Virus record (IMG/VR): IMGVR_UViG_2563366860_000007
Span: 1-40,364 of that record
DNA: 40,364 nucleotides
Direction: 5' to 3' (one strand)
From: a virus
Taxonomy: Duplodnaviria > Heunggongvirae > Uroviricota > Caudoviricetes
Shown: positions 1-40,364 of the stretch, piece by piece
How positions within the stretch are numbered: position 1 is the first letter of the stretch
Layout of the letters: each line of letters opens with the position of its first letter
The notes under the pieces: generated by a model
The model's database searches: none
What the model was told of the DNA's origin: nothing
Seen by the model: the letters and a program-made list of their open reading frames with translations, nothing else
Position numbers and translations under genes: made by a program

Positions 1-249
1 ATGCGTATTGAAATCTGCATAGCCAAAGAAAAAATGACTAAAATGCCAACCGGTGCTGTGGATGCGTTAAAGGAAGAATTAACCCGACGCATCAGTAAGC
101 GTTATGACGATGTAGAAGTGATCGTAAAAGCCACCAGCAATGATGGGCTTTCTGTTACACGCACAGCAGATAAGGATTCTGCAAAAACATTTGTTCAGGA
201 GACTCTGAAAGATACCTGGGAGTCTGCTGACGAGTGGTTTGTTCACTAA
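1..249 (+). CDS. DinI-like protein (DNA damage-inducible protein I family), complete 82 aa
   Basis: Translation MRIE...[11 protein letters not shown] matches by recall the E. coli DinI pattern (MRIE start, ETWESAD-WFV C-terminus); opposite strand to the tail genes, so moron-like. Confidence 0.7.
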
Positions 250-317
250 TAAACACGTAAAATCGGTAACGGCTGGAAATCATTCAATACTCGCACTATC
301 GAAAGTTAACCAGCCAA

Positions 318-355
318 CCGCAGTATCCTGTCATGACAAGTTACTGCGGCTTTTT
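318..355 (+). terminator. Putative rho-independent terminator after dinI-like gene
   Basis: Inverted repeat CCGCAGTA...TTACTGCGG followed by a T-run (CTTTTTAC) on the plus strand. Confidence 0.4.
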
Positions 356-366
356 ACTTTTTATAT

Positions 367-654
367 TTAACGGATCAACATCCAGATCAGCAGACACGCC
401 ACCACCGGCACAGCAAAATCCATCAGGCTTGCCACATCCCACGCGCGTGGATCAAAACCGCCCCACCACGGCATGTTAATCCGCTTGCCATGCCCGAACA
501 TTTCAATCCAGCGATATTCTGCCTGGGTGTGTTCACGCGCAATGAAGAACGTACAACCGGCTATCGCCCCGTAAGCCCAGTTTCCGGTAAAAAGACCAGC
601 CAGTACCTGCACCGCCACGGCACAAAGCGCATGAAGTATCGACGTGATATCCAT
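367..654 (-). CDS. Hypothetical small membrane protein (95 aa)
   Basis: ATG start confirmed at 652-654; translation has two or three hydrophobic stretches (LHALCAVAVQVLAGLF, AVPVVACLLIWMLI); last gene of the minus-strand tail operon. Confidence 0.45.
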   Translation of the reverse strand: MDITSILHALCAVAVQVLAGLFTGNWAYGAIAGCTFFIAREHTQAEYRWIEMFGHGKRINMPWWGGFDPRAWDVASLMDFAVPVVACLLIWMLIR

Positions 655-663
655 CTGCTATCC

Positions 664-942
664 TTAAAACCACTCCCTGAGCGGGCGCTCTGGTGTAACC
701 ACCCACTCACGGAACACGGAATCATCAAATCCATCGTCAAGAAGACGGATATTAACAAAGTACCCTTCGTTTCGCGTGTATTCTGGTTCTCCGTCATCAG
801 AAACATCTGTCTCCCTGAACGTAAAACCAATCTCATCAACCAGAACGGCATTCTGCAGCTCTTCGTCCTCTTCCCAGTTAAGTTTCCTGAGAAATGCCCT
901 GAAATCTGCTTTATCACTGAAACGCAACGTGAAATCTCTCAC
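664..942 (-). CDS. Hypothetical acidic protein (92 aa) in the tfa position, coupled to the tail fibre gene
   Basis: GTG start overlaps the stf stop (GTGA); Asp/Glu-rich; no resemblance to lambda Tfa that I can recall. Confidence 0.4.
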   Translation of the reverse strand: MRDFTLRFSDKADFRAFLRKLNWEEDEELQNAVLVDEIGFTFRETDVSDDGEPEYTRNEGYFVNIRLLDDGFDDSVFREWVVTPERPLREWF

Positions 943-3002
943 TTCACAACCTCCCCAAGCTGCGCATCTGTTAGCTCTTTATGCCAGAGACGAAAATTCC
1001 TCACATGCCCAAATAAATGGCGTAATCCTGCTGTAGTTTGTCCACCAATGCGAATGGTTGCTGTACTCCGGATATATTCCCATGTGGTTTTTGTTTCGCT
1101 GGATATACGCCCGTTACTTACTGCACATGTAGACCGTTCGGACTTTACCCGCATACCAATAAGCATTTTTTTCAGCCCGGCATTTTCATTTATTCGTCGG
1201 TCTGAACCACCTATATCGCAATACGGAAAACCGTCGTACCCACCTGATGAACCAAACCCCATTACGATCCCCGCTCCGGTTTGATGACCGCCGGTATCAA
1301 AAACACGCGGCGCTGCATTTGGCGTTTTATACCAGTTCTTATGTACCTCACAAAGAACCGTAAAAGGAAGATTATAAAGATTATTATTAATTGGAACTGT
1401 AACTATATCGCTTGCGCGGGTAGCCGCCGTCGTTCCTGAGATAATAAAAGATGATGCACACGAACCATCCTCAACCTGAGGGGTGGCCAGATAAATATAG
1501 TCTCCAGATACGGTTGCTCCGCCCTGATTAGGAGAATACTGTATCTGAGATCCTATTTTTAACTCATCATCAATTGCCAGGATTGTTGCCTCTGCAAAAA
1601 TCCATCCGGTAGCTTCGTCCTTTCTGACTCTCGCTGTAACCCTTGAGTCCGCGCCACCTGTCATATTAATTTCAAGCGTTTGTGTATCAATATATGCATC
1701 ACCAAGAAAAGTTGTTGCACTACCGTCATATTTATCAAAGCGGATACGCAACCCTACCTGTCGTTCTGTTTTAAAACGACATGAGGTTGTCACGTACTTG
1801 TTATCGCCTGAAACATCAACTGACTTTGTAGCAGCAATTGATGCCATATTAATGGCTGACGTTTTCCCAATCAGAGAATCGTTACAAACAAACTTTCCAT
1901 AAGTAAAACCAAAACTATCAGTTCCAACCTCAGCGACATTCATATTTGCAGATTTACCCCAAGAAGCTGGAGTTGCTGAATTCAACATGTAGTTGGTTCG
2001 CTGACCTTCAATCAATAAACCTTCTTTTTCAAATCGTGGCTCATTAATTTCCGCCGTTTTCAGTTCGCCAGATTTATTGATATATGTTGCCGTTGATGCG
2101 CGACTGAAATTAACCTGTTTATCACTGGCAACCTGAACCACATTATCACCAATCTTCACTTTTTTATAACCCGGAGAATAGCCCGTAATCATATCCAGCG
2201 AATCATTAAAGGGTATCCACACATCCGGCAGCGGCTGTAAAACATATCTGTACGGCTCTGCTGTCTGGTTTGCGTATTCTCTGGCAGCATCTTCACTTGC
2301 TTTTGCTGCCGTCTGGCTTGCTGCCGATGCTTTCGCCGAGTTCGCCGCCGCTGTTTCGCTCACCTTTGCGTTGGCTTCACTGTCTTTGGCATTCGTCTCA
2401 CTGGTTTTCGCTGCCGTCTGGCTGGATTTTGCGTTTTTTTCGCTGGCCTTTGTGGCTGTCTCGCTATTTTTCGCGTTGGTTTCTGATTTTTTGGCTGCTG
2501 TCGCGGAGTTTGCCGATGCAGTCTGCGAGGCCGCTGCCGCCTGTGCGCTGTTAGCTGCATTCGTTTCTGAGGTTTTCGCCGCGTTCTTCGATGATGCCGC
2601 GGCAGTTTCGGATTTCTTTGCTGCCGCTGCGCTCTGTGATGATGCTCCGGCATGACGTGCCACTTCATTCACCATCAGCTCAAAACGGCGCAGTGCCTCC
2701 GGACGAACATCATCCTCCGTCATGGCGCCGAGAAAATCATTCAGCGTACCTGGTCTGGAACCTTCATAGACGGTAATGGTCCCGGCATGTGAAGGCGGAA
2801 AACCTTCAACCAGCAGGGTGACGCTGTACTGGCCATACTCAACATCCATGCTGTAACGCCCGGCTTCATCCGGATTTTCAGAGGCCACCGTGTTCACCAC
2901 CACCGTGCTGCTGGTCCGTCTGGCCTTCAGCACAATGGTGCAGTTCTGTACTGGTTTTCCTGTGCCATCTTTCAGCACACCTGAGATTTTTACTGCTGCC
3001 AT
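939..3002 (-). CDS. stf: Side tail fibre protein (lambda Stf-like N-terminus, collagen-like repeats, divergent C-terminal domain)
   Basis: N-terminus MAAVKISGVLKDGTGKPVQNCTI...GRYSMDVEYGQYSV closely matches recalled lambda Stf; Ala/Ser/Thr/Lys-rich repeats (KKSETNAKNSETA...) follow; ATG at 3000-3002 has a GGAG 6 nt upstream (the track start at 3008 is GTG). Confidence 0.85.
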   Translation of the reverse strand: MAAVKISGVLKDGTGKPVQNCTIVLKARRTSSTVVVNTVASENPDEAGRYSMDVEYGQYSVTLLVEGFPPSHAGTITVYEGSRPGTLNDFLGAMTEDDVRPEALRRFELMVNEVARHAGASSQSAAAAKKSETAAASSKNAAKTSETNAANSAQAAAASQTASANSATAAKKSETNAKNSETATKASEKNAKSSQTAAKTSETNAKDSEANAKVSETAAANSAKASAASQTAAKASEDAAREYANQTAEPYRYVLQPLPDVWIPFNDSLDMITGYSPGYKKVKIGDNVVQVASDKQVNFSRASTATYINKSGELKTAEINEPRFEKEGLLIEGQRTNYMLNSATPASWGKSANMNVAEVGTDSFGFTYGKFVCNDSLIGKTSAINMASIAATKSVDVSGDNKYVTTSCRFKTERQVGLRIRFDKYDGSATTFLGDAYIDTQTLEINMTGGADSRVTARVRKDEATGWIFAEATILAIDDELKIGSQIQYSPNQGGATVSGDYIYLATPQVEDGSCASSFIISGTTAATRASDIVTVPINNNLYNLPFTVLCEVHKNWYKTPNAAPRVFDTGGHQTGAGIVMGFGSSGGYDGFPYCDIGGSDRRINENAGLKKMLIGMRVKSERSTCAVSNGRISSETKTTWEYIRSTATIRIGGQTTAGLRHLFGHVRNFRLWHKELTDAQLGEVVK
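2270..2660 (-). repeat. Tandem collagen-like coding repeats inside stf
   Basis: Repeated DNA units of the form GCTGCCGTCTGGCT / TTCGC...GCCTTTG visible by eye; they also create long spurious ORFs in other frames. Confidence 0.6.
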
Positions 3003-3013
3003 ATCCACTCCAT

Positions 3014-3040
3014 AAAAAAGCCCGCCTGAACCGGCGGGCT
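3014..3040 (-). terminator. Putative rho-independent terminator downstream of lom
   Basis: Plus strand AAAAAA then GCCCGCC-TGAACC-GGCGGGC; on the minus strand this is a stem followed by a U-run, between the lom stop and stf start. Confidence 0.5.
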
Positions 3041-3066
3041 GTCATAACACTGTGTTACCTGGCTAA

Positions 3067-3666
3067 TCAGAACTTATAACCGACACCCACGATGAAACTG
3101 TTGGTACGCCAGTCACCGCTGCCGGAGCCTTCATAAGCGACATCAATGGCCACGGATTCGGTCGGGTTAAACTGCACGCCAGCTCCCCACGCCAGAGACG
3201 TGTTGCTGTGGCGACCGTCATCACTTCCGGTCAGCACATCGTGCTTTTTCCCCTTGTTGTCAGTTACGCGGAGATAATCCCCGGAGAAAGTCGACACACG
3301 GCTGTAAGCCACACCCGCCATCGCATACGCGCTGAACCATTCATTCACGCGTACAGACGGCCCCGCCATCACGCTGAACCAGCGGTTACGCACGGAATCT
3401 TCATGCCAGCGGGTATCGCTGTAGTGCGTTTTTTGCTCATCCTCAGCATTGGCATAACTGAAGGACGTAATCAGCCCCAGCGCGTCCGTAAACTCATAAC
3501 GGTATTTCACGTTAATCCCGTTCAGATTATCGCTGCCGGGAGCGTTCGTACGGGCATGAAGATACCCCGCGCTCAGTGTGGACTGATGTTCAGACGCCCA
3601 TGCAGGCGCACCGGATACGGACAGACAGATGGCTGCGGACAAAATGGCTGCACATAATTTACGCAT
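3067..3666 (-). CDS. lom: Outer membrane protein Lom (Ail/Lom family)
   Basis: Signal peptide MRKLCAAILSAAICLSVSGAPAWA and C-terminal VGVGYKF beta-barrel ending; sits between J and stf as in lambda. Confidence 0.85.
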   Translation of the reverse strand: MRKLCAAILSAAICLSVSGAPAWASEHQSTLSAGYLHARTNAPGSDNLNGINVKYRYEFTDALGLITSFSYANAEDEQKTHYSDTRWHEDSVRNRWFSVMAGPSVRVNEWFSAYAMAGVAYSRVSTFSGDYLRVTDNKGKKHDVLTGSDDGRHSNTSLAWGAGVQFNPTESVAIDVAYEGSGSGDWRTNSFIVGVGYKF

Positions 3667-3690
3667 AATTACCTCTCGCTTTTCTGCAAT

Positions 3691-3714
3691 AAAAAAGGCG
3701 CCATTTCTGGCGCC
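3691..3714 (-). terminator. Putative rho-independent terminator downstream of J
   Basis: Plus strand AAAAAA then GGCGCCATTTCTGGCGCC (perfect hairpin); stem then U-run on the minus strand, between the J stop and lom start. Confidence 0.5.
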
Positions 3715-3733
3715 CGTATATGGGTTATAAAAT

Positions 3734-6700
3734 TCAGCTAATCGTGATGCCTGCAGTGGCTTTCTTCATCACAACAACCAGCAAATCGCTGATACTTGCT
3801 GTGGGATACCAGCCATTTACCCACCATGCTGATACAGAAAACTCCAGCGTCATGTCGCCGCGACCAGCAGGCATATTAATAACACCACTGTAAACCAGCG
3901 TATTATCCAGCGCGGTACGGTTATAAATTTCAGCACCGTTTTTCTTCACTATCAGGCGGCATGACGAATAAGTATCGCTGTTCTCCTGCTCATGTCTGGC
4001 ACCGCTGAAAGCCACCGCCGGAATAACAATCTGCCGGTTAAACGGCTGATCGTCATAAACCCTGACGGTAATGGTTCCTGATGGCCAACGCTTCGGTGCA
4101 CGGGAGTCACGAGGGAAAGCCTTACCCACTGTTTTAACGAGATCGCCTTCAATCTGGTTTGCAGACAGTTTCCCTCTGATGACACAGTTCTCGTTAATGG
4201 TGACATTATTGAGCGTGCCGGTATTCGCCGTGATGGCTCCACTGATATCCGCATTGCGGGCTGTCAGCCTGCCATCCGGCGTCAGGGAAAACGTCGGAGG
4301 ATTGCCGGATGACGTGATGCTCACCGCAAACAGTCGCTTCAGGAACACGTCGTTCATGAACAGCTGATTCCCCTGCGCCACAAATAACGGCGTGGTGTTA
4401 CCGTTCTCCGGAGTAATCATCGCAATGCGATCGGCCTGCAGCAGAATGTTACTCAGCGTCTGACCATCGACATCCTCGATCCCCGCGCCAATCCCGGCCA
4501 CATAGGGAATACCGTTTTTTGTTTTCTGCACCTTCAGCATATACATGGCATTCAGCTCATTGCGCGTGTCTGACTGAACCCGCTGGATTTGCTGTATGGT
4601 CACGGCCTGGTCACCCAGCTTTTTATCCGTGGTCGAGGCAATTTCACTCCCTTTTTCATCCACGTACTGACGGACCTGTGCTATCTGCCGGGCGTTTTCT
4701 GACTGGCCCTGGCTGACTGTCTGCTTGATTTCACTTTGCTTTTTGTCCACGTACTGGCGGACCTGTGCTATCTGTCGGGTATTTTCCTCACTGCTCTGAC
4801 TGACCGTCTGTGAGATTTCACTGCTGACACGGTCCACTTTCTGACTCACCTGCGCGATGGCCAGCGTCTGATCCTCATTCTTTTTCGCAACCAGCTGCGT
4901 GAGGCTGTTTTCCGCCTCCCCGATTTTCCGGGTCACTTCCGCAATATCCGTGTCCATCCGCTGGCGGATGTCTTCTTCCAGTTGTCCGATATTCTCTTCC
5001 AGTTGAGTGACATCCGATCGCAGGGCTGACGCATCAATGCGCTTTTTCAGTGCCTGCCCCAGCAGCGTCTCATCTATCAGACCACGGAAAAATTCCAGAT
5101 ACCCTTTTGCATCATTGCTGGCCTGCCCGCTGGCTTCCACAAATGCAGACTTGCCCACCAGGTTGACACTGCGCACATAAAACCAGAAATCCATCCCCGG
5201 CTTAATCCGATCGCCCTGGACAGTCCACTGACTGCCGGTCCCCAGATAACGGGCAGATTTTTCCACCTGTGCCGTGTTCGTGATGCGTTTTTCTGAGAAC
5301 CAGAATTCAAACTGTACCGTCGGGTCATACACCGCAAGACGCGGGACCGCCGTTATCTGAAAATACCCCGGCGTCAGCTCAATCCGCGATGGCGCTGCCG
5401 GTGCGGCAATCCGGAACGATACCGACGCCGGATCGCCCTGCTGTCCCCACGCATTTACCGCCCGGACTGTCAGCCTGTAGTTCCCCAGAGCCAGTTGTGT
5501 GAAGCGGTATGTGGTTTCCGTCGTCCTGGCCGTGCTGACCAGCCGCTCACTGCCATCGTCCGCTGCCACGGTCAGGCGAAGCAGGAAGCTCACGCCCTTC
5601 ACCACCTTCGGCGTGTCCCAGCGCGCCAGCACCTGATATTCCCCGCTGTCTGCAGTGACTTCGGCGGTCAGATGCTGCACTGCTGGCGGCGTGACACCAT
5701 TCACCGTGCCGCTCTGGTCACCGTCAAAGTGCGCCCCGTTATCCACGATGGCTTCTTTTTCCGGTACATGCTGCACGGCGGTGATGGCATACGTGCCGTC
5801 ATCGTTCTCACGGATACTCACGCAGCGGAACAGGCGCTGGCGCAGCGTCGGCAGCTTCAGCCCCCACACGCTGTATCCGGCAACGCCGTCAGGAACACGG
5901 CTCACTTTTACCTTCACGCCGTCGGTGACGGACTGGACCTCCACGCTGACCGGATTACCACTTCCGTCAACCAGGCTTATCAGCGTGGTACCGGAGGATG
6001 GCAGCGTGATTTCACGGTCGAGCGTCAGTGTCCGCGTCTGGCTGTTCACCGCCAGCACGCGCCCGCCGGTGCTGATACCCGCATAGTCATCATCACAGAT
6101 TTCAATAACATCGCCCGGTACATGGCGAAGCCCTTCTGCGCCCACGCTGAAGTCCACGGTCTGCGTTTCCAGCAGCTCCGTTTTAATCAGCCACAGCCCG
6201 GCGCGGTGTGCCTGCCCCCGGCTGGTACAGCCAAAGGCATCCATCTTCGTGACATTACGACCGTAACGGGCAATGGCCCGCGTGTCCTCCACAAGCTCTG
6301 TCGCCGTCTCCCAGCCGTTATCCGGATCAATCCAGTTCACCTCAACGGCATTATGACGGTCCTTCAGGGCGCTGAAGCTGTAGCGGAACGGCGCGCCATC
6401 ATCCGGCATCACCACATTACTGCGGTTGTAGGTCCACACCTTATCTGACGGTCGGTCCTGCACGAACGTCAGCGTCTGCCCGTTCCATACCGGCATACAG
6501 CGCATCGCCGAGCAGAAATCACTGAGCACATCCCACGCCTTACGCTGTGTGGTCAGGTACGCATTACAGGTGATGCGCGGCTCCGTACCGCCAAAACCGT
6601 CCGGCACCGACTGGTCGCAATACTGGCCGATGACATACAGCGCCCATTTATCCACATCCGCCGCACCAAGACGTTTCCCCATGCCGTAGCGCGGGTGGGT

Positions 6701-7540
6701 CAGCATATCCCACAGACACCATGCCATGTTGTTGCTGTATGCTGGCTTAAACGTTCCGTCCCAGATACCGCTGTATTGCCGCGTCTGCGGGTTATAGTTC
6801 GACGGCACCTGCAGAATGCGCCCGCGCAGATGATAATTACGGCTCACCTGCTGGCTGCCGAACTGCTCCGAGTCCACCTGCACGCCGACCAGTGCCGTGT
6901 TCGGGTAGCACTGTTTCACATCGATAATTTCGGTGTATGACGACCAGAGCGTTTTGTTCTGCAGCTGGTCTGTGGTGCTGTCCGGCGTCATCCTGCGCAT
7001 CCGGATATTAAACGGGCGCGGCGGCAGGTTACCCACCACCACCGAGGCCAGATACTGTGAGGTGGTTTTGCCTTTAATGGTGATGTCTTTTTCCGTCACC
7101 CAGCCACCGTTACGTTGTATCTGAACCAGCAGGCGGACTTCCGACGGATTCCTGTCTCCCTTTGAGGTGGTTTCCACCAGTGCCTGTACACCGAAGGTAA
7201 AGCGCAGACGGTCGATGTTTGCCGACGTGATGGTCCGGGTGATCGGCGTTTCATATTTCACTTCCGTACCGAGCACCGTCTCGGAACCGGAGGATTCAAA
7301 TCCCTCCGGCGGTGACTGCTCCTGCTCACCTGCCCGGAACACCACCGTGACGCCGGAGATATTGGTATTCCCCTCACTGTCCAGCACCGGCGTACTGTTC
7401 AGCAGCACACTTTTTAATCCATCCACCGGACCTTCAATCGGCCCTTCGCTGATGGCATCAATCGCACTCAACAGCTGCGTGGATTTCAGGTTATCTTTCG
7501 CTTCGCGCGGGGTATGCCCCTTACTGCTGCCTTTACCCAT
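3734..7540 (-). CDS. J: Host specificity protein J (central tail fibre / tail tip), 1268 aa
   Basis: N-terminal ~1000 aa match recalled lambda J ([24 protein letters not shown]...); C-terminal part carries a coiled-coil repeat insertion and a divergent receptor-binding end. Confidence 0.9.
4641..4900 (-). repeat. About three tandem ~87-bp repeats inside J encoding a repeated coiled-coil segment
   Basis: Near-identical DNA units begin at about 4641, 4728 and 4812 (ATTTCAC...CACGTACTG.CGGACCTGTGCTATCTG); the protein shows ...[13 protein letters not shown]... then ...[13 protein letters not shown]... Confidence 0.6.
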
Positions 7541-7600
7541 TCGTCATGCTCCATAAACGACAAAACCGCCCGGAGGCGGTTTCACATAAAACATTTTGCA

Positions 7601-8272
7601 TCAGCGACCAATCACCACAACCTGACCACCGTCCCCTTCGTCTGCCGTGCTGATCTCCTGAGAAACCACCCGCGACCCCACACGCATTTCACCGTACAGA
7701 ACAGGCAGAACATTGCCCTGAGCAACCATGTTATCCAGTGAGGAAAAATAGGTGTTCTGTTTGCCGTTATCCGTTGTCTGTGTACGGGGAGTTCTGGCTT
7801 TCGGTGCCAGCATCTGCGCCACACCACCGAGCACCATACTGGCACCGAGAGAAAACAGGATGCCGGTCATACCACCGGCCCCAATGGCTGCCCCCCATGC
7901 TGCAAGGGTGGCTCCGGCAGTAAAGAATGATCCGGCAATGGCGGCAGCTCCCAGGACAATCTGGAATACACCACCTGACTTGGCCCCGGCGACTCTGGGA
8001 ACAATATGAATCACAGCGCCATCAGGCAGAGTCTCATGTAACTGCGCCGTTAATCCGGACGTGCTGACATCCCGCCCGGCAATCCGTACCTGATACCAGC
8101 CGTCGCTCAGTTTCTGACGAAACGCCGGGAGCTGTGTGGCCAGCGCCCGGATAGCTTCAGCCCCCGTTTTCACACGAAGATCGATGCGGCGGCCAAATCG
8201 TTGCAAATCCCCGTAAAGGCAGATGCGTGCCATGCCCGGTGACGCCAGAGGGAGTGTGTGCGTCGCTGCCAT
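7601..8272 (-). CDS. I: Tail assembly protein I
   Basis: 223 aa; MAATHTLPLASPGMARICLYGDLQRFGRRIDLRV matches recalled lambda gpI. Confidence 0.85.
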   Translation of the reverse strand: MAATHTLPLASPGMARICLYGDLQRFGRRIDLRVKTGAEAIRALATQLPAFRQKLSDGWYQVRIAGRDVSTSGLTAQLHETLPDGAVIHIVPRVAGAKSGGVFQIVLGAAAIAGSFFTAGATLAAWGAAIGAGGMTGILFSLGASMVLGGVAQMLAPKARTPRTQTTDNGKQNTYFSSLDNMVAQGNVLPVLYGEMRVGSRVVSQEISTADEGDGGQVVVIGR

Positions 8273-8913
8273 TTGTCGGTATACCTCTCTCGTTTGCTCA
8301 GTTGTTCAGGAATATGGTGCAGCAGCTCGCCATCACCACAGTAAATGGCGGCATGATTCGGCACCGATGAACCAAAACAGCACAGCAGCACATCGCCCGG
8401 TTGTGCTGATGACAACGGCACCTGATACAGCCCTGTGGCCTCCAGATTATCCAGATAGAGATTCTGACCGTGACGCCACCAGTCATCCTCGCGATGAAAA
8501 TCCGGCATCTCAATCCCCGCCAGATGATAAGCATCCCGGAACAGCGTGTAACAGTCCGTCACCCCGTGCTCAAAGCGCCGCCCGGTGAGATGCGGCACAC
8601 AGCGGAACTTATGAATCGTCCCCCGGCAGACCAGCCACCACGGCAAATCACTCTGCACCTGCAGCCGCCGGTCGGCCTCACTCAGCCAGGGCAGACCACC
8701 GGGGTGGCTGTGGACCAGCGCCACAATCTCACCCTGCATTTCTGCCTGCAGCCAGTCTTCCGGCGACATACGGAAATACGCCTCCGGCTCACCGGAGATA
8801 TTCACGCAGGGAAAATATCTTTCCCCCTCCGGCGTTCTCACTACGAAGCCGCACGACTCCGCTGGCGCACATCGCCGGGCGTGCGCCAGAATCGCTGATT
8901 CTGTCTCTGTCAT
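8170..8913 (-). CDS. K: Tail tip assembly protein K (MPN/JAMM plus NlpC/P60-like domains)
   Basis: JAMM motif HSHPGG...SEAD and a Cys-containing NlpC/P60-like region; ATG at 8911-8913 (MTETES...) gives 247 aa, the lambda-style annotated start (MSPEDW, 8769) gives 199 aa; its 3' end overlaps gene I by about 100 nt as in lambda. Confidence 0.75.
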   Translation of the reverse strand: MTETESAILAHARRCAPAESCGFVVRTPEGERYFPCVNISGEPEAYFRMSPEDWLQAEMQGEIVALVHSHPGGLPWLSEADRRLQVQSDLPWWLVCRGTIHKFRCVPHLTGRRFEHGVTDCYTLFRDAYHLAGIEMPDFHREDDWWRHGQNLYLDNLEATGLYQVPLSSAQPGDVLLCCFGSSVPNHAAIYCGDGELLHHIPEQLSKRERYTDKWQRRTHSLWRHRAWHASAFTGICNDLAAASIFV

Positions 8914-8917
8914 GGGA

Positions 8918-9616
8918 TTACTGCGAAAGTTTGTTAATAGAAAGGAAGCCGCCAAAGTTGCCGACATTATTGCGAAACTTACAACCACTCAGGCATTTGC
9001 TGCATTTATCCTTCGTGATATCGGACGTCGGCTGGTCATATTCATCCGCGACCGCCGGACCGTGATAACCGCACTCATCACCGCGATAGGTCCAGGTGCA
9101 GGTGTTGGCCAGCATGATACGCCCCGGAAAAACAGCGCCATCCGTTTCCGTCGGCGTGGACAGTACAAAAGAGGCACTCACCGCGCTCAGTTCGCTGCAC
9201 TGCTCGATGCGCCAGCGGCTGATCACCTCCTGCTCCGGATCGGCGTCACTGTTTCCGTTGACGAAGTTCACCGCATCCAGAAAACGGGCGTAAACCTTAC
9301 GCCGGACCACCGTTCCGCCGACCAGACTCTGCAGATCTTCCGCCATCCCGGTGACCATACCGTACAGGTTAGAAACCGTCAGCGTGGGGCGCGTACTGGT
9401 GCCTTTGCCATTCAGTTCGAAACCACTCCCCTGAATGGGATATGCCTGATACTGTCGCCCCTGCCAGGTGACCGGCTCACCTTTTTCGTTCTGCTCATTA
9501 CAGAAAAAATAACGTTCTCCACCAACCTCTGTCAGATCGATTTCCCAGAGCACCACGCTGGCAGACTGCTCCGCACGGGTGCATTCATTCAGTGTTTCCT
9601 GTCGGATATCCTGCAT
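8918..9616 (-). CDS. L: Minor tail protein L
   Basis: 232 aa; MQDIRQETLNECTRAEQSASVVLWEIDLTEVGGERYFFCNE matches recalled lambda gpL, including the C-terminal Cys cluster. Confidence 0.9.
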   Translation of the reverse strand: MQDIRQETLNECTRAEQSASVVLWEIDLTEVGGERYFFCNEQNEKGEPVTWQGRQYQAYPIQGSGFELNGKGTSTRPTLTVSNLYGMVTGMAEDLQSLVGGTVVRRKVYARFLDAVNFVNGNSDADPEQEVISRWRIEQCSELSAVSASFVLSTPTETDGAVFPGRIMLANTCTWTYRGDECGYHGPAVADEYDQPTSDITKDKCSKCLSGCKFRNNVGNFGGFLSINKLSQ

Positions 9617-9957
9617 CAGTTCACCACCTGCTCAATCGTACAGCTGAAATCACTGTACCGGGCGTTATCCGTGACGCTCCACTCCCGACACACCACCCTC
9701 ACCGTCCGGTTATGTTTCGGCGGTCGCCACAAAAAGGCACGGTAACCACCATGCCAGGATAAAAATTCATCCAGCCAGCGCCGGGTTGACTCATCCGTCA
9801 CCCGGAACACCGCCTGAAACGTCTTCAGTTGAGGATTCAGTCCTGTGGGGCGGCGCTGTTCATAACCGTCACCAAACCGAACCCTCACCACCGACGGTTT
9901 CTCACTCACCTGCATCCCTTCACGCGGGACCAGATGCAGCGTTTTTATCTCAGCCAC
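9616..9957 (-). CDS. M: Minor tail protein M
   Basis: 113 aa, lambda gpM-like; overlaps the H stop and L start. Confidence 0.8.
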   Translation of the reverse strand: MAEIKTLHLVPREGMQVSEKPSVVRVRFGDGYEQRRPTGLNPQLKTFQAVFRVTDESTRRWLDEFLSWHGGYRAFLWRPPKHNRTVRVVCREWSVTDNARYSDFSCTIEQVVN

Positions 9958-12900
9958 TCAGCATTCCTCCGTCACGTCGCATGGACAGCATCACCGCCTG
10001 CACCCGCTGGTCAATCAGCTGCACAAGACTGCCTGCCGCCTCCGGCCCTATCTGTCCGTTAGCCCCGTCATTCTGAATGGCGATGTGGTAGACCGGGGAA
10101 TACACCAGACCGGCACTGCCGTTCATACTGCCCACCGCGCGTACGCCCAGCGAGCCATCCGCCGCCCGGGTCAGGGGCATAATGGCTTCAGGTCCGGCTT
10201 CCCCCATCAGCCCGGCCCCTTTTGCAAACGCAAAGTACGTGGGCGTGTCCACAATGCTGTTGCTGTACGCACTCAGATTTGCCGATGTGTAAACACCACC
10301 TTTTGCGTTTGCCACTGCCCCCGAAATCCATCCGCCGACCGTACCAAGCCACCCTCCGGCACCGGAGAGTGATTTCAGTCCGTTAACAATGGCTGCATTC
10401 ATCAGAATTTTTGAAACTTCCCGGAGAACTGAACTCCCCCAGTTCCTCCAGTCCACAACATTCCCGGCCAGTGCATCGGAAATATTTGATACCAGCCCGT
10501 CCATCGTGGAAACGACAGCATCTGCCGCCTGCGAAGCATAATCGGTGGCACTGTCTGCCCAGTTCGTCAGCCCCTCTTTGAGCCCGGCATTCCAGTTACT
10601 GCGTAAAGCATCAGCCTTTGCATAATAATCCTGCTGATCGCTGAGACGCTCTTCCAGATATTTTTTATTCAGCTCTTTCTCCTGTTTCCACAGGGCTTCT
10701 TCAATTTCTCCGGCCTGATACTGTCTCAGTAGCTCGTTATTTTTCTGCTCAAACTCCTGCCGGATGCTCCACATTTCCTGAAGTCGTTCACGCATCCGTG
10801 AGCCTTCACCATATCCCAGTAACTGAGCCTCATTTGATGCTCTGACACTGGCATTACTGTCCGCCAGACTGCTCTCATACGCAGCAAGCTGCTCACGAAT
10901 CTTTTTCTGGTCGATAAGTGCTGCATTCTGCAAAAGCGTTTTTTTCTGCGCTTCTGACAGGGTTGATAATTCGCCCTGACTGACCTGATATTTCATCTTA
11001 GCCAGTTCAGTATTCTGCCCTGCCAGTGCTATCTGTTCTTTTTGCTGTTTAATCAGCCGTTTATAAATATCCTCTGTTTTTTCCGCTTCGGTCTTTTTAT
11101 GCGCTTTGGGTTTATTTGCCTGGTTATTTCGCCATGCATCCAGTGAGTTATTTATATAATTCAGTCTTGCTGTCTGATACGCCTCTCCCACAAAGCCGAG
11201 ATCATCCGCAGCATAACCCAGGCGGGCACGCTCACGAGCTTCCCCCTTCAGGCGGGACAGAGCCAGTTCGCGCTCGCTGTTATTCAGTGCGGTCTGCTGT
11301 TTATCATCCAGGGTTGCCTGTGGTAGCCGTAACGGTACATTCACCAGCCCCTGTCGCTGCTGAAGTAATTCATTACCGAGCCCGAGAAGGCGATTAAACT
11401 CGGTATGCTGCCCATTCATGATCAACAGGGACTGATACGCTTTGTTTTGTTCCGCTGCCTGTTGACGGATCAACGCCACCCGTCGCTCCTCCAGCCCGGC
11501 AAGCACATCCTGAATGGATTGCGCTTTGCCCTGCATTTGAGTGAGGCGAGACTGTTCAACTGCCAGTTGATTTGTTGCTTCTGCAAGCCCTTCTGTGACA
11601 GTTTTTACCGACGTCATGTGGTTAATCATAAAACCGTTATCGGTTGTCCAGCCCGGGTTTGCCAGCACATACTGATAGCCAGCAATTTTTTCCTGTAAGG
11701 ATTTAATCTTACTTTTCTGCTCGTCAATTAACCTGTTTTGCTCCTTCAGTGCCTGTCGCGTCTTTTCCTCATTATCTGACGCTTCAGGAAGCGACATTGC
11801 CGACGTTTTCTGGCGAATTTCGTCGATTGTTGCGGCATACTGGCGTGCAGATTCTCTGGCCTGCTCCTGATTCTGATACATCGTGTACCAGGCCGCAGCC
11901 CCCAGCATGACGAGTCCCGGCACACCACCAACCAGCCCCAGCGCGCCACTTAATAAACGACTCCCCACTGACGTAACATTATTCAGCGTTGTCTGTGCCG
12001 CTGTTCTGGCCGCAATATTACGGGTAAGTGACACCTGGGCAGCTGTCAGCTTCGCTTCTGCTGCGGCCTGCCTTTCGGTACCGCGAGCAGCAACAACCGC
12101 CTGTTGCGCACGATAAACCGCCGCACGCGCCCTGGCGGTTGCTATCTGTGTCCCCCGAAGTTGCACTTCAGCAAGAGCCACTTCGTTTCTGGCTGCAGTA
12201 ATTAATCCGGCAGTTGCAGATCCAGCAGACGACGCCATATTGCCAAAATATCGGGCTACCCCGACGGCAACCAGAGCACCGGCAGCGGTTGCCACGGTGT
12301 CAATATTGCCTGCAATACCATTCAGCACACCGGAGAGCGTCTTCGTCACTCCGCTTGCCTCGTTCGCACCACCAACCCAGGCCATAAAGGCGTTTTCAAC
12401 TTTGGTTGCAGAGGATGAAACCGTATCAGGCATTGCCGCATATTCATCACGTAATGCCCCAAGCTGACTAATCAGTGCAGGAACAACCTTATCGGCGGTC
12501 AACTTTCCGTTATCCGCCATGGCCTTCAGATCCTTACGGGCAACTCCCATTCCCGCAGCCAGAGCACGAATAACACGATCGCCGTTCTCATTCACCGAGT
12601 TAAACTCTTCACCGCGCAGCACTCCCTGCGCCAGAGCCTGACTGAACTGCGTGATCACCGAACTGGCTTCTGCTGTACTGGCACCGGATAATTTCAGGCC
12701 CGTGGAGATCGCCTCGGTGACTTTCAGTACCTCCTCAGAACTGTAACCATACTCCCGCATGGAAGCTGCAGAGCGGGCAAAAAGGCTGGCGTTATCAGAA
12801 AAAGCCGTCCCCGTTCTCTGGCTGATCGCCATTAATTCACGCTGTGATGACTGAAAATCATCACTGGACTGTGAGGCCTGCTTCAGACGGGCATTTACTG

Positions 12901-13183
12901 AATTCCACTCATCGGCGAGAGAAATAAGATGACCGGTAGCAAAAGCCCCGGCAAATGCCCCCGCCATGTTCAGTGCCGAAGATTTAGCTGTATTTATCTG
13001 ATCCGTCACTTCTGCCAGTGCACGCCGCATTTCACGGGATGCAGCAGCGGACTGTCGGCCTCCGTTCTGCATGGTACGGTAGTAATCCTGCCCCATACGC
13101 GAAGCCCGGGAGATCTCTGACTGGAATGACCGGGAATTTGCCGAGATTTTAATAATCAGTTCACGTAATGTCGCCACACTCAT
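9950..13183 (-). CDS. H: Tail tape measure protein H (1077 aa)
   Basis: Long alpha-helical, Ala/Gln-rich protein with lambda-family tape-measure N-terminus, located between the G/GT and M genes. Confidence 0.9.
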   Translation of the reverse strand: MSVATLRELIIKISANSRSFQSEISRASRMGQDYYRTMQNGGRQSAAASREMRRALAEVTDQINTAKSSALNMAGAFAGAFATGHLISLADEWNSVNARLKQASQSSDDFQSSQRELMAISQRTGTAFSDNASLFARSAASMREYGYSSEEVLKVTEAISTGLKLSGASTAEASSVITQFSQALAQGVLRGEEFNSVNENGDRVIRALAAGMGVARKDLKAMADNGKLTADKVVPALISQLGALRDEYAAMPDTVSSSATKVENAFMAWVGGANEASGVTKTLSGVLNGIAGNIDTVATAAGALVAVGVARYFGNMASSAGSATAGLITAARNEVALAEVQLRGTQIATARARAAVYRAQQAVVAARGTERQAAAEAKLTAAQVSLTRNIAARTAAQTTLNNVTSVGSRLLSGALGLVGGVPGLVMLGAAAWYTMYQNQEQARESARQYAATIDEIRQKTSAMSLPEASDNEEKTRQALKEQNRLIDEQKSKIKSLQEKIAGYQYVLANPGWTTDNGFMINHMTSVKTVTEGLAEATNQLAVEQSRLTQMQGKAQSIQDVLAGLEERRVALIRQQAAEQNKAYQSLLIMNGQHTEFNRLLGLGNELLQQRQGLVNVPLRLPQATLDDKQQTALNNSERELALSRLKGEARERARLGYAADDLGFVGEAYQTARLNYINNSLDAWRNNQANKPKAHKKTEAEKTEDIYKRLIKQQKEQIALAGQNTELAKMKYQVSQGELSTLSEAQKKTLLQNAALIDQKKIREQLAAYESSLADSNASVRASNEAQLLGYGEGSRMRERLQEMWSIRQEFEQKNNELLRQYQAGEIEEALWKQEKELNKKYLEERLSDQQDYYAKADALRSNWNAGLKEGLTNWADSATDYASQAADAVVSTMDGLVSNISDALAGNVVDWRNWGSSVLREVSKILMNAAIVNGLKSLSGAGGWLGTVGGWISGAVANAKGGVYTSANLSAYSNSIVDTPTYFAFAKGAGLMGEAGPEAIMPLTRAADGSLGVRAVGSMNGSAGLVYSPVYHIAIQNDGANGQIGPEAAGSLVQLIDQRVQAVMLSMRRDGGMLSG

Positions 13184-13193
13184 TCTCCGGACG

Positions 13194-13215
13194 AAAAAAA
13201 ACCGCCGAAGCGGTT
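13194..13215 (-). terminator. Possible partial terminator between the GT and H genes
   Basis: Plus strand AAAAAAAA then ACCGCCGAAGCGGT; stem then U-run on the minus strand. Confidence 0.35.
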
Positions 13216-13223
13216 ATGTTGAC

Positions 13224-13514
13224 TCACTGAGACACTATTAAAAGCGCGTTTTCCAGTCCGGCAAATGGATCTGAGACGCCTTCTGTCTGCTCCTGCTCCC
13301 ACTGAAGAAGCGCATCATTCAGTGGCACTTTGACCCCCTGCGCACCGTAAACAGCTGAAACAATCTGGGCAGCCCGGATATCAGCCCGCTCGTCACCCAG
13401 CGGGCTGAACCTGTCAAATTCTGCCCACATCATGATTTCTGATGCGGACATTTCCCGGCGTAACTCTGACAATGTGCGCCCCATCCTGAGCGCCAGCATC
13501 ATCAGAAAACGCAT
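13224..13514 (-). CDS. T: T-frame segment of the tail assembly chaperone GT (made only as a G-T fusion by -1 frameshift)
   Basis: This ORF is in the -1 frame relative to G and begins right at the slippery site at the G 3' end; same arrangement as lambda G/GT. Confidence 0.7.
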   Translation of the reverse strand: MRFLMMLALRMGRTLSELRREMSASEIMMWAEFDRFSPLGDERADIRAAQIVSAVYGAQGVKVPLNDALLQWEQEQTEGVSDPFAGLENALLIVSQ

Positions 13515-13525
13515 CCCCGGAAGCG

Positions 13526-13540
13526 CTACTTTTTTTTAAC
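13526..13540 (-). promoter_or_regulatory. Programmed -1 ribosomal frameshift slippery site (G to GT)
   Basis: Minus-strand mRNA reads GTT AAA AAA AAG TAG at the end of G (plus strand CTACTTTTTTTTAAC); the A-run sits immediately before the G stop and the T frame continues in -1. Confidence 0.65.
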
Positions 13541-13912
13541 CTCGCCGGCATCACTGATCAGTTCCAGAGACTGCCGAAGAAGCCGCGCATGCACCGGGCC
13601 ATACACGGCAATCACCTGTTCACGATCATCCTCTGAAAATACGGGTTGCAGTCCGGTATCACACAGAACATCAATGAACAGTTCAACATCTGCCTCCAGA
13701 TTTCGGCGGGCGCGCTCCGCAACGGATAACGGTGTCTCATCATCTTTTGCTTTAACGATCTCCTGCCAGCGCAACCAGGCTTCTGCAGAAGGTTCCCGTA
13801 ACACAACCGTTGCTCCCTCCCATTCAGGCACATCAACGGTTTTATGGCGAAACCCCGACATCGTTGCCAGTGCCAGATTACGGATATTTTTAGTCATCAC
13901 ATCCATCCTCAT
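13526..13912 (-). CDS. G: Tail assembly chaperone G
   Basis: 128 aa acidic protein ending ...AGEVKKK directly upstream of the T frame; its start overlaps the V stop. Confidence 0.75.
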   Translation of the reverse strand: MRMDVMTKNIRNLALATMSGFRHKTVDVPEWEGATVVLREPSAEAWLRWQEIVKAKDDETPLSVAERARRNLEADVELFIDVLCDTGLQPVFSEDDREQVIAVYGPVHARLLRQSLELISDAGEVKKK

Positions 13913-14616
13913 TAACTGACGGTTACAGTGCAGGAAGTGGAGGTCACTTTGTTAACCGGGCTCGCTGAATCAGAAATCTCGCAGGTATACGCACCCGCAT
14001 CACCGGATGATGCTGATGCCTTACTGAACGTTGCCGCCGTCTGTCCGGAAACAGGAGAACCACCTTTCTTCCAGACATAAGAATAAGGCGGCACACCACC
14101 CGCAGCCTCAACCGCCATTTCAAGTTTCGCTCCGGAAGCAACCCGCAGCGTGCTTTTTAAATTGGCCTTCACTTTCAGCGGCTCTGTCGTCAGCACAGGT
14201 TTACCTTTCAGACGCAGGGAAAACGTTGCAGCCACAACACCATTGGTTCCTGCAGACCAGGTATGCTGACGCACCTCTGCCATAAAGGTAAATCCGTTGC
14301 CTGACGGAAAAATAACTTTAAAGCCATACGTGGTGTCATTGTCATAGGCACTGCGCAACGCGTTCTGGGCAGCATTCAGATAAAAGTTGCCTGACATGGA
14401 AATCTCTGAAGCAGCCACAAGGCCGTTAATATTTTCCTGCTCAACAGAACACAGCGTGGTGACATCAATATCCTGCTTTTGTCCTGCGGTAAACTGCACC
14501 TCTTTGATTGTACAGCTCAGGCCAAGATAGCTGGCAGAATCCAGGGTTTCTGCTGTTACCGGTGCAGACGAAATCATAATTTTCGTCAGTTGCGAACGCT
14601 CAAAATTAGAGGACAT
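13912..14616 (-). CDS. V: Major tail protein V with C-terminal Ig-like domain
   Basis: ATG at 14614-14616 (MSSNFERSQL...) preceded by CAGGAGACGAGT; C-terminal region resembles a Big_2-type Ig-like domain as in lambda gpV. Confidence 0.8.
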   Translation of the reverse strand: MSSNFERSQLTKIMISSAPVTAETLDSASYLGLSCTIKEVQFTAGQKQDIDVTTLCSVEQENINGLVAASEISMSGNFYLNAAQNALRSAYDNDTTYGFKVIFPSGNGFTFMAEVRQHTWSAGTNGVVAATFSLRLKGKPVLTTEPLKVKANLKSTLRVASGAKLEMAVEAAGGVPPYSYVWKKGGSPVSGQTAATFSKASASSGDAGAYTCEISDSASPVNKVTSTSCTVTVS

Positions 14617-14633
14617 ACTCGTCTCCTGAAAAT

Positions 14634-14655
14634 AAAAAAACCCGCCAGCGGCGGG
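14634..14655 (-). terminator. Hairpin plus U-run immediately upstream of V (possible attenuator or terminator)
   Basis: Plus strand AAAAAAA then CCCGCCAGCGGCGGG; lies between the upstream tail-terminator gene stop and the V ribosome-binding site. Confidence 0.35.
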
Positions 14656-14675
14656 TGGGTAAATCATTAACGACC

Positions 14676-15020
14676 TCAGGCTATTACCTGAAATTCAAGC
14701 GTGGCTCTGCTCAGACGGGAGTCAGGATCATACCCCTGCGTTTTAGAAATAACGGAGGGTGCCAGTTTTCTTACCGCATCAAGCGCCTGCTCACGAATAT
14801 TATCTGCGTCATCAAGTACTGTCGCCCAGACATCGATCTGCACGGTAATTCTGGATTCAGCCTGCCCATCAAGCACATCAGATGCCGTGTCAGACACCAC
14901 AGAAAACACCAGCCACGGCGGAGATACCGCAGGCTTTCCCTCCGTCAGCGGGACCACATAAGGATAAACCTGTCCTCCGGCCAGCTGAGACAACAGGGAA
15001 TACAGTGTGCCCTCCCTCAT
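14676..15020 (-). CDS. Tail terminator / tail completion protein (gpU analogue)
   Basis: 114 aa in the position of lambda U, immediately upstream of V; family assignment by position only. Confidence 0.55.
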   Translation of the reverse strand: MREGTLYSLLSQLAGGQVYPYVVPLTEGKPAVSPPWLVFSVVSDTASDVLDGQAESRITVQIDVWATVLDDADNIREQALDAVRKLAPSVISKTQGYDPDSRLSRATLEFQVIA

Positions 15021-15466
15021 TTACTTAAGACCTCATCAATAGCCTGATTCATTCGCTGTATGGCAACCTGCGCCGCCAGCTCCTCTGTCGTATCGAAAGC
15101 CGGACGAATGAATGGATGCGCGGGCATGTTTATCGTTCCCAGCTCCACAAAGCGCCAGTAAAATGCATTTCGGGGATCGCTGGCTTTCATGCTGTTATCA
15201 CTGTTTCCGGTTCGCAGGTTCCGTCCGCGAATGTGGACACCCGAGATAATTTCCCCCCGACGCTTTGAACGCTGAGTGAGAACAACCACATTTTTCTTCA
15301 GTTTCCCGGTTCGCTCCGGCGCACGTTCAACAACTGCATCCCGCATAACTTCAGCACCGGCACGGGTGGCATCGCGCAGAACCTTATTGTTTTCTGCCCT
15401 GCTGAGCGCCTCCAAATCCCGTGCAATATCCGCCAGGCCGGAAAAATCAAGACTGAAATCCATCAC
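15017..15466 (-). CDS. Tail component, HK97 gp10-like (gpZ analogue)
   Basis: 149 aa (MMDFSLDFSGLADIARDLEAL...) in head-tail joining position; start overlaps the upstream gene stop. Confidence 0.6.
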   Translation of the reverse strand: MMDFSLDFSGLADIARDLEALSRAENNKVLRDATRAGAEVMRDAVVERAPERTGKLKKNVVVLTQRSKRRGEIISGVHIRGRNLRTGNSDNSMKASDPRNAFYWRFVELGTINMPAHPFIRPAFDTTEELAAQVAIQRMNQAIDEVLSK

Positions 15467-15801
15467 ACATTTCCCTTCAGGCTGCAGAGCATTTCAAGCC
15501 GGGTAGCGCGTGCATCCGGTATTGGTGGACCTTCTATACCCAGAATCGCGCCTTTGAATGCACCGGTCAGCACTTTCAGACGTGAAGTCGCTGTCACATC
15601 GCGCCGGAATCTCATCCAGACTCTGACCGTAGCCTGAGCGGTTTCTGCTCCGCCTGAGATTATCTCCCTCCCGCTGATACCCTTAACTTCTGCCCATACG
15701 GTAGCTCCCTCCGTCACCGTCTCCACCGGATGCCCTGACGGAGAGCGGGCGGTGGTGACATTCAGAATAATTACGCGATCACGTAATCTGCCCGCCTGCA
15801 T
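15463..15801 (-). CDS. Head closure / head-tail adaptor protein
   Basis: 112 aa; typical position and size between connector and tail-completion genes in HK97-like modules. Confidence 0.6.
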   Translation of the reverse strand: MQAGRLRDRVIILNVTTARSPSGHPVETVTEGATVWAEVKGISGREIISGGAETAQATVRVWMRFRRDVTATSRLKVLTGAFKGAILGIEGPPIPDARATRLEMLCSLKGNV

Positions 15802-15809
15802 GTCTCCTC

Positions 15810-16127
15810 CTACAAAGGAATAAAACGATAAGGCTCCAGAAGAGAAGAAAAACCAAACGGGACTGGTGCCTTGCTGACATCTGAGGAATTTTCCCGGTTT
15901 TCGTACCAGTGCCCGACCAGCAACATGAGCGCCAGCAAAACATCATCAGCTATAAGCACCCCTTCAGGATCACCTTCCGGCACCGTCTCCTCATAAAGCT
16001 TACGGTTGATAAAATTTTCTGCCTTGCGGCAGGCAGCCCGGAAATACAGCATCAGTAACTCATCATCAGTTGCATCATCTGTATCAATACGGCACTGCGC
16101 CCTGAGTTTTTCCACTATTGCTGCCAT
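15810..16127 (-). CDS. Head-tail connector protein (gp6-like)
   Basis: ATG at 16125-16127 (MAAIVEKLRAQ...) preceded by GGAG; the longer track ORF would run through the terminator after the capsid gene. Confidence 0.6.
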   Translation of the reverse strand: MAAIVEKLRAQCRIDTDDATDDELLMLYFRAACRKAENFINRKLYEETVPEGDPEGVLIADDVLLALMLLVGHWYENRENSSDVSKAPVPFGFSSLLEPYRFIPL

Positions 16128-16160
16128 CAGAAACTCCTGCCCGCAACACTGTGCGGGCAT

Positions 16161-16183
16161 AAAAAAACCGCGTCGGCGCGGTC
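16161..16183 (-). terminator. Rho-independent terminator after the major capsid gene
   Basis: Plus strand AAAAAAA then CCGCGTCGGCGCGG; perfect hairpin then U-run on the minus strand, directly downstream of the capsid stop at 16204. Confidence 0.55.
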
Positions 16184-16203
16184 TGTAACTGAACAACGAG
16201 TGG

Positions 16204-17421
16204 TTATTTGCCAGTGAGCGCCTTGATGGCTGCCACATCTTCCAGCACACAGTCAAAACGATGGAAAGCCAGAAATGCCACCTGATCAAACTCAGCATAA
16301 CGCTCAACCAGACGTTTCAGTTCCATATAAGTAACGCGGCGAATGATAAAGCGGTTGAAATCCCCCAGGAAAATGAATTTTTTTCCGGTACCAATCCCGT
16401 CAATAGCCTGATCAATAACATAAGGGATCCCCAGCACAGTAGCCGGCGTACCGCCTGCAATATCCGGCAGCCATAACGGGCGTTTCTGTCCATCCTCCAT
16501 CTCTTCAATAGTCTGCAATGTGGCATCATTGAATGCCCAGCGGTATTTCGGCCCACCACGATATGCCGGATCAATGGCATGTTTCAGGGCATTCATTTCT
16601 TTCCAGGTGAAAGCGGCAGAGGCTGCAGTCTGGATGGTTCCCGTCACCGACGCTGCCAGCCCTTTTGGCTGTAACGGTGATCCCGTTCCGGTCCCCTGAA
16701 CCAGATATTTTGCCTCTCCACGACCAATACGCTGGGCAATACGGTTTGCCAGATAAGATTCAATATCCACCCCACTGTCATGGAGCAGCTCATTGGACAC
16801 ACGAATTATTTTTGATGACAGCTTTTTAGCCCCCAGAATAGCGGTCCCGAACGTCACATCCTGTTCCGTTGCGGCTGTATTTTCCGCCAGCAGTTCGCCC
16901 TCTTCAGTCGTGCCATCAGACGTTGACCAGGTGATATCCTGCCCGGTTGATGTGGTCAGAAGTTGCGCCACACTGGCAATCCCGCCATAAGCCTTCATGG
17001 TGTCAATGATTTTGTTACGCATCTGCGTGGGCACCGTATATCCGCCCTGAGAATCCGTTGTTACACTCTGAGCCCGCAGTTCACGCATCAGATTACGCTC
17101 TTCAGCATTCAGTTCTGCAAATCCGGCACGCAGAAAACGGTTAAATGCCGCAGCGCGCTTCTCTTCCACCGCCTTTTTCCCGTTCTCCGCCTCATTATTC
17201 TGGCGCTCTTCCGGCCCGGACTCATCCACATATGCCTGATCCTGACGGCGCAACTCTTCTTCACGGGCGATTTGCTCATCCAGCGCATCCAGCTCAGCTT
17301 TCGCCCTGTTCCACTCTGCCCGTTGCTCATCAGTCCATGCGTTATCACCAATTTTTTCATGCAGTGCACGCATATCCTTTGCAATGGTGTTTCGTTTTTG
17401 CTTCATCTCATGAAGTTTCAT
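16204..17421 (-). CDS. Major capsid protein, HK97 family (with N-terminal scaffolding delta domain)
   Basis: 405 aa; coiled-coil Glu/Arg-rich N-terminus followed by a capsid fold region; sits after the prohead protease as in HK97. Confidence 0.9.
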   Translation of the reverse strand: MKLHEMKQKRNTIAKDMRALHEKIGDNAWTDEQRAEWNRAKAELDALDEQIAREEELRRQDQAYVDESGPEERQNNEAENGKKAVEEKRAAAFNRFLRAGFAELNAEERNLMRELRAQSVTTDSQGGYTVPTQMRNKIIDTMKAYGGIASVAQLLTTSTGQDITWSTSDGTTEEGELLAENTAATEQDVTFGTAILGAKKLSSKIIRVSNELLHDSGVDIESYLANRIAQRIGRGEAKYLVQGTGTGSPLQPKGLAASVTGTIQTAASAAFTWKEMNALKHAIDPAYRGGPKYRWAFNDATLQTIEEMEDGQKRPLWLPDIAGGTPATVLGIPYVIDQAIDGIGTGKKFIFLGDFNRFIIRRVTYMELKRLVERYAEFDQVAFLAFHRFDCVLEDVAAIKALTGK

Positions 17422-17435
17422 CGTCAGTAGTATCC

Positions 17436-18035
17436 TTATGCATTAAGAAGGGTCAAAAGACGCTCACGCGCCATTCGTTCGTTAACAGCTTTCTTCAGCG
17501 CACCACTCGCCCGCGCTTCCTGCCAGGCTTTCATTGAGCGGACACCAGAGTCTGCGTCCTGATAGGCCGGATATGTCACCGGGCTGACGTCATACAGACG
17601 AGAAATGCGCGTGATTTCCCGGATAACAATCCCCTCGTCGTCTTCATACCAGCTCTCTCCGTCACGGGCGACACGAAACGCGAACGAGGACTGATTAATG
17701 TCACCACGCAACATTGGAGACAGCACCAGGTCACAAATAGTCGGAGTATCCGGTGCAACAATGTCATAACGTAAACCGCGTTCATCCACCGACAATGACA
17801 ACGTGCCGGCAGAACTTCGTCCGAGAATGAAATTAGGATCATGATTAAACAAGCCACGTACATCATCATTCAGTACATCATCAAAAGCCCCCGGCTTGAT
17901 GATTTCACGAAATCCCCACAGAGGTTCTGAACGACTGTTAAATACCGAGCCATAGCCCAGAATGTGGGTCGGGGCATTATCATATTGTTCCGCCCGCACC
18001 TCCCCGCTGTAACAGCGCGTTTCACGGTCATTCAT
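17436..18035 (-). CDS. Prohead protease, HK97 family
   Basis: 199 aa; located between the portal and major capsid genes; sequence consistent with recalled HK97 gp4-type proteases. Confidence 0.85.
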   Translation of the reverse strand: MNDRETRCYSGEVRAEQYDNAPTHILGYGSVFNSRSEPLWGFREIIKPGAFDDVLNDDVRGLFNHDPNFILGRSSAGTLSLSVDERGLRYDIVAPDTPTICDLVLSPMLRGDINQSSFAFRVARDGESWYEDDEGIVIREITRISRLYDVSPVTYPAYQDADSGVRSMKAWQEARASGALKKAVNERMARERLLTLLNA

Positions 18036-19254
18036 CGTTCTTTTCCTCTTTGCCTTTCGTATCTTTAAAGTTATTCAACGGATTTGCTGCATTTACGCTG
18101 ACCAGCATTTCATCCAGACCGTCAACCGGGTTCATATCCTCAAATGCCCTGGCTTCATTCCGACTCATCCAGCCATCTGTAATGGCAAAGTGATAGAACT
18201 GCGCACGCTCCTGTGGGGTCCCACGGAGCAACCCCGTGAGGTTGAAACGAACGTAATACCCGGCAGCCCGTTCTGTACGGGTAAACAGGCGACGGTTAAG
18301 CTCCTGCTCCCAGTTCGCAACCCAGGGCATCATCGTGTAGCGAACAAACTGAATCGCCTGCTGCGTAATATTCGAAAATGTGGCTTTTTCCAGGTCATTA
18401 ATCATGTGCGCCGGGACATTAAAAATCCCGGCAATCATCGACCGGTTCAGCTTGGTCATATCAATGATCTGAGCATCCACCGGAGAAACTGTCAGAGCGC
18501 GGTAATCCAGTTGCGCAGGCAGCAACATGGTTTTATTTTCCTGGCTGCGAAGCGCTGTCACCGCCCGCTGCCACATATTTTTAAGCCTGCCCCAGCTTTG
18601 TTCGTTCAGTTCATTTTTCACAGAAATAATACCGGCAGGACGGGCATTACCGTTAAAAAAGGCGCTGGTATACTGCTGGCCACTCATTCCCATACCAATG
18701 GTTTCAGCATGCTGCATGATCGGGCTCAGTCCCATTTTCTGATTGTTTCCCAGCGCCCTGATATGGATCATGTCGTCCGGACTTACCGCAAATGCACCCT
18801 CTTCGTTATACACCCCGTAAGTATGACGCCCACCGGTGTTAAGTAACGTAGTTTCCCATGGCATACAGCATTCAAGGCTGGTAACCTCTCCACGACGATT
18901 ACGTTTTACCCACGTATAACCATTGCCCCACCCCAGCACATGACGCTGCTTCAGTTCCCGCCACTTATAGCTGGTCTGCCAGGCATTCGGTTCATCATGA
19001 ACGAGCCAGAACAACGGATGATCGCGTGCAGGCTGAACATGCTCATTCGTTTTTCGCATCACATGCAGGGGCATCTGAGCCACACTGGATGAAATAACAT
19101 AAATACAGGCATAGACAGCAGCCAGCTTCATGGATGTTTCCGGACTGACATACACATCCCGGGCAAAAATATTATCCGTCTCAGCGGCCTCTCCGGTTAC
19201 CGGAACCGAGGGATTTTCCAGAGGCTCACTGCGAAACAGAGCATCAAGAAGCAT
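18028..19254 (-). CDS. Portal protein, HK97 family
   Basis: 408 aa in the position between large terminase and protease; acidic C-terminus. Confidence 0.9.
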   Translation of the reverse strand: MLLDALFRSEPLENPSVPVTGEAAETDNIFARDVYVSPETSMKLAAVYACIYVISSSVAQMPLHVMRKTNEHVQPARDHPLFWLVHDEPNAWQTSYKWRELKQRHVLGWGNGYTWVKRNRRGEVTSLECCMPWETTLLNTGGRHTYGVYNEEGAFAVSPDDMIHIRALGNNQKMGLSPIMQHAETIGMGMSGQQYTSAFFNGNARPAGIISVKNELNEQSWGRLKNMWQRAVTALRSQENKTMLLPAQLDYRALTVSPVDAQIIDMTKLNRSMIAGIFNVPAHMINDLEKATFSNITQQAIQFVRYTMMPWVANWEQELNRRLFTRTERAAGYYVRFNLTGLLRGTPQERAQFYHFAITDGWMSRNEARAFEDMNPVDGLDEMLVSVNAANPLNNFKDTKGKEEKNDE

Positions 19255-19401
19255 GTTTTCTCCTCATGGACACCACCAGTGCATAAAGCAGCAACAAACA
19301 GCCCGACAGCATCAGAGACGCTGGCAGACCTGCATACAGATAAACGCCAGCAGTGAGCAAACCGAAACCGATCAGCCCGGTCATATCAGTAATAAGCTGT
19401 T

Positions 19402-21159
19402 TCACAGAATTAACAGGTCCTCATCAGGATCAAGCGTGGACAGAAAGTCATTCACGCCCCCGCCATTTACCAGAAAGCGGCTCATGGCCGTAAAAAGTGC
19501 AACAGGGCCGTCGATTTTGGCTTCAGGCGTGGATTTATTCGGGAAGATGTTGTCGTTTTTGTCCGGTTTTACCGTAACGTTAGACATCATCCAGTTCATG
19601 ACCGGATGATTGCTGTGATGGAAACGCCCGGCATAAACCAGTGATTCCGTTTCCTTCATGGCCTCTGACAGATTGCGGACCGTCTGCGGAACCTCCACCA
19701 GCGGTATCCCTTCTTCAGCCAGTGCCAGGCTGAACTGCATTGCGCTCCACGGGTCAAATCCCAGTTCCCTGAGGTTTTCACCGCCAATCCATTCCAGTAA
19801 GTCACTTTTTATCTGAGCATGATCGATAACATCACCATCCGTCAGGATGAGCTTATCCATCTCCGCCCACTTCCGGTAAAGTTCTGCCTGCTGCCGCGAG
19901 CATCGCTCCAGCCGTCCTTCCGGAAGCCAGAATTTAAAATCAGCATGAACATGTCCGTTATCGGTTCGCCAGAGTTTTGCCGCCGCACAGATATCAATCT
20001 TATGAGCAAGGTCTACGCCGACCCACATGGGATATGTTTTCAGCTCATGTTGTGGAGCAATGTATTCGCACTTCTCCCACTTAATCATATCCATCCAGGC
20101 AGATTCGGCAGTGACCCACACATTCATGTGTTTGGTAAAAAAATTCACCCGCGCAGAGACCTGCTCCTTCGCTTTTTTCGCCAGACGACGCAGATCATCC
20201 CAGCGTTTACAGATGCCCAGGCCAGGATTCGCTTTCTGCCAGACCGTTTCATCAAACGGATCATCTCCCTCATCAAGCGTGTAAATGATCGCAAAGTAAG
20301 AGTCGTCTTTTACAGCGCCCTCCACGTCGCTGTTATAGCCTCGCAATACCTTGATGGCGTAATCACGCTGCTCGTAACAAATCCCTTCCTTGTTAAAGCC
20401 AGCCGTGGTGATACCAAATAACAGGGACTGCAGACGGGCACCGGTTGCCGTTTCCAGAACGTCCCACACGTCGCGGGTTTTATGTGCATGCAGCTCATCA
20501 ATAATGGCGCAGTGGATGTTCAGACCGTCCAGGTTGTTTGCATCCGAGGAAAGCGGTTCAAATTTTGATGCGCTCTGCTCCTGGTAAATCGCCAGCTTGT
20601 TGAAATCAAACAACCGCCCGAGTGTCGACCGGGCTTTTCTGACCATATTTTTGGCGTCTTCAAACACGATTCTGGCCTGGTCACGCGTGGTTGCGGCTGA
20701 ATACACCTCAGCTCCGCCTTCACTATCTGCCCCCGTCATATACAGGCCGATACCCGATGACAGTGTTGATTTTGCGTTTTTACGGGCGACTTCGTTGTAC
20801 GCCGTCCGGAACCGGCGCACCATCACCGGACGTCCGCTGCCATCGCTGCGCATGACAACTTCCCCGGTTTCTTCATTGACCAGCGGAATGACAAAACCAA
20901 AAATATTAATGAGGATAAATACATGCCAGTCCATCAACTCAATGGGCTGGCCTGCCAGTGCCCCTTTTACATGAGGCACAAATTTGTAGAAATTCAGGAT
21001 GTGCTGCGCACGGGGTTCACTGAAATAAATCCCCCGCTTTTCGCCGTACTTCAGATCATCAAGAAAACGCTGGCAGGCCAGGCGGACAAATTCGCCAGCA
21101 ACAATTTCTCCTGCAACAACACGTTCGGCGTAGCGGATCCCGTCAGCCACTTTTGCCAT
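19402..21159 (-). CDS. Terminase large subunit
   Basis: 585 aa; ATPase region followed by a nuclease region; start overlaps the small terminase stop. Confidence 0.9.
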   Translation of the reverse strand: MAKVADGIRYAERVVAGEIVAGEFVRLACQRFLDDLKYGEKRGIYFSEPRAQHILNFYKFVPHVKGALAGQPIELMDWHVFILINIFGFVIPLVNEETGEVVMRSDGSGRPVMVRRFRTAYNEVARKNAKSTLSSGIGLYMTGADSEGGAEVYSAATTRDQARIVFEDAKNMVRKARSTLGRLFDFNKLAIYQEQSASKFEPLSSDANNLDGLNIHCAIIDELHAHKTRDVWDVLETATGARLQSLLFGITTAGFNKEGICYEQRDYAIKVLRGYNSDVEGAVKDDSYFAIIYTLDEGDDPFDETVWQKANPGLGICKRWDDLRRLAKKAKEQVSARVNFFTKHMNVWVTAESAWMDMIKWEKCEYIAPQHELKTYPMWVGVDLAHKIDICAAAKLWRTDNGHVHADFKFWLPEGRLERCSRQQAELYRKWAEMDKLILTDGDVIDHAQIKSDLLEWIGGENLRELGFDPWSAMQFSLALAEEGIPLVEVPQTVRNLSEAMKETESLVYAGRFHHSNHPVMNWMMSNVTVKPDKNDNIFPNKSTPEAKIDGPVALFTAMSRFLVNGGGVNDFLSTLDPDEDLLIL

Positions 21160-21641
21160 CAGTCTCTCGCTTTTAAAAGCTCTGCCAGCGGATCAACATT
21201 ATCCGGTCCGGCGGTATTTACTTTTGCCCGGCTTGCCGGTGACATACCAAATTCTGCAAGCATCGCCCGGATCCGCTTCCAGGCATCCGCTTTCATCGCA
21301 GCAGCCGGGTGTGCCTTAATCAGCACATCACCGTTCTGCGTTTCCGAGCGGTAGGTGTACCCCTCAACATCGAGTGTTTCGCAGTGATGCCGGTATTCGG
21401 TATAGGCTTCCACCAGTAGCTCAAGCGCACGCGCATCAAGCTGAGAAATGATCCCTTCCGCATTCAGCTCTTCCGCCATTCGCCTGAACCAGTACTTCCC
21501 CTGCGCCCCTAAATGTTGCGGAATTTTAGGGAGACCTTTTTCATCCTTTTTAGCGGTTTTTTTGAGGTCTTTAACTGGCCGCTTTGAGGGGTTGCCTCGT
21601 ATCAAATGCAGGCGTGGCGGGGTTTTCGGGGGTCCAGACAT
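21159..21641 (-). CDS. Terminase small subunit (P27 family)
   Basis: 160 aa basic protein immediately upstream of the large terminase. Confidence 0.8.
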   Translation of the reverse strand: MSGPPKTPPRLHLIRGNPSKRPVKDLKKTAKKDEKGLPKIPQHLGAQGKYWFRRMAEELNAEGIISQLDARALELLVEAYTEYRHHCETLDVEGYTYRSETQNGDVLIKAHPAAAMKADAWKRIRAMLAEFGMSPASRAKVNTAGPDNVDPLAELLKARD

Positions 21642-21785
21642 AATCGGTTTTACCTATCAATCATTTAATCACATTCCAAAAAAAAGTTTTCGAACCTGCG
21701 GCGATGCGAGGAAAGGTCAGGCGGCGGTACTGAGCAGCCAGGGCTGCAGAGATTTGACCCGCCCCCCTGCAGATAGGAACTGTTA

Positions 21786-22136
21786 TCAGTTGATGCGTTC
21801 ACGCGCTGTTTTTGCTTTATGACAGGGCCAGCACAGACTCTGCAGGTTACTGTCTGCATCCGTGCCACCATGAGCTTTCGGAATGATGTGGTCCACAGTT
21901 CTGGCTTCAACGGCTCTCCCATTGCGCAGGCAGTTCTGACACAGATGATTATCACGCTTCAGTATGCGCGCACGTATGGCATCCCATTTCGAGCCATAGC
22001 CACGCTGGTGGCGGCTCAGTCCGCGTTGATGCTGTACCCATCCTTCGCCACGATGTTTATCGCAGTAACCAGAACTGTCTGTGGTTGTACCTGCACATCC
22101 ACGCTTACGGCAGGCGCGTGGGATTCGTGGGGGCAT
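21786..22136 (-). CDS. HNH endonuclease (packaging-associated)
   Basis: 116 aa with Cys pairs and a His-containing HNH core (DHIIPKAHGG...CWPCH); adjacent to the terminase as in HK97-like cos phages. Confidence 0.85.
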   Translation of the reverse strand: MPPRIPRACRKRGCAGTTTDSSGYCDKHRGEGWVQHQRGLSRHQRGYGSKWDAIRARILKRDNHLCQNCLRNGRAVEARTVDHIIPKAHGGTDADSNLQSLCWPCHKAKTARERIN

Positions 22137-22178
22137 AAATACCTCATACCCTGCGAAATGTTTACCACGATAAAAAGG

Positions 22179-22646
22179 CTACTTAATGCACTGAGTGCGG
22201 ATATACTCCTGTGCCCCTTCCAGTTGCATCTGCATCGTCATCAGCCGCTCTCTGAGGGTGAAATAATCCCGTTCAGCGGTGTCTGCCAGTCGGGGGCTGG
22301 TTGCATTATCCACGCCGGAGGTGCCGGTGGCTTCACGCACGGTACCGGGGCAGGTGGCGTTGATCCGCAGGCGCTTACGACCAGCGGCAACGTCAGCGCG
22401 AAGAGTTTCATTTTCAGCTCTCGCATCGGCTAATTCCCTCGAGTATTTTGCATCGAGCGCAGCAACATCACGCTGACGCTGCTGCATGTCAGCGATGGTG
22501 GCGGTCAGCTGCTTCAGCTCACTGACTTTTTTATCACGCTGTTCTTTGTAGGTGATGGCGTTATCACGGTAATGATTAACCGCCCACGACAGGCAGACGA
22601 TGATGCAGATAACCAGAGCATAAATAATCGCGGCGACTCTGCTCAC
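22179..22646 (-). CDS. Rz: Spanin inner-membrane subunit Rz (i-spanin)
   Basis: Close match to recalled lambda Rz (...[29 protein letters not shown]...[15 protein letters not shown]...); probable GTG start at 22644-22646 overlapping the lysozyme stop. Confidence 0.85.
22241..22426 (-). CDS. Rz1: Spanin outer-membrane lipoprotein Rz1 (o-spanin), embedded in Rz in another frame
   Basis: [23 protein letters not shown]... with lipobox LVVSAC and Pro-rich body, similar to lambda Rz1; wholly inside Rz. Confidence 0.8.
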
Positions 22647-23176
22647 TGCTCTATCCCCCAACAGGCTAATGCGCTTTCCTGGTCACGACGAATAACTTGC
22701 CCATAGCAGTTATTTGAACGTATGCGGCAATCGCGCCCACCATCCTTAATCCACCAGCGAATCGCTTCGCATGCCCCCTTACGATCACCGGCATTCAGCC
22801 GCTTATAAAACGTCGACGGGAAACACTTACCGGGGCCAATGTTGTACGGACAGAATGACGCGATCCCCGCTTTCTGGGGTTCGGTCAGCGGCACTCTGAT
22901 GTTTTTCTCCACCCACGCCAGCGCTTTATCACGCTCAATGGCGTTAACCTGGTCGCATTTTTCCTTCGACAACTTCATGCCCGGAACGACAGGTTTGCCA
23001 TCCACCATGATGGCACCACGGCAGATGGTCCAGATACCTGCACCATCACGGTATGCCGTGGTGTGGTTGCCTTCCTTTTCATCCAGAAACTGGTCGAGAA
23101 TGTCAGGCGCAGGCGCACCTGCGGCAATCAGCGCCAGAACGGCAGCCGACAGGCCGTATCTGATTTTTGCGTTCAT
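22643..23176 (-). CDS. Phage lysozyme (T4-type, GH24) with probable SAR signal-anchor-release N-terminus
   Basis: Catalytic E...D...T spacing in [16 protein letters not shown]; weakly hydrophobic Gly/Ala-rich N-terminus [17 protein letters not shown] typical of SAR endolysins. Confidence 0.85.
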
Positions 23177-23226
23177 GGATATTTATCAGGATTTATCGGT
23201 TCCGAATACCTGGATATGTTAAGTCT

Positions 23227-23571
23227 TCAGCCCAGCGGTGGAGTCTTCAGAGAACCAGTAATTCTTCCCGGTAGCTTTCCTTTGTAGGTTATCCACACAT
23301 TCTGCGCCTCTAAAATTACGGGGCGCTTTTCCGGCGACTGCTCACCCCCTTCACATAACCCGGCAGCAACATCCAGGAAGACCTGTCTGATGCTCCTTCT
23401 GGCTGCTTCCTCATAAAACTCCAGCGCGGCACCTTCAACACGGTCCAGCGAGATGTCCAGGTCAAAAATTTCACCGTCAAAGCGTTTTTTGTCCCGTAAC
23501 GCTAAAGTTACCGTAACTTTATTCTCAAAATTGCGGATCCCTTTCACAATCAGTTCATAGTTTTGAGTCAT
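23227..23571 (-). CDS. Hypothetical protein between holin and lysozyme (DUF1327 / YdfR-like by position)
   Basis: 114 aa ORF; position matches the small conserved gene between holin and endolysin in Qin-type lysis cassettes; assignment is positional. Confidence 0.45.
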   Translation of the reverse strand: MTQNYELIVKGIRNFENKVTVTLALRDKKRFDGEIFDLDISLDRVEGAALEFYEEAARRSIRQVFLDVAAGLCEGGEQSPEKRPVILEAQNVWITYKGKLPGRITGSLKTPPLG

Positions 23572-23575
23572 TGAA

Positions 23576-23791
23576 TTACTCTCCCCGTGCAGCCTTACGA
23601 CGGTCCTCTCTGATTTTGAAATACAGGTTAGTCAGATATGTCAGGAAGCCCAGAACCAGACTCCCCAGTACACCAATCGCAGCCCACTGTGACGGACTGA
23701 CCTGATCAAGCCACTGTAAAAACCAGTAGCCAGCACTGCCTGCGGAGGTGCCGTAGGCAATGCCCGTTGAAATTTTATCCATGGATTTCAT
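23576..23791 (-). CDS. Class II holin, phage 21 S-like pinholin with dual-start motif
   Basis: 71 aa from the ATG at 23789-23791: [71 protein letters not shown], matching recalled S21; two Met codons (MKSM) and two TM helices. Confidence 0.85.
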
Positions 23792-23924
23792 AGCCTCACC
23801 TCCGCAGCGAACGGATGGCGTAGTTATAAGGGGAGCGAAAAAGAAAGAATGCGCGATTGCGCAATATGGTAACGTCAGGGTATTATCCACTGGCTGAATA
23901 GATCACTTCACGTTTTTTGTTCCT

Positions 23925-23990
23925 TGCCGCCCGTATCCATATGCGGGCTTTTTTTTGCATGTAAAAAGGCCCCAACACATGTGCGTGGGG
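23925..23990. terminator. Pair of hairpins upstream of the holin (possible bidirectional terminators)
   Basis: GCCCGTAT-CC-ATATGCGGGC followed by T8 (plus-strand terminator) and AAAAA-GGCCCC-N13-GGGGCC (minus-strand terminator). Confidence 0.4.
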
Positions 23991-24192
23991 CCTGAGAGTA
24001 TACATGGTTTCAGTCAACTGCATGGTGCCGGGTGCCTCCCGGTGAATTCAGTACCAGCACCTGAATCCGCGATTATCCCATATACCTACTCGCTGATTGC
24101 CCATCCGCACAGGGGGATTCACCATGCCAGTTTCTTTTAACAAACTCCCCGCAAAACAGACAACTGTCAACCGTCTGAATTGTGAGACATTT

Positions 24193-24218
24193 AAAAAAAA
24201 GGCCCGCAAAAGCGAGCC
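24193..24218 (-). terminator. Rho-independent terminator just downstream of the tRNA cluster
   Basis: Plus strand AAAAAAAA then GGCCCGCAAAAGCGAGCC; on the minus strand a 7-bp stem (with one G-U pair) and UUUU loop followed by U8. Confidence 0.5.
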
Positions 24219-24232
24219 GGGAAAAATAAGTC

Positions 24233-24309
24233 TGGCGCGTTGTACTGGATTCGAACCAGTGACCGATTGCTTAGAAGGCAATTGCTCTGTCCGGTTGAGC
24301 TAACAACGC
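24233..24309 (-). tRNA. tRNA-Arg (anticodon UCU)
   Basis: Hand-folded cloverleaf: acceptor GCGTTGT/ACAACGC perfect, anticodon arm ATTGC-CTTCTAA-GCAAT, T-loop GGTTCGAATCC, encoded CCA; third gene of an Ile-Arg-Arg cluster like ileZ-argN-argO of Stx phages. Confidence 0.8.
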
Positions 24310-24322
24310 AGGGTACAGATAA

Positions 24323-24399
24323 TGGACCGCCTTCGGGGACTCGAACCCCGCGCAACCAGCTTCGAAGGCTGGTGCTCTATCCTGATGAGCTAATGGCGG
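24323..24399 (-). tRNA. tRNA-Arg (anticodon UCG by hand folding)
   Basis: Acceptor CCGCCAT/AAGGCGG with one A-A mismatch at 6:67, anticodon arm CCAGC-CTTCGAA-GCTGG, T-arm CGGGG-TTCGAGT-CCCCG, encoded CCA. Confidence 0.7.
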
Positions 24400-24406
24400 T
24401 ATGTGA

Positions 24407-24482
24407 TGGTGGCCCTTGCTGGATTTGAACCAGCGACCTGGCGATTATGAGTCGCTCGCTCTCACCACTGAGCTAAAGGGCC
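24407..24482 (-). tRNA. tRNA with CAU anticodon, Ile2 (ileX/ileZ-like) backbone
   Basis: Acceptor GGCCCTT/AAGGGCC, anticodon loop CTCATAA, T-loop GGTTCAAATCC; backbone resembles recalled E. coli ileX (lysidine-modified CAU reading AUA) rather than elongator or initiator Met tRNA. Confidence 0.75.
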
Positions 24483-24522
24483 GGGAGCCGCATAATAACG
24501 ACGCGTAATTAATTCTTCAATA

Positions 24523-24801
24523 TCATCCGTTCTGGCTGACTAAATCCTGTACTTCCCGAACCGCCTGCTCAAAACGTTCAGTCTCCAGCTCAACGCCAAT
24601 TGCACGACGCCCGAGCGCCAGTGCCGCTTTCACTGTCGAACCCGACCCCATGAAAAAATCTGCAATCAGGTCACCCGGACGACTGCTAGCGCTGATTATC
24701 TGCTGCAGCATTTCTGCCGGTTTTTCGCACGGATGTTTCCCGGGATAGAACTGCACCGGTTTATGCGTCCAGACATCGGTATACGGCACCTGCGCCGTCA
24801 C
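24523..24801 (-). pseudogene. C-terminal remnant of a beta-class N6/N4 DNA methyltransferase
   Basis: 92-codon ORF with motif I DFFMGSGST and a HPCEKP region typical of the C-terminus of DPPY-first methylases, but no DPPY motif and only a GTG start; an in-frame stop lies about 33 codons upstream. Confidence 0.65.
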
Positions 24802-24859
24802 GCCAAAATACCGCCGCAGTCGGCATTCACAACCACCAGCGCATTTAACGTTCAGCCAT

Positions 24860-24884
24860 AAAAAAACCCGCTCGCGGCGGGTTT
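24860..24884 (-). terminator. tR'-like rho-independent terminator shortly downstream of Q
   Basis: Plus strand AAAAAAA then CCCGCTCGCGGCGGG; perfect GC-rich hairpin followed by U7 on the minus strand, about 70-90 nt downstream of the Q stop. Confidence 0.6.
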
Positions 24885-24886
24885 AA

Positions 24887-24952
24887 GCTGTGTGGCGAAG
24901 TAACCACTCTTAACATACTGACATACTTTTTGCGGACCGCACTAATCATTTT
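24887..24952 (-). promoter_or_regulatory. Predicted late promoter pR' / qut region
   Basis: Short AT-rich interval between the Q stop and the tR' hairpin; assignment by position (Q acts at a promoter just downstream of its own gene); individual promoter elements not resolved. Confidence 0.4.
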
Positions 24953-25333
24953 TTACTTTTTTAGCAGCCAGTCGTCCATCTCCAGTCTTACCCCCAGCAC
25001 AGACAAACATCCGTCAATAAACCCTTCGGCTATCTGCATCTCAATTCGTATTGCTTTTTCGCTTTTCTTTCTCGTCCTGGCTATCTGTCTTTTTGATATT
25101 CGCAACAAATAATGAGCAATGAGAAGCGAATACTCCTCAGGTTTTTTCTGCTTCAGACGAGCAAGACAGTTTTCAATGATAAGTCCGTCATCATCGCAGC
25201 AGGCCGGACGTGGTTTAGTGGCAGATGGTAAAAGTCCTTTGAATCCGGCAGCGATCGGAGAATAGTCCACCCCGGTGTTACCACTTGCAGCCCATGCCCC
25301 CCAGCGTTCAAGAACCATCTGAATATCACGCAT
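24953..25333 (-). CDS. Late antiterminator Q (QuuD-like family)
   Basis: ATG at 25331-25333 (MRDIQMVLERWGAWAA...AAGFKGL...RPACCDDD...) matches recalled DLP12 QuuD; the longer track start at 25348 is GTG. Confidence 0.8.
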   Translation of the reverse strand: MRDIQMVLERWGAWAASGNTGVDYSPIAAGFKGLLPSATKPRPACCDDDGLIIENCLARLKQKKPEEYSLLIAHYLLRISKRQIARTRKKSEKAIRIEMQIAEGFIDGCLSVLGVRLEMDDWLLKK

Positions 25334-25350
25334 CAACTTTCTCCACAAAA

Positions 25351-26340
25351 TCAGGCCAGCACGCCAATTGCCAGCGCACGATCGATAAAACGAAATATCA
25401 GCTCCAGCTGGGAGCCATACTTCTCTTCAAATGCCACGGTATCCGCATGCAGCTCGTCGTGATGCTTTCTGCACAAAGGCAACACAAAGAGGTCATGCGC
25501 TTTTGTACCCATTCCCCCCTGACCGTGGCCTATCAGGTGGTGGGGATCATCAGCTGGCTTTCCACAACATGCACACGGCTGTGTCTTAACCCAGCGCGTG
25601 TACTTTTCATTAACCCAGCGGCGACGTTTTGGGCGTAACATAAAAGACTCCGGCGACTCCGGATCCACTTTCAGCGCCAGCACCTTTTTCGCTTTATCCT
25701 GGATAATGCTGGTGGCAGGAACCGAAGGAACAAGGTCACTCTCCCGGGTGACAGACGGCACAACAGGCTTCGGTAATCTCAGTGCCTTACGGGCTGCACT
25801 TTCCGGTAAGGCATCCGCCAGGTCATTACGAACCAGCCACCAGCACAGTTCCGGCATTGTCACAACGTGACTGTCATCAAAACCGAGATCACGGCGCACA
25901 ACAGATAACACCCAGCGGGCACAGTTATCCGTTGCCATTGATTCCAGCCGTTCCGTGAACTGGTCACGGAGAAGATTGTCACAGTGCCAGCACAGACGGA
26001 TTGCGCCTGGCGCGTGCCGCATTGTGGTCATGTTCTCGCTGTGCCAGTCGGAATGAGGCCACTGACAGCCCTTTTCACGAAGTAACCAGCTCTCAAGGCA
26101 TTCCACGCCACCAGCACGACGGATCACCGCCTCATGGCGGAACACGGCCCGAACGGCAGGATCATCCGCCAGCGGTTGTGATGCTGCCGGAACGGCACCA
26201 CTGGCAAAAGATGAATAACGTTCCGGCTCAGGCTCCAGCAGGACGCGCCCCTGCATAAACAGGGGCATCAGCTCTGAACCGGGTCTGAACAAGACGATCC
26301 CCATACGCGGGGCTATTTCAGGGGTCAGCAGTGCTCTCAA
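25351..26340 (-). CDS. DUF968-like protein with C-terminal Cys/His motif (YdfU-like)
   Basis: 329 aa; C-terminal CACCGKPADDPHHLIGHGQGG...CRKHHDELH suggests a zinc-binding or HNH-like motif; immediately upstream of Q. Confidence 0.55.
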   Translation of the reverse strand: MRALLTPEIAPRMGIVLFRPGSELMPLFMQGRVLLEPEPERYSSFASGAVPAASQPLADDPAVRAVFRHEAVIRRAGGVECLESWLLREKGCQWPHSDWHSENMTTMRHAPGAIRLCWHCDNLLRDQFTERLESMATDNCARWVLSVVRRDLGFDDSHVVTMPELCWWLVRNDLADALPESAARKALRLPKPVVPSVTRESDLVPSVPATSIIQDKAKKVLALKVDPESPESFMLRPKRRRWVNEKYTRWVKTQPCACCGKPADDPHHLIGHGQGGMGTKAHDLFVLPLCRKHHDELHADTVAFEEKYGSQLELIFRFIDRALAIGVLA

Positions 26341-26349
26341 CGTAGAACC

Positions 26350-26865
26350 TCACAGCACAATCTGTTTCAGTTTCTGTACCGCTTTCCCCATATCCGCCAT
26401 AGCATCAACAAACTCATCAAATTTACGACTTGCCATTCCATACGCCTGGAGGATTTCCAGTTTCAGAGGATCCAGTTGCTTTTTAATTTCCGCACGATCA
26501 TTAAATTTCTTCTCTGCTTCTTCCGCAGCCCTGATCAGCTCCTCAGCATGCCTGCGTAATTCATCCGGAGTAACGGTCTTTTTAATCACAACGGGTTCCT
26601 CTGTTTTTACTGGTATTTCACTATTTACTGCCTGATGTCCAAATTTAGGATGATGTAACGTTGTAGTTCTTCCATCATTCGCAACGACCAGAAGTCCACT
26701 GTCGCGGATAATGCCAATGAGTATCTCCTTATCCCTTTTATTCAGTAGACTGTACGCCTGCACTTTCTGTGATATCTGGGTCAGTGTTGCGCCTTCCGGC
26801 ATTCGTTCAACAAAACGTTTAACCCTGGATAAAACTGGCTGCAGATGGGGTGGTGTAATTCTCAT
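26350..26865 (-). CDS. Hypothetical protein (possible N-terminal winged helix, C-terminal coiled coil)
   Basis: 171 aa ORF in the operon; no family recognised. Confidence 0.45.
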   Translation of the reverse strand: MRITPPHLQPVLSRVKRFVERMPEGATLTQISQKVQAYSLLNKRDKEILIGIIRDSGLLVVANDGRTTTLHHPKFGHQAVNSEIPVKTEEPVVIKKTVTPDELRRHAEELIRAAEEAEKKFNDRAEIKKQLDPLKLEILQAYGMASRKFDEFVDAMADMGKAVQKLKQIVL

Positions 26866-26880
26866 GCTCCACGCCTCCCA

Positions 26881-27678
26881 TCAGTGAACGGTATCGAGCA
26901 GCTTTAACAGCTCAGGAAATCGGGATTCGAAGAAATGCGGCTGCGTCTCGCGCGGATTTGCAGGACTGGTGATGTTCTTGCCGAACATGCAGCCTTTCGC
27001 GGTCAGCGACCAGAATTTTTTGATGTTGTTAATCGCGGTACGGCTGTATCGTTCGCGTTGTTCAACGATCCCCAGCTTCGCCATCTGGTGATATGCCTGA
27101 TTAGCCGTCAGGCGGATACCATACTGCTTCAGCAGTGCACTCAGTGACAGCGTGGGGCGGCTTGAGCCATCAGGCGCGTCAGCAGGAGCATCAATGGCAT
27201 AGCGCGGTGCCAGATTCGGTAAGCCAACAGCCTCCTGGAGTTTCTGACAGGCACCAAGCACTGAAGAGTTAGACAGGTTTAATTCCCGGCGCATAAAGTC
27301 CAGCAGAATCACACCAGCCTGCATCTTGTCAGCAGCCTGTCCGGATAATTTATCCGGTGCGCTGGTTACCGTATCGAAAGTACGGATCACCTTCAGATGG
27401 AATGACGGACTGATCCACATTGCATAGGCATACACCAGTTCTTTGCAGACATACGTCCCCTGGTTATTTCCGCCACGAATAACGTTAACAGGCTCTATAT
27501 TGACCGAGTTGCAAATCTGCAACTCGCTTATTAAACGTTCAGTTTGCTCATTGCGGAGCCAGAATGCAGGCTTATGCTTATCCAGAGAACCGGCAGCCCT
27601 GTGTAGATCGTTCAGGCTGTAACGCCCATAAGCATCACGACGAACTTCAATACCATCAATGACCATCAGATTATTCAT
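26881..27678 (-). CDS. KilA-N domain protein (possible antirepressor)
   Basis: N-terminus GIEVRRDAYGRYSLNDLHRAAG...KPAFWLRNEQTERLI resembles the KilA-N domain; C-terminal half unassigned. Confidence 0.7.
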   Translation of the reverse strand: MNNLMVIDGIEVRRDAYGRYSLNDLHRAAGSLDKHKPAFWLRNEQTERLISELQICNSVNIEPVNVIRGGNNQGTYVCKELVYAYAMWISPSFHLKVIRTFDTVTSAPDKLSGQAADKMQAGVILLDFMRRELNLSNSSVLGACQKLQEAVGLPNLAPRYAIDAPADAPDGSSRPTLSLSALLKQYGIRLTANQAYHQMAKLGIVEQRERYSRTAINNIKKFWSLTAKGCMFGKNITSPANPRETQPHFFESRFPELLKLLDTVH

Positions 27679-27697
27679 ACTTCGTTTCTCCTCTTAA

Positions 27698-28087
27698 TCA
27701 GGCGGCTGCACCCGCCGTTTTCTCGTACTTACTGATAGTGATCTCGACCTTCCCTTCCGGGATAACTGGTCCCCACTCCACCAGCATTCTTTTCACCTGG
27801 CTGTCGTCTTCCCACACACCCGCGTGGGTCAGGGCGTCAAACAGCGCCTTGTTATAGTTGTCCAGATCGCGGATCCGGTTATCCGGAGTAAACAACACGA
27901 TCTCCACTGAAGCAGGTGCCGACGTTGGTTTCGGCAGACGACGTAACTGCTCAACTATTGCTGCGCACGCCGCGCTCTGGAATTTTCGCCCCGCCGAGCT
28001 TATCAGGCTCTTACCAGCAAACGCCCCTTTGTTGGGGTGTCGCCAGTACGTGTTCACGCTGGGCGGAAAAGGCAGGATCAGCTTCAT
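27698..28087 (-). CDS. rusA: Holliday junction resolvase RusA
   Basis: MKLILPFPPSVNTYWRH...RIRDLDNYNKALFDALTHAGVWEDDSQV matches recalled RusA family; start overlaps the upstream gene stop. Confidence 0.9.
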   Translation of the reverse strand: MKLILPFPPSVNTYWRHPNKGAFAGKSLISSAGRKFQSAACAAIVEQLRRLPKPTSAPASVEIVLFTPDNRIRDLDNYNKALFDALTHAGVWEDDSQVKRMLVEWGPVIPEGKVEITISKYEKTAGAAA

Positions 28088-28410
28088 ACTTTCAGGTCCC
28101 TCTCATGTAACCAGTGGGTTGCACGCAGCCTTGCGTTTTCCTCACCGGCAAGCAGTGAGCGGATAATCCCGACCGCTTCGCTGTCGTCGTCCTTCACTGC
28201 GGTATGAAGCGTGATCCCCCGGGCCACACCACGCTTTATCGTGATGACGCCTTTTTTCTCCAGTGCGCGAAGATGCTCCACCGCTGCATTCACTGAACGG
28301 TATCCCAGCATGGTTGCCACCTCCTGATTGGTTGGCGGGAAGCCACGTTCTTTCTGATAAGAAATCAGCATATCCAGCACCTGCTGCTGGCATTGAGTTA
28401 ACGTCGTCAT
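28084..28410 (-). CDS. LexA-like DNA-binding domain protein (no peptidase domain)
   Basis: 108 aa; LTQCQQQVLDMLISYQKERGFPPTNQEVATMLGYRSVNAAVEHLRALEKKGVI resembles the LexA N-terminal winged HTH; no S24 Ser/Lys region. Confidence 0.6.
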   Translation of the reverse strand: MTTLTQCQQQVLDMLISYQKERGFPPTNQEVATMLGYRSVNAAVEHLRALEKKGVITIKRGVARGITLHTAVKDDDSEAVGIIRSLLAGEENARLRATHWLHERDLKV

Positions 28411-29060
28411 GCCGCCATCTCCCTGACCAGTTTTTCTGCCTGCTGGCGAACCTGCGCCAGAAAGGCCTCACCACATGCCTCAAGTTCATCGCGCCCGATG
28501 TAGCTGATTGCCGGTCCCTTCCAGGTCTTGTCGAAAACAGCAATAGCACCAGCGAAGAAAGCGCCTGTCGGTACCTGCTTCTCGTCTTTCGGGATAAACC
28601 AGGCAGGCAGTTCAAAACCAATACGCCCTCGAATAAAAGCAATATGGTCCGCATCTTCCGGCCACCACACTTCGCTGGTGGCAGCTTTGATCAGGAAAAC
28701 ATAGCGCCCCCCCTTATCACGCATGGCACTGGCATGTTTCATGATGTAACGCATGCCGGTGATGTATTGCCCCTCATGCTGACTGGCGCGGCTGTATGGG
28801 GGATTACCAAAGGCAGCCCCTTTAAGCTCCGCAAGACGTTCTGACCAGTCATGCGCCAGCGCGTTGTCTTCCGCCGTGTAATACGCAGCACATTTGGCGT
28901 TATCACCGTCAGTGAACAGATCCAGAACAAACGGGCCAAACAGGGTGTTAATTCCCCAGAAAATGTTGTCCGGCGTGCGCCACTGATCGCCCACTTCCTT
29001 CAGTTCATGGGCTGGTTTGTTCCGCAGTTCCACCAGCGCCTGGCAATATTTATTACTCAT
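28407..29060 (-). CDS. Phage DNA N6-adenine methyltransferase (Dam family)
   Basis: NPPY motif (GNPPYSR); ATG at 29058-29060 (MSNKYCQALVEL...) overlaps the upstream gene stop (TAATG). Confidence 0.8.
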   Translation of the reverse strand: MSNKYCQALVELRNKPAHELKEVGDQWRTPDNIFWGINTLFGPFVLDLFTDGDNAKCAAYYTAEDNALAHDWSERLAELKGAAFGNPPYSRASQHEGQYITGMRYIMKHASAMRDKGGRYVFLIKAATSEVWWPEDADHIAFIRGRIGFELPAWFIPKDEKQVPTGAFFAGAIAVFDKTWKGPAISYIGRDELEACGEAFLAQVRQQAEKLVREMAA

Positions 29061-29554
29061 TAAGCCCCCACGAAATTCCCTGACAGATACCACTCTTCAC
29101 CCGATGCAGCGCGCTTGCTGCTTTTCCGTAAGCACCGCTCACGACGTGCCAGAAAATTGTTTCGTTCTGGCTGGGAGTGGCTTTCACGGAATGCCGCCAT
29201 CCACACCGTTGCAGCACGACGGTATAAGCCCCTGGACTCCAGTTCTTCAGCCTGGCGGGTCAGGCACAAAATCACACGGGGATCGTTAGTGCCGACATAG
29301 AAATTGCGCACAGGTCTGGTTTCACGAACTGGTTGTGGTTCCGGATCCTGCGCTCTCTCAGTCAGGCGTGGGAAATGTCTGCGTGTATCTCCTTCACAAC
29401 GGTGAGCCACACGCCCACTCTGACGTAACTTGCTTGCTGACTGCAGAACGCGCTGCCGTGAGTAACCAGCAAAAGCATCCGCAATGTCTCCGGAAGTACA
29501 CCCCGGATGGGCTTCAATGAATTTCTGAACGTCATTCAAAAGACTCATGATCAC
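29060..29554 (-). CDS. Hypothetical protein, possibly PerC-like regulator; coupled to the replication initiator
   Basis: 164 aa; C-terminal LESRGLYRRAATVWMAAF resembles the recalled PerC-family core; start overlaps the O-like stop (ATGA); sits where lambda P would be but is not P-like. Confidence 0.35.
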   Translation of the reverse strand: MIMSLLNDVQKFIEAHPGCTSGDIADAFAGYSRQRVLQSASKLRQSGRVAHRCEGDTRRHFPRLTERAQDPEPQPVRETRPVRNFYVGTNDPRVILCLTRQAEELESRGLYRRAATVWMAAFRESHSQPERNNFLARRERCLRKSSKRAASGEEWYLSGNFVGA

Positions 29555-30543
29555 CCCCTGAATCCTGCCGGGATCTGGCTGTAGTCCACATTGTCGTAAC
29601 TGGCTTTGAAGTACGGGTCTTCGCGTTTTTCGGTGTACGTGCTTACGGACGGCGATAAGCGCAGGGAAAGCTCATCCCATTTTTCCCGCAGCTTCGACGG
29701 GCTGAGCACGTTACGGCACCAGAACGGATCGCGGCTGACGCGGCTGTACATCTCGCAGATTTGTTTGTGAGTACGACCATCCTGCACACACATCAGGCGA
29801 ATTTCGTTTGCCCATGCTGTCCAGTTCGGTTCTTTGGGACGAACCACCTCGCCGTCACATTCGGCGGCCTGCTCGTACAGGGCGATGATTTTTTTCCAGA
29901 GCCACTGTGCGCAGGTCAAATCATCCTGCGTTCCCCACTGGCGCTTTTTAGGGCTGAATACAACCGCATCAGGATGGCGAGTTAAAAACTCCTGTTCAGC
30001 CGTTTGCGTGTCCGGTTGCGAAGCGTCCGGACGAGAAGAGGTTTTATTCTCTGTAGTAATCTCTGTTGTATTCTCTGTAAGATCATTGGGCCATTTTGAC
30101 CCGATGACAGCGTGTCGTTTTGAACCAATGGATCGTGTCATTTTGCGCCCATCCATCAGGTCACTTTGACCCGATGGAGAAGTGCATTTTGACCTGATGG
30201 ATTCGTTCACTTTGACCTCTTCTAAAAGCTCACTTTCATAGTTGATCGTGTAGAAGTTGGTCATGTCACGCTTCGATTTATTGAGTTGCTCGCGACGCAA
30301 AACCCCAAGTGATTTCAGGCTTGCAAATGTGCGTTTCAGAGTGGACTCTGACCAGAACGGAAACTGCTCCAGCCACTGTTCTGTCGTGTTATAAACCCAG
30401 CGAATTCCGCCATGCTCAGTGCCTGAATTCGTTTCATTCAGCCAGTAATGAAGCTGCTGCAACACAATTGCCTCATTCAGACCAATACGGCATGCAAGAT
30501 CACGATTTATCACAATGGGCTGGGATGTCATTAACAGGCTCAT
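29551..30543 (-). CDS. Replication initiation protein (lambda O-like role) containing the origin iterons
   Basis: 330 aa; an iteron array lies inside the coding sequence as in lambda O; family membership not resolved. Confidence 0.6.
   Translation of the reverse strand: MSLLMTSQPIVINRDLACRIGLNEAIVLQQLHYWLNETNSGTEHGGIRWVYNTTEQWLEQFPFWSESTLKRTFASLKSLGVLRREQLNKSKRDMTNFYTINYESELLEEVKVNESIRSKCTSPSGQSDLMDGRKMTRSIGSKRHAVIGSKWPNDLTENTTEITTENKTSSRPDASQPDTQTAEQEFLTRHPDAVVFSPKKRQWGTQDDLTCAQWLWKKIIALYEQAAECDGEVVRPKEPNWTAWANEIRLMCVQDGRTHKQICEMYSRVSRDPFWCRNVLSPSKLREKWDELSLRLSPSVSTYTEKREDPYFKASYDNVDYSQIPAGFRG
30091..30215. repeat. Origin-of-replication iterons inside the initiator gene
   Basis: Five to six direct repeats of about 22-23 bp with core (C/T)ATTTTGACC(C/T)GATGG, for example CCATTTTGACCCGATGACAG, TCACTTTGACCCGATGGAGA, TGCATTTTGACCTGATGGATT. 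Confidence 0.65.
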
Positions 30544-30712
30544 GACCGACCTCTATTTCCCTGAATTTACGACGAAACTGTTCGAGCGGACTGAAGCATT
30601 CATGTTCATAGCCTTCACGGAGGTAGATAACCCGTTGTGTTTCCGGCTCCCAACGAATGACTCTGACGGGCACTCCGTAGTGATCTTTGAACCAGCGGTT
30701 AACTTGTCGCAA
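30500..30712 (-). CDS. Possible small protein (70 aa, TTG start) upstream of the initiator
   Basis: TTG start with GGAG 7 nt upstream; translation [40 protein letters not shown]... looks protein-like; overlaps ORF 30553..30891 in another frame. Confidence 0.35.
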
Positions 30713-30891
30713 AGGACTGTCTCCTTCTGCCGGTTGAAATCACCCACAGCCCACTCTGCAAAGCTGTGGGTTACAATTTCCCTGTCACCTGGTACATTCA
30801 CTGCATAGCAATACTCCACCTTCGCTTTTCCACCCGGCACAGGAAGCGCAATCAGTTGCGAGCGACGGTAGTGTGTTGTTAAACTGTTCAT
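30553..30891 (-). CDS. Hypothetical ORF coupled to the CII-like gene (112 aa)
   Basis: ATG overlaps the upstream stop (ATGA); N-terminal part plausible, C-terminal part low-complexity; contains the CCCACAGC...GCTGTGGG palindrome. Confidence 0.3.
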
Positions 30892-31529
30892 GCGTTAGTT
30901 TCTCCACAACCAGAAGCAATCGACGCCACGACGCCCGGAGCTGCACACTCGCGGGCGTTACTCTTTTCCGGCGCACAAAAAACACGAAATAACAGTGTTA
31001 AATGCTCCTGCCACTTCGCCATTACTTGGTAGCTGTTCTCTTCGATTTGCTCACGCTCAGCTTGGTCAATAACTCCATCAGCAGTTGCCTTGCGTAAGTA
31101 CTGGGAATGCTTGCCAATCCATTCTATTGACTCCATCAGCCGCTGATTAATGTCACCATTGTCAATGTCATCAATGACCACCAGCGGCACAAACACCCCA
31201 TTACTACGACGGGCTATTGCATCCGTTACATGCCTGGTACCACTGGCATCCTGTAAAACCATGGCCCACTCAAGTGGAAAAATTTGATCCCCACCGCTAC
31301 GCAGTCTGTTATGCAATTGATCTTTTGCTGGGGTGATATCATCAGATTTATACAAACCAAGAATTTCTGCTGCTTCCTCATAGCCATGAGGTAAATCAGC
31401 AATCGTTCTTCGTATTGCTGCCACCAGCCATGCTGGTTGCTTATCAACTTTCCATTCAGGTTCTTTACCCACGTTTAAGCCCTCATATCTGTGGTTTCTG
31501 TAAATCGATTTATCCATTAGATTTTTCAT
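30888..31529 (-). CDS. CII-like / YdaT-like regulatory protein (start uncertain)
   Basis: Second gene of the rightward early operon after the Cro-like gene; ATG candidates at 31529 and 31517, the track start at 31586 is GTG; family by position and weak recall. Confidence 0.45.
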
Positions 31530-31710
31530 AAAGCTCAGGTTTAAATGGCAACCGTCCGCAAGTTCTATATGCAGCCTCTGCTGCACGTCCTTTTGGAATT
31601 AACTGGCCAGGACGGTTTCGCCACTGATAAACGGCTTCAGTTGTTATGCCGAAAAAAGCAGCAACTTTCTCAATGCTGCCGAAGTAGCTTTCGATATCGT
31701 CAGTCGTCAT
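31510..31710 (-). CDS. cro: Cro-like repressor (YdaS-like HTH)
   Basis: 66 aa; FFGITTEAVYQWRNRPGQLIPKGRAAE resembles YdaS/Cro-type HTH proteins; divergent from the CI gene. Confidence 0.7.
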   Translation of the reverse strand: MTTDDIESYFGSIEKVAAFFGITTEAVYQWRNRPGQLIPKGRAAEAAYRTCGRLPFKPELYEKSNG

Positions 31711-31807
31711 ATGCCCTCCAAACTAAGTTTTATTAGATGTTAATTATCAATCTATCTTAGGTCAATAAAAACTAAGATTACTTAGTAATTAAAGAAATGG
31801 TGCTCCT
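31711..31807. promoter_or_regulatory. Divergent immunity-region promoters with operator sites (OR-like)
   Basis: 97-bp intergenic region between cro-like and cI starts with repeated half-sites ACTAAG / CTTAGT: perfect inverted repeat ACTAAGATTACTTAGT at 31771..31786, ACTAAG at 31722, CTTAG at 31756. Confidence 0.6.
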
Positions 31808-32434
31808 ATGGAAACGGTTGGTCAGCGTATAAAAGCTCTGAGAAGAGTTACCAGAACGTCCCAGAAAGAATTGGGTAAATTTTGTGGAGTAAGTGACGTT
31901 GCTGTGGGGTACTGGGAGAAAGACATCAATGTCCCTGGTGGGGAAGCACTTTCAAAATTAGCGAAGTTCTTCAATACGTCAATAGATTACATTCTTTATG
32001 GTGCGGAGTTTGAAGGCAAACTCGTCACAAACATGCGCAGAGTTCCTGTAATCTCGTGGGTTCAGGCTGGGCAGTTTACTGAGTGCAGGACAGCAGAAGT
32101 GTTTAGTGAAGTAGACAAGTGGGTAGATACATCATTAAAGATTGGTGATAACTCATTTGCATTGGAGGTTAAAGGCGACTCCATGACTAACCCTAACGGC
32201 CTCCCAACAATACCAGAAGGCGCAACAGTGATTGTAGATCCTGATGCAGAACCCCGGCATGGAAAAATAGTCATCGCTAGACTTGATGGAACAAACGAAG
32301 CCACAGTAAAAAAATTAGTTATCGATGGCCCTCAAAAGTTTTTAGTGCCATTAAATCCCCGGTACCCCAACATCCCGATCAATGGTAATTGCCTCATCAT
32401 TGGTGTAGTCAAAGGAGTTCAATACGAACTCTAG
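31808..32434 (+). CDS. cI: CI-type prophage repressor (HTH plus S24 LexA-like peptidase domain)
   Basis: N-terminal HTH (QRIKALRRVTRTSQKELGKFCGVSDVAVGYWE) and C-terminal autocleavage domain with GDSM Ser and downstream KK. Confidence 0.9.
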   Translation: METVGQRIKALRRVTRTSQKELGKFCGVSDVAVGYWEKDINVPGGEALSKLAKFFNTSIDYILYGAEFEGKLVTNMRRVPVISWVQAGQFTECRTAEVFSEVDKWVDTSLKIGDNSFALEVKGDSMTNPNGLPTIPEGATVIVDPDAEPRHGKIVIARLDGTNEATVKKLVIDGPQKFLVPLNPRYPNIPINGNCLIIGVVKGVQYEL

Positions 32435-32453
32435 CCCCCCCTTTTCTCTAACC

Positions 32454-32490
32454 AAAACACCGAACTAAGAAAAGTTTGGTGTTTTCTCTT
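32454..32490 (+). terminator. Hairpin plus T-rich tract downstream of cI, flanked by operator-like half-sites
   Basis: AAAACACC-N16-GGTGTTTT followed by CTCTT; ACTAAG half-sites at 32463 and 32500 (same motif as in OR). Confidence 0.35.
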
Positions 32491-32790
32491 GCCATTAAAA
32501 CTAAGTTAAGTTAGATTTTATATCAAAGATAACGAACAGGCAGGACGCCCACGAAGTAGCCGCCTGGGGCATATGAAGTCCAGGATGATTCGTTAGTACC
32601 AAAAAAGCGCCCTACCGGACGCTTCGCTCTTTAAAAATCAGTAACCCTCACTTTGGGCCTGGATCTGGTGGCCTGGGACGAGGTGGAATATGAAAAGGCT
32701 CTATTGGTCGACTCATTATCCAATCCTATTATGTCTCATTTCTTCGGTTTCGGTGGTTTCGGCTTCGGAGGTACATGTCCGTGAACTGGA

Positions 32791-33285
32791 TTATGCTTGT
32801 TGGTCATCATTAATATCCGTTAGTTCATTCTCTAGAGGTAGATCTCCCGCACACCAAGCTATAAATTTTTCTTTGGTTGTTAAATCGTACTTAGTTGGAA
32901 CACCAGCAAAAATACAGGCCCGAATGAAAGCCGCTCGTTCAAGTGATTTCCATGGATTACTATCAGTATCTTGGATTTTTAAATACCTAGCTTGCAACTG
33001 ATCTTCAGGAAGGGTATCAGACTCAATCAGCAGTCTTTTGTAATGCCTCGCTTGCTCTTTAGACATTCCAGCCTCTTGGCCAAACTGATAGACCAACTGA
33101 AGAACCGAAAGTACGGCAACAAACAAACCGAAAATAAATAAATTACTGTACGGGGCGAAAACTGAAAAACCGAGAACGATTAACATCAACGTTATTAATT
33201 TATCAATGCGAGTTAACAACGTGTAATTCATCTTCTCCAATACATAAGAGTAGTGAACATAAAATTTATAATCGTCTCTGGTCAT
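32791..33285 (-). CDS. SieB-like membrane protein (candidate superinfection exclusion / abortive infection), AT-rich moron
   Basis: 164 aa; two adjacent TM helices (LITLMLIVLGFSVFAPY, LFIFGLFVAVLSVLQLVY) then a charged soluble C-terminus; antisense to the flanking early-left genes, as recalled for sieB in the Rac prophage; visibly AT-rich. Confidence 0.5.
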   Translation of the reverse strand: MTRDDYKFYVHYSYVLEKMNYTLLTRIDKLITLMLIVLGFSVFAPYSNLFIFGLFVAVLSVLQLVYQFGQEAGMSKEQARHYKRLLIESDTLPEDQLQARYLKIQDTDSNPWKSLERAAFIRACIFAGVPTKYDLTTKEKFIAWCAGDLPLENELTDINDDQQA

Positions 33286-33670
33286 ATTAGTCTCAGTTTT
33301 CCTTGGGTGGTTTTGGAGGAACTGGAGGCTTTTGTCTTAACGGCACATGCCTCTCCTCATACTTATCTACACATAGATCCATATAAATCCTTATCGTTGT
33401 TGGGGAGGGTTACATAATAACCAAATCCTTGTTGTTGGGGAATAACCAGGTCCACCTCGCCTGATGTGGCTAAAAGCAGGCACATAACAGCTAAGTATTT
33501 TCAACCAGAGAGAATCCTTAGCGTTGTGGTGAATGCGCAGGCTGATGCGCGAAAGACATTGCAGCTATTGCGGAAAAGAGCTGTTCGGCGGGGCAATTAA
33601 ACGCCCGTGAGAGTCTGAAATAACCGCAAGCCGGAGATCAGCACCGGTCACCACAACAGCCACTGCTTTG

Positions 33671-33718
33671 GCGGTACCAGTTTGTACACTTGCTTCCGGC
33701 TGGTACCGCTCTTTTTAC
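33671..33718 (+). terminator. Strong rho-independent terminator upstream of the early-left gene cluster
   Basis: GCGGTACCAG-N19-CTGGTACCGC (10-bp perfect stem) followed by TCTTTTTAC on the plus strand. Confidence 0.5.
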
Positions 33719-33853
33719 AAAACAGAGAAGAGCATCACCGGACGACGGGCTCATAACCCAATCCATCCGGGCGGCTGCCACCGCAGGTGTTCTTCTCTGT
33801 TTTGTGGAGAAACCAACCGACCTTGCAGGGTCGATATGATGAGGAGCAGCAAA

Positions 33854-34216
33854 ATGGCTAGCGAACGCAGTACTGATGTGCAGGCATTTATCGGGGAGCT
33901 GGACGGCGGCGTATTTGAAACCAAAATCGGCGCAGTTCTCAGTGAAGTCGCTTCCGGTGTGATGAACACGAAAACCAAAGGTAAGGTCTCGCTCAACCTG
34001 GAAATCGAACCGTTTGATGAGAACCGTGTGAAAATCAAACACAAACTCTCATATGTTCGCCCGACTAACCGCGGGAAAATTTCTGAAGAAGACACCACCG
34101 AAACGCCGATGTATGTCAATCGCGGTGGTCGCCTGACTATTCTGCAGGAAGACCAGGGACAATTACTGACTCTTGCCGGTGAACCTGACGGAAAACTCCG
34201 CGCAGCAGGTCATTAA
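33854..34216 (+). CDS. YfdP-like hypothetical protein (120 aa)
   Basis: ATG at 33854 preceded by GAGGAG; size and following gene order match recalled CPS-53 yfdP-yfdQ-yfdR-yfdS; the track ORF start at 33668 runs through the terminator and is rejected. Confidence 0.5.
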   Translation: MASERSTDVQAFIGELDGGVFETKIGAVLSEVASGVMNTKTKGKVSLNLEIEPFDENRVKIKHKLSYVRPTNRGKISEEDTTETPMYVNRGGRLTILQEDQGQLLTLAGEPDGKLRAAGH

Positions 34217-34281
34217 TATCGTTCTTAATTAACTGATTATTTATCTCATCACTGAATATCTTAATATAGTGAGGACTTATT

Positions 34282-35106
34282 ATGTCTCAGAACTTAGACG
34301 CAACCGCAATTAATCAAATCCATGCCCTTATTTCTGCTCAGGGTGTTAATGAAATTATCAGTAAGATTGGTGCCGATGCTGTGGCATTGCCTGAGAATTT
34401 CCGCATTCATGATCTGGAAAAATTTAATTTAAATCGCTTCCGTTTCCGTGGTGCGCTTTCCACTGCCAGCATCGATGACTTTACCCGTTATTCTAAAGAT
34501 CTTGCAGATGAAGGCACCCGCTGCTTTATCGATGCTGATAATATGCGTGCCGTCAGTGTGCTTAACCTGGGTACTATTGATGAACCAGGTCACGCAGATA
34601 ACACCGCCACTCTCAAACTGAAAAAGACAGCACCGTTCTCTGCCCTGTTGTCTGTTAACGGCGAGCGTAACTCCCAGAAATCACTGGCAGAATGGATTGA
34701 AGACTGGGCCGACTACCTTGTGGGCTTTGATGCTAATGGTGACGCCATTCAGGCAACAAAAGCGGCTGCGGCAATCCGTAAAATCACGATTGAAGCAAAC
34801 CAGACCGCTGATTTTGAAGATAATGACTTCAGCGGCAAACGCTCCCTGATGGAATCTGTCGAAGCGAAGACCAAAGACATTATGCCAGTGGCATTTGAAT
34901 TTAAATGCGTTCCGTTTGAAGGTCTGAAAGAACGTCCGTTTAAATTACGCCTCAGCATTATCACTGGCGATCGTCCTGTACTGGTTCTGCGCATTATTCA
35001 GCTGGAAGCGGTGCAGGAAGATATGGCTAACGAATTTCGTGATCTGCTTGTTGAGAAATTCAAAGACAGCAAAGTAGAAACCTTTATTGGTACTTTCACC
35101 GCCTGA
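34282..35106 (+). CDS. YfdQ-like protein (DUF2303 family)
   Basis: 274 aa, same length and position as recalled CPS-53 YfdQ. Confidence 0.6.
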
Positions 35107-35233
35107 TTTCATTACTGCAAATGCCCCTGCGGGGGCATTTATGGAAACGTAATTAACTCAATAATCACCGGATGGTGAGGGCTTCCTTTTACCCAAATTC
35201 AGCGCGGTGCAGCGCATATACGTGGAGAACAAA

Positions 35234-35770
35234 ATGTCATTTATTAAAACTTTTTCCGGGAAGCATTTTTATTATGACAAGATAAATAAAGATGACATCG
35301 TTATTAACGATATCGCGGTTTCCCTTTCAAATATCTGTCGCTTTGCCGGTCATCTTTCTCACTTCTACAGCGTCGCCCAACATGCGGTGCTTTGCAGCCA
35401 GCTGGTGCCGCAGGAATTTGCTTTTGAAGCGTTAATGCATGATGCAACAGAAGCGTATTGCCAGGACATCCCAGCTCCACTGAAACGCCTTCTTCCTGAC
35501 TATAAACGGATGGAAGAAAAAATAGACGCCGTAATCCGTGAGAAATACGGGTTACCTCCTGTTATGAGCACGCCAGTGAAATATGCCGATCTCATTATGC
35601 TGGCAACCGAACGTCGCGATCTCGGGCTTGATGATGGCTCTTTCTGGCCTGTACTGGAAGGTATCCCGGCGACAGAGATGTTCAAAGTTATTCCACTGTC
35701 ACCAGGCCATGCCTACGGGATGTTTATGGAACGTTTTAACGAGTTATCGGAGTTACGCAAATGCGCATGA
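35234..35770 (+). CDS. yfdR: HD-domain 5'-deoxynucleotidase (YfdR-like)
   Basis: ATG at 35234 (MSFIKTFSGKHFYYDKINKDD...) with GGAGA upstream; HD motifs VAQHAV and LMHDATEAY; near-identity to recalled E. coli YfdR. Confidence 0.8.
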   Translation: MSFIKTFSGKHFYYDKINKDDIVINDIAVSLSNICRFAGHLSHFYSVAQHAVLCSQLVPQEFAFEALMHDATEAYCQDIPAPLKRLLPDYKRMEEKIDAVIREKYGLPPVMSTPVKYADLIMLATERRDLGLDDGSFWPVLEGIPATEMFKVIPLSPGHAYGMFMERFNELSELRKCA

Positions 35771-36123
35771 ATGTTTTCGAAATGGAAGGGTTTCTTCGCG
35801 GGAAATGTGTACCACGAGATCTGAAAGTGAATGAAACAAATGCTGAGTACCTGGTACGTAAATTCGATGCGCTTGAAGCTAAATGTGCGGCACTGGAAAA
35901 CAAAATAATACCAGTGTCAGCTGAACTGCCGCCAGCAAATGAAAGTGTTCTGTTATTTGATGCTAACGGAGAAGGCTGGCTAATTGGCTGGCGTTCTCTC
36001 TGGTACACCTGGGGACAAAAAGAAACCGGAGAATGGCTGTGGACATTTCAGGTCGGGGACCTTGAAAACGTCAATATCACTCACTGGGCAGTAATGCCGA
36101 AAGCACCGAAGAATAAAAAATGA
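35761..36123 (+). CDS. DUF551 protein (YfdS-like)
   Basis: 120 aa; C-terminal W-rich motif (GWLIGWRSLWYTWGQ...THWAVMPKAP) characteristic of DUF551. Confidence 0.6.
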   Translation: MRMNVFEMEGFLRGKCVPRDLKVNETNAEYLVRKFDALEAKCAALENKIIPVSAELPPANESVLLFDANGEGWLIGWRSLWYTWGQKETGEWLWTFQVGDLENVNITHWAVMPKAPKNKK

Positions 36124-36323
36124 GCGTGATAAAAACTCATACAGGAATTGTTATCACCCGAGACGGTCCGCAGGTAAAAAAACTGCACCAGACAAAGCGG
36201 ATGTGGGTCGTCGGAAAAAACGAGTTTTACCACAAAGAAACCGGACGCCGCCACTTTGCAGAAAATACTCGCCGCCGACTGCTGATCGATACCATCAAGC
36301 CTATCGAGGTGAAGCATGTTTAA
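36120..36323 (+). CDS. Hypothetical protein (67 aa)
   Basis: Start overlaps the upstream stop; basic small protein; no family recognised. Confidence 0.4.
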   Translation: MSVIKTHTGIVITRDGPQVKKLHQTKRMWVVGKNEFYHKETGRRHFAENTRRRLLIDTIKPIEVKHV

Positions 36324-36555
36324 ACAGAACGAAAAATCTATCGCTCAAATTGCTGAGTATATCCCGCGTGCGTGCCGGGATATGCAGTTGCAGGAAGCCA
36401 AAGCACGCCTGGAGAAAAAAATTGCGCTCTATATCGATGACGGCTGTGATGCCGCCGTTCTTAACGCGGCGTTCGCGCCAGCTCTTAACAGTCATACGCG
36501 AAAGTCTTTTTTTTCGTGCATCGCAGCGCAGATCCGTAAAGGAGGCAACCAGTGA
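36316..36555 (+). CDS. Hypothetical protein (79 aa)
   Basis: Translationally coupled with both neighbours (overlapping start and stop). Confidence 0.4.
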   Translation: MFKQNEKSIAQIAEYIPRACRDMQLQEAKARLEKKIALYIDDGCDAAVLNAAFAPALNSHTRKSFFSCIAAQIRKGGNQ

Positions 36556-37151
36556 GCAACATTAACTATCAGGTACTGCGTGAAAAGGCAGAGAAAGCAA
36601 CTAAAGGAAGCTACATCGTAGGGCATACATCTGTTAACCAACACGGCAATTTAACAGGAGTTTTTGTTTGTCAAAAATGGAAAGGAGAACCCGGTGGCGT
36701 AATTGCAGAATGTCACGTTAACTGCCTGGTTGAAACAGATGCTCAGGCTTATGCAAACGCTGAATTCATAGCAGAGGCTAACCCGGCTACCGTGCTGGCA
36801 CTGCTGGATGAACAGGAAAGAAACCAGCAATACATCAAACGCCGCGACCAGGAGAACGAGGATATTGCGCTAACGGTAGGGAAGCTGCGCGTTGAGCTTG
36901 AGGAGACAAAATCAAAACTCAACGAGCAGCGCGAGTATTACGAGGGAGTTATCTCTGATGGGTGCAAGCGTATTGCTGAACTGGAAGCGCGGGAAGTTCA
37001 ATTACCGACTCGCTACGACCTTCGATATGGACACCCGATAAATGCAGATGAGCGACATGTCATGATACCTAAAGAAAATGGCAGTTGGCTTTACCTGATT
37101 GACCTAGAACACGCATTACGCGTCGCTGGCATTCGCATCAAAGGAGAGTGA
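36552..37151 (+). CDS. Ead/Ea22-like protein
   Basis: 199 aa; N-terminus MSNINYQVLREKAEKATKGSY... and central coiled coil resemble recalled Ea22-family proteins of lambdoid early-left regions. Confidence 0.55.
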   Translation: MSNINYQVLREKAEKATKGSYIVGHTSVNQHGNLTGVFVCQKWKGEPGGVIAECHVNCLVETDAQAYANAEFIAEANPATVLALLDEQERNQQYIKRRDQENEDIALTVGKLRVELEETKSKLNEQREYYEGVISDGCKRIAELEAREVQLPTRYDLRYGHPINADERHVMIPKENGSWLYLIDLEHALRVAGIRIKGE

Positions 37152-37152
37152 G

Positions 37153-37344
37153 ATGGACGGACAAATATCAATTGTTCGACCGGGAGCATGTGACGATCGC
37201 GAGATACGAATGATTATTCGTCTGGCGAGGGGGAAAACAATAACTGCTCTCATTACTCCAGAAAATCTCGCATTATCATTAACAGGAAAGTCAGACCTGC
37301 CAGTAGAGCTAAAGCTGCGAAATGTTGAGATTAAGGTGAAATAG
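37153..37344 (+). CDS. Hypothetical protein (63 aa)
   Basis: Small ORF tightly packed between neighbours. Confidence 0.4.
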   Translation: MDGQISIVRPGACDDREIRMIIRLARGKTITALITPENLALSLTGKSDLPVELKLRNVEIKVK

Positions 37345-37346
37345 CT

Positions 37347-38273
37347 ATGACCACTATTACCAAAGAACGTATCGAATTATTCATTAAAAATCCGCTTGAT
37401 AACGGACTTACCCGTGGCGAACAAATGGAACTGGCACGAATTGCTCTGGCATCGCTGGAAGCAGAGCCGATAGGTTTCCGTTGCAGGCGCAATGATAACC
37501 TTGGTGATTGGAGTTACGTATATCATCGAGAGCCAGATGATTTTGAGCGCAAACATTTAGTGATAGAGGGCATTTACGCCGCCCCTCCAGCACCGGTAGT
37601 GCCTGAAGAAGCAACTCCGGAAAACGTAGAAATGCTCTCTGGCTATGTTTCAACGTACAAATTAACCGATAGCGAGCGCGATATTGCTGCCGAAATATGG
37701 AACGCCTGCCGCGCCGCCATGCTTCAGTCCGGAAACTTTCGGGAAAACAAGAATTCGTCAACCAATAATTTTCGGGAAATCGCGGAAACGTCAACCAACT
37801 ATCCGGCAATTCCTAGTGAGGTGTTGTCCGCAATCCTGAAGGTTGCCAGGATTCGTGCCGATTTCGATGATTTTGACGGTGACAGGCGAGGTATCGGTGA
37901 TTGTCTGGATGAGGCTGAGCAAGAGCTTATCGTTACCATTAACAAATATGCCAGTCAGTTGGCAGCAGAACCTATAGCGCCTAATGACGTTCGAGAGCAG
38001 ACAGCCATTCCACAAGTTCCGGTAACTCCGGATGGTTGGATAAGCTGTAGTGAGCGAATGCCAGAAATGGGAGAGCGACAATGCTATGTGTTAGCTGCTG
38101 ACTTTAAAAACAACTACCCACCAAGCATCCCCAACACTCAGGTCGGCGTATATGGCGACTGGTTTAATGATGGCAAGCCCACTTGGGATGACGGTGGTGG
38201 CGAAGACCTGTATCTCAAGGAGGTAACCCACTGGATGCCGCTGCCAGAACCGCCGCAGGAGGTGAATCAATGA
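37347..38273 (+). CDS. Hypothetical protein with C-terminal DUF551-like domain
   Basis: 308 aa; C-terminus DGWISCSERMPE...GVYGDWF...THWMPLPEPP parallels the YfdS-like W-rich motif. Confidence 0.55.
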   Translation: MTTITKERIELFIKNPLDNGLTRGEQMELARIALASLEAEPIGFRCRRNDNLGDWSYVYHREPDDFERKHLVIEGIYAAPPAPVVPEEATPENVEMLSGYVSTYKLTDSERDIAAEIWNACRAAMLQSGNFRENKNSSTNNFREIAETSTNYPAIPSEVLSAILKVARIRADFDDFDGDRRGIGDCLDEAEQELIVTINKYASQLAAEPIAPNDVREQTAIPQVPVTPDGWISCSERMPEMGERQCYVLAADFKNNYPPSIPNTQVGVYGDWFNDGKPTWDDGGGEDLYLKEVTHWMPLPEPPQEVNQ

Positions 38274-38353
38274 GCTGGCGTGATGCAATCGTAACTCTGG
38301 GGGTGGTATTCGCAGCAGCGTTTGTTGTGTTCTCGATTTGTCGATGGGGATAA
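38270..38353 (+). CDS. Possible 27-aa hydrophobic peptide
   Basis: ATG overlaps the upstream stop (ATGA) with AGGAGGTG 7 nt upstream; translation MSWRDAIVTLGVVFAAAFVVFSICRWG; too short for the ORF track. Confidence 0.4.
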   Translation: MSWRDAIVTLGVVFAAAFVVFSICRWG

Positions 38354-38357
38354 CCAC

Positions 38358-38600
38358 ATGTTCGCTTTGATTCAACGCAGTCAGATATACACGGACAGAG
38401 CCGGATACCCCGTGGTGATTACTCGCATCACTGAGCACTCAGTGTTCTTTCGACGGATGGACGGACGATCCGGGCGGGTACGCATTGGTGAGTTAAACTG
38501 CCTGTTCGAACATATTGACCACCAGGAGTACCGCAAAATTCTGGCAGAAACAGAGCAGGAAGCTCATCTGAAAAAATTACGGGCCATGAAAAGGAAGTAA
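38358..38600 (+). CDS. Hypothetical protein (80 aa)
   Basis: ATG at 38358 (MFALIQRSQIYTDRAGYPVVITR...) preceded by GGGGA; the longer track start is less likely. Confidence 0.45.
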   Translation: MFALIQRSQIYTDRAGYPVVITRITEHSVFFRRMDGRSGRVRIGELNCLFEHIDHQEYRKILAETEQEAHLKKLRAMKRK

Positions 38601-38603
38601 AGA

Positions 38604-38750
38604 ATGAATAAAGCATTTGAACGATGGGGCCACCAGCGTTACGGCAATCGCTATGACCTGACACGAGATGTTGACGGTTTCTACTGTCGTGAAATTGTGA
38701 AACGAATGTTTGAAGTGTGGTGCCACTGCCGTGGGCTGAGTGTTGTGTGA
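38604..38750 (+). CDS. Possible small protein (48 aa)
   Basis: ATG at 38604 preceded by AAGGAAG; translation MNKAFERWGHQRYGNRYDLTRDVDGFYCREIVKRMFEVWCHCRGLSVV. Confidence 0.4.
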   Translation: MNKAFERWGHQRYGNRYDLTRDVDGFYCREIVKRMFEVWCHCRGLSVV

Positions 38751-38758
38751 GGTAATGC

Positions 38759-38995
38759 ATGGGCAATGTGATTCAACTGGCTCCCAATGAATGGGTTTGT
38801 GAAAGCGTTCTAATCGCAATTACCGGGCTCAAACCAGGCACAATTCTTCGGGCCCGGAAAGAATGCTGGATGGTTGGAAGAGAGTATATTCACGTATCAC
38901 CAGACGGTAATCCAAAGCCTTCCAGTGAATGTATGTATAACAGAAAAGCAATAGATGCCTGGGTCGCTTCAATGAAAAACAAACAACCTGGGTGA
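38759..38995 (+). CDS. xis: Excisionase-like protein (Xis)
   Basis: 78 aa immediately upstream of int; EWVCESVLIAITGLKPGTILRARKECWMVGREYIHVSPDG resembles recalled excisionase-like proteins of E. coli prophages; GAGGT upstream. Confidence 0.6.
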   Translation: MGNVIQLAPNEWVCESVLIAITGLKPGTILRARKECWMVGREYIHVSPDGNPKPSSECMYNRKAIDAWVASMKNKQPG

Positions 38996-39050
38996 TTTAA
39001 TGCCATGAAGTATGTAAGCTCGTATCGCTCTTGGGCGTCTGGAGGTATCA

Positions 39051-40364
39051 ATGGATAAAGTCAAATATCCAACAGGCGTCGAAAACCACGGCGGCACATT
39101 ACGCATCTGGTTTAATTTTAAAGGTAAACGTGTCAGGGAAAATCTTGGTGTCCCTGACACTGCCAAGAACAGGAAGATCGCCGGGGAACTGCGGACATCG
39201 GTATGTTTTGCCATCCGCACAGGAAGCTTTGATTATGCCGCACAGTTCCCTGACTCCCCCAACCTTCAGGCTTTTGGGGTAAGTAAAAAAGAAATTACGG
39301 TGAAGGAACTTGAAGAAAAGTGGCTGGATCTGAAACGAATGGAAATCTCTGCAAATGCATTCAATCGCTATGAATCCGTTGCAAGAACGATGGTTCCGAA
39401 AATTGGAGGCAGCAGACTGGTGTCATCGGTAACCAAAGAGGAATTGCTGTATATCAGGAAAGATTTACTGACCGGGTATCAGAATTCAACGAAAAACAAA
39501 GCAGCAGCAAAAGGACGGAGCGTCGTTACTGTAAATTATTACATGACAACTATCGCTGGAATGTTTCAGTTTGCTGCAGATCACGGTTACTTAGAAGCAA
39601 ATCCCTTCCAGGGAATTAAGCCTCTTAAAAGAGCCAGGGCAGAGCCAGATCCGCTAACTCGTGACGAATTTATTCGCCTGATAGATGCTTGCCGACATCA
39701 GCAGACGAAAAACCTGTGGTCATTGGCTGTGTACACAGGAATGCGTCACGGTGAACTGGTCTCCCTGGCCTGGGAAGATATCGATCTGAAAGCAGGAACT
39801 ATTACTATCAGGCGCAATTATACGAAACTCAGTGAGTTCACTCTACCTAAAACTGAAGCAAGTACAAACAGGGTTGTGCATCTTATCCAGCCCGCTATCA
39901 GTGTCCTGAAAAATCAGGCTGAAATGACAAGACTGGGTAAGCAGCACCACATCAAGGTTCAACTACGTGAATATGGGCGCTCAGTGAATCATGAATGTAC
40001 TTTCGTATTTAACCCCCAGGTGGTTAGAAAAAGCAAACAGGTCGGTTTTATCTACAAGGTAGATTCTATTGGCGACTCATGGGAAACAGCCGTTAAGCGT
40101 GCGGGCATCAGGCACCGGAAAGCATACCAGTCACGACACACTTATGCGTGCTGGTCATTATCTGCCGGAGCAAACCCAAGCTTCATTGCCAGCCAGATGG
40201 GCCATGCAAGTGCCCAGATGGTATTCAATGTATACGGAGCATGGATGACTGACAGTAATGCAGAACAGATCGCAATGCTGAATCAGAAGCTGGCAGATTA
40301 TGTCCCAATGATGTCCCATGGTCACCAAAGTGACACAAGAGACTTATTAAAATCAGTAGGTTAG
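39051..40364 (+). CDS. int: Tyrosine site-specific integrase
   Basis: 437 aa with arm-binding-type N-terminus and catalytic region (conserved Arg, HxxR in RHTYACW, C-terminal Tyr region); stop codon at the window edge, so attL lies outside. Confidence 0.9.
   Translation: MDKVKYPTGVENHGGTLRIWFNFKGKRVRENLGVPDTAKNRKIAGELRTSVCFAIRTGSFDYAAQFPDSPNLQAFGVSKKEITVKELEEKWLDLKRMEISANAFNRYESVARTMVPKIGGSRLVSSVTKEELLYIRKDLLTGYQNSTKNKAAAKGRSVVTVNYYMTTIAGMFQFAADHGYLEANPFQGIKPLKRARAEPDPLTRDEFIRLIDACRHQQTKNLWSLAVYTGMRHGELVSLAWEDIDLKAGTITIRRNYTKLSEFTLPKTEASTNRVVHLIQPAISVLKNQAEMTRLGKQHHIKVQLREYGRSVNHECTFVFNPQVVRKSKQVGFIYKVDSIGDSWETAVKRAGIRHRKAYQSRHTYACWSLSAGANPSFIASQMGHASAQMVFNVYGAWMTDSNAEQIAMLNQKLADYVPMMSHGHQSDTRDLLKSVG

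What the first reader, a model, noticed from the sequence alone, without database searches (positions are those of the whole stretch)
1..942. Right-end cargo: DinI-like gene, small membrane protein and a non-Tfa ORF replacing the tail fibre assembly gene
After a lambda-like stf the expected tfa is absent. Instead there is a 92-aa acidic ORF coupled to stf by GTGA, a 95-aa membrane protein, and on the opposite strand a complete DinI-like gene with its own terminator. DinI-like proteins modulate RecA/SOS, so prophage copies could tune induction; the small acidic ORF could be a fibre chaperone or a fibre-associated immunity factor.
Basis: partly seen in the sequence, partly recalled or inferred. 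Interest (0 to 1): 0.45.

Follow-up and report, generated by a model that had tools for sequence, protein, structure and literature searches.

The report
Prophage tail-fibre end with cargo genes
This is the tail-fibre end of an ordinary E. coli lambda-like prophage, where the usual fibre-assembly gene is replaced by a small uncharacterised partner protein that travels with this fibre tip in about 200 phages, followed by a widespread membrane protein of unknown function and a standard SOS-controlled DinI-like gene.

Summary
Window 1-942 holds a complete DinI-like gene (1-249, +) with a terminator, a 95-aa membrane ORF (367-654, -) and a 92-aa acidic ORF (664-942, -) whose GTG start overlaps the stf stop. 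There is no Tfa anywhere in the window.

All three genes are common in E. coli prophages, where they are annotated "hypothetical" or "DinI-like".

- **92-aa protein.** It is not Tfa-like by sequence or by predicted fold. It is encoded right after one particular fibre C-terminal module in about 190-205 phage genomes: lambdoids, Drexlerviridae, T5-like, rV5-like and Dhillonvirus. Its start always overlaps the fibre stop. It is therefore most likely a fibre-specific accessory protein. Whether it is a chaperone or a tip/joint subunit is unresolved. Its presence in strictly virulent phages argues against an immunity factor.
- **95-aa protein.** It belongs to a large family with no Pfam match that sits directly after receptor-binding genes in many phage types. 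Its function is unknown.
- **dinI-like gene.** It is intact. In 97%-identical relatives it has a sigma-70 promoter with two LexA boxes, a known arrangement.
- **Replacement.** Relatives keep Tfa C-terminal remnants downstream, so the fibre tip and its partner replaced an older stf-tfa pair.

Interest is modest.

The parts
1..249 (+). dinI-like gene, 82 aa, complete. The window begins at its ATG.
   Evidence: Pfam PF06183 E 1.1e-19, full profile. phrog_189. Full-length alignment to E. coli DinI 1GHH, E 3.7e-13, with the C-terminal acidic helix conserved. Below the NCBIfam equivalog cut-off (73 against 111 bits), so it is a DinI-like paralogue. The promoter and two LexA boxes are seen only in relatives.
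318..364 (+). Intrinsic terminator of dinI: hairpin 318-349 followed by CUUUUUACUUUUUAU. On the minus strand no T-run follows the hairpin.
   Evidence: RNA fold -14.8 kcal/mol, z = -3.06, 0 of 200 shuffles as stable. The consensus scan missed it because of its long interrupted stem and loop.
367..654 (-). 95-aa small polytopic membrane protein (phrog_1443). It starts 9 nt after the 92-aa stop, with an AAGGA Shine-Dalgarno.
   Evidence: PHROG hit 4.4e-57, function unknown. 563 clusters of homologues with an invariant REHTQAEYRWI...MPWWGGFD loop. Hydropathy. dN/dS 0.15-0.39. No Pfam, NCBIfam, PADLOC or PDB match.
664..942 (-). 92-aa acidic cytoplasmic protein (phrog_1361), translationally coupled to stf (GTGA overlap, GGAGG 7 nt upstream). 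Candidate fibre-specific accessory protein.
   Evidence: PHROG hit 1.1e-40, function unknown. 191 phage records, almost always abutting a tail fibre gene. AF2 with alignment: pLDDT 91, alpha+beta fold. No informative structural relative. No Tfa match in any of 28 family members.
939..3008 (-). Side tail fibre gene stf, 689 aa. It has a lambda-type N-terminal anchor, an Ala/Ser/Lys-rich shaft and a non-lambda C-terminal module.
   Evidence: Pfam phage_tail_N 7.4e-68. The N-terminus matches PDB 9e7m 'tail fiber protein'. phrog_1419.
942..2231 (-). C-terminal module of about 430 aa of stf (residues about 260-689) that is inherited together with the 92-aa gene. It has no intramolecular chaperone domain.
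   Evidence: 43-55% identical to the C-termini of the lateral fibres of KarlJaspers, IrisVonRoten and CarlMeissner. Its last 150 aa are found in 205 phage records, directly upstream of the 92-aa homologue. NCBIfam GTA_spike_fiber domain and RcGTA head spike fibre 6TB9, E 7e-7. The IrisVonRoten homologue was described as carrying a galectin-like tip (PMC11990801).
39051..40364 (+). The prophage's own integrase (437 aa) at the opposite end. It shows that 1-942 is the attR-proximal end.
   Evidence: Pfam Arm-DNA-bind_2 and Phage_integrase. In TUM10008 the same prophage sits in yecE with the core TTAACTGCGTG at both ends.

Best explanation
Window 1-942 is the attR-proximal end of a lambdoid prophage. 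It contains two separate units.

**Unit 1: the end of the late (tail) operon.**
- stf carries a lambda-type anchor joined to a foreign C-terminal receptor-binding module of about 430 aa. That module has neither a Tfa-dependent tip nor an intramolecular chaperone domain.
- The 92-aa acidic protein is translated by coupling from the stf stop. I infer it is the dedicated accessory protein of that module. It either helps the fibre end fold and trimerise, or stays bound at the fibre tip as a cap or joint.
- In some phages a distal fibre gene follows it, which fits the joint reading.
- The module and the 92-aa gene move between phages as one two-gene unit. Here that unit replaced an older stf-3'/tfa pair.
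- The 95-aa gene that follows encodes a small inner-membrane protein. Its family is placed directly after receptor-binding genes in many phage types. My best guess, with low confidence, is an envelope-acting factor, for example superinfection exclusion or protection of progeny from re-adsorption.

**Unit 2: an independent monocistronic dinI-like gene.**
- It is read convergently and has its own terminator.
- In relatives it is driven by a LexA-repressed sigma-70 promoter. It would therefore be made during the SOS response and act on RecA filaments like DinI.

**Shown:** gene structures, family memberships, linkage of the fibre module to the 92-aa gene, Tfa remnants in relatives, LexA boxes in relatives.

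**Inferred:** physical interaction of the 92-aa protein with the fibre, any function for the 95-aa protein, and any effect of DinI on induction.
For: **Linkage of the 92-aa gene to the fibre module**
- 92-aa homologues occur in 191 phage records and the stf C-terminal 150 aa in 205. The taxon breakdown is nearly identical and the coordinates abut within the same records: ev243, IrisVonRoten, EC100, T5_ev219, CarlMeissner, BRET, LM40P1.
- The fibre C-terminal module is 43-55% identical in Drexlerviridae, T5-like and rV5-like phages that carry the partner.
- The start codon overlaps the fibre stop in all six junctions read.
- All 45 IMG/VR relatives keep the order stf, 92-aa, 95-aa, while the downstream content varies.

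**No alternative assembly factor**
- No Tfa exists in the window and stf has no Peptidase_S74 domain.

**Replacement**
- Caudo_TAP C-terminal remnants lie downstream in relatives.

**The 92-aa ORF is a real protein**
- pN is far below pS, and the AF2 model with alignment has pLDDT 91.

**Possible joint role**
- Distal fibre genes follow the 92-aa gene in 2G7b, KarlJaspers and IrisVonRoten. They share the N-terminal motif M[AV]T.T.IP.DI..LK.
- A branched proximal/distal fibre was described for IrisVonRoten (PMC11990801).

**95-aa family position**
- It lies directly after tailspike, tail fibre, Tfa or gpJ genes in P22-like, P2/HP1-like, phiHAP-1, Kuttervirus-like and Comamonas elements.
- In the P22-like phage Gally it has a moron-like layout: terminator, AT-rich spacer, promoter-like site.

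**dinI**
- Family and structure matches and terminator.
- TTGACA-17-TAAAAA promoter with two CTG-N10-CAG boxes in L001, L002 and L011.
- LexA-controlled prophage dinI homologues are known from Gifsy phages.
Against: - No direct evidence of binding between the 92-aa protein and the fibre. A multimer prediction could not be run.
- The two halves do not co-vary strictly. The fibre tip is 75-82% identical to Drexlerviridae and T5-like phages but only about 42% to ev207. The 92-aa protein is 64% identical to ev207 and about 50% to Drexlerviridae. Partners can therefore be exchanged, and linkage could partly be hitch-hiking at a recombination boundary.
- For the 95-aa protein there is no functional evidence. 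One Aeromonas copy lies outside any recognisable prophage. The family is conserved regardless of receptor-binding protein type, which does not fit a receptor-specific blocker.
- No promoter-like site precedes the 95-aa gene in the window.
- The dinI promoter is not in the window itself.
Confidence: 0.6

Rival explanations
1. The 92-aa protein is specifically a virion-borne joint or socket. It stays on the galectin-like tip of the proximal fibre and docks the conserved N-terminal peptide of a distal fibre. In this prophage, which has no distal fibre gene, the socket is empty or acts as a simple cap.
For: - In 2G7b, KarlJaspers and IrisVonRoten the gene lies exactly between the proximal and distal fibre genes.
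- The distal fibres share the N-terminal motif M[AV]T.T.IP.DI..LK across three phage lineages.
- BASEL annotators labelled the IrisVonRoten copy 'tail fiber protein'.
- Branched fibres are established in T5-like phages (PMC4728585 and PMC10713586).
Against: - The gene is kept under purifying selection in many lambdoids with no distal fibre gene. The window has no ORF with the docking motif.
- The gene that follows in rV5-like phages lacks the motif.
- No fusion of this domain to any fibre protein was found among 1.8 billion representatives.
- No virion proteomics could be found for a phage carrying it.
Confidence: 0.3
2. The 92-aa and 95-aa genes are morons unrelated to fibre assembly, for example a superinfection-exclusion or immunity pair expressed from the prophage. 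They sit next to stf only because operon ends are insertion hot spots.
For: - The 95-aa gene has a moron-like layout in the P22-like phage Gally. It occupies the classical lysogenic-conversion slot between tailspike and int there.
- Downstream content is highly variable: dinI, sitABCD, a methyltransferase.
- Precedents for exclusion genes in tail regions (HK97 gp15, cor, llp) come from my own knowledge.
Against: - The 92-aa protein has no export signal and is conserved in strictly virulent phages. It is always translationally coupled to one specific fibre module.
- No PADLOC hit for either protein.
- The two genes have different distributions: 191 against 75 phage records, with only lambdoids shared. 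They are therefore not a functional pair.
- In the window neither has its own promoter-like site or a preceding terminator.
Confidence: 0.12
3. The 92-aa protein is a very divergent member of the Tfa (lambda Tfa / Mu gpU / P2 G) chaperone family, so tfa is not really absent.
For: - It occupies the position directly downstream of stf.
- It is small and acidic.
Against: - No Caudo_TAP or Phage_tail_APC hit for it, or for any of 28 family members, even at E <= 1.
- It matches only PHROGs of unknown function.
- True Tfa remnants co-exist downstream of it in relatives.
Confidence: 0.03

Closest known systems
Lambda Tfa / P2 G / Mu gpU tail fibre assembly chaperones (Pfam Caudo_TAP)
   Same: A small acidic protein encoded immediately downstream of the fibre gene and inherited together with the fibre's C-terminal receptor-binding part. 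It is the only fibre-specific candidate assembly factor here.
   Different: No sequence or fold similarity. About half the size of lambda Tfa. It partners a different tip: RcGTA-spike-fibre-like plus galectin-like. Genuine Tfa remnants lie further downstream in relatives.
Branched lateral tail fibres of T5-like phages (DT57C LtfA/LtfB; IrisVonRoten Gp22/Gp24)
   Same: The stf C-terminal module is 55% identical to the IrisVonRoten proximal fibre. The 92-aa gene is the homologue of bas32_0023, which lies between the proximal and distal fibre genes.
   Different: This prophage has no distal fibre gene. The small protein is not discussed in the passages I retrieved by term search from the BASEL and DT57C papers. 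I did not read those papers in full.
E. coli DinI and the LexA-controlled dinI homologues of Gifsy prophages
   Same: Full-length DinI fold family with the C-terminal acidic helix conserved. LexA boxes overlap the promoter in relatives. The location is inside a lambdoid prophage.
   Different: It is monocistronic. The terminator follows 68 nt after the stop, so there is no antirepressor or irsA gene as in Gifsy. This phage has a cleavable S24-type repressor (31808-32434). It scores below the NCBIfam equivalog cut-off.
Receptor-adjacent exclusion proteins (T5 Llp, phi80/N15 Cor, HK97 gp15)
   Same: The 95-aa protein is a small envelope protein encoded next to receptor-binding genes. In one lineage it has a moron layout.
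   Different: No homology. It is conserved irrespective of receptor-binding protein type, and it is polytopic rather than a classical lipoprotein. It also occurs inside tail operons of P2/HP1-like prophages and once in a non-phage Aeromonas locus. The known functions of Llp, Cor and gp15 are from my own knowledge and were not tested here.

Membership tests
DinI family (Pfam PF06183) | Full-length match above the curated threshold | tested here: met
   70.9 bits against a 24.2 cut-off, profile 1-63/63. phrog_189 E 5.7e-31.
DinI family (Pfam PF06183) | Orthology to chromosomal DinI (NCBIfam equivalog PRK10597) | tested here: not met
   73 bits, below the 111-bit cut-off. It is a prophage DinI-like paralogue, as RefSeq names it.
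DinI family (Pfam PF06183) | Conserved C-terminal acidic helix that mimics DNA on RecA | tested here: met
   [14 protein letters not shown] aligns with DinI EILQETWESADDWF in 1GHH. The role of the helix comes from the literature cited in PMC3121763.
DinI family (Pfam PF06183) | LexA box in the promoter (SOS regulation) | tested here: inconclusive
   The upstream DNA is not in the window. In 97%-identical relatives there are two CTG-N10-CAG boxes (15/20 and 16/20 matches to the consensus). They overlap a TTGACA-17-TAAAAA promoter.
DinI family (Pfam PF06183) | Binding to or modulation of RecA filaments | not testable with these tools
   Needs biochemistry or genetics.
Tfa tail fibre assembly chaperones (Caudo_TAP PF02413) | Sequence match to the family profile | tested here: not met
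   No hit at E <= 0.1 for the 92-aa ORF. No hit at E <= 1 for any of 28 family members. tblastn of Tfa fragments against the whole window gives E > 0.1.
Tfa tail fibre assembly chaperones (Caudo_TAP PF02413) | Fold similar to solved Tfa/gpU-type chaperones | tested here: not met
   [not shown]
Tfa tail fibre assembly chaperones (Caudo_TAP PF02413) | Encoded directly downstream of, and co-inherited with, the fibre's receptor-binding end | tested here: met
   This supports 'works like', not membership.
Intramolecular fibre chaperone (Peptidase_S74) | S74 domain at the C-terminus of the fibre | tested here: not met
   Absent from stf. Present in the distal fibres of IrisVonRoten and KarlJaspers.
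Cor/Llp-type exclusion lipoproteins (considered for the 95-aa ORF) | Lipoprotein signal peptide with a basic n-region and lipobox | tested here: inconclusive
   A lipobox-like I-A-G-C lies at residues 31-34, and the Cys is at least 90% conserved. There is no basic n-region, the hydrophobic lead is 33 residues long, and there is a C-terminal membrane segment. No sequence match in any library.
Holins (considered for the 95-aa ORF) | Match to a holin family and location in the lysis cassette | tested here: not met
   Only 1 of 35 members touches Phage_holin_8, at E 0.04. The gene is at the fibre end, far from the lysozyme gene at 22643-23176.

The most novel reading that the evidence does not exclude
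The 92-aa protein defines a new class of tail-fibre accessory protein with a previously unassigned alpha+beta fold. It stays on the galectin-like tip of the proximal fibre. It would act as a universal socket for distal fibres that carry the N-terminal peptide M[AV]T.T.IP.DI..LK. Unrelated phages (lambdoid, T1-like, T5-like) could then swap or stack receptor-binding fibres. Separately, the 95-aa protein would be a broadly conserved envelope factor, adjacent to receptor-binding genes, with a new mode of action.
Probability: 0.2. Interest if true: 0.6.

Novelty: new variant of a known kind. Interest (0 to 1): 0.35.

Why it matters
Engineered tail fibres are used to retarget phages and phage-derived particles, and chimeric fibres often fail without their cognate assembly factor.

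If the 92-aa protein is the obligatory partner of this widespread fibre tip, it must be moved together with the tip. The tip occurs in about 200 sequenced phages, and the two small genes are found in at least 365 of 5,426 complete E. coli genomes.

If it is a docking joint, it would explain how branched fibres are assembled across unrelated phages.

The 95-aa family (563 sequence clusters, no Pfam entry) is a candidate for a general envelope function next to receptor-binding genes.

The DinI-like gene adds nothing new beyond another example of SOS-wired prophage cargo.

Tried and rejected
1. **Single-sequence AF2 model of the 92-aa protein.** pLDDT was 71, and Foldseek against the PDB gave nothing below E 0.05. 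It was superseded by the alignment-based model.
2. **Hits to long PKD-repeat proteins.** The exhaustive phmmer search returned these (E down to 2e-21). I rejected them as a weak similarity summed over near-identical repeats. Each repeat scores only about 30 bits in the pairwise comparison, Pfam PKD does not match the query, and the confident model is alpha+beta, not an all-beta sandwich.
3. **AFDB50 fold search.** The library was unavailable.
4. **The search for related loci with the family alignment.** It failed because no stretch was conserved enough. The single-protein scan returned only close relatives.
5. **Virion proteomics of rV5 (PMC3606486).** This was meant to decide between structural protein and chaperone. 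rV5 itself lacks this fibre allele.
6. **Literature searches.** I searched for a named function of either small protein in the BASEL papers, the tail fibre atlas, the DT57C structure and the lambda Stf engineering paper. Term searches found none.
7. **Fibre tips appearing without the partner gene (1W, 4A7).** This was explained by an IS66-type insertion splitting stf.
8. **An antirepressor ORF downstream of dinI, as in Gifsy.** None fits in the 68 nt before the terminator.
9. **PADLOC defence models.** No hits.
Full report
**What is in the sequence**

- A DinI-like ORF lies at 1-249 (+).
- A 95-aa ORF lies at 367-654 (-).
- A 92-aa ORF lies at 664-942 (-). Its GTG start overlaps the TGA of stf (939-3008, -) as GTGA. 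It is preceded by GGAGG seven bases upstream.
- The 95-aa gene starts 9 nt after the 92-aa stop, behind an AAGGA Shine-Dalgarno.
- Between dinI and the 95-aa gene there is a hairpin at 318-349 followed by CUUUUUACUUUUUAU. It folds at -14.8 kcal/mol with z = -3.1. On the minus strand no T-run follows it.
- Upstream lie lom (3067-3666) and J (3734-7540).
- RefSeq annotators call the same three small genes at the same coordinates in 97%-identical genomes.

**Genomic context**

The window begins exactly at the dinI ATG and ends at the stop of a 437-aa integrase (39051-40364).
- In E. coli TUM10008, both ends of the window match at about 97%. There the prophage sits in yecE with the core TTAACTGCGTG at both junctions. 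dinI is the last gene, about 262 bp from attR. So 1-942 is the attR-proximal end, equivalent to the lambda b region.

**The dinI-like gene**

- It matches Pfam DinI over the whole profile (70.9 bits; cut-off 24.2).
- It aligns end to end with E. coli DinI (1GHH, E 3.7e-13), including the C-terminal acidic helix.
- It scores below the NCBIfam equivalog cut-off (73 against 111 bits). It is a prophage paralogue, not a pseudogene.
- The upstream spacer is outside the window. In three relatives it is conserved and reads TTGACA, 17 nt, TAAAAA. Two CTG-N10-CAG LexA boxes are present, one over the spacer and one over the start region, followed by GAGGG and the ATG.
- No second ORF fits before the terminator, so the gene is monocistronic.
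- LexA-controlled dinI homologues in lambdoid prophages are already described for Gifsy phages. There they head an antirepressor operon, and non-polar dinI deletions had no significant effect on induction reporters (PMC3121763).
- This phage has an S24-type cleavable repressor (31808-32434).
- This part of the finding is real but ordinary.

**The 92-aa protein is not Tfa**

- Pfam, NCBIfam and PADLOC give nothing. PHROGs places it in phrog_1361, function unknown.
- None of 28 diverse family members touches Caudo_TAP even at E <= 1.
- With an alignment of 28 homologues, AlphaFold2 gives a confident alpha+beta domain: pLDDT 91, pTM 0.77.
- It is acidic (pI 4.26) and has no hydrophobic segment.
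- pN is far below pS in all comparisons.

**What the 92-aa gene is linked to**

- tblastn finds it in 191 of 50,697 phage records: lambdoids, Drexlerviridae, T5-like, rV5-like and Dhillonvirus. In 44 of the 53 annotated rows shown, the match touches a tail-fibre or tail-protein gene.
- The last 150 aa of stf are found in 205 records. The taxon breakdown is almost the same, and the coordinates abut the 92-aa homologue.
- In KarlJaspers, IrisVonRoten and CarlMeissner, the fibre upstream of the homologue shares the whole C-terminal module of about 430 aa at 43-55% identity.
- In all six junctions read, the start codon overlaps the fibre stop (ATGA, TAATG or GTGA).
- All 45 IMG/VR relatives keep the order stf, 92-aa, 95-aa.
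- Apparent exceptions (1W, 4A7) are stf genes split by an IS element.
- The module contains a region like the RcGTA head spike fibre (6TB9, E 7e-7; NCBIfam GTA_spike_fiber). In IrisVonRoten it was described as ending in a protruding galectin-like domain (PMC11990801).
- stf has no Peptidase_S74 intramolecular chaperone, and the window has no Tfa.
- The simplest reading is that the 92-aa protein is the fibre-specific accessory factor for this tip.
- Its presence in strictly virulent phages and its lack of any export signal argue against a prophage immunity factor.

**Chaperone or structural joint?**

- In 2G7b (a lambdoid), KarlJaspers (T1-like) and IrisVonRoten (T5-like), a distal fibre gene follows the 92-aa gene. 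The three distal fibres share the N-terminal motif M[AV]T.T.IP.DI..LK.
- That fits a docking platform formed by the proximal tip, possibly with the small protein.
- Against this, many lambdoids, including this window, keep the small gene with no distal fibre gene and no such motif anywhere.
- The two halves also do not co-vary strictly. The tip is closest to Drexlerviridae and T5-like phages, while the 92-aa protein is closest to other lambdoids.
- I could not run a multimer prediction. I found no virion proteome for a phage that carries the gene.
- The choice remains open.

**Replacement of tfa**

- Relatives N56 and MS20657 carry pseudogene remnants between the 95-aa gene and the dinI terminator. 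These match Caudo_TAP positions 95-130 and 77-130 of 131.
- About 21 of the 45 IMG/VR loci have the same remnant.
- An ancestral stf-tfa pair was therefore overwritten, from the stf 3' part into tfa, by the new fibre tip and its partner gene. In this window the remnant has been lost altogether.

**The 95-aa protein**

- It belongs to phrog_1443 (function unknown) and to a large family: 563 clusters at 90% identity in Escherichia, Salmonella, Enterobacter, Citrobacter, Leclercia, Aeromonas and Comamonas.
- The central loop REHTQAEYRWI...MPWWGGFD is invariant.
- There is no match in Pfam, NCBIfam, PADLOC or the PDB.
- dN/dS is 0.15-0.39.
- Its distribution differs from the 92-aa gene: 75 phage records, mostly temperate.

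Its position is strikingly constant. It lies directly after receptor-binding genes in these elements:
- lambdoid stf;
- the P22-like tailspike of Gally. There it follows a terminator and an AT-rich spacer with a promoter-like site, and it precedes int, which is a moron layout;
- the Tfa of phiHAP-1;
- the tail fibre of P2/HP1-like prophages in Aeromonas and Leclercia, abutting or overlapping its stop;
- between two tailspike genes on a Kuttervirus-like contig;
- after a gpJ-like gene in Comamonas.

One Aeromonas copy has no phage genes within 6 kb. In the window it has no promoter-like site of its own. An envelope-acting role, such as exclusion or protection of progeny, is only a guess.

**Prevalence and novelty**

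- The two-gene segment 367-942 is found at 80% coverage or more in 365 of 5,426 complete E. coli genomes. Part of it, mainly the 95-aa gene, is found in 1,906.
- Everything here is therefore common and already catalogued as 'hypothetical'.
- What is new is the inference that the 92-aa family is a non-Tfa, fibre-module-specific accessory protein shared across phage families. The 95-aa family is also a conserved neighbour of receptor-binding genes with no assigned function.
- I rate the whole as a new variant of a known kind, with modest interest.

Noticed in passing
window 367-654 (-); loci L007, L008, L060-L064: The 95-aa membrane protein family sits directly after receptor-binding genes (stf, tailspike, P2-type tail fibre, Tfa, gpJ) in sipho-, podo- and myovirus-type elements of several genera. 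One Aeromonas rivipollensis copy has no phage genes nearby and lies beside two lipid A acyltransferase genes. It has no Pfam, NCBIfam or PADLOC match.
   Followed up: partly
L059 3792-4829; L004 4270-4947; L005 5289-7013: Distal fibre genes that follow the 92-aa homologue in 2G7b, KarlJaspers and IrisVonRoten share the N-terminal motif M[AV]T.T.IP.DI..LK, although the rest of each protein differs. This may be a docking peptide. The KarlJaspers gene, annotated 'putative lateral tail fiber chaperone', looks like a short distal fibre with a marginal Peptidase_S74 match (22.4 bits against a 22 cut-off, E 1.6e-4).
   Followed up: partly
window 1 and 39051-40364; L001, L011, L012: The same dinI, 95-aa, 92-aa, stf block lies next to a dusA-type integrase in some strains. 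In others it is at the attR end of a yecE-integrated prophage with a different integrase. The window starts and ends exactly at gene boundaries.
   Followed up: yes
window 664-942 (-); proteins P0152, P0163, P0165, P0190: An exhaustive phmmer search with the 92-aa protein returns long PKD-repeat proteins, with summed E-values down to 2e-21. Each repeat aligns weakly in the same register. I judged this an artefact of repeat summation, because the confident model is alpha+beta.
   Followed up: yes
L058 4177-7273; L065 1917-4333 and 5177-8626: Lambdoid phages ev207 and 1W carry the sitABCD iron/manganese transporter immediately after the 95-aa gene. In 1W the stf gene is split by an IS66-type element.
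   Followed up: no
window 3734-7540 (-): The J tail-tip protein is 1268 aa and contains a duplicated coiled-coil stretch of about 35 aa (…[18 protein letters not shown]…), visible in the translation.
   Followed up: no
window 31-34 of the 95-aa protein (nt about 553-564, - strand): There is a lipobox-like I-A-G-C, and the Cys is conserved in at least 90% of homologues. It has no basic n-region and follows a 33-residue hydrophobic lead, so lipoprotein processing is doubtful.
   Followed up: partly
[not shown]
   Followed up: no
window 1-364: Q-antiterminated late transcription coming from stf would read through the hairpin, which has no T-run on the minus strand. It would then run antisense across dinI, so late transcription could dampen dinI expression. 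This is pure inference.
   Followed up: no

Follow-up and report, generated by a model that had tools for sequence, protein, structure and literature searches.

The 87-bp tandem repeat within gene J of this phage genome is probably an old, in-frame duplication of a structural module that lengthens a rigid spacer, the helical shaft of the tail tip protein. The DNA analysed here (the window) is the complete 40,364-nucleotide IMG/VR record IMGVR_UViG_2563366860_000007. Gene J, encoding the tip attachment or central tail fibre protein, lies at 3734..7540 on the minus strand, as do all features of J described below, and its open reading frame translates into 1268 aa. All six lambda-type J families of Pfam were found above their cut-offs, and the domain set comprises FNIII-A, the Phage-tail_3 hub, two Ig/FNIII domains, the tail-tip beta-prism, and a C-terminal Ig-like receptor-binding domain (RBD). 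In a phmmer search of the PDB, J matched lambda gpJ (8iyk) with E=0 over aa 1-838 and 977-1267. The counterpart in the near-identical prophage L081 (98.3% identity) is annotated as gpJ, and the open reading frames of the window correspond coordinate for coordinate to the annotated L081 genes in the order tape measure, M, L, K, I, J, lom, stf. Judged by these comparisons, J is a lambda-type tip attachment protein of an E. coli prophage. The opposite strand across the repeat contains no open reading frame of more than 65 aa, and an Rfam search of positions 3500-8000 gave no match.

Tandem Repeats Finder reported a period of 87 bp with 2.0-2.2 copies at 4651-4852 (76-82% matches, score 237). In agreement with this result, a repeat search identified the pair 4641-4727 and 4728-4814, spaced by 87 nt. 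By allele and unit comparison the copies were assigned to unit B1 (4736..4822, aa 907-935), the extra 87-bp copy missing from the common allele, and unit B2 (4649..4735, aa 936-964), each comprising 29 codons in frame. The tandem nature of the repeat proposed in the sequence-only reading was thus confirmed, but the copies are not nearly identical, as had been claimed there. B1 and B2 share 65 of 87 nucleotides (75%) and 22 of 29 residues, their longest exact run is 17 nt, and their codons show seven synonymous and seven non-synonymous differences. B2 is 91% identical at the nucleotide level to the single unit of PhiR49_2, and B1 reaches 80% at best with any single-copy unit. The same reading correctly gave J a surplus of about 136 residues over lambda J (1268 versus 1132 aa). 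Its attribution of this surplus to the repeats was right only in part, as the B duplication supplies 29 of the 136 residues and the rest consists of older, degenerate 29-residue modules and one heptad. This extra heptad, ENIGQLE (4976..4996, aa 849-855), is one copy of a 21-bp tandem duplication at 4962-5003 and is missing from the 1231-1232-aa allele.

Both units lie in an alpha-helical shaft (AHS; 4535..5110, aa 811-1002), which was delimited by the helix predicted by AF2, a gap in Pfam coverage, alignment to the lambda AHS, and the hydrophobic period. The shaft is located between FNIII-2 (Pfam Ig_J_second, aa 716-818) and the central straight fibre or beta-prism (Pfam Phage_Tail_Tip; 4214..4597, aa 982-1109), which is matched by the PDB entries 8jvm, 8xcj, and 9wca; no Pfam family covers aa 819-981 of J. 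The prism in turn stands between the helical shaft and the RBD (Pfam Ig_GpJ_C; 3737..4129, aa 1138-1268), whose closest solved relative is 9wca, "A8 gpJ 713". The insert is therefore not situated just before the receptor-binding C-terminus, as initially described, since with the prism in between about 135 residues separate the shaft array from the RBD. AF2 predicted helices at aa 811-824 and 826-1002, which are effectively continuous, with pLDDT values of 77-91 over aa 846-975. The model is a monomer obtained from a 13-sequence alignment, with poorly predicted flanking domains (mean pLDDT 53.5), and as a monomer it does not discriminate between a trimeric rod and a prism. By analogy with the lambda gpJ structures, we infer that the shaft is a trimeric helix bundle.

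Six and a half modules of 29 residues, all in a single register, make up a cryptic array at residues 820-1004. Two N-terminal rows (4910..5083, aa 820-877), recognized by register and column conservation, are followed by unit A (4823..4909, aa 878-906), an older paralogous module with 45-51% nucleotide identity to the B units in the same register, by B1 and B2, and by the degenerate unit A″ (4562..4648, aa 965-993), which was defined by alignment and register and was found in all long and medium alleles. The self-similarity of the J protein at lag 29 gave z=11.6 against 500 shuffles, and in the one-copy allele z was still 6.5, with lags 58 and 11 raised as well. The hydrophobic spectrum peaked at 3.635 residues (~29/8) with a power of 142, compared to a best power in 500 shuffles of 43 on average (standard deviation 14, maximum 106). 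Column 3 of the module is I or L in seven of seven rows, columns 18, 21, and 25 are hydrophobic, and the core positions 3, 7, 10/11, 14, 18, 21, 25, and 28 correspond to eight helical turns per module.

This 7+11+11 spacing and the value of 3.63 residues per turn indicate that the helices form an almost straight bundle and not a heptad-based supercoil. The amphipathic seam of the shaft has coiled-coil-type periodicity, though not the canonical 3.5, for which the spectral power was near zero (5.9 versus 142). The AF2 helix and the amphipathic period thus bear out the prediction that the repeat encodes a helical, coiled-coil-type sequence, but the description of that sequence as heptad-rich had to be abandoned. 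Hendecad-type coiled coils, built from 7- and 11-residue elements, likewise have a period above 3.5 residues per turn, and in trimeric autotransporter adhesins such as YadA and BadA the rod stalks vary by tandem duplication of whole structural modules. In both cases the likeness to the J shaft is one of principle only, as the proteins are unrelated. To our knowledge, the 29-residue (7+11+11) unit does not belong to a named repeat family.

The lambda gpJ AHS (residues 809-861; PDB 8iyk, 8k35, and 8xci; PMC11101478) belongs to the same family, the two J proteins being 82% identical overall, and it likewise lies between FNIII-2 and the beta-prism. The first row of the J shaft (aa 820-848) and the last segment (NAMY/NAMW...YVAGIG) align directly with lambda. 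The difference lies in the length, as the shaft of the window comprises ~190 residues compared to ~53 in lambda and five extra 29-residue modules replace a 9-residue lambda stretch. No solved structure contains an equivalent of these extra modules. Unit A″ aligns positionally with lambda residues ~841-861, and residues 841-861 were reported to become beta strands atop the prism on LamB binding (PMC11101478).

Among relatives, the length of the shaft region is 69 aa in lambda, 97 aa in PhiR46_1, 170 aa in PhiR49_2, L078, L079, and L081, 206 aa in the J of the window, CE10, L029, and L045, and 307 aa in L082. The J indels among these relatives measure 7, 11, 29, and 58 residues, all of which leave the 3.63-residue seam in phase. 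The common E. coli prophage allele (1231-1232 aa) and the J proteins of PhiR49_2 and PhiR40_1 are 97% identical to the J of the window and match it in module array and RBD, but they are 36 aa shorter, the difference being precisely one B unit of 29 residues plus one heptad. In PhiR49_2 and SB0258h1 exactly 87 bp are missing, as expected from the earlier suggestion that the copy number varies among relatives. The repeat is thus tandem, and its copy number is not uniform among relatives.

Copy number was scored by the length of the matched place, 348 bp for two copies and 261 bp for one, as coverage percentages were unusable: one-copy alleles reach 100% when a single subject piece is counted against both query copies. 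Of the 73 related loci that were readable, 70 had a shaft region of 170 aa and three had one of 206 aa. Complete E. coli genomes contained ~14 two-copy records (CE10 checked by place length, the other 13 placed by an identity band of at least 95%) compared to 604 one-copy records. No three-copy form was found among the 73 readable loci or the ~618 complete-genome records, nor was either the 87-bp or the 21-bp indel found without the other, so that the two were always linked in this collection. In the flanking and shaft-region DNA, the two-copy and the one-copy haplotypes diverge by 3-10%. The J gene is a mosaic, with nt 2300-3807 near-identical to the CE10 gene and the N-terminal 2200 nt not; the two-copy cassette is kept identical in unrelated N-terminal backgrounds, and the same RBD occurs with one or two B copies. 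Long alleles were seen in ST131, ST95, ST69, and CE10, an impression, with kinship uncontrolled, that lies behind the O-antigen idea introduced below.

The copy identities of 75, 80, and 91%, the seven plus seven codon differences, the two linked allele states, and the mosaic gene argue for an old duplication rather than recent slippage. The second copy would be either old or the product of unequal crossing-over between diverged alleles, and the two-copy segment, which is shared with strain CE10, would spread as part of a recombination cassette without actively slipping. Across the family, shaft length shifts in seam-preserving quanta of 7, 11, 29, and 58 residues. The AHS forms the rod linking the FNIII collar below the tail hub with the beta-prism and RBD, with an estimated length of ~28 nm for ~190 residues compared to ~8 nm for the ~53 residues of lambda. 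Such a spacer would set the projection of the receptor-binding tip, ~20 nm beyond that of lambda and ~5 nm beyond that of the 1232-aa allele. We infer both a function of the shaft in reach and its behaviour on triggering: the longer reach plausibly helps the tip to pass the O-antigen layer of wild E. coli and contact a porin in the outer membrane, and after receptor binding the shaft, as in lambda, would need to dissociate and fold back so that the tube reaches the membrane.

A possible though less likely explanation is that the extra module and heptad, by keeping the seam, are simply tolerated as a neutral length polymorphism with no adaptive role. The rarity of the two-copy allele (~14 of ~618 long-shaft records, or ~2% of the long-shaft alleles in complete genomes, and 2 of 71 IMG/VR loci) also fits a nearly neutral variant, as does the occurrence of one RBD with either copy number. 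In addition, lambda particles with the short lambda shaft, the A8 OmpC-binding tip, and a capsule-specific side fibre were shown to deliver DNA into K1 and K5 strains (PMC11338833), which means that a long shaft is not required for delivery; short-shaft chimeras function on diverse hosts (PMC11338833). Neutrality is less easily reconciled with the five-fold range of shaft length, which falls into discrete lineage-specific classes, with the conserved core positions of the module, and with a two-copy cassette that is identical across unrelated N-terminal backgrounds. These observations suggest that the shaft as a whole is under selection and say nothing in favour of selection on the extra copy itself.

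Instead of a rigid spacer, the shaft might be a spring, a metastable coiled coil of ~190 residues that switches its fold into beta-prism layers on receptor binding, as in the F7 pyocin. We consider this unlikely, and equally unlikely its more detailed form, in which each 29-residue module becomes one beta-hairpin layer per chain atop the prism after porin binding and the number of modules tunes stored energy and stroke. The idea has precedents, as the lambda shaft partly goes beta at residues 841-861 (PMC11101478) and the F7 pyocin converts its entire 163-residue coiled coil, with AlphaFold predicting likewise for many siphophage fibres (PMC12874032). The J shaft is of similar size, lies directly N-terminal to a beta-prism "seed" as in F7, and has modules rich in Q, S, T, V, and I with about equal helix and strand propensities. 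The F7 motif SxSxxMxxLxS is matched in full only twice, at aa 980-998, in opposite orientations and adjoining the prism. However, the motif is not enriched in J (2 full matches versus 1.2 expected; P=0.35), four-of-five matches are fewer than in shuffles, and neither B1 nor B2 contains a full match, B1 alone having one four-of-five match. AF2 gave helix only (for the monomer), and the authors of the F7 study describe lambda as lacking an extensive switch (PMC12874032).

A match to the F2 pyocin fibre (chain 25vf) is marginal (E=0.003) and covers J aa 927-1067 (query residues 122-262), comprising the shaft end and the prism and thus lying mostly outside the shaft. When the PDB was searched with the shaft alone, no solved fibre was matched and the only hit was apolipoprotein A-IV (E=0.06), a generic amphipathic helix of 11/22-residue periodicity. 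If the shaft did switch, the tail tube would be pulled ~25-30 nm down to the membrane, and the natural alleles with ~1.3 to 10 modules would be graded in their stroke length and stored energy.

The rigid-spacer reading attributes the extra module to an old event. The sequence-only reading had instead raised slippage as a possibility, and in its strong form the repeat would be a hypervariable tract in which replication slippage or unequal recombination frequently adds or removes 87 bp and generates a pool of fibre lengths. The copy number of J does differ from that of its closest relatives, and in a sister J lineage 174-bp units of 96% identity are present in two or three copies among genes that are 97-99.6% identical, with a 33-bp unit varying as well. 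The 174-bp repeat was verified in the complete genome NZ_CP033635 (L082), which was used in place of L005, the contig encoding P0009, as the latter is full of frameshifts. P0017 and P0099 were left out as evidence, as their exact internal duplications may be assembly errors. Copy-number change of the slippage type is thus supported in the sister lineage but not for the 87-bp repeat. The J copies, 75% identical and sharing no exact match longer than 17 nt, lack the near identity and long exact matches of a slippage-prone repeat, and each resembles single units from other alleles more closely than it resembles the adjacent copy. Moreover, only two states (170 and 206 aa) occurred in the 73 loci and ~618 records, without a three-copy or single-indel form, and the flanks of the two-copy and one-copy haplotypes diverge by 3-10%. 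Ongoing slippage is thus quite improbable, and for the J allele of the window a slippage tract is largely refuted.

Even less probable is that the lengthened shaft serves as a docking platform for side fibres or accessory proteins. In the F2 pyocin, three side-fibre trimers bind at a glycine kink of the long shaft (PMC13455828), and the glycines of the J shaft include G852 in the extra heptad and G945 and G964 in or next to B2. However, AF2 showed no kink, and the side tail fibre gene of the prophage (939-3008) encodes the lambda-type N-terminal domain PF08400, which in Ur-lambda forms a collar on the gpV/gpM junction and not on J (PMC12617516). Lambda-type phages thus attach their side fibres elsewhere, unlike the F2 pyocin. 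Finally, many J fragments in databases stop at this place and short-read assemblies break in the region, yet a mis-assembled second copy is refuted: the copies differ at 22 of 87 positions and are therefore not a collapsed or expanded identical repeat, and the same 206-aa region, identical or with three to four residues different, recurs in CE10, whose genome is complete, in about a dozen further complete genomes, and in two IMG/VR contigs that are independent of each other.

According to cryo-EM studies, the shaft of J is the moving part of the lambda tail tip, which flips and partly turns beta on receptor binding, and in F-type pyocins a long version of the shaft was proposed to drive membrane puncture. 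The central fibres of these pyocins (F2, PMC13455828; F7, PMC12874032) have a comparable long three-helix shaft between FNIII and the beta-prism on a lambda-like hub protein, but a search with the J shaft alone brought up no significant sequence similarity to them. The J of the window contains a known fibre part in an uncommon length and does not represent a new kind of system. In the limited collection of full-text literature searched, neither 29-residue modules nor shaft-length classes were found for lambdoid J proteins. Measured between fixed landmarks, the shafts of E. coli prophages range naturally from 69 to 307 residues; the series is based on a single 29-residue module, often combined with the same hub and the same RBD. 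This series is material for asking whether length sets the reach through the O-antigen and whether long shafts switch their fold, and the different lengths may be useful for engineering lambda-based delivery particles.

The repeat also explains why J genes often break in short-read assemblies. A homologue search with the shaft returned only fragments of less than 400 aa and no full-length J, and it served to spot variants (P0009, P0013, and P0017) rather than to count copies. In a search of representatives of 1.84 billion proteins, only 65 matches were obtained; two multi-stretch outliers among them, P0143 and P0157, are unrelated repeat proteins, and all convincing matches were J proteins of the E. 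coli type.

The first 25 kb of the E. coli lambdoid prophage in the window are 98.3% identical to a prophage of strain SB0258h1, and this SB0258h1-like element combines head genes of the HK97 type with a tail of the lambda type. The side tail fibre gene (939-3008, minus strand) encodes 689 amino acids (aa) with an N-terminal lambda-type collar domain (PF08400) and is 6 nt off its counterpart in the closest prophage in length. The J gene (3734-7540, minus strand) encodes the tip attachment protein of 1268 aa with all six of its six Pfam domains, and a PDB search matched it to lambda gpJ structures over aa 1-838 and 977-1267. As lambda J has 1132 aa, the excess of about 136 residues noted in the sequence-only reading is correct. 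Tandem Repeats Finder confirmed an 87-bp tandem period at 4651-4852 (2.0-2.2 copies, 76-82% matches), and a repeat search placed the copies at 4641-4727 and 4728-4814 with 75% identity. In codon phase, the two minus-strand units are B1 (copy 1, 4736-4822, aa 907-935) and B2 (copy 2, 4649-4735, aa 936-964). They had been described as nearly identical tandem repeats; although tandem and in frame, they agree in only 65 of 87 nt and 22 of 29 aa, with seven synonymous and seven non-synonymous codon differences and a longest common exact run of 17 nt. Since the opposite strand across the repeat has no overlapping ORF of more than 65 aa and no Rfam family was found there, the repeat belongs to the J reading frame.

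When aa 820-1004 were written in rows of 29 residues anchored on the repeat, they formed six complete rows and an incomplete seventh in a single register. The 87-bp duplication is the visible part of this longer cryptic array, in which every one of the seven rows has I or L at column 3, hydrophobic residues occupy columns 18, 21, and 25, and column 14 holds Q, N, or M. BLOSUM self-similarity at lag 29 reached z=11.6 and was also increased at lags 58, 11, 22, and 40. The lag-29 signal is independent of the recent pair, because it persists with z=6.5 in the one-copy allele, the common J of 1231-1232 aa. The hydrophobicity spectrum of the array peaked at 3.635 residues (29/8) with a power of 142, compared to a mean of 43 and a maximum of 106 for the best power in 500 shuffles, whereas the power at the heptad value of 3.5 was 5.9. 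With this peak and a core spacing of 4-3-4-4-3-4-3-4, i.e., 7+11+11, the segment is not heptad-rich as had been proposed; its periodicity is that of a helix bundle with almost no supercoiling. AlphaFold2, run for the monomer with a 13-sequence alignment, predicted an effectively continuous single helix from aa 811 to aa 1002, with pLDDT values of 77-91 over aa 846-975 and poorly modelled flanking domains. The assumption of a coiled-coil-type insert is in agreement with this prediction, although the periodicity is a non-heptad one.

The array fills the Pfam gap between Ig_J_second (aa 716-818) and Phage_Tail_Tip (aa 982-1109). As the latter intervenes and the receptor-binding domain (RBD) begins only at aa 1138 (aa 1138-1268, 3737-4129), the insert lies about 135 residues of beta-prism away from the RBD and is not located just before the receptor-binding C-terminus. 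At the equivalent position, lambda J has its alpha-helical shaft, residues 809-861, a three-helix bundle clamping the FNIII-2 domains; upon LamB binding, this shaft flips by ~180 degrees, residues 841-861 become beta strands atop the prism, and the FNIII-to-tip distance decreases from 29.7 to 13.2 nm (PMC11101478). By alignment, the lambda shaft comprises row 1, nine residues, and the last partial row, whereas the window J has five extra rows instead of the nine residues (5 x 29 - 9 = 136). In this alignment, the last full row, aa 965-993, corresponds in position to the beta-switching stretch of lambda. At 0.15 nm per residue, we infer a shaft of ~28 nm for the window J versus ~8 nm for lambda.

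For the relatives, the landmarks GYLxFF and Y[VI]AG[IL]G were used to measure the length of the shaft region between them. It was 69 aa in lambda and PhiR47_1, 97 aa in PhiR46_1 (1159-aa J), 170 aa in PhiR49_2, the related loci L078 and L079, and the SB0258h1 prophage (1228-1232-aa J), 206 aa in the window, E. coli strain CE10, and two IMG/VR contigs, and 307 aa in L082, a locus of the complete genome NZ_CP033635, where the count began at YL, one residue within the first landmark. Relative to the 206-aa form, the 170-aa form is shorter by precisely one B unit (87 bp) and one heptad; this heptad, ENIGQLE, is a single copy within the 21-bp tandem duplication at 4962-5003. The number of B units thus varies between relatives, one versus two: 70 of 73 readable related loci had 170 aa and three had 206 aa, the window being a fourth such case, and neither an intermediate length nor a three-copy form was present among these 73. 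The tandem B pair occurred in 2 of 71 IMG/VR loci holding the conserved repeat core. Across 5,426 complete E. coli genomes, the one-copy state was represented by 604 records, which matched a 348-bp probe over 261 bp; 14 records matched at ≥95% identity and were read as two copies, in CE10 by the length of the place and in the other 13 by this identity. From these records, the long shaft is common (~13% of the complete genomes) and the second B copy is rare (~2% of long-shaft records). The J shaft was shown to be a helical rod, modular and variable in length, that links the hub to the receptor-binding tip. Its length would set the projection distance of the tip, and the rod would have to be dismantled upon triggering, as in lambda.

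Copy 2 shares 91% identity with the lone unit of PhiR49_2, and copy 1 shares 80% with single units in two other lineages and 75% with copy 2. Comparison of 3734-7540 with the related loci L077, L081 (the SB0258h1 prophage), and L002 revealed the J gene as a mosaic produced by recombination. The initial ~2.2 kb belong mostly to the SB0258h1/PhiR49_2 lineage; mismatches per 100 nt number 0-7 as far as nt 1900 and 13-39 in nt 1900-2200. From nt ~2300 to nt 3807, covering shaft, prism, and RBD, there are 0-4 mismatches per 100 nt to CE10 J, the N-terminal part of which shows 9-38. In the shaft region, the two-copy and one-copy haplotypes are 3-10% apart. The copy identities and the mosaic point to a B duplication that is old or arose from an unequal crossover of diverged alleles; the duplicated segment has since spread by homologous recombination. 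Expansion or contraction by slippage had been suggested for the window repeat, but copies of only 75% identity and diverged haplotypes do not fit a tract slipping today.

For the family, the general idea of copy-number change in the J shaft is right, as seen in the L082 lineage, a sister lineage of the window J. L082 J (1609-5325 of L082; 1238 aa) contains in its shaft a 174-bp unit (58 aa = 2 x 29; 2.9 copies, 96% identity) and a 33-bp unit (11 aa; 2.4 copies, 97% identity). Among 23 complete genomes of this type (96.7-99.6% identity), the region of the full 1001-bp probe measured 1002, 828, or 795 bp, and ten records that matched an 829-bp part of the probe alone spanned 656 bp. The measured lengths match arrays of three versus two 174-bp units, in which one 33-bp unit is either present or absent. 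Natural shaft indels comprise 7, 11, 29, and 58 residues, and in silico a deletion of any of these four lengths leaves the 3.63-residue seam in phase. The C-terminus of L082-type J is different, without the Ig_GpJ_C RBD, and small ORFs follow; the RBD may therefore be encoded separately. L005, the contig encoding database protein P0009, represents this lineage at 5843-6500 and contains, downstream of J, a fibre gene with a collagen-like 45-bp repeat in 18 copies (8750-9561) and, further on, a YadA-anchor protein with a 99-bp repeat (12083-12360; 2.8 copies, 98% identity).

Among solved structures, the C-terminal part of J is closest to 'A8 gpJ 713' (9wca, E=6.6e-109), an OmpC-using chimera engineered from lambda (PMC11338833). 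As the window RBD has clearly diverged from it, a porin such as OmpC is only a guess for the receptor. A long shaft could plausibly help to reach porins through the O-antigen, and long alleles occur in ST131, ST95, ST69, and O7:K1 strains; it is not required, since short-shaft lambda particles with the A8 OmpC-binding tip and suitable side fibres work on K1 and K5 strains (PMC11338833). A less probable alternative is a fold switch of the shaft as in the F7 pyocin, in which a 163-residue coiled coil refolds into a beta-prism (PMC12874032); it is attractive because the window shaft is similar in size and sits on a prism seed. However, the shaft by itself gave no match to pyocin fibres, a longer query reached an F2 pyocin chain at a marginal E=0.003 over J aa 927-1067, which span shaft end and prism, and a scan of the shaft for the F7 motif showed no enrichment (2 matches versus 1.2 expected, both in the last row). 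A role of the shaft as a docking platform, modelled on the F2 pyocin (PMC13455828), is unlikely because the side fibre of the prophage carries the lambda-type collar domain PF08400.

J, its shaft, and repeat-driven variation of fibre length are already known kinds of thing. A search of the accessible literature yielded no description of the 29-residue (7+11+11) module, of the five-fold range of shaft length in E. coli prophage J proteins, or of the rare six-module J allele, the main value of which is as natural material to test the triggering of a lambda-type tail tip. Among the matches P0001-P0097, some clusters hold thousands of members, and a large share of the database entries for the shaft part of J are partial and come from contigs of ~0.4-1.2 kb, which suggests routine breakage of short-read assemblies within or close to the shaft repeats. 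Elsewhere in the window, the minus-strand ORF 29551-30543, for which no Pfam match was found, contains short tandem repeats at 30048-30079 (12 bp, 2.7 copies) and 30161-30218 (23 bp, 2.5 copies); by analogy to lambda O, these could be replication-origin iterons within a replication gene.

Follow-up and report, generated by a model that had tools for sequence, protein, structure and literature searches.

The closest known systems to the locus analysed here include phages of the Stx2 type. In 933W, Sakai Sp5 and Stx2a_WGPS9, the late region runs from the antiterminator gene Q and pR'/tR' through the tRNA genes ileZ-argN-argO to stx2AB, followed by an STnc100/EcOnc27 small RNA (sRNA) gene with the antisense RNA AsxR, the esterase gene nanS-p, DUF1378, DUF826 and the lysis genes S-R-Rz. 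STnc100 has been reported directly downstream of stx2B (PMC12370729; PMC12711010), and strain EDL933 carries 11 copies, which are transcribed, one of them being confirmed by Northern blotting (PMC5331693). Tree et al. (2014, PMC4104026) described pairs of convergent sRNA genes at the moron site, 3' of pR', in the Sakai prophages Sp3, 4, 5, 9, 10, 11, 15 and 17. The same study found EcOnc27 and EcOnc05 to be discrete Hfq-associated RNAs, with Northern sizes of ~235/247 nt and ~222 nt, respectively, and identified a primary start site at the AsxR 5' end. PasD, an sRNA of EPEC, is Hfq-dependent (PMC8550237) and related to STnc100 (bioRxiv 10.64898/2026.05.13.724894). The arrangement also exists without the toxin: in the stx-negative prophage Sakai Sp4 and in Nil3 and TL-2011a, ileZ-argN-argO is followed by a convergent pair of STnc100/EcOnc05-type and EcOnc08-type RNAs.

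The window considered here, a stretch of 40,364 nucleotides from a virus of the Caudoviricetes (IMG/VR record IMGVR_UViG_2563366860_000007), contains what is very probably a standard cargo ('moron') site in the late operon of a lambda-like E. coli phage, situated downstream of Q and pR', free of cargo, and holding tRNAs and two convergent sRNAs. Each component has been published, as has the overall layout: the tRNA trio, the place of STnc100 behind stx2B, the pairs of convergent sRNAs at the moron site, and prophages of this arrangement that have no stx. The finding is therefore an ordinary one and leaves current understanding unchanged.

Late region and tRNA cluster

The order along the minus strand is Q, the pR'-tR' leader, a methyltransferase remnant, ileZ-argN-argO, the convergent sRNA module, an S21-type holin and the lysis cassette. 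The 985-bp segment from the tRNAs to the holin is 99.7% identical to Escherichia phage PhiR49_2 (PV340570, host ECOR13), and at least 80% of it is present in 97 complete E. coli genomes, the best matches listed being 98.9-99.8% identical. The late half of the window matches PhiR49_2 with 96% identity over 96% of its length; the early half differs, being another, mEp460-like mosaic. The features from Q to the end of the tRNA cluster are as follows.

24953-25333, minus strand, late antiterminator gene Q (Pfam PF06530, E 1.4e-52)
24857-24950, minus strand, probable pR' leader and tR' terminator, with a hairpin at 24884-24864 followed by a T-run (terminator scan; assigned by position only)
24523-24801, minus strand, remnant of a DNA methyltransferase gene, C-terminal third only (Pfam PF01555, profile positions 137-220 of 221)
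24492-24520, minus strand, promoter-like site TTGAAG-17-TATTAT, ~10 nt upstream of ileZ (promoter scan)
24407-24482, minus strand, ileZ, tRNA with anticodon CAU, Ile2 type (ARAGORN; Rfam tRNA model, 72.5 bits)
24323-24399, minus strand, argN, tRNA-Arg (UCG) (ARAGORN; Rfam tRNA model, 54.6 bits)
24233-24309, minus strand, argO, tRNA-Arg (UCU) (ARAGORN; Rfam tRNA model, 70.1 bits)
24193-24218, minus strand, intrinsic terminator of the tRNA cluster, GGCTCGC-TTTT-GCGGGCC followed by T8 (terminator scan)

Q is a different allele from that of phage 933W, with 49% amino acid identity (tblastn). The probable pR'-tR' leader is 83% identical over 58 nt to the segment just 3' of Q in Stx2a_WGPS9 and gives a weak isrK-like Rfam match of 18 bits. 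Its length is ~90 nt, compared with 258 nt for the corresponding leader (StxS) of Stx2 phages, and it may give rise to a short, terminated transcript comparable to StxS or IsrK. Between tR' and the tRNAs lies the N6/N4 methyltransferase remnant, which is also found upstream of the tRNAs in many related contigs; this recurrence marks it as a long-standing scar carried along with the tRNAs.

The only tRNAs that ARAGORN predicts in the window are these three, which share the minus strand and follow one another as CAU, UCG, UCU along late transcription. Together with the Rfam tRNA model, this bears out the initial annotation, which had placed three tRNAs of the kind Ile2-like(CAU)-Arg-Arg between Q and the holin. 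Its further proposal, that these correspond to ileZ-argN-argO of Stx phages, agrees with the comparison to Sakai: ileZ is 100% identical to ileZ2 of the Stx2 prophage Sp5, argN is 92-94% identical to argN2 and argN1 (92% to argN2), and argO 97-99% identical to argO2 and argO1 (97% to argO2). All three genes encode the CCA end. The ileZ sequence has C4-G69 and C5-G68, pairs that would serve as determinants for TilS. Judged from its sequence, the CAU tRNA thus has a body of the Ile2 type (ileX/ileZ), in which C34 would be converted to lysidine and AUA decoded, and not that of a tRNA-Met, and it is annotated as tRNA-Ile in the RefSeq records beneath the best genome matches. The promoter-like site ahead of ileZ falls inside a block that is 90% identical to the Stx2 phage, and dRNA-seq in Stx phages placed a primary start site driving the tRNAs at the equivalent position (PMC7547250). 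The terminator behind argO is likewise kept in the Stx2 phage, where it lies ahead of the stx2 promoter.

As a check, the initial annotation proposed looking for enrichment of the codons AUA, AGA, AGG and CGA in the late genes. Over 47 crudely called open reading frames (ORFs), the counts per 1000 codons are 8.5 for ATA, 7.1 for AGA, 5.2 for AGG and 5.9 for CGA, compared with averages in E. coli of ~4, ~2, ~1 and ~3.5, respectively. All four codons thus exceed these averages overall, but the genes for capsid, portal and terminase have low counts, 7-14 per 1000 for the four combined, the excess being contributed by Q and by accessory or early genes; the codon rationale finds weak backing. A role of the tRNAs as codon support for late structural genes is not borne out.

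Convergent small-RNA genes

The interval separating the last tRNA from the ATG of the holin, 23792-24232, measures 441 bp and is the slot to which the initial annotation was confined, the tRNAs lying just outside it. It had been described as about 440 bp of noncoding, empty DNA with terminator hairpins in both orientations. The length and the hairpins are as stated, with terminator-like hairpins at 24218-24201 on the minus strand and at 23929-23948 on the plus strand (terminator scan) and the STnc100 terminator at 23992-23968 on the minus strand, but the slot is not empty: ~300 of its 441 bp are made up of two convergent sRNA genes, of the STnc100 family and the EcOnc08 type, the terminators of which account for hairpins in both orientations.

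23961-24192, minus strand, STnc100-family sRNA gene of the EcOnc27/EcOnc05 type (Rfam RF02076)
23892-23956, plus strand, predicted ~65-nt antisense sRNA of the EcOnc08 type (fold, conservation and Sp4 homology)
23857-23886, plus strand, antisense sRNA promoter TTGCGC-N18-TATTAT (hexamers conserved and spacer variable in Nil3, TL-2011a, Sp4 and Stx2 phages)

The sense RNA is a member of the STnc100 family, the RF02076 covariance model giving minus-strand positions 24156-23957 a score of 133.1 bits (model positions 1-206, E 3e-30, cut-off 47), compared with 208 bits for the Stx2-phage copy. Using the exact 26-nt STnc100 core, 120 IMG/VR loci were collected, and among their 83 distinct variants conservation starts abruptly at ~24192 and extends to the terminator, a hairpin at 23992-23968 followed by a T-run at 23967-23963. 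The consensus fold of 25 variants comprises a 5' hairpin, an invariant long-range helix P1 (24127-24120 paired with 24027-24020) that encloses three hairpins, and the terminator, with compensatory pair changes in P3 and in the terminator. The window copy is without one variable hairpin; P1, P3, P4 and the terminator are fully paired, and P2 has one C-U mismatch (24112/24103). The whole slot differs from that of PhiR49_2 by one base, located in P2, an otherwise invariant helix of the STnc100 core: a G-to-T change at 24103, which turns the C-G pair 24112/24103 into C-U. The base is present in 1% of the 83 aligned sequences, namely in the window itself, and may reflect either a sequencing error or incipient decay of the STnc100 copy. 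In the core (24127-24020), the last 5-bp hairpin runs straight into the 3' strand of the closing helix, producing a cloverleaf-like shape near the real tRNAs; tRNA models gave no match to the core.

The conserved module is 220 nt long in Sp4 and 235 nt in Sp5, lengths that fit the Northern sizes of EcOnc05 and EcOnc27, so the sense RNA probably spans the whole conserved block, ~24190-23961, with a probable length of about 220-230 nt as estimated from these homologues. The promoter scan returned no clear sigma-70 promoter for it. The candidates found by hand, TTGTCT-18-TGnTAAAAG at 24163-24134 and TTAAAT at 24194-24189 on the edge of the module, are weak in their -10 elements, and processing of a longer transcript is another possible origin of the RNA.

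The antisense RNA is predicted to end at the hairpin 23929-23948, which is followed by T8, and its fold has a free energy of -22.7 kcal/mol with a z-score of -4.9 relative to shuffled sequence. Among the collected loci, the EcOnc08-type subtype is represented by 42 copies in 14 variants, with the promoter in every copy and compensatory changes in the terminator stems. The window RNA is 78% identical to the copy in Sakai Sp4, with which it shares the invariant motifs CTTCACGT and TTCCTTGCC and the terminator. In comparison with Sp4, Nil3 and TL-2011a, its U-rich tract is shortened and its terminator loop is different. The Sp4 homologue (core 1179943-1179992, promoter 1180011-1180040) lies at the site of EcOnc08, an Hfq-CRAC peak that Tree et al. 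(2014, PMC4104026) list for 1179938-1180010 of the minus strand. Both RNAs of the module are homologous to Hfq-bound RNAs detected experimentally in E. coli O157 Sakai. The coordinates in Table S2 of Tree et al. are offset relative to NC_002695.2 by about +128 nt at Sp5 and apparently not at all at Sp4; the EcOnc08 match presupposes that no offset applies there, and mapping EcOnc RNAs onto NC_002695.2 needs offset correction. Northern blotting for EcOnc08/21 gave about 271 nt (Tree et al. 2014, PMC4104026), a size which suggests that the antisense transcript may have a more distant 5' end, lying in upstream sequence for which the window has other DNA.

The pairing resembles that of AsxR and AgvB (PMC4104026) in its position at the moron site, its convergent orientation, and a short antisense RNA with an intrinsic terminator, which lies just 3' of the STnc100 terminator behind a homologous promoter of the form TTGCGC-N18-TAnnAT. 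In Stx2a_WGPS9 (L003), stxB ends at 4959, the STnc100 match begins at 5034, and the AsxR antisense gene follows right after STnc100. In the Stx2 phage, TTGCGC-N18-TAAAAT lies 5 nt upstream of the 5' end of the published AsxR sequence. The window RNA lacks, however, the ~42 nt of conserved 3' sequence by which AsxR, AgvB and EcOnc03 are defined. AsxR, AgvB and Esr41 were rejected as identities of the plus-strand RNA, for which no meaningful Rfam match was obtained even at E values up to 10. Neither RF02703 nor RF02702 (AsxR/AgvB) matched window positions 23780-24240 or Sakai Sp4 at that threshold, the AsxR of the Stx2 phage scoring 88 bits with RF02703 as a control, and no family in Rfam 15 matches the antisense RNA.

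The two RNAs would be made in the lysogen, like the tRNAs, from promoters of their own and would act in trans via Hfq on host or phage transcripts, and the three minus-strand terminators (tR', argO and STnc100) would keep constitutive transcription out of the holin gene S. After induction, Q-modified RNA polymerase would pass all terminators and proceed to the lysis and structural genes. Alternatively, the STnc100-like element might act mainly in cis on the late transcript or on the DNA, for example by governing processing or stability, by insulating transcription, or by providing a conserved anchor for the recombination that exchanges cargo. The literature establishes no trans target for either RNA of this subtype, and the edges of the module are also the cargo junctions. 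The core helix junction is 95-100% invariant over the 83 variants amid mosaic flanks, an invariance that stems in part from the selection of loci by the 26-nt motif. Yet the RNA has its own intrinsic terminator, its Sakai homologue appears as discrete RNAs of module length on Northern blots and as an Hfq cross-linking peak, and the related PasD has RIL-seq targets (PMC8550237), which together make a mainly cis-acting element improbable. A cis role and that of a trans-acting Hfq sRNA are in any case compatible.

Cargo junctions on both sides of the RNA module

The reading of the locus as a cargo-free moron site draws on two junctions that border the RNA module, one next to the tRNA cluster and one next to the holin leader and lysis cassette.

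24190-24191, no strand, unoccupied junction equivalent to that of stxAB (blastn end points against Stx2a_WGPS9)
23792-23851, minus strand, holin-proximal leader with the Shine-Dalgarno sequence GGAGGTGA (blastn end points and alignments)
23576-23791, minus strand, holin S of the phage-21 type, 71 aa (Pfam PF04971, E 9e-36)
23227-23571, minus strand, DUF1327/YdfR (Pfam PF07041)
22643-23176, minus strand, lysozyme R (Pfam PF00959)
22179-22661, minus strand, Rz (Pfam PF03245)

Similarity to the late region of Stx phages, as anticipated in the initial annotation, falls into two blastn blocks with Stx2a_WGPS9: window positions 24633-24192 are 90% identical to its positions 3226-3668, and 24189-23944 are 70% identical to 5001-5250. 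The 1332 bp between the blocks in the Stx2 phage consist of the stx2 promoter, stxA (3719-4678) and stxB (4690-4959). Homology thus ends at 24192 and resumes at 24189, and the toxin cassette is represented in the window by a junction of 2 bp. The comparison supports taking the element for a toxin-less relative: the junction in the place of stxAB is clean, the suggested search for deletion scars or residual stx sequence by BLAST against the Stx2 phage found none, and a tblastn search of the entire window with StxA and StxB gave no remnant (E of at least 1). Likewise, tblastn of the nanS-p (SASA) esterase, DUF1378 and DUF826 gave no remnant in the window (E of at least 0.5). The idea that stxAB, lying between the tRNAs and S, fill the entire slot has to be revised, as stxAB in Stx2 phages lie upstream of the RNA pair and occupy only part of the interval.

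What the window has in common with Stx2 phages is the tRNA trio and its order, the argO terminator, the STnc100-family RNA followed by an antisense promoter of like design, and the holin family, the holin being 77% identical in amino acids to that of Stx2a_WGPS9. The window differs from them in being without stxAB, the esterase, DUF1378 and DUF826, in an antisense RNA that is neither AsxR nor AgvB, in an STnc100 copy with only ~70% identity, and in the Q allele. Within the stx-less group, Nil3 is 87% identical over window positions 24633-23851, the STnc100 module of Sp4 is 86% identical, and the junction sequence TTTTTTTTAAATGTCTCAC after argO is the same in Sp4 and Nil3, TL-2011a having a variant of the stx-less junction with a 28-nt insertion.

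These comparisons also bear on the possibility that the phage arose recently by deletion from an Stx phage, from which stxAB and the esterase block were lost by precise excision, leaving sites that were formerly filled. Such an origin would accord with the 90% identity of the tRNA block to the Stx2 phage, the complete identity of ileZ, and the presence of this RNA module behind stxB in Stx2 phages. Remnants of stx or of the esterase are absent, however, and the stx cassette of the Stx2 phage has no flanking direct repeats, no direct repeats or scars having been seen around it. The shared TTTTTTTTAAATGTCTCAC junction in Sp4 and Nil3 and the equal minimal spacing in about 29 of 106 IMG/VR loci also speak against it. 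An RNA module with 86% identity to the one in stx-less Sp4 and only ~69-70% to its Stx2-phage counterpart, together with a different Q allele, makes a recent precise loss of stx very doubtful.

On the holin side, Sp4 and TL-2011a run on from the RNA pair into a SASA/nanS-p esterase gene, the Nil3 record being partial and ending before the esterase position, whereas in the window the pair abuts the holin leader from ~23851. Homology to the esterase-bearing relatives stops at ~23851, right by the antisense promoter, and this point therefore marks a second unoccupied cargo junction. From the STnc100 core motif to the start of the holin there are 255 nt.

Both junctions vary among the 120 related viral contigs, in agreement with the view of the slot as a cargo integration point. 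The upstream junction, from the last tRNA to the RNA module, is shorter than 100 nt in 29 of 106 IMG/VR loci, measures 650-850 nt in ~40 of them, where the sampled cargo is a TerB-domain protein or an unassigned ORF of 108 aa, and reaches ~1350-1400 nt in five; stxB lies upstream of the module in three IMG/VR loci. The TerB-domain protein (143 aa, PF05099) is encoded between argO and the STnc100 module in, for example, L056, L019 and L059. At the downstream junction, the holin directly follows the module in one of 53 loci, which is of the same phage type as the window, and the other loci have 0.5-4 kb of genes for lipoproteins with TolA C-terminal domains or for the esterase, DUF1378 and DUF826. 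L037 has two tandem ORFs resembling lipoproteins with a TolA C-terminal domain (PF06519) between its sRNA pair and the holin. The variable gaps on either side indicate that an RNA module of ~340 bp is flanked by two variable junctions, both unoccupied in the window, and the direct abutment of the module on the holin is the only uncommon feature of the locus.

Beyond the lysis cassette, plus-strand ORFs at 21819-22433 and their neighbours, between Rz and the small terminase, run opposite to the late operon and have no Pfam match, and hypothetical proteins are annotated in the opposite orientation between the same two genes in PhiR49_2. This interval may be another moron position.

We suggest, tentatively and as a proposal that may well prove wrong, that the plus-strand RNA represents a third, uncurated subtype of prophage anti-sRNA with a host target of its own, and that the ~340-bp module is a fixed anchor between two independent cargo junctions, both empty here. 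If this were true, the phage would present the moron site of Stx phages as a minimal chassis occurring in nature.

Annotation and meaning of the locus

Genome pipelines either overlook both sRNA genes or place a spurious ORF of 46 aa over the RNA pair. That this ORF (23883-24023, minus strand) encodes a small protein, as its annotation as a hypothetical protein in PhiR49_2 (PV340570) and in RefSeq genomes would imply, is so improbable as to be set aside, given that it has no Pfam match, overlaps the STnc100 terminator and the entire antisense RNA gene, and has a frame that is not conserved, with 4- and 5-nt indels in the alignment with Nil3, TL-2011a and Sp4. Small ORFs in the slot were rejected as genes on the same two grounds of lacking a Pfam family match and a conserved frame.

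The gaps that the locus points to are small: the pipelines' spurious ORF, and an EcOnc08-type RNA without an Rfam model, a minor gap in curation. The main value of the analysis lies in correct annotation, as the gap before the lysis genes in stx-negative lambdoid prophages harbours two sRNA genes and is not spacer. The 2-bp empty stx junction and the second empty junction on the holin side provide a clean reference for the entry of cargo, Shiga toxin or other, in this phage family.

Follow-up and report, generated by a model that had tools for sequence, protein, structure and literature searches.

A phage-borne tRNA-Arg(UCG) of the argN family with a polymorphic A6·A67 acceptor pair

The window analyzed here, a 40,364-nucleotide stretch of DNA from a tailed virus (Caudoviricetes; IMG/VR record IMGVR_UViG_2563366860_000007), carries three tRNA genes, the middle of which is, by homology and gene order, argN, the central member of the ileZ–argN–argO cluster known from lambdoid phages (Table 1). 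The gene belongs to an already known family and encodes an ordinary phage-carried tRNA-Arg. Judged from its sequence and predicted fold, this copy is intact and most likely works, if perhaps a little less well than a fully paired one. The A6·A67 mismatch in its acceptor stem, which an earlier note on this DNA had spotted in a hand fold, is no error but a polymorphism that runs through the population; its distribution among relatives indicates a common derived change (U67→A) among prophage copies.

Identity and fold of the middle tRNA

ARAGORN placed an Arg(tcg) tRNA on the minus strand, spanning precisely 24323..24399, in the middle of three tRNAs, and the Rfam tRNA model matched it with 54.6 bits over 24399→24326 (gathering score 29). 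Read 24399→24323, the 77-nt minus-strand sequence is CCGCCAUUAGCUCAUCAGGAUAGAGCACCAGCCUUCGAAGCUGGUUGCGCGGGGUUCGAGUCCCCGAAGGCGGUCCA. Both programs thus bear out the hand fold of the earlier note, which had given Arg(UCG) with the loop CTTCGAA and left the strand unstated: the anticodon loop reads C32 U33 U34 C35 G36 A37 A38, with the anticodon at 24365–24363. The acceptor stem pairs as C1:G72, C2:G71, G3:C70, C4:G69, C5:G68, A6·A67 and U7:A66. Here, too, the hand fold stood, as Rfam flagged a single non-canonical pair in the gene, located in the acceptor stem ('v' at A6), so that A6·A67 is the sole mismatch of this copy. The possibility raised in the note that the mismatch was its own folding error is excluded by the agreement of ARAGORN and Rfam with the hand fold. 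A register-shifted acceptor pairing was likewise rejected, because the register is set by the five G:C pairs, and moving the 3' partners out of it cut pairing from 97% to below 55%.

The copy keeps all four arms, an anticodon loop of 7 nt, a T-loop reading UUCGAGU and its CCA end. RNAfold returned a cloverleaf with four arms and an acceptor helix of 5 bp; in the nearest-neighbor model, the pairs 6:67 and 7:66 are both predicted to be open. The bases A20, C35 and G36, which we take to be the identity elements for arginyl-tRNA synthetase (ArgRS), are all retained. The discriminator is U73, unlike the A or G typical of E. coli tRNA-Arg, and the alignment shows this base to be common to almost the whole argN family. 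In an alignment with no conditioning on the argN sequence, G18, G19, A20, U33, U34, C35, A37 and A38 were invariant, and G36 differed in the Arg(UCU) paralogue only.

A known cluster in the late region of a lambdoid phage

The window tRNAs follow the order CAU, UCG, UCU on the minus strand, separated by spacers of 7 and 13 nt (ARAGORN), and the same three-tRNA layout recurs in the Stx2 phage Min27, in PhiR49_2 and in E. coli prophages. Alignment to reference Stx-phage argN, which the earlier note had named as a check, placed the gene clearly: the 301-nt cluster is 92.7% identical to Min27 ileZ, argN and argO, and the middle gene matches annotated Min27 argN (NC_010237) at 71 of 77 positions (92%), with a near-equal Rfam score. 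Shared with the Stx-phage gene are the gene order, the spacing and the site downstream of Q, as well as the anticodon loop, the D-arm bar two D-loop positions, C1:G72, U73 and the encoded CCA. In contrast, the window has A67 (A·A) and C63 where Stx-phage argN has U67 (A:U) and U63; the four further differences from Min27 (positions 17, 20a, 26 and 44) lie outside the helices. Literature searches for the three gene names of the cluster returned no paper, so the naming of argN rests here on the Min27 annotation; the gene was presumably first named in phage 933W.

On the minus strand, the genes run in the order DUF968, Q, methylase fragment, the three tRNAs, STnc100, holin, DUF1327, lysozyme, Rz, HNH and terminases (Pfam/Rfam), the HNH gene being followed by the small and then the large terminase. 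Because the Q antiterminator gene lies upstream, we place the tRNAs in the late operon. In Min27, the cluster sits between Q and stx2AB, and in Stx phages such as this one stx occupies the site where the window phage has its lysis cassette. Pfam found no stx genes in the window phage; unlike in Stx phages, its tRNAs are followed by STnc100 and then by the lysis cassette, and its closest relatives, PhiR49_2 and mEp460 among them, are lambdoid siphophages of the non-Stx kind. A promoter of the cluster's own is kept as a possibility only, because promoter-like matches around the tRNAs were not more numerous than expected from shuffled sequence.

Table 1. Features of the tRNA cluster and its surroundings in the window
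Feature	Coordinates	Strand	Evidence and remarks
tRNA-Arg(UCG), argN homologue	24323..24399	-	ARAGORN, Rfam, homology to Min27 argN, SCU-125 annotation; 77 nt including encoded CCA
Anticodon UCG (positions 34–36) in loop CUUCGAA	24363..24365	-	ARAGORN, Rfam
A6, 5' member of the mismatched acceptor pair	24394	-	Rfam 'v' flag
A67, derived base producing A·A (U in Stx-phage argN and paralogues)	24332	-	Alignment, allele tables, PhiR49_2 comparison
C63, partner of G51 (24348); U in nearest relatives, giving a G·U wobble	24336	-	Alignment, allele tables
ileZ-like tRNA, CAU anticodon, first in cluster	24407..24482	-	ARAGORN, Met(cat); PGAP, tRNA-Ile
argO-like tRNA-Arg(UCU), third in cluster	24233..24309	-	ARAGORN, Rfam
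Q antiterminator, upstream of the tRNAs	24953..25348	-	Pfam Phage_antitermQ, E = 1.6e-52
C-terminal fragment of an N6/N4 DNA methylase, between Q and the tRNAs	24523..24801	-	Pfam profile positions 137–220 of 221
STnc100 sRNA, between third tRNA and holin gene	23957..24156	-	Rfam, 133 bits
Lysis cassette (P21-type holin, DUF1327, lysozyme, Rz), downstream of the tRNAs	22179..23890	-	Pfam
Sigma-70-like promoter match upstream of the ileZ-like tRNA	24492..24520	-	TTGAAG-17-TATTAT, 9/12 consensus match only
Terminator-like hairpin and T-run, 15 nt past the argO-like tRNA	24201..24218	-	Sequence scan
Terminator-like hairpin after Q, tR'-like position	24864..24884	-	Sequence scan

Several neighbors of argN have features of their own. 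The ileZ-like tRNA, which ARAGORN names Met(cat), is annotated by PGAP as tRNA-Ile of the lysidine type on identical copies; Rfam flags the uppermost pair of its anticodon stem, A27·C43, as a mismatch, yet its nucleotide diversity (π) over 110 viral loci is 0.005. The argO-like tRNA has A at position 15 (24295, minus strand), where the commonest allele has G (61 of 110 copies); this D-loop site leaves pairing unaffected. The methylase gene at 24523-24801 is a truncated remnant of the C-terminal third only, and some relatives have a full-length methylase there. STnc100 is a known prophage sRNA, lately tied to the PasD family; other E. coli prophages likewise have it 3' of the tRNAs, and Min27 has it 3' of stx2AB.

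The A6·A67 mismatch among relatives

In the alignment, Min27 argN, PhiR49_2 and several E. coli prophages have U at position 67, giving an A6:U67 pair, and the window, SCU-125, 14EC047 and one O157:H7 copy have A. To count the alleles, 120 argN copies on viral contigs were sampled by their 5' half as the sole pattern, with the 3' half free to vary; the invariance of the 5' half in this sample is therefore uninformative. The 6:67 pair was A:U in 79 of these and A·A in 40; the one copy left, an indel allele, had A·G. A67 was confined to a C63 background (40 of 40) and was accompanied by A52·C62 in 38 of the 40 copies, most of which also had G58. The mismatch is never compensated at position 6, since a scan of viral contigs found no copy with a base other than A there. 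The Lys(UUU) and Arg(UCU) paralogues built on the same scaffold have A6:U67, so U67 is ancestral and A67 derived.

In a survey of 5,426 complete E. coli genomes, about 2,177 had one or more argN-like copies; per genome, these numbered 2 in the median and 8 at most. The two main A67 alleles had exact matches in 559 and 232 complete genome records, including O157:H7 and the type strain, and were annotated as tRNA-Arg throughout among the matches listed; the commonest U67 allele matched exactly in 146 records. Thus, of the earlier note's suggestion of a real but unusual phage tRNA, the first half is supported, given the homology to the Min27 cluster, and the second is not, given the frequency of A67. 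With respect to toxin genes, the stx-linked copies sampled had U67 in nine of nine cases; among the 28 A67 copies whose contigs reached far enough downstream, none was stx-linked.

The exact window allele, in turn, is rare, with one occurrence among the 5,426 genomes (E. coli SCU-125) and none among the 120 viral contigs. This rarity could point to a sequencing or assembly error in the window, a reading that we rejected and consider hardly credible: SCU-125 is an independent complete genome whose identical 77-mer has other prophage surroundings, viral contigs include the same 3' half joined to another 5' background, and A67 itself is present in hundreds of genomes.

Constraint on the argN family and its slot

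Across relatives, argN appears to be under weak constraint and to be the least constrained of the three tRNAs. Over the same 110 viral loci in which ileZ is nearly uniform, π was 0.092 for the argN 3' half (unconditioned), 0.079 for argO and 0.17–0.4 for spacers and flanks, which puts argN diversity at about 18 times that of ileZ. These viral copies comprised 31 argN alleles, as compared to a top ileZ allele that alone accounted for 96 copies. On 33 distinct argN alleles, standard pairs made up 97.3% of the pair cells; among the seven variable stem pairs, three stay paired and four break, and no double compensatory change was found on these alleles.

A second sample of 120 viral loci was anchored on ileZ, leaving argN unconstrained. 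The middle slot held a callable Arg(tcg) in 63 of the 120 loci, Lys(ttt) on the same scaffold in 19, and Arg(ccg) and Arg(tct) in one each. At 30 loci nothing was callable with argO intact downstream, and at the remaining 6 no tRNA was called in the 330 nt downstream. Because a quarter of these clusters (30/120) have an uncallable remnant, argN is evidently the dispensable, volatile member of the cluster. For prophage annotation and phage tRNA work, this volatility within an otherwise conserved cluster is of modest use: copies in Stx phages stay paired at 6:67, and in roughly one cluster out of four a dead remnant stands in for argN. The findings on argN leave current understanding unchanged.

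The sequences found in the slot vary in kind. In the commonest uncallable ones, both acceptor strands are kept, the anticodon arm is replaced and the T-loop is damaged; the uncallable loci lie among L177-L242, and one of them, L179 (about 6112-6211), has no Rfam tRNA match in the argN slot and an intact argO on its 3' side. The tRNA-Lys(UUU) occurs at L177 (381-454) and 18 other loci, with E. coli matches H88-H95; it is about 80% identical to argN, has U73 and, in most copies, a loop CCUUUAA with C33, and at most such loci it is followed on the 3' side by Thr(UGU) and then Gly(UCC). Together, the Lys(UUU), Arg(CCG) and Arg(UCU) forms look like anticodon remodeling on one scaffold. Other argN copies show changes at T54/T55, a 1-nt deletion in the T-arm or chimeras of an argN 5' half and an argO 3' half, and 8 of the 120 copies in the 5'-half sample end in UCA rather than CCA.

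One could read the slot as a tRNA-remodeling hotspot and not as a site of plain decay, with the consequence that widespread mismatched alleles of the A6·A67 type would be functionally tuned and kept by selection, for example for EF-Tu affinity or nuclease evasion. A single acceptor/D/T scaffold does occur with UCG, UCU and CCG (Arg) and with UUU (Lys), alongside chimeras and remnants; even so, we hold this reading to be quite improbable.

The looseness of the family also bears on whether the window copy itself is decaying and effectively non-functional, as the earlier note had considered. On this account, U67→A would be a neutral or slightly harmful change in a redundant gene, persisting by prophage hitch-hiking. 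The high diversity of argN relative to ileZ, the pair-breaking variants that are common and never compensated, the copies with UCA ends, T-loop changes or a 1-nt deletion, the uncallable remnants and the several copies per argN-bearing genome all speak for it, as does the 5-bp acceptor helix predicted for the window copy.

Intactness of the window copy

In score, structure and identity elements, the marks expected of a pseudogene are absent. The covariance-model score of the window argN is not well below those of functional relatives: at 54.6 bits it equals the Min27 reference argN (54.8 bits) and comes close to the alleles of E28 (56.2 bits), G6/7 (56.0 bits) and 2014C-3051 (58.2 bits), whereas the A67/A52 haplogroup scores about 43 bits and the disrupted remnant at L179 gives no match. 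The neighboring tRNAs of the cluster score 70–72 bits, but since the reference and U67 alleles of argN score like the window copy, the lower score is a trait of the whole family and not an effect of the mismatch. Likewise, we found no broken arms, no indels and no loss of the anticodon loop or CCA, and the synthetase identity elements A20, C35 and G36 are kept.

Folding energies agree with the scores. The cloverleaf of the window argN was computed at −27.0 kcal/mol; among fully paired alleles the commonest, which has G51·U63, lies no more than 1.3 kcal/mol lower (−28.3 kcal/mol), while the best alleles reached −31.3 and the A67/A52 haplogroup only −20.0 kcal/mol. Reverting A67 to U in silico shifted the minimum free energy from −30.7 to −32.6, with all four arms retained.

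Annotation points the same way: ARAGORN gave the anticodon as UCG, and RefSeq/PGAP annotates the identical SCU-125 copy as tRNA-Arg with no pseudogene flag. Moreover, a mismatch alone is no proof of decay, because the ileZ-like tRNA has A27·C43 and is nearly invariant. The notion of a decaying gene thus applies to the family, which is relaxed and often pseudogenized elsewhere; for the window copy, which has one mismatch, all four arms and a reference-like score, we consider it unlikely.

Origin of the window allele

Compared with PhiR49_2 over 23900–24900, the window shows just five differences, two of which, 4 nt apart, are tRNA positions 63 (C versus U) and 67 (A versus U). The common A67 haplogroup, of which the type strain ATCC 11775 and E. 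coli O157:H7 are example carriers, shares A6·A67 and C63 with the window and is identical to it from position 59 through the 3' end into the spacer, so that both sites match. Unlike the window, this haplogroup carries A52·C62 and G58, along with the less stable fold and lower score given above. The window allele therefore looks like a rare recombinant, composed of a PhiR49_2/E28-type 5' part and a 3' patch of the A67 haplogroup. The simplest reading would be a recombination or conversion patch of at most ~27 nt; two point mutations are the alternative.

The coincidence of the two sites could also suggest that A67 and C63 are kept together by selection, a loose acceptor combined with a tight T-stem tuning EF-Tu binding or processing, giving protection from nucleases or serving an extra-translational role. 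A67 alleles are very widespread, A67 always comes with C63 in the viral sample, and positions 63 and 67 are the two argN differences from PhiR49_2, out of only five in 1 kb. However, the linkage is explained by the 4-nt spacing together with a short recombination or gene-conversion patch from the A67 haplogroup, and clonal sampling, such as that of O157, makes identical alleles look more numerous than they are. In addition, most A67 alleles add A52·C62 and G58, at scores of about 43 bits, which resembles degradation rather than tuning. We accordingly regard maintenance by selection as very improbable.

Codon use and proposed function

Applying the same ORF-picking method to the window and to 50 kb of E. 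coli core chromosome, we compared codon use per 1000 codons. CGA stood at 5.96 in the window versus 4.02 in the host core (ratio 1.5, p = 0.027), a modest enrichment; CGG at 11.2 versus 5.2 (ratio 2.2); AGA at 7.2 versus 1.4 (ratio 5.3); AGG at 5.4 versus 1.2 (ratio 4.7); and AUA at 8.4 versus 4.3 (ratio 1.95). The over-used codons, CGA/CGG, AGA/AGG and AUA, are exactly those that the three tRNAs would read. The analysis settles which codons the phage tRNA set would cover, and all of them are over-used relative to the host.

According to a published proposal, the tRNA genes that lambdoid phages carry after Q supplement rare codons (PMC3636060). For argN, we infer late transcription, host processing, charging by ArgRS and decoding of CGA/CGG. 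The cluster would be transcribed within the Q-dependent late transcript, possibly also from its own promoter, and host enzymes would excise the three tRNAs, in which CCA is already encoded. The host ArgRS would charge argN via A20, C35 and G36, and U34 would then read CGA by Watson-Crick pairing and CGG by wobble, in a host that reads CGA through inosine wobble only. The argO-like and ileZ-like tRNAs would cover AGA/AGG and AUA, whose over-use is greater still. A6·A67 lies beside a strengthened G51:C63 pair, and the molecule is predicted to keep its cloverleaf, with a shortened acceptor helix.

Host and cellular tRNA-Arg

E. coli is not known to have a tRNA-Arg with the anticodon UCG; it reads CGA via inosine wobble. 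Its tRNA-Arg isoacceptors are ICG, CCG, UCU and CCU, broadly in line with PMC3711424. According to that paper, tRNA-Arg(ICG) serves CGA in most bacteria, and CGN codons ending in A or G become easier to read once a tRNA-Arg(UCG) is added. Compared with the host tRNA-Arg, argN serves the same amino acid and likewise has A20 and C35, but differs in its C1:G72 acceptor stem and U73 discriminator.

Cellular tRNA-Arg(UCG), of which the Mollicutes are an example group (PMC3711424), shares the anticodon with argN and should decode CGA/CGG, or the complete CGN box where U34 carries no modification. A cross-species scan for the anticodon arm, used as a baseline for 6:67 pairing only, returned mostly unrelated cellular tRNA-Arg(UCG) from distant phyla such as Acidobacteriota, which have the same anticodon arm; E. 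albertii was the only named enteric, joined by two near-identical copies on contigs of metagenome-assembled genomes (MAGs). Apart from three prophage-like copies, the best cellular match to the window argN was identical at 64 of 77 positions. With mis-registered tRNAs that have no CCA end left out of the baseline (entries with 4–6 'mismatches'), nearly all cellular tRNAs that parse have a canonical 6:67 pair. The cellular genes are chromosomal and essential, whereas argN is phage-borne and dispensable.

A copy at L170 989-1065 is identical to the window argN at 74 of 77 positions and likewise has A6·A67. Its contig is binned as an uncultured Collinsella sp. MAG and is probably a mis-binned E. 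coli prophage contig.

Follow-up and report, generated by a model that had tools for sequence, protein, structure and literature searches.

The locus between the Q-controlled late terminator and the tRNA genes of this phage raises the question of what a 92-codon open reading frame with the marks of a DNA methyltransferase is doing there. It could be a small gene in its own right, a fragment that is still put to use, or what is left of a larger gene. The stretch of DNA that was analysed, referred to as the window, is 40,364 nt long. A preliminary description of the locus had regarded the frame as the truncated end of a beta-class methylase, left behind by a recombination event and perhaps still translated. 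The comparisons made here indicate that it is almost certainly a non-functional pseudogene, consisting of the last 98 codons of a 352-aa methyltransferase of the late operon, and produced by one deletion of 1,181 bp.

The ORF runs from a GTG at 24801 to 24523 on the minus strand, and its 92-aa translation includes DLIADFFMGSGSTVKAAL. It matches the Pfam profile PF01555 (N6_N4_Mtase) with an E-value of 1e-24 and 88 bits, which excludes a chance match, but the aligned part is limited to profile positions 137-220 of 221. The other methylase profiles gave the same picture, and in every one tested (Pfam, NCBIfam, PHROGs) the C-terminal third alone is covered. The AdoMet-binding motif I (FxGxG) is present as FMGSG within DFFMGSGST, and the catalytic motif IV, (D/N/S)PP(Y/F/W/H), was not found in the remnant. 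Full-length homologues cover positions 1-219 of PF01555, with motif IV N-terminal to motif I, a coverage that the remnant does not reach. The frame had been described as a C-terminal methylase piece with motif I and without DPPY, and this is borne out. A tblastn search of the window with a full-length homologue recovered residues 255-352 as the only part, at 24819..24526 and with 94.9% identity, and there was no match anywhere in the window to the DPPY of the parent or to the rest of residues 1-254. The estimate that the last c. 90 codons remain is right for the ORF, with its 92 codons, but not for the homology; in-frame similarity to the methylase begins at 24819, 6 codons before the GTG, which gives 98 surviving codons. 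The GTG itself is an internal codon of the parent, Val261, that is also found in intact genes and is GTA in P27.

The features of the locus are listed in Table 1.

Table 1. Features around the methylase remnant, in the order of transcription, with window coordinates.
Feature	Coordinates	Strand	Basis or remark
DUF968/YdfU-family gene	26340..25351	-	Upstream of Q
Q antiterminator	24953..25348	-	Pfam Phage_antitermQ, E 1.6e-52; longest ORF from TTG 25348
Late promoter pR' and qut region (approximate)	24894..24942	-	Extrapolated from 933W homology alone
tR'-type intrinsic terminator	24857..24884	-	Terminator scan and 933W homology
Diverged post-terminator spacer	24820..24851	-	Last pre-deletion sequence collinear with intact relatives
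Deletion junction	24819..24820	-	BLAST and alignments
Methylase pseudogene remnant, codons 255-352 and stop	24523..24819	-	Pfam, tblastn, RefSeq flag
Sigma-70-like promoter TTGAAG-17-TATTAT	24492..24520	-	Promoter scan; 933W feature table and alignment
tRNA cluster ileZ (CAT), argN (TCG), argO (TCT)	24233..24482	-	ARAGORN; Rfam tRNA

In the annotation of the E. coli cS91a locus, which is 100% identical to the window here, the RefSeq CDS of Q is 381 nt long (WP_001204806.1) and corresponds to 24953..25333. The region that follows Q can be aligned with phage 933W, where window 24916..24860 is 83% identical to 933W 20692..20748, and the 933W annotation places pR' at 20666-20693 and qut at 20707-20714. 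The terminator consists of a stem of 8 pairs, AAACCCGC/GCGGGTTT, closed by a loop of 5 nt, with a T-run behind it (hairpin 24884..24864 in the terminator scan). It is identical in Stx2a_1447, MFDS1006657 and MMC-J-0078, and its hairpin aligns with the first 'possible rho-independent terminator' annotated after pR'/qut in 933W. Because of this homology the remnant is placed in the Q-dependent late transcript, and to judge from its position RNA polymerase probably still passes through it before reaching the tRNAs and the lysis genes. The arrangement claimed earlier, an ORF wedged between tR' and the tRNAs with its GTG just past the hairpin, agrees with the map, the distance from hairpin to GTG being 62 nt. 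On the other side of the remnant, the sigma-70-like promoter is situated between the methylase stop codon and ileZ, and corresponds to 'pT', annotated as a putative tRNA promoter in 933W. The names ileZ, argN and argO are those used in the annotations of Stx2 phages and 933W. By ARAGORN the first tRNA (24407-24482, minus strand) is a tRNA-Met, with the anticodon CAT; in Stx phages, 933W and most RefSeq entries it is ileZ/tRNA-Ile, a naming (AUA-reading) that presumes lysidine modification. A P21-type holin, a YdfR-family gene and a lysozyme follow 3' of the tRNAs on the same strand. Literature searches gave no match for ileZ/argN/argO together with a methyltransferase, and a paper on the pR' region (PMC6266700) does not mention the methylase.

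An intact gene is found at the equivalent position in Stx2 phages, in P27 and in many stx-negative prophages. In the Stx2a phages and P27 it is a 1,059-bp 'DNA methylase' of 352 aa, directly upstream of ileZ-argN-argO and preceded by a 198-bp hypothetical ORF (65 aa). In its protein, DPPY is found at residue 35 and FMGSG at residue 310. By megablast against phage records, window 24200-24819 is 93% identical to the Stx2a phages and 86% to P27. The methylase of Stx2a_1447 and P27 (BAT32403.1; L24/CAC83542.1; also WP_000483494.1) occupies the same locus, from tR' to ileZ, and over the surviving 297 nt the DNA identity is 93% to the former and 86% to the latter, with the protein identity over residues 255-352 as given above. 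Compared with these phages the window lacks the 65-aa ORF and, from the methylase, codons 1-254 with the DPPY motif and the middle part. The parent matches beta-class enzymes with solved structures, among them M.RsrI (1eg2), CcrM (6pbd) and M.MboIIA (1g60), in two blocks, an N-terminal one with motif IV and a C-terminal one with motif I. Of these blocks the remnant retains just the second, and the catalytic one is missing. The lost 65-aa ORF (2669-2866 in the loci of both MFDS1006657 and MMC-J-0078) belongs to phrog_331, a family of unknown function, and has a sub-threshold match to a TrmB-like winged helix (E 0.0024). Among the relatives inspected it always stands before the intact methylase, and it may therefore be a partner or regulator of the methylase. 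M.EcoPA8orf6770P, an MT-A70-type rRNA methyltransferase of Stx prophages (Gong et al. 2023, NAR), was considered as the parent and rejected, being of a different family and locus; according to that paper it has DPPW, an MT-A70 fold and a place beside the gp6/gp7 winged-helix genes, whereas the remnant is of the PF01555 family and has other neighbours.

Undamaged counterparts with the same type of Q region are present in E. coli MFDS1006657 (stx2-positive, locus L006) and MMC-J-0078 (stx-negative, locus L007). Both flanks of the remnant are collinear with these two loci and with L001. Window 26339-24821 corresponds to L006 1067-2597, and window 24819-24192 to L006 3779-4407; the spacer alignment runs to L006 2597 with an 11-nt indel, and the flanks are 96.4% and 95.5% identical to MMC-J-0078. 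What is missing is L006 2598-3778, 1,181 bp that hold the 65-aa ORF and methylase codons 1-254, and no copy of this segment is found elsewhere in the window. The deletion begins c. 45 nt past the terminator stem, with the junction at 24820|24819 (...GTGAATGCCGA|CTGCGGCGG...). In every relative the homology ends at 24819/24820, and the identical junction is present in L002, L004 and L008-L012. The microhomology common to the two parental sequences at the breakpoints is at most 2-3 nt (CT or TCT), and a 7-nt repeat, GTGAATA, which in the intact relative precedes each breakpoint by a few nt, does not form the joint, a pattern in keeping with an illegitimate deletion rather than a homologous exchange. 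The direction of the event, a loss, is not in doubt, since the remnant starts in the middle of the catalytic domain and without the native start codon. With orthologous flanks, and with the native start and an essential part lost, the remnant is on sequence grounds a pseudogene of the late methylase of the Stx2/P27 type. It had been proposed that the breakpoint be mapped by comparison with prophages that carry the intact gene, and this mapping succeeded, with collinear flanks on both sides. Of the recombination scar suggested beforehand, the loss of the 5' part of a methylase in the Q-dependent late region is upheld, but the event is a simple 1,181-bp deletion and not an exchange of unrelated modules. 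A weak 5-pair hairpin followed by GTATTTTGG spans the junction (24812-24825, minus strand). The region has 3 terminator-like sites as compared to 1.2 ± 1.1 in shuffled sequence, and since this is near the shuffled expectation the hairpin is probably a chance match.

The same joint could conceivably have arisen if the Q-pR'-tR' module of an unrelated phage had been fused, within the methylase, to the tRNA/lysis module. Lambdoid phages are mosaics, E. coli G1/2 links the same remnant to a different Q region, and 24819 is where homology to most Stx2 phages breaks off. However, collinearity with the intact relatives extends through the 32 nt from tR' to the junction, and MMC-J-0078 combines an intact gene with the identical Q protein, holin and flanks; its Q (WP_001204806.1) and holin (WP_000839574.1) are the proteins annotated in cS91a. 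One deletion thus explains everything, and a joint of modules is extremely unlikely. A quite different idea is that the 92-aa ORF represents a real, conserved short family, and that the 352-aa genes are fusions or expansions. The label 'DNA adenine methylase' in phage PhiR49_2, and a database cluster of 92-aa proteins (P0001, 121 members), could be taken in its favour, but the restriction to the C-terminal third of every profile and the missing motif IV do not fit a complete protein, and neither does the DNA homology to the intact gene, which starts abruptly within the series of codons and at one fixed point. Furthermore, the database relatives are scattered over 70-161 aa, a mixture of pieces that are mostly labelled 'partial'. 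The protein search with the 92-aa query gave sequences of at most 161 aa only, mostly partial at contig ends, and the genome counts below were taken from DNA searches. The chance that such a family exists is close to nil, and the junction mapping effectively refutes it. The preliminary description had named a conserved full-length family of 92 aa as the observation that would speak against a fragment; what we found was scattered partial lengths, and an intact 352-aa gene c. 20 times commoner than the junction allele in E. coli genomes.

A third alternative is that the fragment is translated late in infection and has a non-catalytic function, acting for instance through AdoMet binding or interference with a related full-length methylase. 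The frame is open and by position within the Q-dependent late transcript, motif I is intact, no disabling mutation is seen in 8 truncated copies, and there is a GGCGG upstream of the GTG. This GGCGG is a weak and interrupted Shine-Dalgarno match, with an anti-Shine-Dalgarno duplex of -6.3 kcal/mol, an energy similar to those of the Q and DUF968 genes in the window, so that the comparison does not discriminate. Against such a function speaks that the start is an internal Val codon which existed already in the parent, and that other phages retain 36 codons or none at this place. The fragment is also only the motif X/I-III part of a single Rossmann-type domain, as is established for beta-class methyltransferases such as M.RsrI and CcrM. 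The 8 truncated copies differ in the remnant by 3 substitutions, 1 synonymous and 2 non-synonymous, with 0 frameshifts and 0 stops. One of the non-synonymous changes replaces Pro by Leu at a site that is invariant in the five full-length homologues compared, which argues against a function, and the other is Thr to Ala and specific to the window/cS91a allele. With just 3 substitutions the absence of frameshifts and stops says nothing about selection; the substitutions give no hint of constraint, and the variation is too small to test selection. In the 477-nt variants of the allele no frameshift was found in the ORF, and the one indel, of 1 nt, is in the T-run of the terminator (24866). Taken together this makes a late, functional fragment very unlikely. 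For the truncated AdoMet-binding product suggested to arise under Q read-through there is no support, with a GTG that is Val261, a weak Shine-Dalgarno match and the half of the fold with motif IV missing, although some translation from this GTG may occur. That a 92-aa AdoMet-binding fragment from the late transcript has a dominant-negative effect on co-resident full-length methylases, or serves as a small AdoMet-binding protein, is a very long shot; if true, such a modulating fragment would explain why the allele has reached 88 genomes and two or more phage backbones. A catalytic product can in all likelihood be excluded: motif IV and the presumed target-recognition region in the middle are gone, and without motif IV no methyltransferase activity is expected.

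The pseudogene is not confined to one prophage. Among 5,426 complete E. coli genomes, 88 carry the junction allele (478-nt junction-spanning query, coverage ≥80%), and 1,900 contain ≥80% of the missing 1,181 bp. The identical junction is also seen in a different prophage backbone, that of E. coli G1/2 (NZ_CP060083.1, L008), which has another Q region and patches of the Stx2-type allele within the remnant. The same junction in this backbone suggests that a single deletion allele has been moved, and has spread among prophages, by recombination. G1/2 also has a reverse-strand cassette of two genes between Q and pR'/tR' (L008 114-2948), coding for a DNA cytosine methyltransferase and an 'ATP-dependent nuclease', which may be a defence-type accessory insert.

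The remnant is an ordinary prophage pseudogene that has already been flagged by NCBI's annotation pipeline. All six RefSeq genomes inspected list it among the pseudogenes, under product names such as DNA methyltransferase or site-specific DNA-methyltransferase and with the remark 'incomplete; partial in the middle of a contig; missing N-terminus'. One of these entries, AC3XI2_RS10610 of E. coli cS91a, is 100% identical in sequence and junction and thus the same allele. Phage PhiR49_2, deposited as a complete genome, has a 99.5%-identical copy in which the 92-aa ORF carries the GenBank label 'DNA adenine methylase', and this label is an over-annotation. The novelty implied in the preliminary description is therefore absent, the more so as truncated versions downstream of Q are known from the literature; in a survey of Stx2a phages the methylase-related sequences at this place fall into classes of 50 aa and 352 aa (PMC10462455).

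The '50-aa putative methylase' of that survey and the methylase sequence of 933W are likewise truncated 3' ends, directly upstream of pT and ileZ. In 933W the same gene has been reduced to its last 36 codons (equivalent to 24633-24523 of the window), which lie behind the second terminator of that phage; with 98 codons left in the window, the two breakpoints are independent. Phage vB_EcoS-640R1 has ileZ and no methylase sequence, and the homology between this phage and the window stops at 24522. The 36 codons of 933W and the lack of any in vB_EcoS-640R1 point to recurrent decay of an accessory gene. The locus is thus an example of accessory-gene decay in the interval from Q to the lysis cassette in lambdoid phages, with the states intact, 98 codons, 36 codons and none. 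Retention of the methylase 3' end as a cis element needed by the tRNAs was also considered, and was rejected because vB_EcoS-640R1 has ileZ without any remnant.

The course of events was most probably as follows. The parent is a beta-class N6/N4 DNA methyltransferase, with motif IV followed by motif I, and an accessory gene of the Stx2/P27-type lambdoid late operon, situated between the Q-controlled terminator tR' and ileZ-argN-argO. A single illegitimate deletion of 1,181 bp, with no more than 2-3 nt of microhomology, would have taken the 65-aa phrog_331 ORF and codons 1-254, and with them the catalytic DPPY and the target-recognition region. This one allele would then have spread between prophages via recombination. 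Read-through of tR' under Q would, going by the position, still transcribe the remnant, which would be a mere spacer in the transcript toward the tRNAs and lysis genes and would give rise to no DNA methylation.

Some neighbouring features could also be observed. Further along the minus strand, window 23957-24192 is an 'empty' stx site, a late-region scaffold of an Stx phage without the 1.33-kb toxin operon. The homology to Stx2 phages jumps from just past the argO terminator (24192) to the sequence downstream of stxB (24189 onward), and the sRNA family STnc100 (RF02076, 133 bits) is found at 24156..23957, while in 933W and Stx2a_1447 it comes directly after stxB. A 61-aa ORF on the plus strand (23955-24140) overlaps STnc100 and equals a RefSeq pseudogene, 'hypothetical protein, missing C-terminus', and a 34-aa ORF on the minus strand (24845-24949) crosses the pR'/terminator region; these two are very likely not genes. 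In the early-right region there is an ORF for a phage Dam-family N6-adenine methyltransferase (28407-29093, minus strand; PF05869, E 1e-45), apparently intact. The prophage thus has a dead methylase in its late region and a separate Dam-family gene that looks intact.

Follow-up and report, generated by a model that had tools for sequence, protein, structure and literature searches.

In the late control region of lambda, a promoter (pR') follows the Q gene, the Q site lies within this promoter, the polymerase pauses early, and Q overrides the terminated leader, the 6S RNA. The lambda leader is 194 nt long. The locus described here appears to follow the same logic, although lambda Q belongs to an unrelated family. 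Q proteins form three unrelated families, with Q21 and Q933W placed together in PF06530 (Yin et al.); lambda Q (PF03589) is unrelated to PF06530, and Q82 belongs to a different family again. Within the Q21/933W family, a literature search found structural work for Q21 only. Q21 is a protein of 162 aa with a long loop in its DNA-binding motif, and the curated order after its gene is a −35 (7 nt on, consensus TTGACA), two direct 8-bp repeats bound by Q, a −10, the start, a pause element (SDPE; TAAGCTG at +2..+8), a terminator and tRNAs. The Q site of phage 21 is located between −35 and −10, the leader measures about 50 nt with the terminator ending at about +50, and 91 nt separate the Q stop from the terminator end.

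Comparable regions have been described in 933W, Sakai Sp5 and the DLP12 prophage of K-12. The annotators of 933W proposed TTTACG/TATCAT as a putative pR', with TATCAT as its −10, a nearby octamer as a putative qut, and two possible terminators. The second of these lies 258 nt from the start and defines StxS. Sakai Sp5 is identical to 933W over the part compared, and dRNA-seq combined with Term-seq puts 258 nt between its pR' start and the 3' end of StxS. In DLP12, a defective prophage, nmpC and IS5 separate the corresponding block from quuD, and Cappable-seq of K-12 reported a plus-strand start at U00096.2 576452 (relative read score 1.7; enrichment 4.8 log2). In Gifsy-1, a short terminated RNA, IsrK, is found directly downstream of the Q gene antQ, with read-through into the downstream genes, but AntQ is a phage 82-type Q and differs in this from the Q described below.

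The window analysed here is a stretch of 40,364 nt from a Caudoviricetes record (IMG/VR IMGVR_UViG_2563366860_000007). All genes around Q and the hairpin that follows it are on the minus strand, as are all features given below. The Q antiterminator gene (24953..25333) encodes 126 aa plus a stop, TAA at 24955..24953. Its product matches PF06530 (Phage_antitermQ) end to end (E 1.6e-52), the sole Pfam match that passes the cut-off, and is 51% identical to QuuD of DLP12 and 49% to Q933W; identity to Q21 is 33%, over the N-terminal part (about 80 residues) only. Residues 9–87 align to the Q21 structures 6P18/6JNX (E 7.5e-8), and hhalign of the Q alignment against Q21 gives a probability of 97% across 82 columns. 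The same gene is annotated as Q in Escherichia phage PhiR49_2, which is 99.5% identical to the window over the Q/hairpin stretch and in which nothing is annotated between Q and the following gene. On sequence grounds the window Q belongs to the Q21/933W family, within a QuuD-like subfamily, and not to the phage 82 family. The initial annotation had called this Q QuuD-like rather than lambda-like, which agrees with these values, and had expected a qut site of the phage 82/21 type, of which the phage 21 part stands, as a 21/933W type, and the phage 82 part falls, Q82 being of an unrelated family. It is likely, with a probability of roughly 0.85, that the Q-adjacent cassette is a lambdoid late control region, comprising a pR'-type promoter, a Q-loading site and a tR', that serves a Q of the Q21/933W family. 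The regions of 933W and DLP12 are homologues of the cassette, and that of phage 21 is a parallel case; promoter activity, termination and Q dependence in this phage are assigned by homology.

To define what is conserved after Q, 80 viral loci and 80 loci from Enterobacterales species-representative genomes were collected, each with a related Q. An nhmmer DNA profile matched the block beside the related Q in 128 of 161 loci. The gap between the block and the Q stop is 0, 10, 29 or 40 nt, or else 0.4–2.4 kb with an insert between, and even the displaced copies retain the conserved 75-nt block with its internal spacing. The elements are ordered as an A-tract, a palindromic core (GCGGTCCGCA in the window), a TAnnnT slot, TG, TAAGAGTGGTTAC, a small 5' hairpin and a terminator. 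Counting from the T of TAAGAG as position 0 (window 24912), A-rich columns occur at −41..−37 (73 distinct blocks), TA at −32/−31, a GC-rich palindrome of 9–10 bp at −28..−19, four A or four T at −18..−15, TAnnnT at −8..−3 and TG at −3/−2, the T being shared with the end of TAnnnT. Downstream there follow TAAGAGTGGTyAC at 0..12, G at 16, CAC at 18–20 and CTTA at 25–28, and then the hairpin and T run. The 73-block profile was pre-filtered, with part of the TAnnnTG and TAAGAGTG columns fixed by the filter, and unfiltered block listings give the same pattern. A literature search with the motif strings found nothing relevant.

In the window, the A-tract AAAAAA (24949..24954) overlaps the Q stop at about −46..−41 from the predicted start, and is a candidate proximal subsite of an UP element. 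The most conserved element of the block, TAAGAGTGGTTAC (24900..24912), includes a −10-like hexamer (AAGAGT/TAAGAG) as well as the site where transcription is predicted to begin, and recurs exactly or nearly so across related blocks, including those of 933W, Sakai and K-12. The 933W block reads TTTACGATCGTAAA-AATCTGCA-TATCAT-GA-TAAGAGTGGTTAC-ATTGCCAC...AACCCGCCGATGCGCGGGTTTTTTT; 933W and Sakai Sp5 show the same elements in the same order, with TATCAT in the TAnnnT slot, TAAGAGTGGTTAC and GCCAC. In 933W the Q reading frame runs into the block. For DLP12, where the initial annotation had suggested an alignment, window 24915..24862 (54 nt) is 96% identical to DNA about 120 nt upstream of essD. The block is repeated in some loci. 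Two copies are present in each of the loci L106–L111, and two copies about 150 nt apart in Yersinia loci. In Serratia loci, a mini-unit of A-tract, GCGTACGCA core, TAATCTGATAAAACTG, GC hairpin and T run occurs in 3–7 tandem copies with a period of about 110 nt directly after Q (L129 2960–3760; L131 2959–3230; L123 2974–3351). The Serratia and Yersinia repeats look like arrays of tiny promoter-terminator units.

A perfect direct repeat of AGTATGT with period 8 (24913..24927; copies at 24927..24921 and 24919..24913, joined by C) can be read in the window. It is found in this lineage only, where it takes up both the spacer of the promoter and the −10 slot, and puts CA where the −10 usually has TA, and it may be a local duplication.

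The position of the promoter can be judged from published starts. The predicted −10 hexamer is CAGTAT (24915..24920), in the TAnnnT slot and followed by the conserved TG (24914..24913; −3/−2 relative to TAAGAG). The T/A/T/G pattern of the slot and TG is kept in all core classes, but the window hexamer is without the usual first T and has no convincing −35. A simple sigma-70 scan reported no promoter between Q and the hairpin. The K-12 start at U00096.2 576452 corresponds to NC_000913.3 577229, the second A of TAAGAGT, 7 nt past TATGCT; this conversion uses an offset of 777 derived from essD/argU coordinates and checked against the argU promoter geometry only, and the start itself is weak, with about 20 reads at its score of 1.7. 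In 933W, a 258-nt stretch that ends with the final T of the second terminator begins at the same A (locus L169, 1201 to 1458); the Sakai start was transferred by this distance alone, and the genome versions differ (NC_002695.1 vs.2). Both starts fall 7 nt downstream of the TAnnnT hexamer. Of three promoter placements considered, the published start data thus select TAnnnT as the −10 and predict a start here at 24908 (±1 nt), the second A of TAAGAGT, with a leader of about 48 nt. A second placement, with the A-tract as −10, the start at GCGG and a leader of about 78 nt, was rejected since the A-tract shows no T at a constant position and the starts that have been mapped are at other sites. The third, an extended −10, is weighed below.

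Another DLP12 start should be kept apart from this one. The "+1" of a published −121..+650 fragment maps about 350 nt upstream of the block and was rejected as belonging to a different promoter. The nmpC-essD spacer of K-12 also contains a strong Cappable-seq start, U00096.2 576081 (relative read score 90), some 370 nt ahead of the Q-type block. This site is close to the start that the "−121" primer of the −121 to +650 fragment implies, yet does not coincide with it; the fragment is attributed to an RpoE paper of 2015.

The intrinsic terminator tR' is predicted at 24860..24884, with the stem 24884..24877/24871..24864, the loop CGCGA and a T run at 24866..24860. The hairpin AAACCCGC-CGCGA-GCGGGTTT (24884..24864) has 8 pairs, 5 of them G-C, and three of the seven T pair with AAA. 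The stem begins 68 nt and the T run ends 93 nt past the Q stop, which bears out the GC-rich hairpin with U7 that the initial annotation had placed about 70–90 nt downstream of Q, and compares with the 91 nt of phage 21. The hairpin alone folds at −11.7 kcal/mol (z = −2.84; 1 of 200 shuffles as good), and a predicted 51-nt leader at −18 kcal/mol (z = −3.28; 2 of 200). Terminator-like sites are frequent in this region, a consensus scan finding 10 in 3 kb, the hairpin included, vs 3.1 ± 1.6 from shuffles. Of 91 distinct blocks, 72 gave a hairpin with a T run in a crude search, and several of the remainder visibly have terminators as well; in 61 of the 72 the T run ends 40–69 nt from the predicted start. 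The stems differ by lineage (CCCGCC/GGCGGG, CCTCGC/GCGGGG, CCCTGCC/GGCGGGG), which indicates that position and structure are kept rather than sequence. RNAalifold on 15 leaders returned three invariant terminator pairs only, with no covariation.

A small 5' hairpin, GUGGU-UACUUC-GCCAC (24892..24907; 24907..24903 with 24896..24892), also appears in the minimum-energy fold of the predicted leader. Comparative support for it is modest: 83.7% of the cells pair in 59 sequences vs at most 64% in slid controls, with one covarying pair (GC 14, GU 14, AU 10).

The first hairpin of 933W, AACCCGCC...GCGGGTTTTTTT (L169 1227–1249), is the homologue of the window terminator, and its Sakai counterpart folds at −12.6 kcal/mol. 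The published 258-nt StxS precursor implies that the polymerase passes this first hairpin to reach the second (L169 1227–1249 vs 1430–1458; L170 for Sakai). Since the Sakai hairpin is read through enough to yield this 258-nt RNA, termination at the window hairpin may be partial. No transcript of about 49 nt with its 3' end at the first Sakai hairpin is mentioned in the passages of the Sakai study that were searched, perhaps as such an RNA would be too short for the libraries.

These leaders raise the question of whether the main product of the cassette is a trans-acting sRNA, made from the terminated leader in the manner of StxS or IsrK, with antitermination secondary. Terminated late leaders do act as sRNAs in Sakai (StxS) and Gifsy-1 (IsrK), and the window leader is predicted to be well folded. 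It also gives a weak full-length match to Rfam isrK (RF01394; 24933..24861), but its 18.3 bits are far under the gathering threshold of 50, and the terminator makes up most of what matches; with the score so low and the Gifsy-1 AntQ of the phage 82 type, homology to isrK was rejected. The active part of StxS is located in the 3' 74 nt of the 258-nt leader, and the window lacks this part: it contains only the first hairpin, without the DNA that lies between the first and second 933W terminators and without stx genes. An sRNA as the main product is therefore improbable, and it does not exclude a late control cassette, with which it is compatible.

Improbable as well is the third promoter placement, in which TGtTAAGAG(T) at 24915..24906 serves as an extended −10, with a start at about 24901–24899, a leader of about 40 nt and the core at about −40..−31. 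It has the attraction that TG stands exactly at −15/−14 with respect to TAAGAG, and does so in every block, and that TAAGAGT is better conserved than the upstream hexamer. The starts mapped in K-12 and Sakai nevertheless lie 7–9 nt upstream of the start it requires, where no separate Cappable-seq cluster is listed. TAAGAG moreover has a G at −7, the 5' arm of the conserved GUGGU/GCCAC pairing would fall outside the transcript, and no −10-like pause element follows. A still weaker proposal, that no late promoter exists, the hairpin merely ending the early rightward (Q) operon while polymerase reading through from upstream reaches the late genes, would suit the empty sigma-70 scan and a hairpin that would also stop transcripts coming through Q, but it is highly improbable given a 75-nt block conserved with its spacing even 0.4–2.4 kb from Q, triphosphorylated 5' ends inside the block in two strains, and homologous regions in phage 21 and 933W that are established or annotated late promoters.

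The late control reading requires a site for Q, for which the palindromic core GCGGTCCGCA (24931..24940) is the candidate. It is located 18 nt upstream of TAAGAG, at about −32..−23 of the promoter, has a single exact copy within the window, and corresponds to the high-information columns −28..−19 of the block profile. The cores sort into five classes, and each of these goes with a single class of the Q helix that precedes AEGF, also five in number. GG(T/A)CC cores accompany the helix E(K/R)x-(I/V)R; GCGTACGC accompanies SDGT-(I/V)R-K; GCG(C/T)TACGC accompanies EGR/EAR/EGM/EGL-(I/V)R; TTCGT(A/T)ACGAA accompanies SEGK-IR; and TACG(TA/AT)CGTA accompanies D(G/T)x-IG-KR, found in QuuD and Q933W. 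The pairing has no exceptions among the cleanly anchored loci, and the five unclassified entries comprise four mis-anchored loci and one GCGGCCGC variant. The core is GCGGTCCGC here vs TACGATCGTA in 933W, with the helices EKA-IR-IE and DTC-IG-KR, respectively; that of DLP12 is TACGTACGTA. Outside the core the block is the same across all classes. In Xenorhabdus, one leader type carries different cores that match the Q class (L139/L163 vs L134/L137/L141/L152).

As the core varies class by class with the Q helix, GCGGTCCGCA is likely the Q-binding element, although the covariation could partly reflect linkage, with Q and core co-inherited. The invariant DNA positions of the core are T.CG.A, and TCCGCA, its 3' half, is similar to TGAGCA, the subsite of phage 21. 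On the protein side, the first Q helix motif (SKR/SLR/SKS) aligns with the DNA-contacting S93-K94-H95 of Q21, and the second helix, at about residues 92–100 (EKAIRIEMQ), is a putative DNA-recognition helix. The hhalign alignment of Q with Q21 stops at helix H5, leaving the recognition helix not alignable to H6 of Q21, and a single-sequence AlphaFold model of Q was unusable (mean pLDDT 46). The candidate is a palindrome of 9–10 bp, whereas the phage 21 site consists of two direct 8-bp repeats; a pair of such repeats between −35 and −10, conserved with Q, was not found at this locus. The paired AGTATGT was considered as a phage 21-like Q site and rejected, for it is confined to one lineage and relatives with the same Q helix and core have unrelated spacers.

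Taken together, these elements suggest the following course. Host sigma-70 polymerase would start at about 24908, a position backed by the homologous copies, using a putative promoter that consists of the −10 in the TAnnnT slot (24920..24915) and the upstream A-tract and has no good −35. Without Q, the transcript would end at the hairpin and T run (24884..24860), to judge by its sequence and homologues, giving a leader of about 48 nt that would correspond to 6S RNA in lambda, to the leader of about 50 nt in phage 21 and to StxS. Q made from the early operon would bind the core GCGGTCCGCA (24940..24931) in the −35/spacer region, as the covariation suggests, and might load on a polymerase held in early elongation. 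By analogy with Q21, Q would then ride with the polymerase and suppress tR' and later terminators, opening the way to holin, lysozyme, Rz and the morphogenesis genes.

What holds the polymerase is the weakest part of this model. With the start at 24908, no −10-like hexamer occurs at +1..+15. The sole −10-like candidate is the invariant TAAGAGT, which spans −4..+3 and overlaps the start, unlike the arrangement in lambda, 21 and 82; the phage 21 element TAAGCTG, which shares TAAG with it, lies at +2..+8. TAAGAGT is nonetheless a candidate sigma-dependent pause element. The hold might come from re-binding of sigma region 2 to TAAGAGT, 18–19 bp past the core, a spacing like that of −35 and −10. 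Measured from the TCCGCA half-site, these 18–19 bp may be set against a distance of 20 bp from the upstream Q21 subsite to TAAGCT and one of 17 bp from −35 to −10. Sigma would re-bind after a forward movement of 8–9 bp, with the polymerase held at about +10 to +14, where core-bound Q could reach the RNA exit channel as it does in Q21 complexes. Extended to the whole QuuD/933W branch, Q on the palindrome in place of a −35 and sigma region 2 on TAAGAGT would together read a "pseudo-promoter" shifted by only 8–9 bp from the real promoter, loading would take place at about +10 to +14, sooner than in lambda, 21 or 82, and the five or six core/helix classes would constitute a recognition code. This proposal is tentative, and we regard it as rather unlikely to hold in full.

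The genes beyond the hairpin are those of a standard lambdoid late region, with the tRNA arrangement of Stx phages and no stx genes. The first after tR' is the 92-aa C-terminal remnant of an N6/N4 DNA methylase (24523..24801; PF01555 positions 137–220 of 221). The methylase is full length (1059 nt) in Stx2a phages with the same Q, and the 933W remnant is shorter still; similarity between the window and the Q module of the Stx2a phages stops near 24851. Three tRNA genes with CAT, TCG and TCT anticodons (24233..24482) follow in the ileZ-argN-argO arrangement, as they do in 933W, where they have their own pT (L169 1583–1611). Directly upstream of them in the window is a promoter-like TTGAAG-17-TATTAT (24492..24520), the homologue of pT; in Sakai, dRNA-seq detected a promoter for the tRNAs. 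The tRNAs probably have their own promoter here as well, and with a pT homologue upstream they need not depend on Q. The expectation in the initial annotation that Q is needed for tRNAs, lysis and morphogenesis alike is accordingly retained for the late genes, which do follow the cassette, but probably not for the tRNAs.

The terminator scan identified a second terminator-like hairpin with T8 after the tRNAs (24193..24218; hairpin 24218..24201), at the place where 933W has its "terminator upstream of the stx genes", and Q-modified polymerase would presumably have to pass this one too. Between the tRNAs and holin there is a strong match to the Rfam sRNA family STnc100 (23957..24156; 133 bits vs a gathering score of 47). 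Past this match, holin (PF04971), DUF1327, lysozyme (PF00959) and Rz are encoded on the same strand.

The first interpretation of this region, a compact promoter and terminator after Q that lead into the late genes, was essentially right, as the same block is annotated as putative pR', qut and terminator in 933W and starts have been mapped in DLP12 and Sakai; what is added is the start-site assignment and the candidate Q-binding element with its class code. For the window itself, the result is routine annotation, placing the border where the early operon gives way to the late one. The same module of Q and block, 97–99% identical, precedes stx2A in some Stx2a-converting phages, and the positions of promoter, Q site and terminator bear on the toxin output of Stx2a strains. 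The match between core and helix offers a testable specificity code for the Q21/933W family. If the pseudo-promoter reading were true, Q might also help a promoter that has no −35, and the core/helix code would decide which Q switches on which late operon, including that of the stx2a phages that carry the module.

Follow-up and report, generated by a model that had tools for sequence, protein, structure and literature searches.

Putative Operators Flanking the Repressor Gene cI in the Immunity Region of an mEp460-Type Lambdoid Prophage

Organization of the cI Locus

The window, i.e., the whole stretch of DNA analyzed, is 40,364 bp in length and contains a cI gene that is divergent from cro across a 97-bp gap with a GC content of 28%. 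The features of this locus are listed below by their positions in the window, with strands given for genes, promoters and transcribed elements.

31510..31710, minus strand: cro, 66 amino acid residues, first gene of the PR operon
31722..31737: OR1-equivalent putative operator ACTAAGTTTTATTAGA, reaching from the final base of the PR -10 up to about +9, positioned as P22 OR1
31737..31765, minus strand: PR promoter, -35 TTGACC (31765-31760), 17-bp spacer, -10 TAACAT (31742-31737)
31746..31761: OR2-equivalent weak putative operator ATCAATCTATCTTAGG, last 2 nt of the PR -35 and spacer, assigned by position and not by score
31771..31786: OR3-equivalent putative operator ACTAAGATTACTTAGT, a perfect palindrome, in the same register after the PR -35 as P22 OR3
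31773..31778, plus strand: candidate -10 of PRM, TAAGAT, inside OR3, placed by homology with P22 only
31808..32434, plus strand: cI repressor gene, 208 amino acid residues
32454..32485, plus strand: intrinsic terminator of cI, a hairpin with a 13-bp stem and the loop AAGAAA, followed by a U-rich tail
32464..32479: OL2 candidate ACTAAGAAAAGTTTGG, good left half and poor right half, within the terminator stem-loop DNA
32489..32517, plus strand: PL promoter, -35 TTGCCA, 17-bp spacer, -10 TAGATT
32500..32515: putative operator OL1 ACTAAGTTAAGTTAGA, situated in the spacer of PL with overlap of the -10, positioned as P22 OL1
32531..32598, plus strand: conserved PL leader, right-hand end of the exchangeable immunity module

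The cro product matched the Pfam family P22_Cro (E = 4.4e-11; 42.8 bits with a cutoff of 30.2) and a PHROG transcriptional regulator, and its gene has a GGAGG Shine-Dalgarno sequence 5 nt upstream of the ATG. The polypeptide encoded by cI contained an HTH_3 domain (E = 3.5e-9) and a Peptidase_S24 domain (E = 1.6e-27). It was 100% identical to the repressor of mEp460_4F5 and 47–49% identical to C2 of P22 and cI of phage 21. Its N-terminal domain matched the P22 C2-DNA structures 2R1J and 3JXB, and its C-terminal domain matched structures of the C-terminal domain of lambda cI (E about 1e-27). Moreover, the cleavage site Ala87-Gly88 as well as Ser125 and Lys168/169 were conserved and aligned with those of lambda cI and P22 C2. 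The recognition helix was SDVAVGYWEK, compared to SNVAISQWER of P22 C2; Val33 is kept, and Asn32, Ser36 and Gln37 are replaced by Asp, Gly and Tyr, respectively. As predicted from its sequence, cI is a P22 C2-type repressor with HTH and S24 self-cleavage domains.

A scan of positions 31500-34000 for sigma-70-like promoters returned two matches only, PR and PL, each of which overlapped a site of the motif described below. The -35 of PR aligned with that of P22 PR (TTGACT). The register of PL was identical to that of the annotated P22 PL (TTGACC-17-TAAATT), and its TTG and TAGATT were conserved in 103 related loci. The same scan for consensus promoters gave no match to PRM, the maintenance promoter of cI, because its -35 is poor. 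In the P22 record, the -10 of the lysogenic c2 promoter is TAAGAT and is located in the left half of OR3; the same hexamer was found at the same place here, where PRM would lie.

The terminator downstream of cI had a predicted folding energy of -15.6 kcal/mol (z = -5.3), which none of 200 shuffles equaled, and its pairing was kept by natural variants, such as a change from G.U to A-U. The PL leader further downstream is common to the heteroimmune phage SfV, in which it begins directly after SfV's own PL. It resembles the PL leaders of P22 and phage 21 (CAGCAGGACGC) and, presumably, starts with a sequence related to the PL leader of lambda. As a whole, the leader folded no better than shuffles (z = +0.3); one small hairpin in it covaries. 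An Rfam search of positions 31000-35000 with E-values up to 1 gave no match. Finally, no family match to an N-like antiterminator was obtained for the open reading frames following the leader in mEp460_4F5, SfV and 569R4, and none was found in the window.

Occurrence, Conservation and Co-variation of the Motif

The first-pass annotation described a perfect inverted repeat between cro and cI, and such a repeat of 16 bp is indeed present at 31771-31786. It also placed the half-site twice downstream of the cI stop codon, where ACTAAG was found at 32464 and 32500; the previously given position 32463 is the first A of AACTAAG. Only the copy at 32500 belongs to a full site, that of OL1. The copy at 32464 is a half-site, and its partner GTTTGG matches at 3 of 6 positions.

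The hexamer ACTAAG was found six times in the window, all within 31722-32895, with starts at 31722, 32464 and 32500 among them, and CTTAG was found at 31756. Five of the six copies were in the two non-coding flanks of cI, for which composition-matched shuffles gave 0.13 copies and none of 50,000 shuffles reached five. CTAA-N6-TTAG had three matches in the window (31723, 31772, and 32501) versus 0.13 expected, and none of 100 shuffles contained as many. Nine of the 13 CTAAG/CTTAG pentamers of the window fell within 31.7–33.5 kb. In the window, the motif is clustered at the flanks of cI beyond chance expectation. The sixth ACTAAG, at 32890 inside a minus-strand open reading frame, and a match with two mismatches at 755 (ACAAAGTACCCTTCGT) both lacked a partner half-site, scored low with the weight matrix described next, and were regarded as chance matches.

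The weight matrix was built from sites in diverged orthologues only and is thus semi-independent of the window, in which about 40,000 positions were scored. The three top-scoring positions were 32500 (OL1, 21.3 bits), 31722 (OR1, 19.0 bits), and 31771 (OR3, 18.9 bits). In 200 shuffles, the highest score was 17.9 bits and the mean best score was 12.9 bits, so that OL1, OR1 and OR3 exceeded all 200. The commonest natural variant of OR3 ends in C (ACTAAGATTACTTAGC). Because the outer A/T varies among natural variants, the putative operator consensus is better written as CTAA(G)-N4-(N)TTAG than as ACTAAG-N4-CTTAGT.

Conservation was assessed in 103 related loci, which comprised 19 OR and 31 OL variants and whose cI polypeptides were 67–100% identical. 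All 24 core columns were invariant in these loci, compared to 68 of 173 (39%) other non-coding columns (Fisher P = 2e-9, which is optimistic given that related sequences and neighboring columns were treated as independent). The invariant columns included the OR1 cores CTAAG and TTAGA as well as CTAAGTTAA and TTAGATT of OL1.

All 19 loci with this cI had the motif in both OR and OL, which bears out the earlier proposal that the motif defines the immunity specificity of this phage. About 90 further loci share the PL leader but have another upstream gene; of these, only diverged orthologues with the same recognition helix had the motif in both places. At the same positions, TGTACC..GGTACA was found in SfV and SfIV and GTAGGA..TCCTAC in mEp390 and SKA5, and many further operator types were found upstream of the same PL leader. 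The cI of locus L154 was only 41% identical to that of the window, and it has the helix SDVTVGYWER and CTAA-N6-TTAG operators. P22 C2, which was 47–49% identical, has the helix SNVAISQWER and operators of the type TTAAG-N4-CTTAA. The operator type follows the recognition helix and not the overall similarity of the repressors.

The Proposed Switch and Its Alternatives

The locus is very probably an immC-type immunity region belonging to a lambdoid E. coli prophage with mEp460-type immunity; its build is P22-like, and it has its own operator specificity. OR appears to consist of three related inverted repeats, of which OR1 and OR3 are predicted to be strong and OR2 weak; OR1 and OR2 overlap PR. 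In the proposed switch, dimers of cI would bind operators of 16–18 bp with the core CTAA(G)-N4-(N)TTAG. OR1 would cover -10/+1 of PR, the intrinsically weak OR2 would presumably be filled cooperatively, and OR3 would overlap PRM. On the other side of cI, OL1 would occupy the spacer and -10 of PL, with a degenerate OL2 36 bp upstream in terminator DNA. Repressor at OR1/OR2 and OL1 is expected to shut off the early rightward (cro-cII-O...) operon as well as the early leftward (yfdP/Q/R-like) operon, and RecA-stimulated cleavage at Ala87-Gly88 would relieve this repression. Cro, a member of the P22_Cro family, is likewise expected to act at these sites. A loop between OL and OR is conceivable; the centers of OL1 and OR3 are 729 bp apart, and the C-terminal domain of cI is homologous to that of lambda cI. 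To our knowledge, octamer looping has been shown for lambda only.

It is possible, if unlikely, that only OR1, OR3 and OL1 are operators, that OR2 is PR promoter DNA, and that the half-site at 32464 belongs to the cI terminator, in which case two sites would make up OR and one site OL. The matrix scores of OR2 (7.1 bits, eighth in the window and not significant by sequence) and OL2 (11.4 bits, fourth in the window and not significant alone) did not exceed the mean best score obtained with shuffles. The two natural haplotypes of OR2, ATCAAT..CTTAGG and ACAAAT..CTTTGG, differ at 3 of 12 half-site positions. The hexamer at 32464 lies partly in the stem and partly in the loop of a strong hairpin, 6 of the 103 loci have ACCAAG in its place, and the hairpin alone could account for part of the conservation of the OL2 half-site. 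However, both OR2 and OL2 are located exactly where P22 has its OR2 and OL2. The spacing of OR2 is 24 bp to OR1 and 25 bp to OR3, compared to 23 and 25 bp in P22, and OL2 is 36 bp from OL1, a distance of 34 bp in L185 and of 35 bp in each of P22, SKA5 and L154. Moreover, orthologues possess good sites at these places: OR2 is CCTAATCAAACTTAGA in L185 and TCTAATTTTTTTTAGG in L154, and L154 also has a full OL2, ACTAAATTAATTTAGA, 35 bp from its OL1. ACTAAG is also kept in the terminator of L185, even though the sequence of the terminator stem differs. Finally, weak middle sites that are filled cooperatively are normal in lambdoid switches (PMC5977221).

OR2 was also inspected as a site for IHF (WATCAANNNNTTR), which was dropped because the TTR part does not fit. 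No third OL site was recognizable in the window upstream of 32464. Another haplotype has an extra AACTAAG where the window has AACCAAA, and this copy is without a partner half.

It is possible, but rather doubtful, that the autoregulation of cI is wired differently from that of lambda and P22, with OR3 similar to OR1, OR2 very weak, and no recognizable OL3. OR3 has the consensus half-site on both arms, and its matrix score was as high as that of OR1. If OR3 and OR1 bound repressor equally tightly, a low concentration of cI would suffice to silence its own promoter, and looping between OL3 and OR3 would not be needed. Low repressor levels and high spontaneous induction would then be expected for a prophage type found in about 9% of complete E. 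coli genomes. Self-shutoff by cI at low concentration without looping is the arrangement proposed for the "hair-trigger" Stx phages.

That the motif is no repressor site but a repeat in AT-rich promoter DNA that arose by chance or through base composition, or a site for another protein such as a host factor or Cro alone, is very improbable. AT-rich inverted repeats are common in promoters and the cro-cI gap is very AT-rich, but five copies in the flanks of cI far exceed the 0.13 of composition-matched shuffles, and the cores are invariant while the flanking AT-rich columns vary. Moreover, other palindromes replace the motif whenever the recognition helix differs and the flanks are otherwise identical, and the motif has the same geometry as the homologous operator of P22 C2, i.e., two half-sites of 5–6 bp and a 4-bp center (PMC5175364).

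Equally implausible is a third operator cluster near 33491/33517 looping with OR and OL. The first-pass annotation listed the half-site there, but the sequences are GCTAAG (33490-33495) and CTTAGC (33517-33522); because they read so and are 21 bp rather than 4 bp apart, they fit neither the hexamer nor the N4 geometry. The pair is inverted in orientation and belongs to the nine CTAAG/CTTAG pentamers within 31.7–33.5 kb. Neither copy, however, has a partner half-site or is among the 15 best matrix matches. In a long predicted hairpin (z = -2.6), the two sequences pair with each other as the stem, and this pairing is kept as G.U in a variant with CTTGGC instead of CTTAGC. An 86-bp module with both pentamers (33452-33537) is nearly identical in SfV and SfIV, whose repressors and operators differ. 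Because the pair is a hairpin stem and its module also occurs in these heteroimmune phages, it is not regarded as an operator.

Of 5426 complete E. coli genomes, 513 contained the whole immunity region and about 1500 the PL leader. Database records of mEp460-type regions name "LexA family" and "Cro/CI" proteins only and have no operators or promoters annotated. A full-text literature search with the palindrome in either orientation found no paper, and the papers mentioning mEp460 did not treat its operators. The region is an ordinary and common lambdoid immunity region whose operator specificity was found undescribed; the motif is a real but ordinary feature and does not reveal a new mechanism. 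The results provide an operator code, CTAA(G)-N4-(N)TTAG, as well as promoters and module boundaries for one of the commoner immunity types of E. coli prophages. Such annotation helps to predict which prophages confer superinfection immunity to one another and to engineer orthogonal pairs of repressor and operator. The P22 C2 family also gains a natural specificity variant, in which the change from TTAAG to CTAAG is found together with Asn32Asp, Ser36Gly and Gln37Tyr and a retained Val.

Comparison with Known Immunity Regions

The closest relatives are found in Escherichia virus mEp460_4F5 (LR595868.1) and in about 500 prophages of E. coli, with identical cI and with OR and OL that are 99–100% identical. 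The window and mEp460_4F5 differ in the DNA from PL to the yfdP-like gene; the window has a minus-strand gene of 164 amino acid residues that mEp460_4F5 lacks.

Similar to the switches of the Stx phages 933W and BAA2326 studied by the Koudelka laboratory, only two OL sites are recognizable here, and the PRM-proximal OR3 does not look weaker by sequence than OR1 and OR2. This likeness is one of layout only, as the repressor and operator sequences are unrelated. In 933W, which has no OL3, the long-range loop has no role in control of PRM, showing that looping is not universal (PMC5977221).

In lambda, too, a tripartite OR separates the divergent genes cI and cro, OL/PL is located downstream of the cI operon, and the repressor has an S24 self-cleaving C-terminal domain. 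Different from lambda, however, the N-terminal domain of cI here is P22-like and the operator sequences are unrelated to those of lambda. OL and OR are about 730 bp apart, compared to about 2.4 kb in lambda, because rexA and rexB are missing here. Moreover, the sites are shifted relative to PR, with OR1 over +1 here and over the spacer in lambda.

In its build, the region resembles immC of P22 (c2, cro, OR1-3, and OL1-3), to which the region of phage 21 is nearly identical; the order of cro, OR, repressor gene, terminator, OL/PL and leader is the same. Cro belongs to the same Pfam family, and the 47–49% identity of the repressors extends over their full length. The operator consensus of P22 C2 is ATTTAAG-N4-CTTAAAT, with two half-sites and a 4-bp center (PMC5175364), and the operators here likewise have two half-sites of 5–6 bp around a 4-bp AT-rich center. 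The positions of the sites agree to within 1 bp with the annotated OR1-3 and OL1 of P22, and their placing is the same, with OR1 on -10/+1 of PR, OR2 on -35/spacer and OL1 in the PL spacer/-10. The earlier proposal of OL-like sites next to cI holds, given that the PL promoter just after cI carries the motif in the register of P22 OL1; OL adjoining cI is the normal P22-type layout and no special feature.

Different from P22, however, the half-site is (A)CTAAG instead of (T)TTAAG, OR3 and the ATG of cI are 21 nt apart where the two abut in P22, a third OL is not recognizable and OL2 is embedded in the terminator, and no N-like gene (gene 24 of P22) was found after PL. Homoimmunity with P22 or phage 21 was considered and rejected, as the half-site CTAAG and the helix SDVAVGYWEK do not match theirs. 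Given the differences in half-site, helix and layout, the phage is expected to be heteroimmune to P22.

Proposed operators and promoters at the immunity region

The 208-aa protein encoded at 31808–32434 (+) possesses HTH_3 and Peptidase_S24 domains and showed 47–49% full-length identity to P22 C2 and the phage 21 repressor; the repressor of Escherichia virus mEp460_4F5 was 100% identical to it. Structure matches were to P22 C2 for the N-terminal domain and to lambda cI for the C-terminal domain, and the Ala-Gly cleavage site and the Ser/Lys dyad were kept. The 66-aa protein encoded divergently at 31510–31710 (−) is a member of the P22_Cro family. Downstream of its gene on the minus strand are those for a CII-like activator and then an O-like replication protein, while yfdP/Q/R-like early-left genes lie further on along the plus strand. 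Because the protein families and the neighbouring genes fit, the labels cI and cro of the first-pass annotation are correct. Directly after the cI stop codon, a C-run (32435–32441) was C7 in the window and C6, C8 or interrupted in near-identical loci, a difference attributable to homopolymer length variation or to noise in sequencing.

The cro-cI gap is 97 bp. A consensus scan of 31500–34000 found just two sigma-70-like promoters, PR on the cro side and the early-left promoter PL 3′ of cI.

Proposed operators and promoters, with P22 equivalents as operator names
31722–31737: OR1, ACTAAGTTTTATTAGA, two mismatches versus the perfect repeat, in the cro-cI gap, beginning on the last PR −10 base
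31746–31761: OR2, ATCAATCTATCTTAGG, between the OR1 and OR3 sites, on the last bases of the PR −35 and the spacer
31771–31786: OR3, perfect inverted repeat ACTAAGATTACTTAGT, in the cro-cI gap, beginning 5 nt past the PR −35 and containing TAAGAT
31765–31737, minus strand: PR, TTGACC-17-TAACAT
32489–32517, plus strand: PL, TTGCCA-17-TAGATT
32500–32515: OL1, ACTAAGTTAAGTTAGA, 3′ of the cI stop codon, including ACTAAG at 32500, beginning 5 nt past the PL −35 and extending into the −10

ACTAAG was found at both 32464 and 32500, 3′ of the cI stop codon. As the motif was located in the gap and at these positions, the coordinates first proposed for the cro-cI repeat and the two half-sites after cI are right.

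The 40,364-bp window had six copies of the ACTAAG hexamer, where shuffles predict ~10, and every copy was within 31722–32895. Five were in the two non-coding cI flanks, versus 0.13 expected from shuffles of the same AT-rich stretches, a number matched by 0 of 50,000 shuffles of these flanks. The core CTAA-N6-TTAG had three matches, every one at a proposed site, versus 0.13 expected. In addition, a weight matrix was built from the sites of two diverged orthologous loci alone, with the window sites left out of training. Its top three among all window positions were 32500 (21.3 bits), 31722 (19.0 bits) and 31771 (18.9 bits), above the best score in 200 shuffled windows (17.9 bits). The half-site at 32464 ranked fourth (11.4 bits) and OR2 at 31746 eighth (7.1 bits), neither being significant alone. 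By shuffles and matrix, the motif that the first-pass annotation placed on both sides of cI clusters at the cI flanks and is not frequent at random positions. Beyond the immunity region, ACTAAG/CTTAGT was found once in ~39 kb (32890), where dinucleotide shuffles predict ~10; this scarcity is partly due to the TAA and TAG inside the hexamer.

Conservation and co-variation with the repressor

Conservation was assessed in 103 loci with the same recognition helix, whose cI were 67–100% identical and which comprised 19 OR and 31 OL variants. The CTAA/TTAG cores of OR1, OR3 and OL1 were invariant at every one of their 24 columns, compared with 68 of 173 other non-coding columns (Fisher P 2e-9, an optimistic value, since neither the sequences nor adjacent columns are independent).

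Association with the repressor was assessed in 120 viral contigs retrieved by their shared PL leader. ACTAAG was present in both OR and OL of all contigs with this cI (19/19). Among ~90 contigs with another upstream gene, only L097 and L185 had the motif in both places, and their repressors (~90 and ~67% identical, respectively) are diverged orthologues with the same recognition helix. In the related phages SfV and SfIV, whose repressor is different, TGTACC..GGTACA palindromes were present in OR and in the PL spacer, and mEp390 and SKA5 have GTAGGA..TCCTAC at the equivalent places. The repressor of another contig, L154, was 41% identical to this cI, lower than the identity of P22 C2; it possesses the helix SDVTVGYWER, and CTAA-N6-TTAG operators were found at its OR1, OR2, OL1 and OL2. 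Operator specificity follows the recognition helix, P22 C2 with its different helix using TTAAG. The proposal that the motif defines the immunity specificity is borne out in that it travels with this cI and helix, other palindromes being found with other repressors. Moreover, contigs L089–L208 had at least a dozen different palindromes in the PL spacer ahead of this shared leader, and with each went a different repressor helix. They form a natural, ready-to-use collection of orthogonal repressor-operator pairs.

Two OR2 haplotypes occurred naturally, ATCAAT..CTTAGG and ACAAAT..CTTTGG, both with 8 of 12 consensus positions; in L185 and L154 this position was a good site. The 32464 half-site straddles the stem/loop boundary of the cI terminator hairpin (32454–32485; −15.6 kcal/mol, z = −5.3), which is followed by a U-rich tail. 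Its distance upstream of OL1 is 36 bp; the counterpart spacing was 35 bp in P22, SKA5 and L154 and 34 bp in L185. L154 had a full palindrome at the OL2 position, and the L185 terminator, whose stem differs, retained ACTAAG within it. Against an OL2 role, the right half was poor and 6 of the 103 loci had ACCAAG. On these comparisons, 32464 is probably a weak, degenerate OL2. No third OL site was recognisable in the window.

The early-left region

The ~70-bp PL leader (32531–32598) was conserved whatever the immunity type, with matches in ~1500 of 5426 complete E. coli genomes versus 513 for the cI region; SfV and SfIV DNA was the same as the window here, starting a few bases past the PL −10. 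The start of the leader is similar to those of the P22 and phage 21 PL leaders. The stem of its small hairpin at 32563–32584 covaried among loci (CCTGG/CCAGG, CCGGT/ACCGG and CCCGGT/ACCGGG). A second hairpin (32607–32622), which on the minus strand, with its T6 run, resembles a terminator of the minus-strand gene described below, precedes CGCTCTTTAA at 32625–32634, identical to boxA of P22 nutL. The other haplotype at this position was GCTCTTTAACAA, which is the rrn-type boxA. No N-like gene was found in the window between PL and the yfdP-like gene.

The minus-strand gene at 32791–33285, directed against PL, encodes a hydrophobic protein of 164 aa (phrog_6315; no Pfam match), at a position like that of sieB in P22. 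mEp460_4F5 lacks this gene and related phages carry different small genes in its place, so it resembles an exchangeable ("moron") accessory gene that might act in exclusion.

The first-pass annotation also counted a pair near 33491/33517 in the operator system. Only the pentamers CTAAG and CTTAG were found there, within GCTAAG and CTTAGC and 21 bp apart, and they were not among the 15 best operator-matrix hits. They lie in an 86-bp non-coding module (33452–33537) that was near-identical, including both pentamers, in the heteroimmune SfV and SfIV, and the GCTAAG/CTTAGC pair is part of the stem of a long imperfect predicted hairpin (z = −2.6). The pair was therefore rejected as operators. The module was conserved in nearly all related loci, one hairpin variant keeping its pairing as G.U, and might serve the early-left region as an RNA element or a regulatory site.

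The gene-free stretch 33640–33850, upstream of the yfdP-like gene, is highly self-complementary and had no Rfam match. It contains a terminator-like hairpin at 33673–33716 (GGTACCAG...CTGGTACC, then GCTCTTTTT) and a long inverted repeat at 33718–33804 (CAAAACAGAGAAGA / TCTTCTCTGTTTTG). A 193-nt sRNA published for E. coli K1 RS218, sRNA-17, has been mapped to an intergenic region of >1 kb in an mEp460-like prophage (PMC7719688) and might be located within this stretch.

The proposed switch compared with known systems

The best-supported reading of the immunity region is a standard lambdoid switch. Repressor dimers bound to OR1 and OR2 would occlude PR, and repressor on OL1, with or without OL2, would occlude PL. 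OR3 would overlap the cI promoter, Cro would share the repressor's sites, and SOS-induced self-cleavage of the repressor would lift repression. We infer binding, affinity order, cooperativity and the start of the cI maintenance promoter PRM; OR3 and OR1 scored the same by the orthologue-derived matrix, and symmetry alone gives no affinity ranking. OL-OR looping may occur: the OL1-OR3 centre distance was 729 bp, much like that of P22, and the repressor's C-terminal domain resembles that of lambda cI. Looping is important in lambda, 434 and P22, but not in 933W, which is without OL3 (PMC5977221).

The site layout agreed with the annotated P22 record within 1 bp. The centre-to-centre spacings of the OR sites were 24 and 25 bp, compared with 23 and 25 bp in P22, and TAAGAT, the −10 of the lysogenic c2 promoter in the P22 record, is the same hexamer found within OR3 here. 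The OL first noticed beside cI holds up, with OL1 in PL in the register of P22 OL1; OL right after cI is the normal P22-type arrangement and not unusual. The P22 C2 operator consensus ATTTAAGATATCTTAAAT has TTAAG half-sites and a non-contacted 4-bp centre, and contacts by Val33 and Gln37 have been discussed (PMC5175364). The 4-bp centre is common to both systems, whereas the half-site here is CTAAG. Compared with P22 C2, the recognition helix keeps the valine and differs by Asn32→Asp, Ser36→Gly and Gln37→Tyr.

The phage type is already in databases as mEp460_4F5 and several "vB_Eco" phages, and the immunity region was present in 513 of 5426 complete E. coli genomes. The database records of these phages annotate no operators, and a literature search returned no paper with the palindrome. 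The immunity region is therefore a new member, with a new specificity, within a very well known kind of system.
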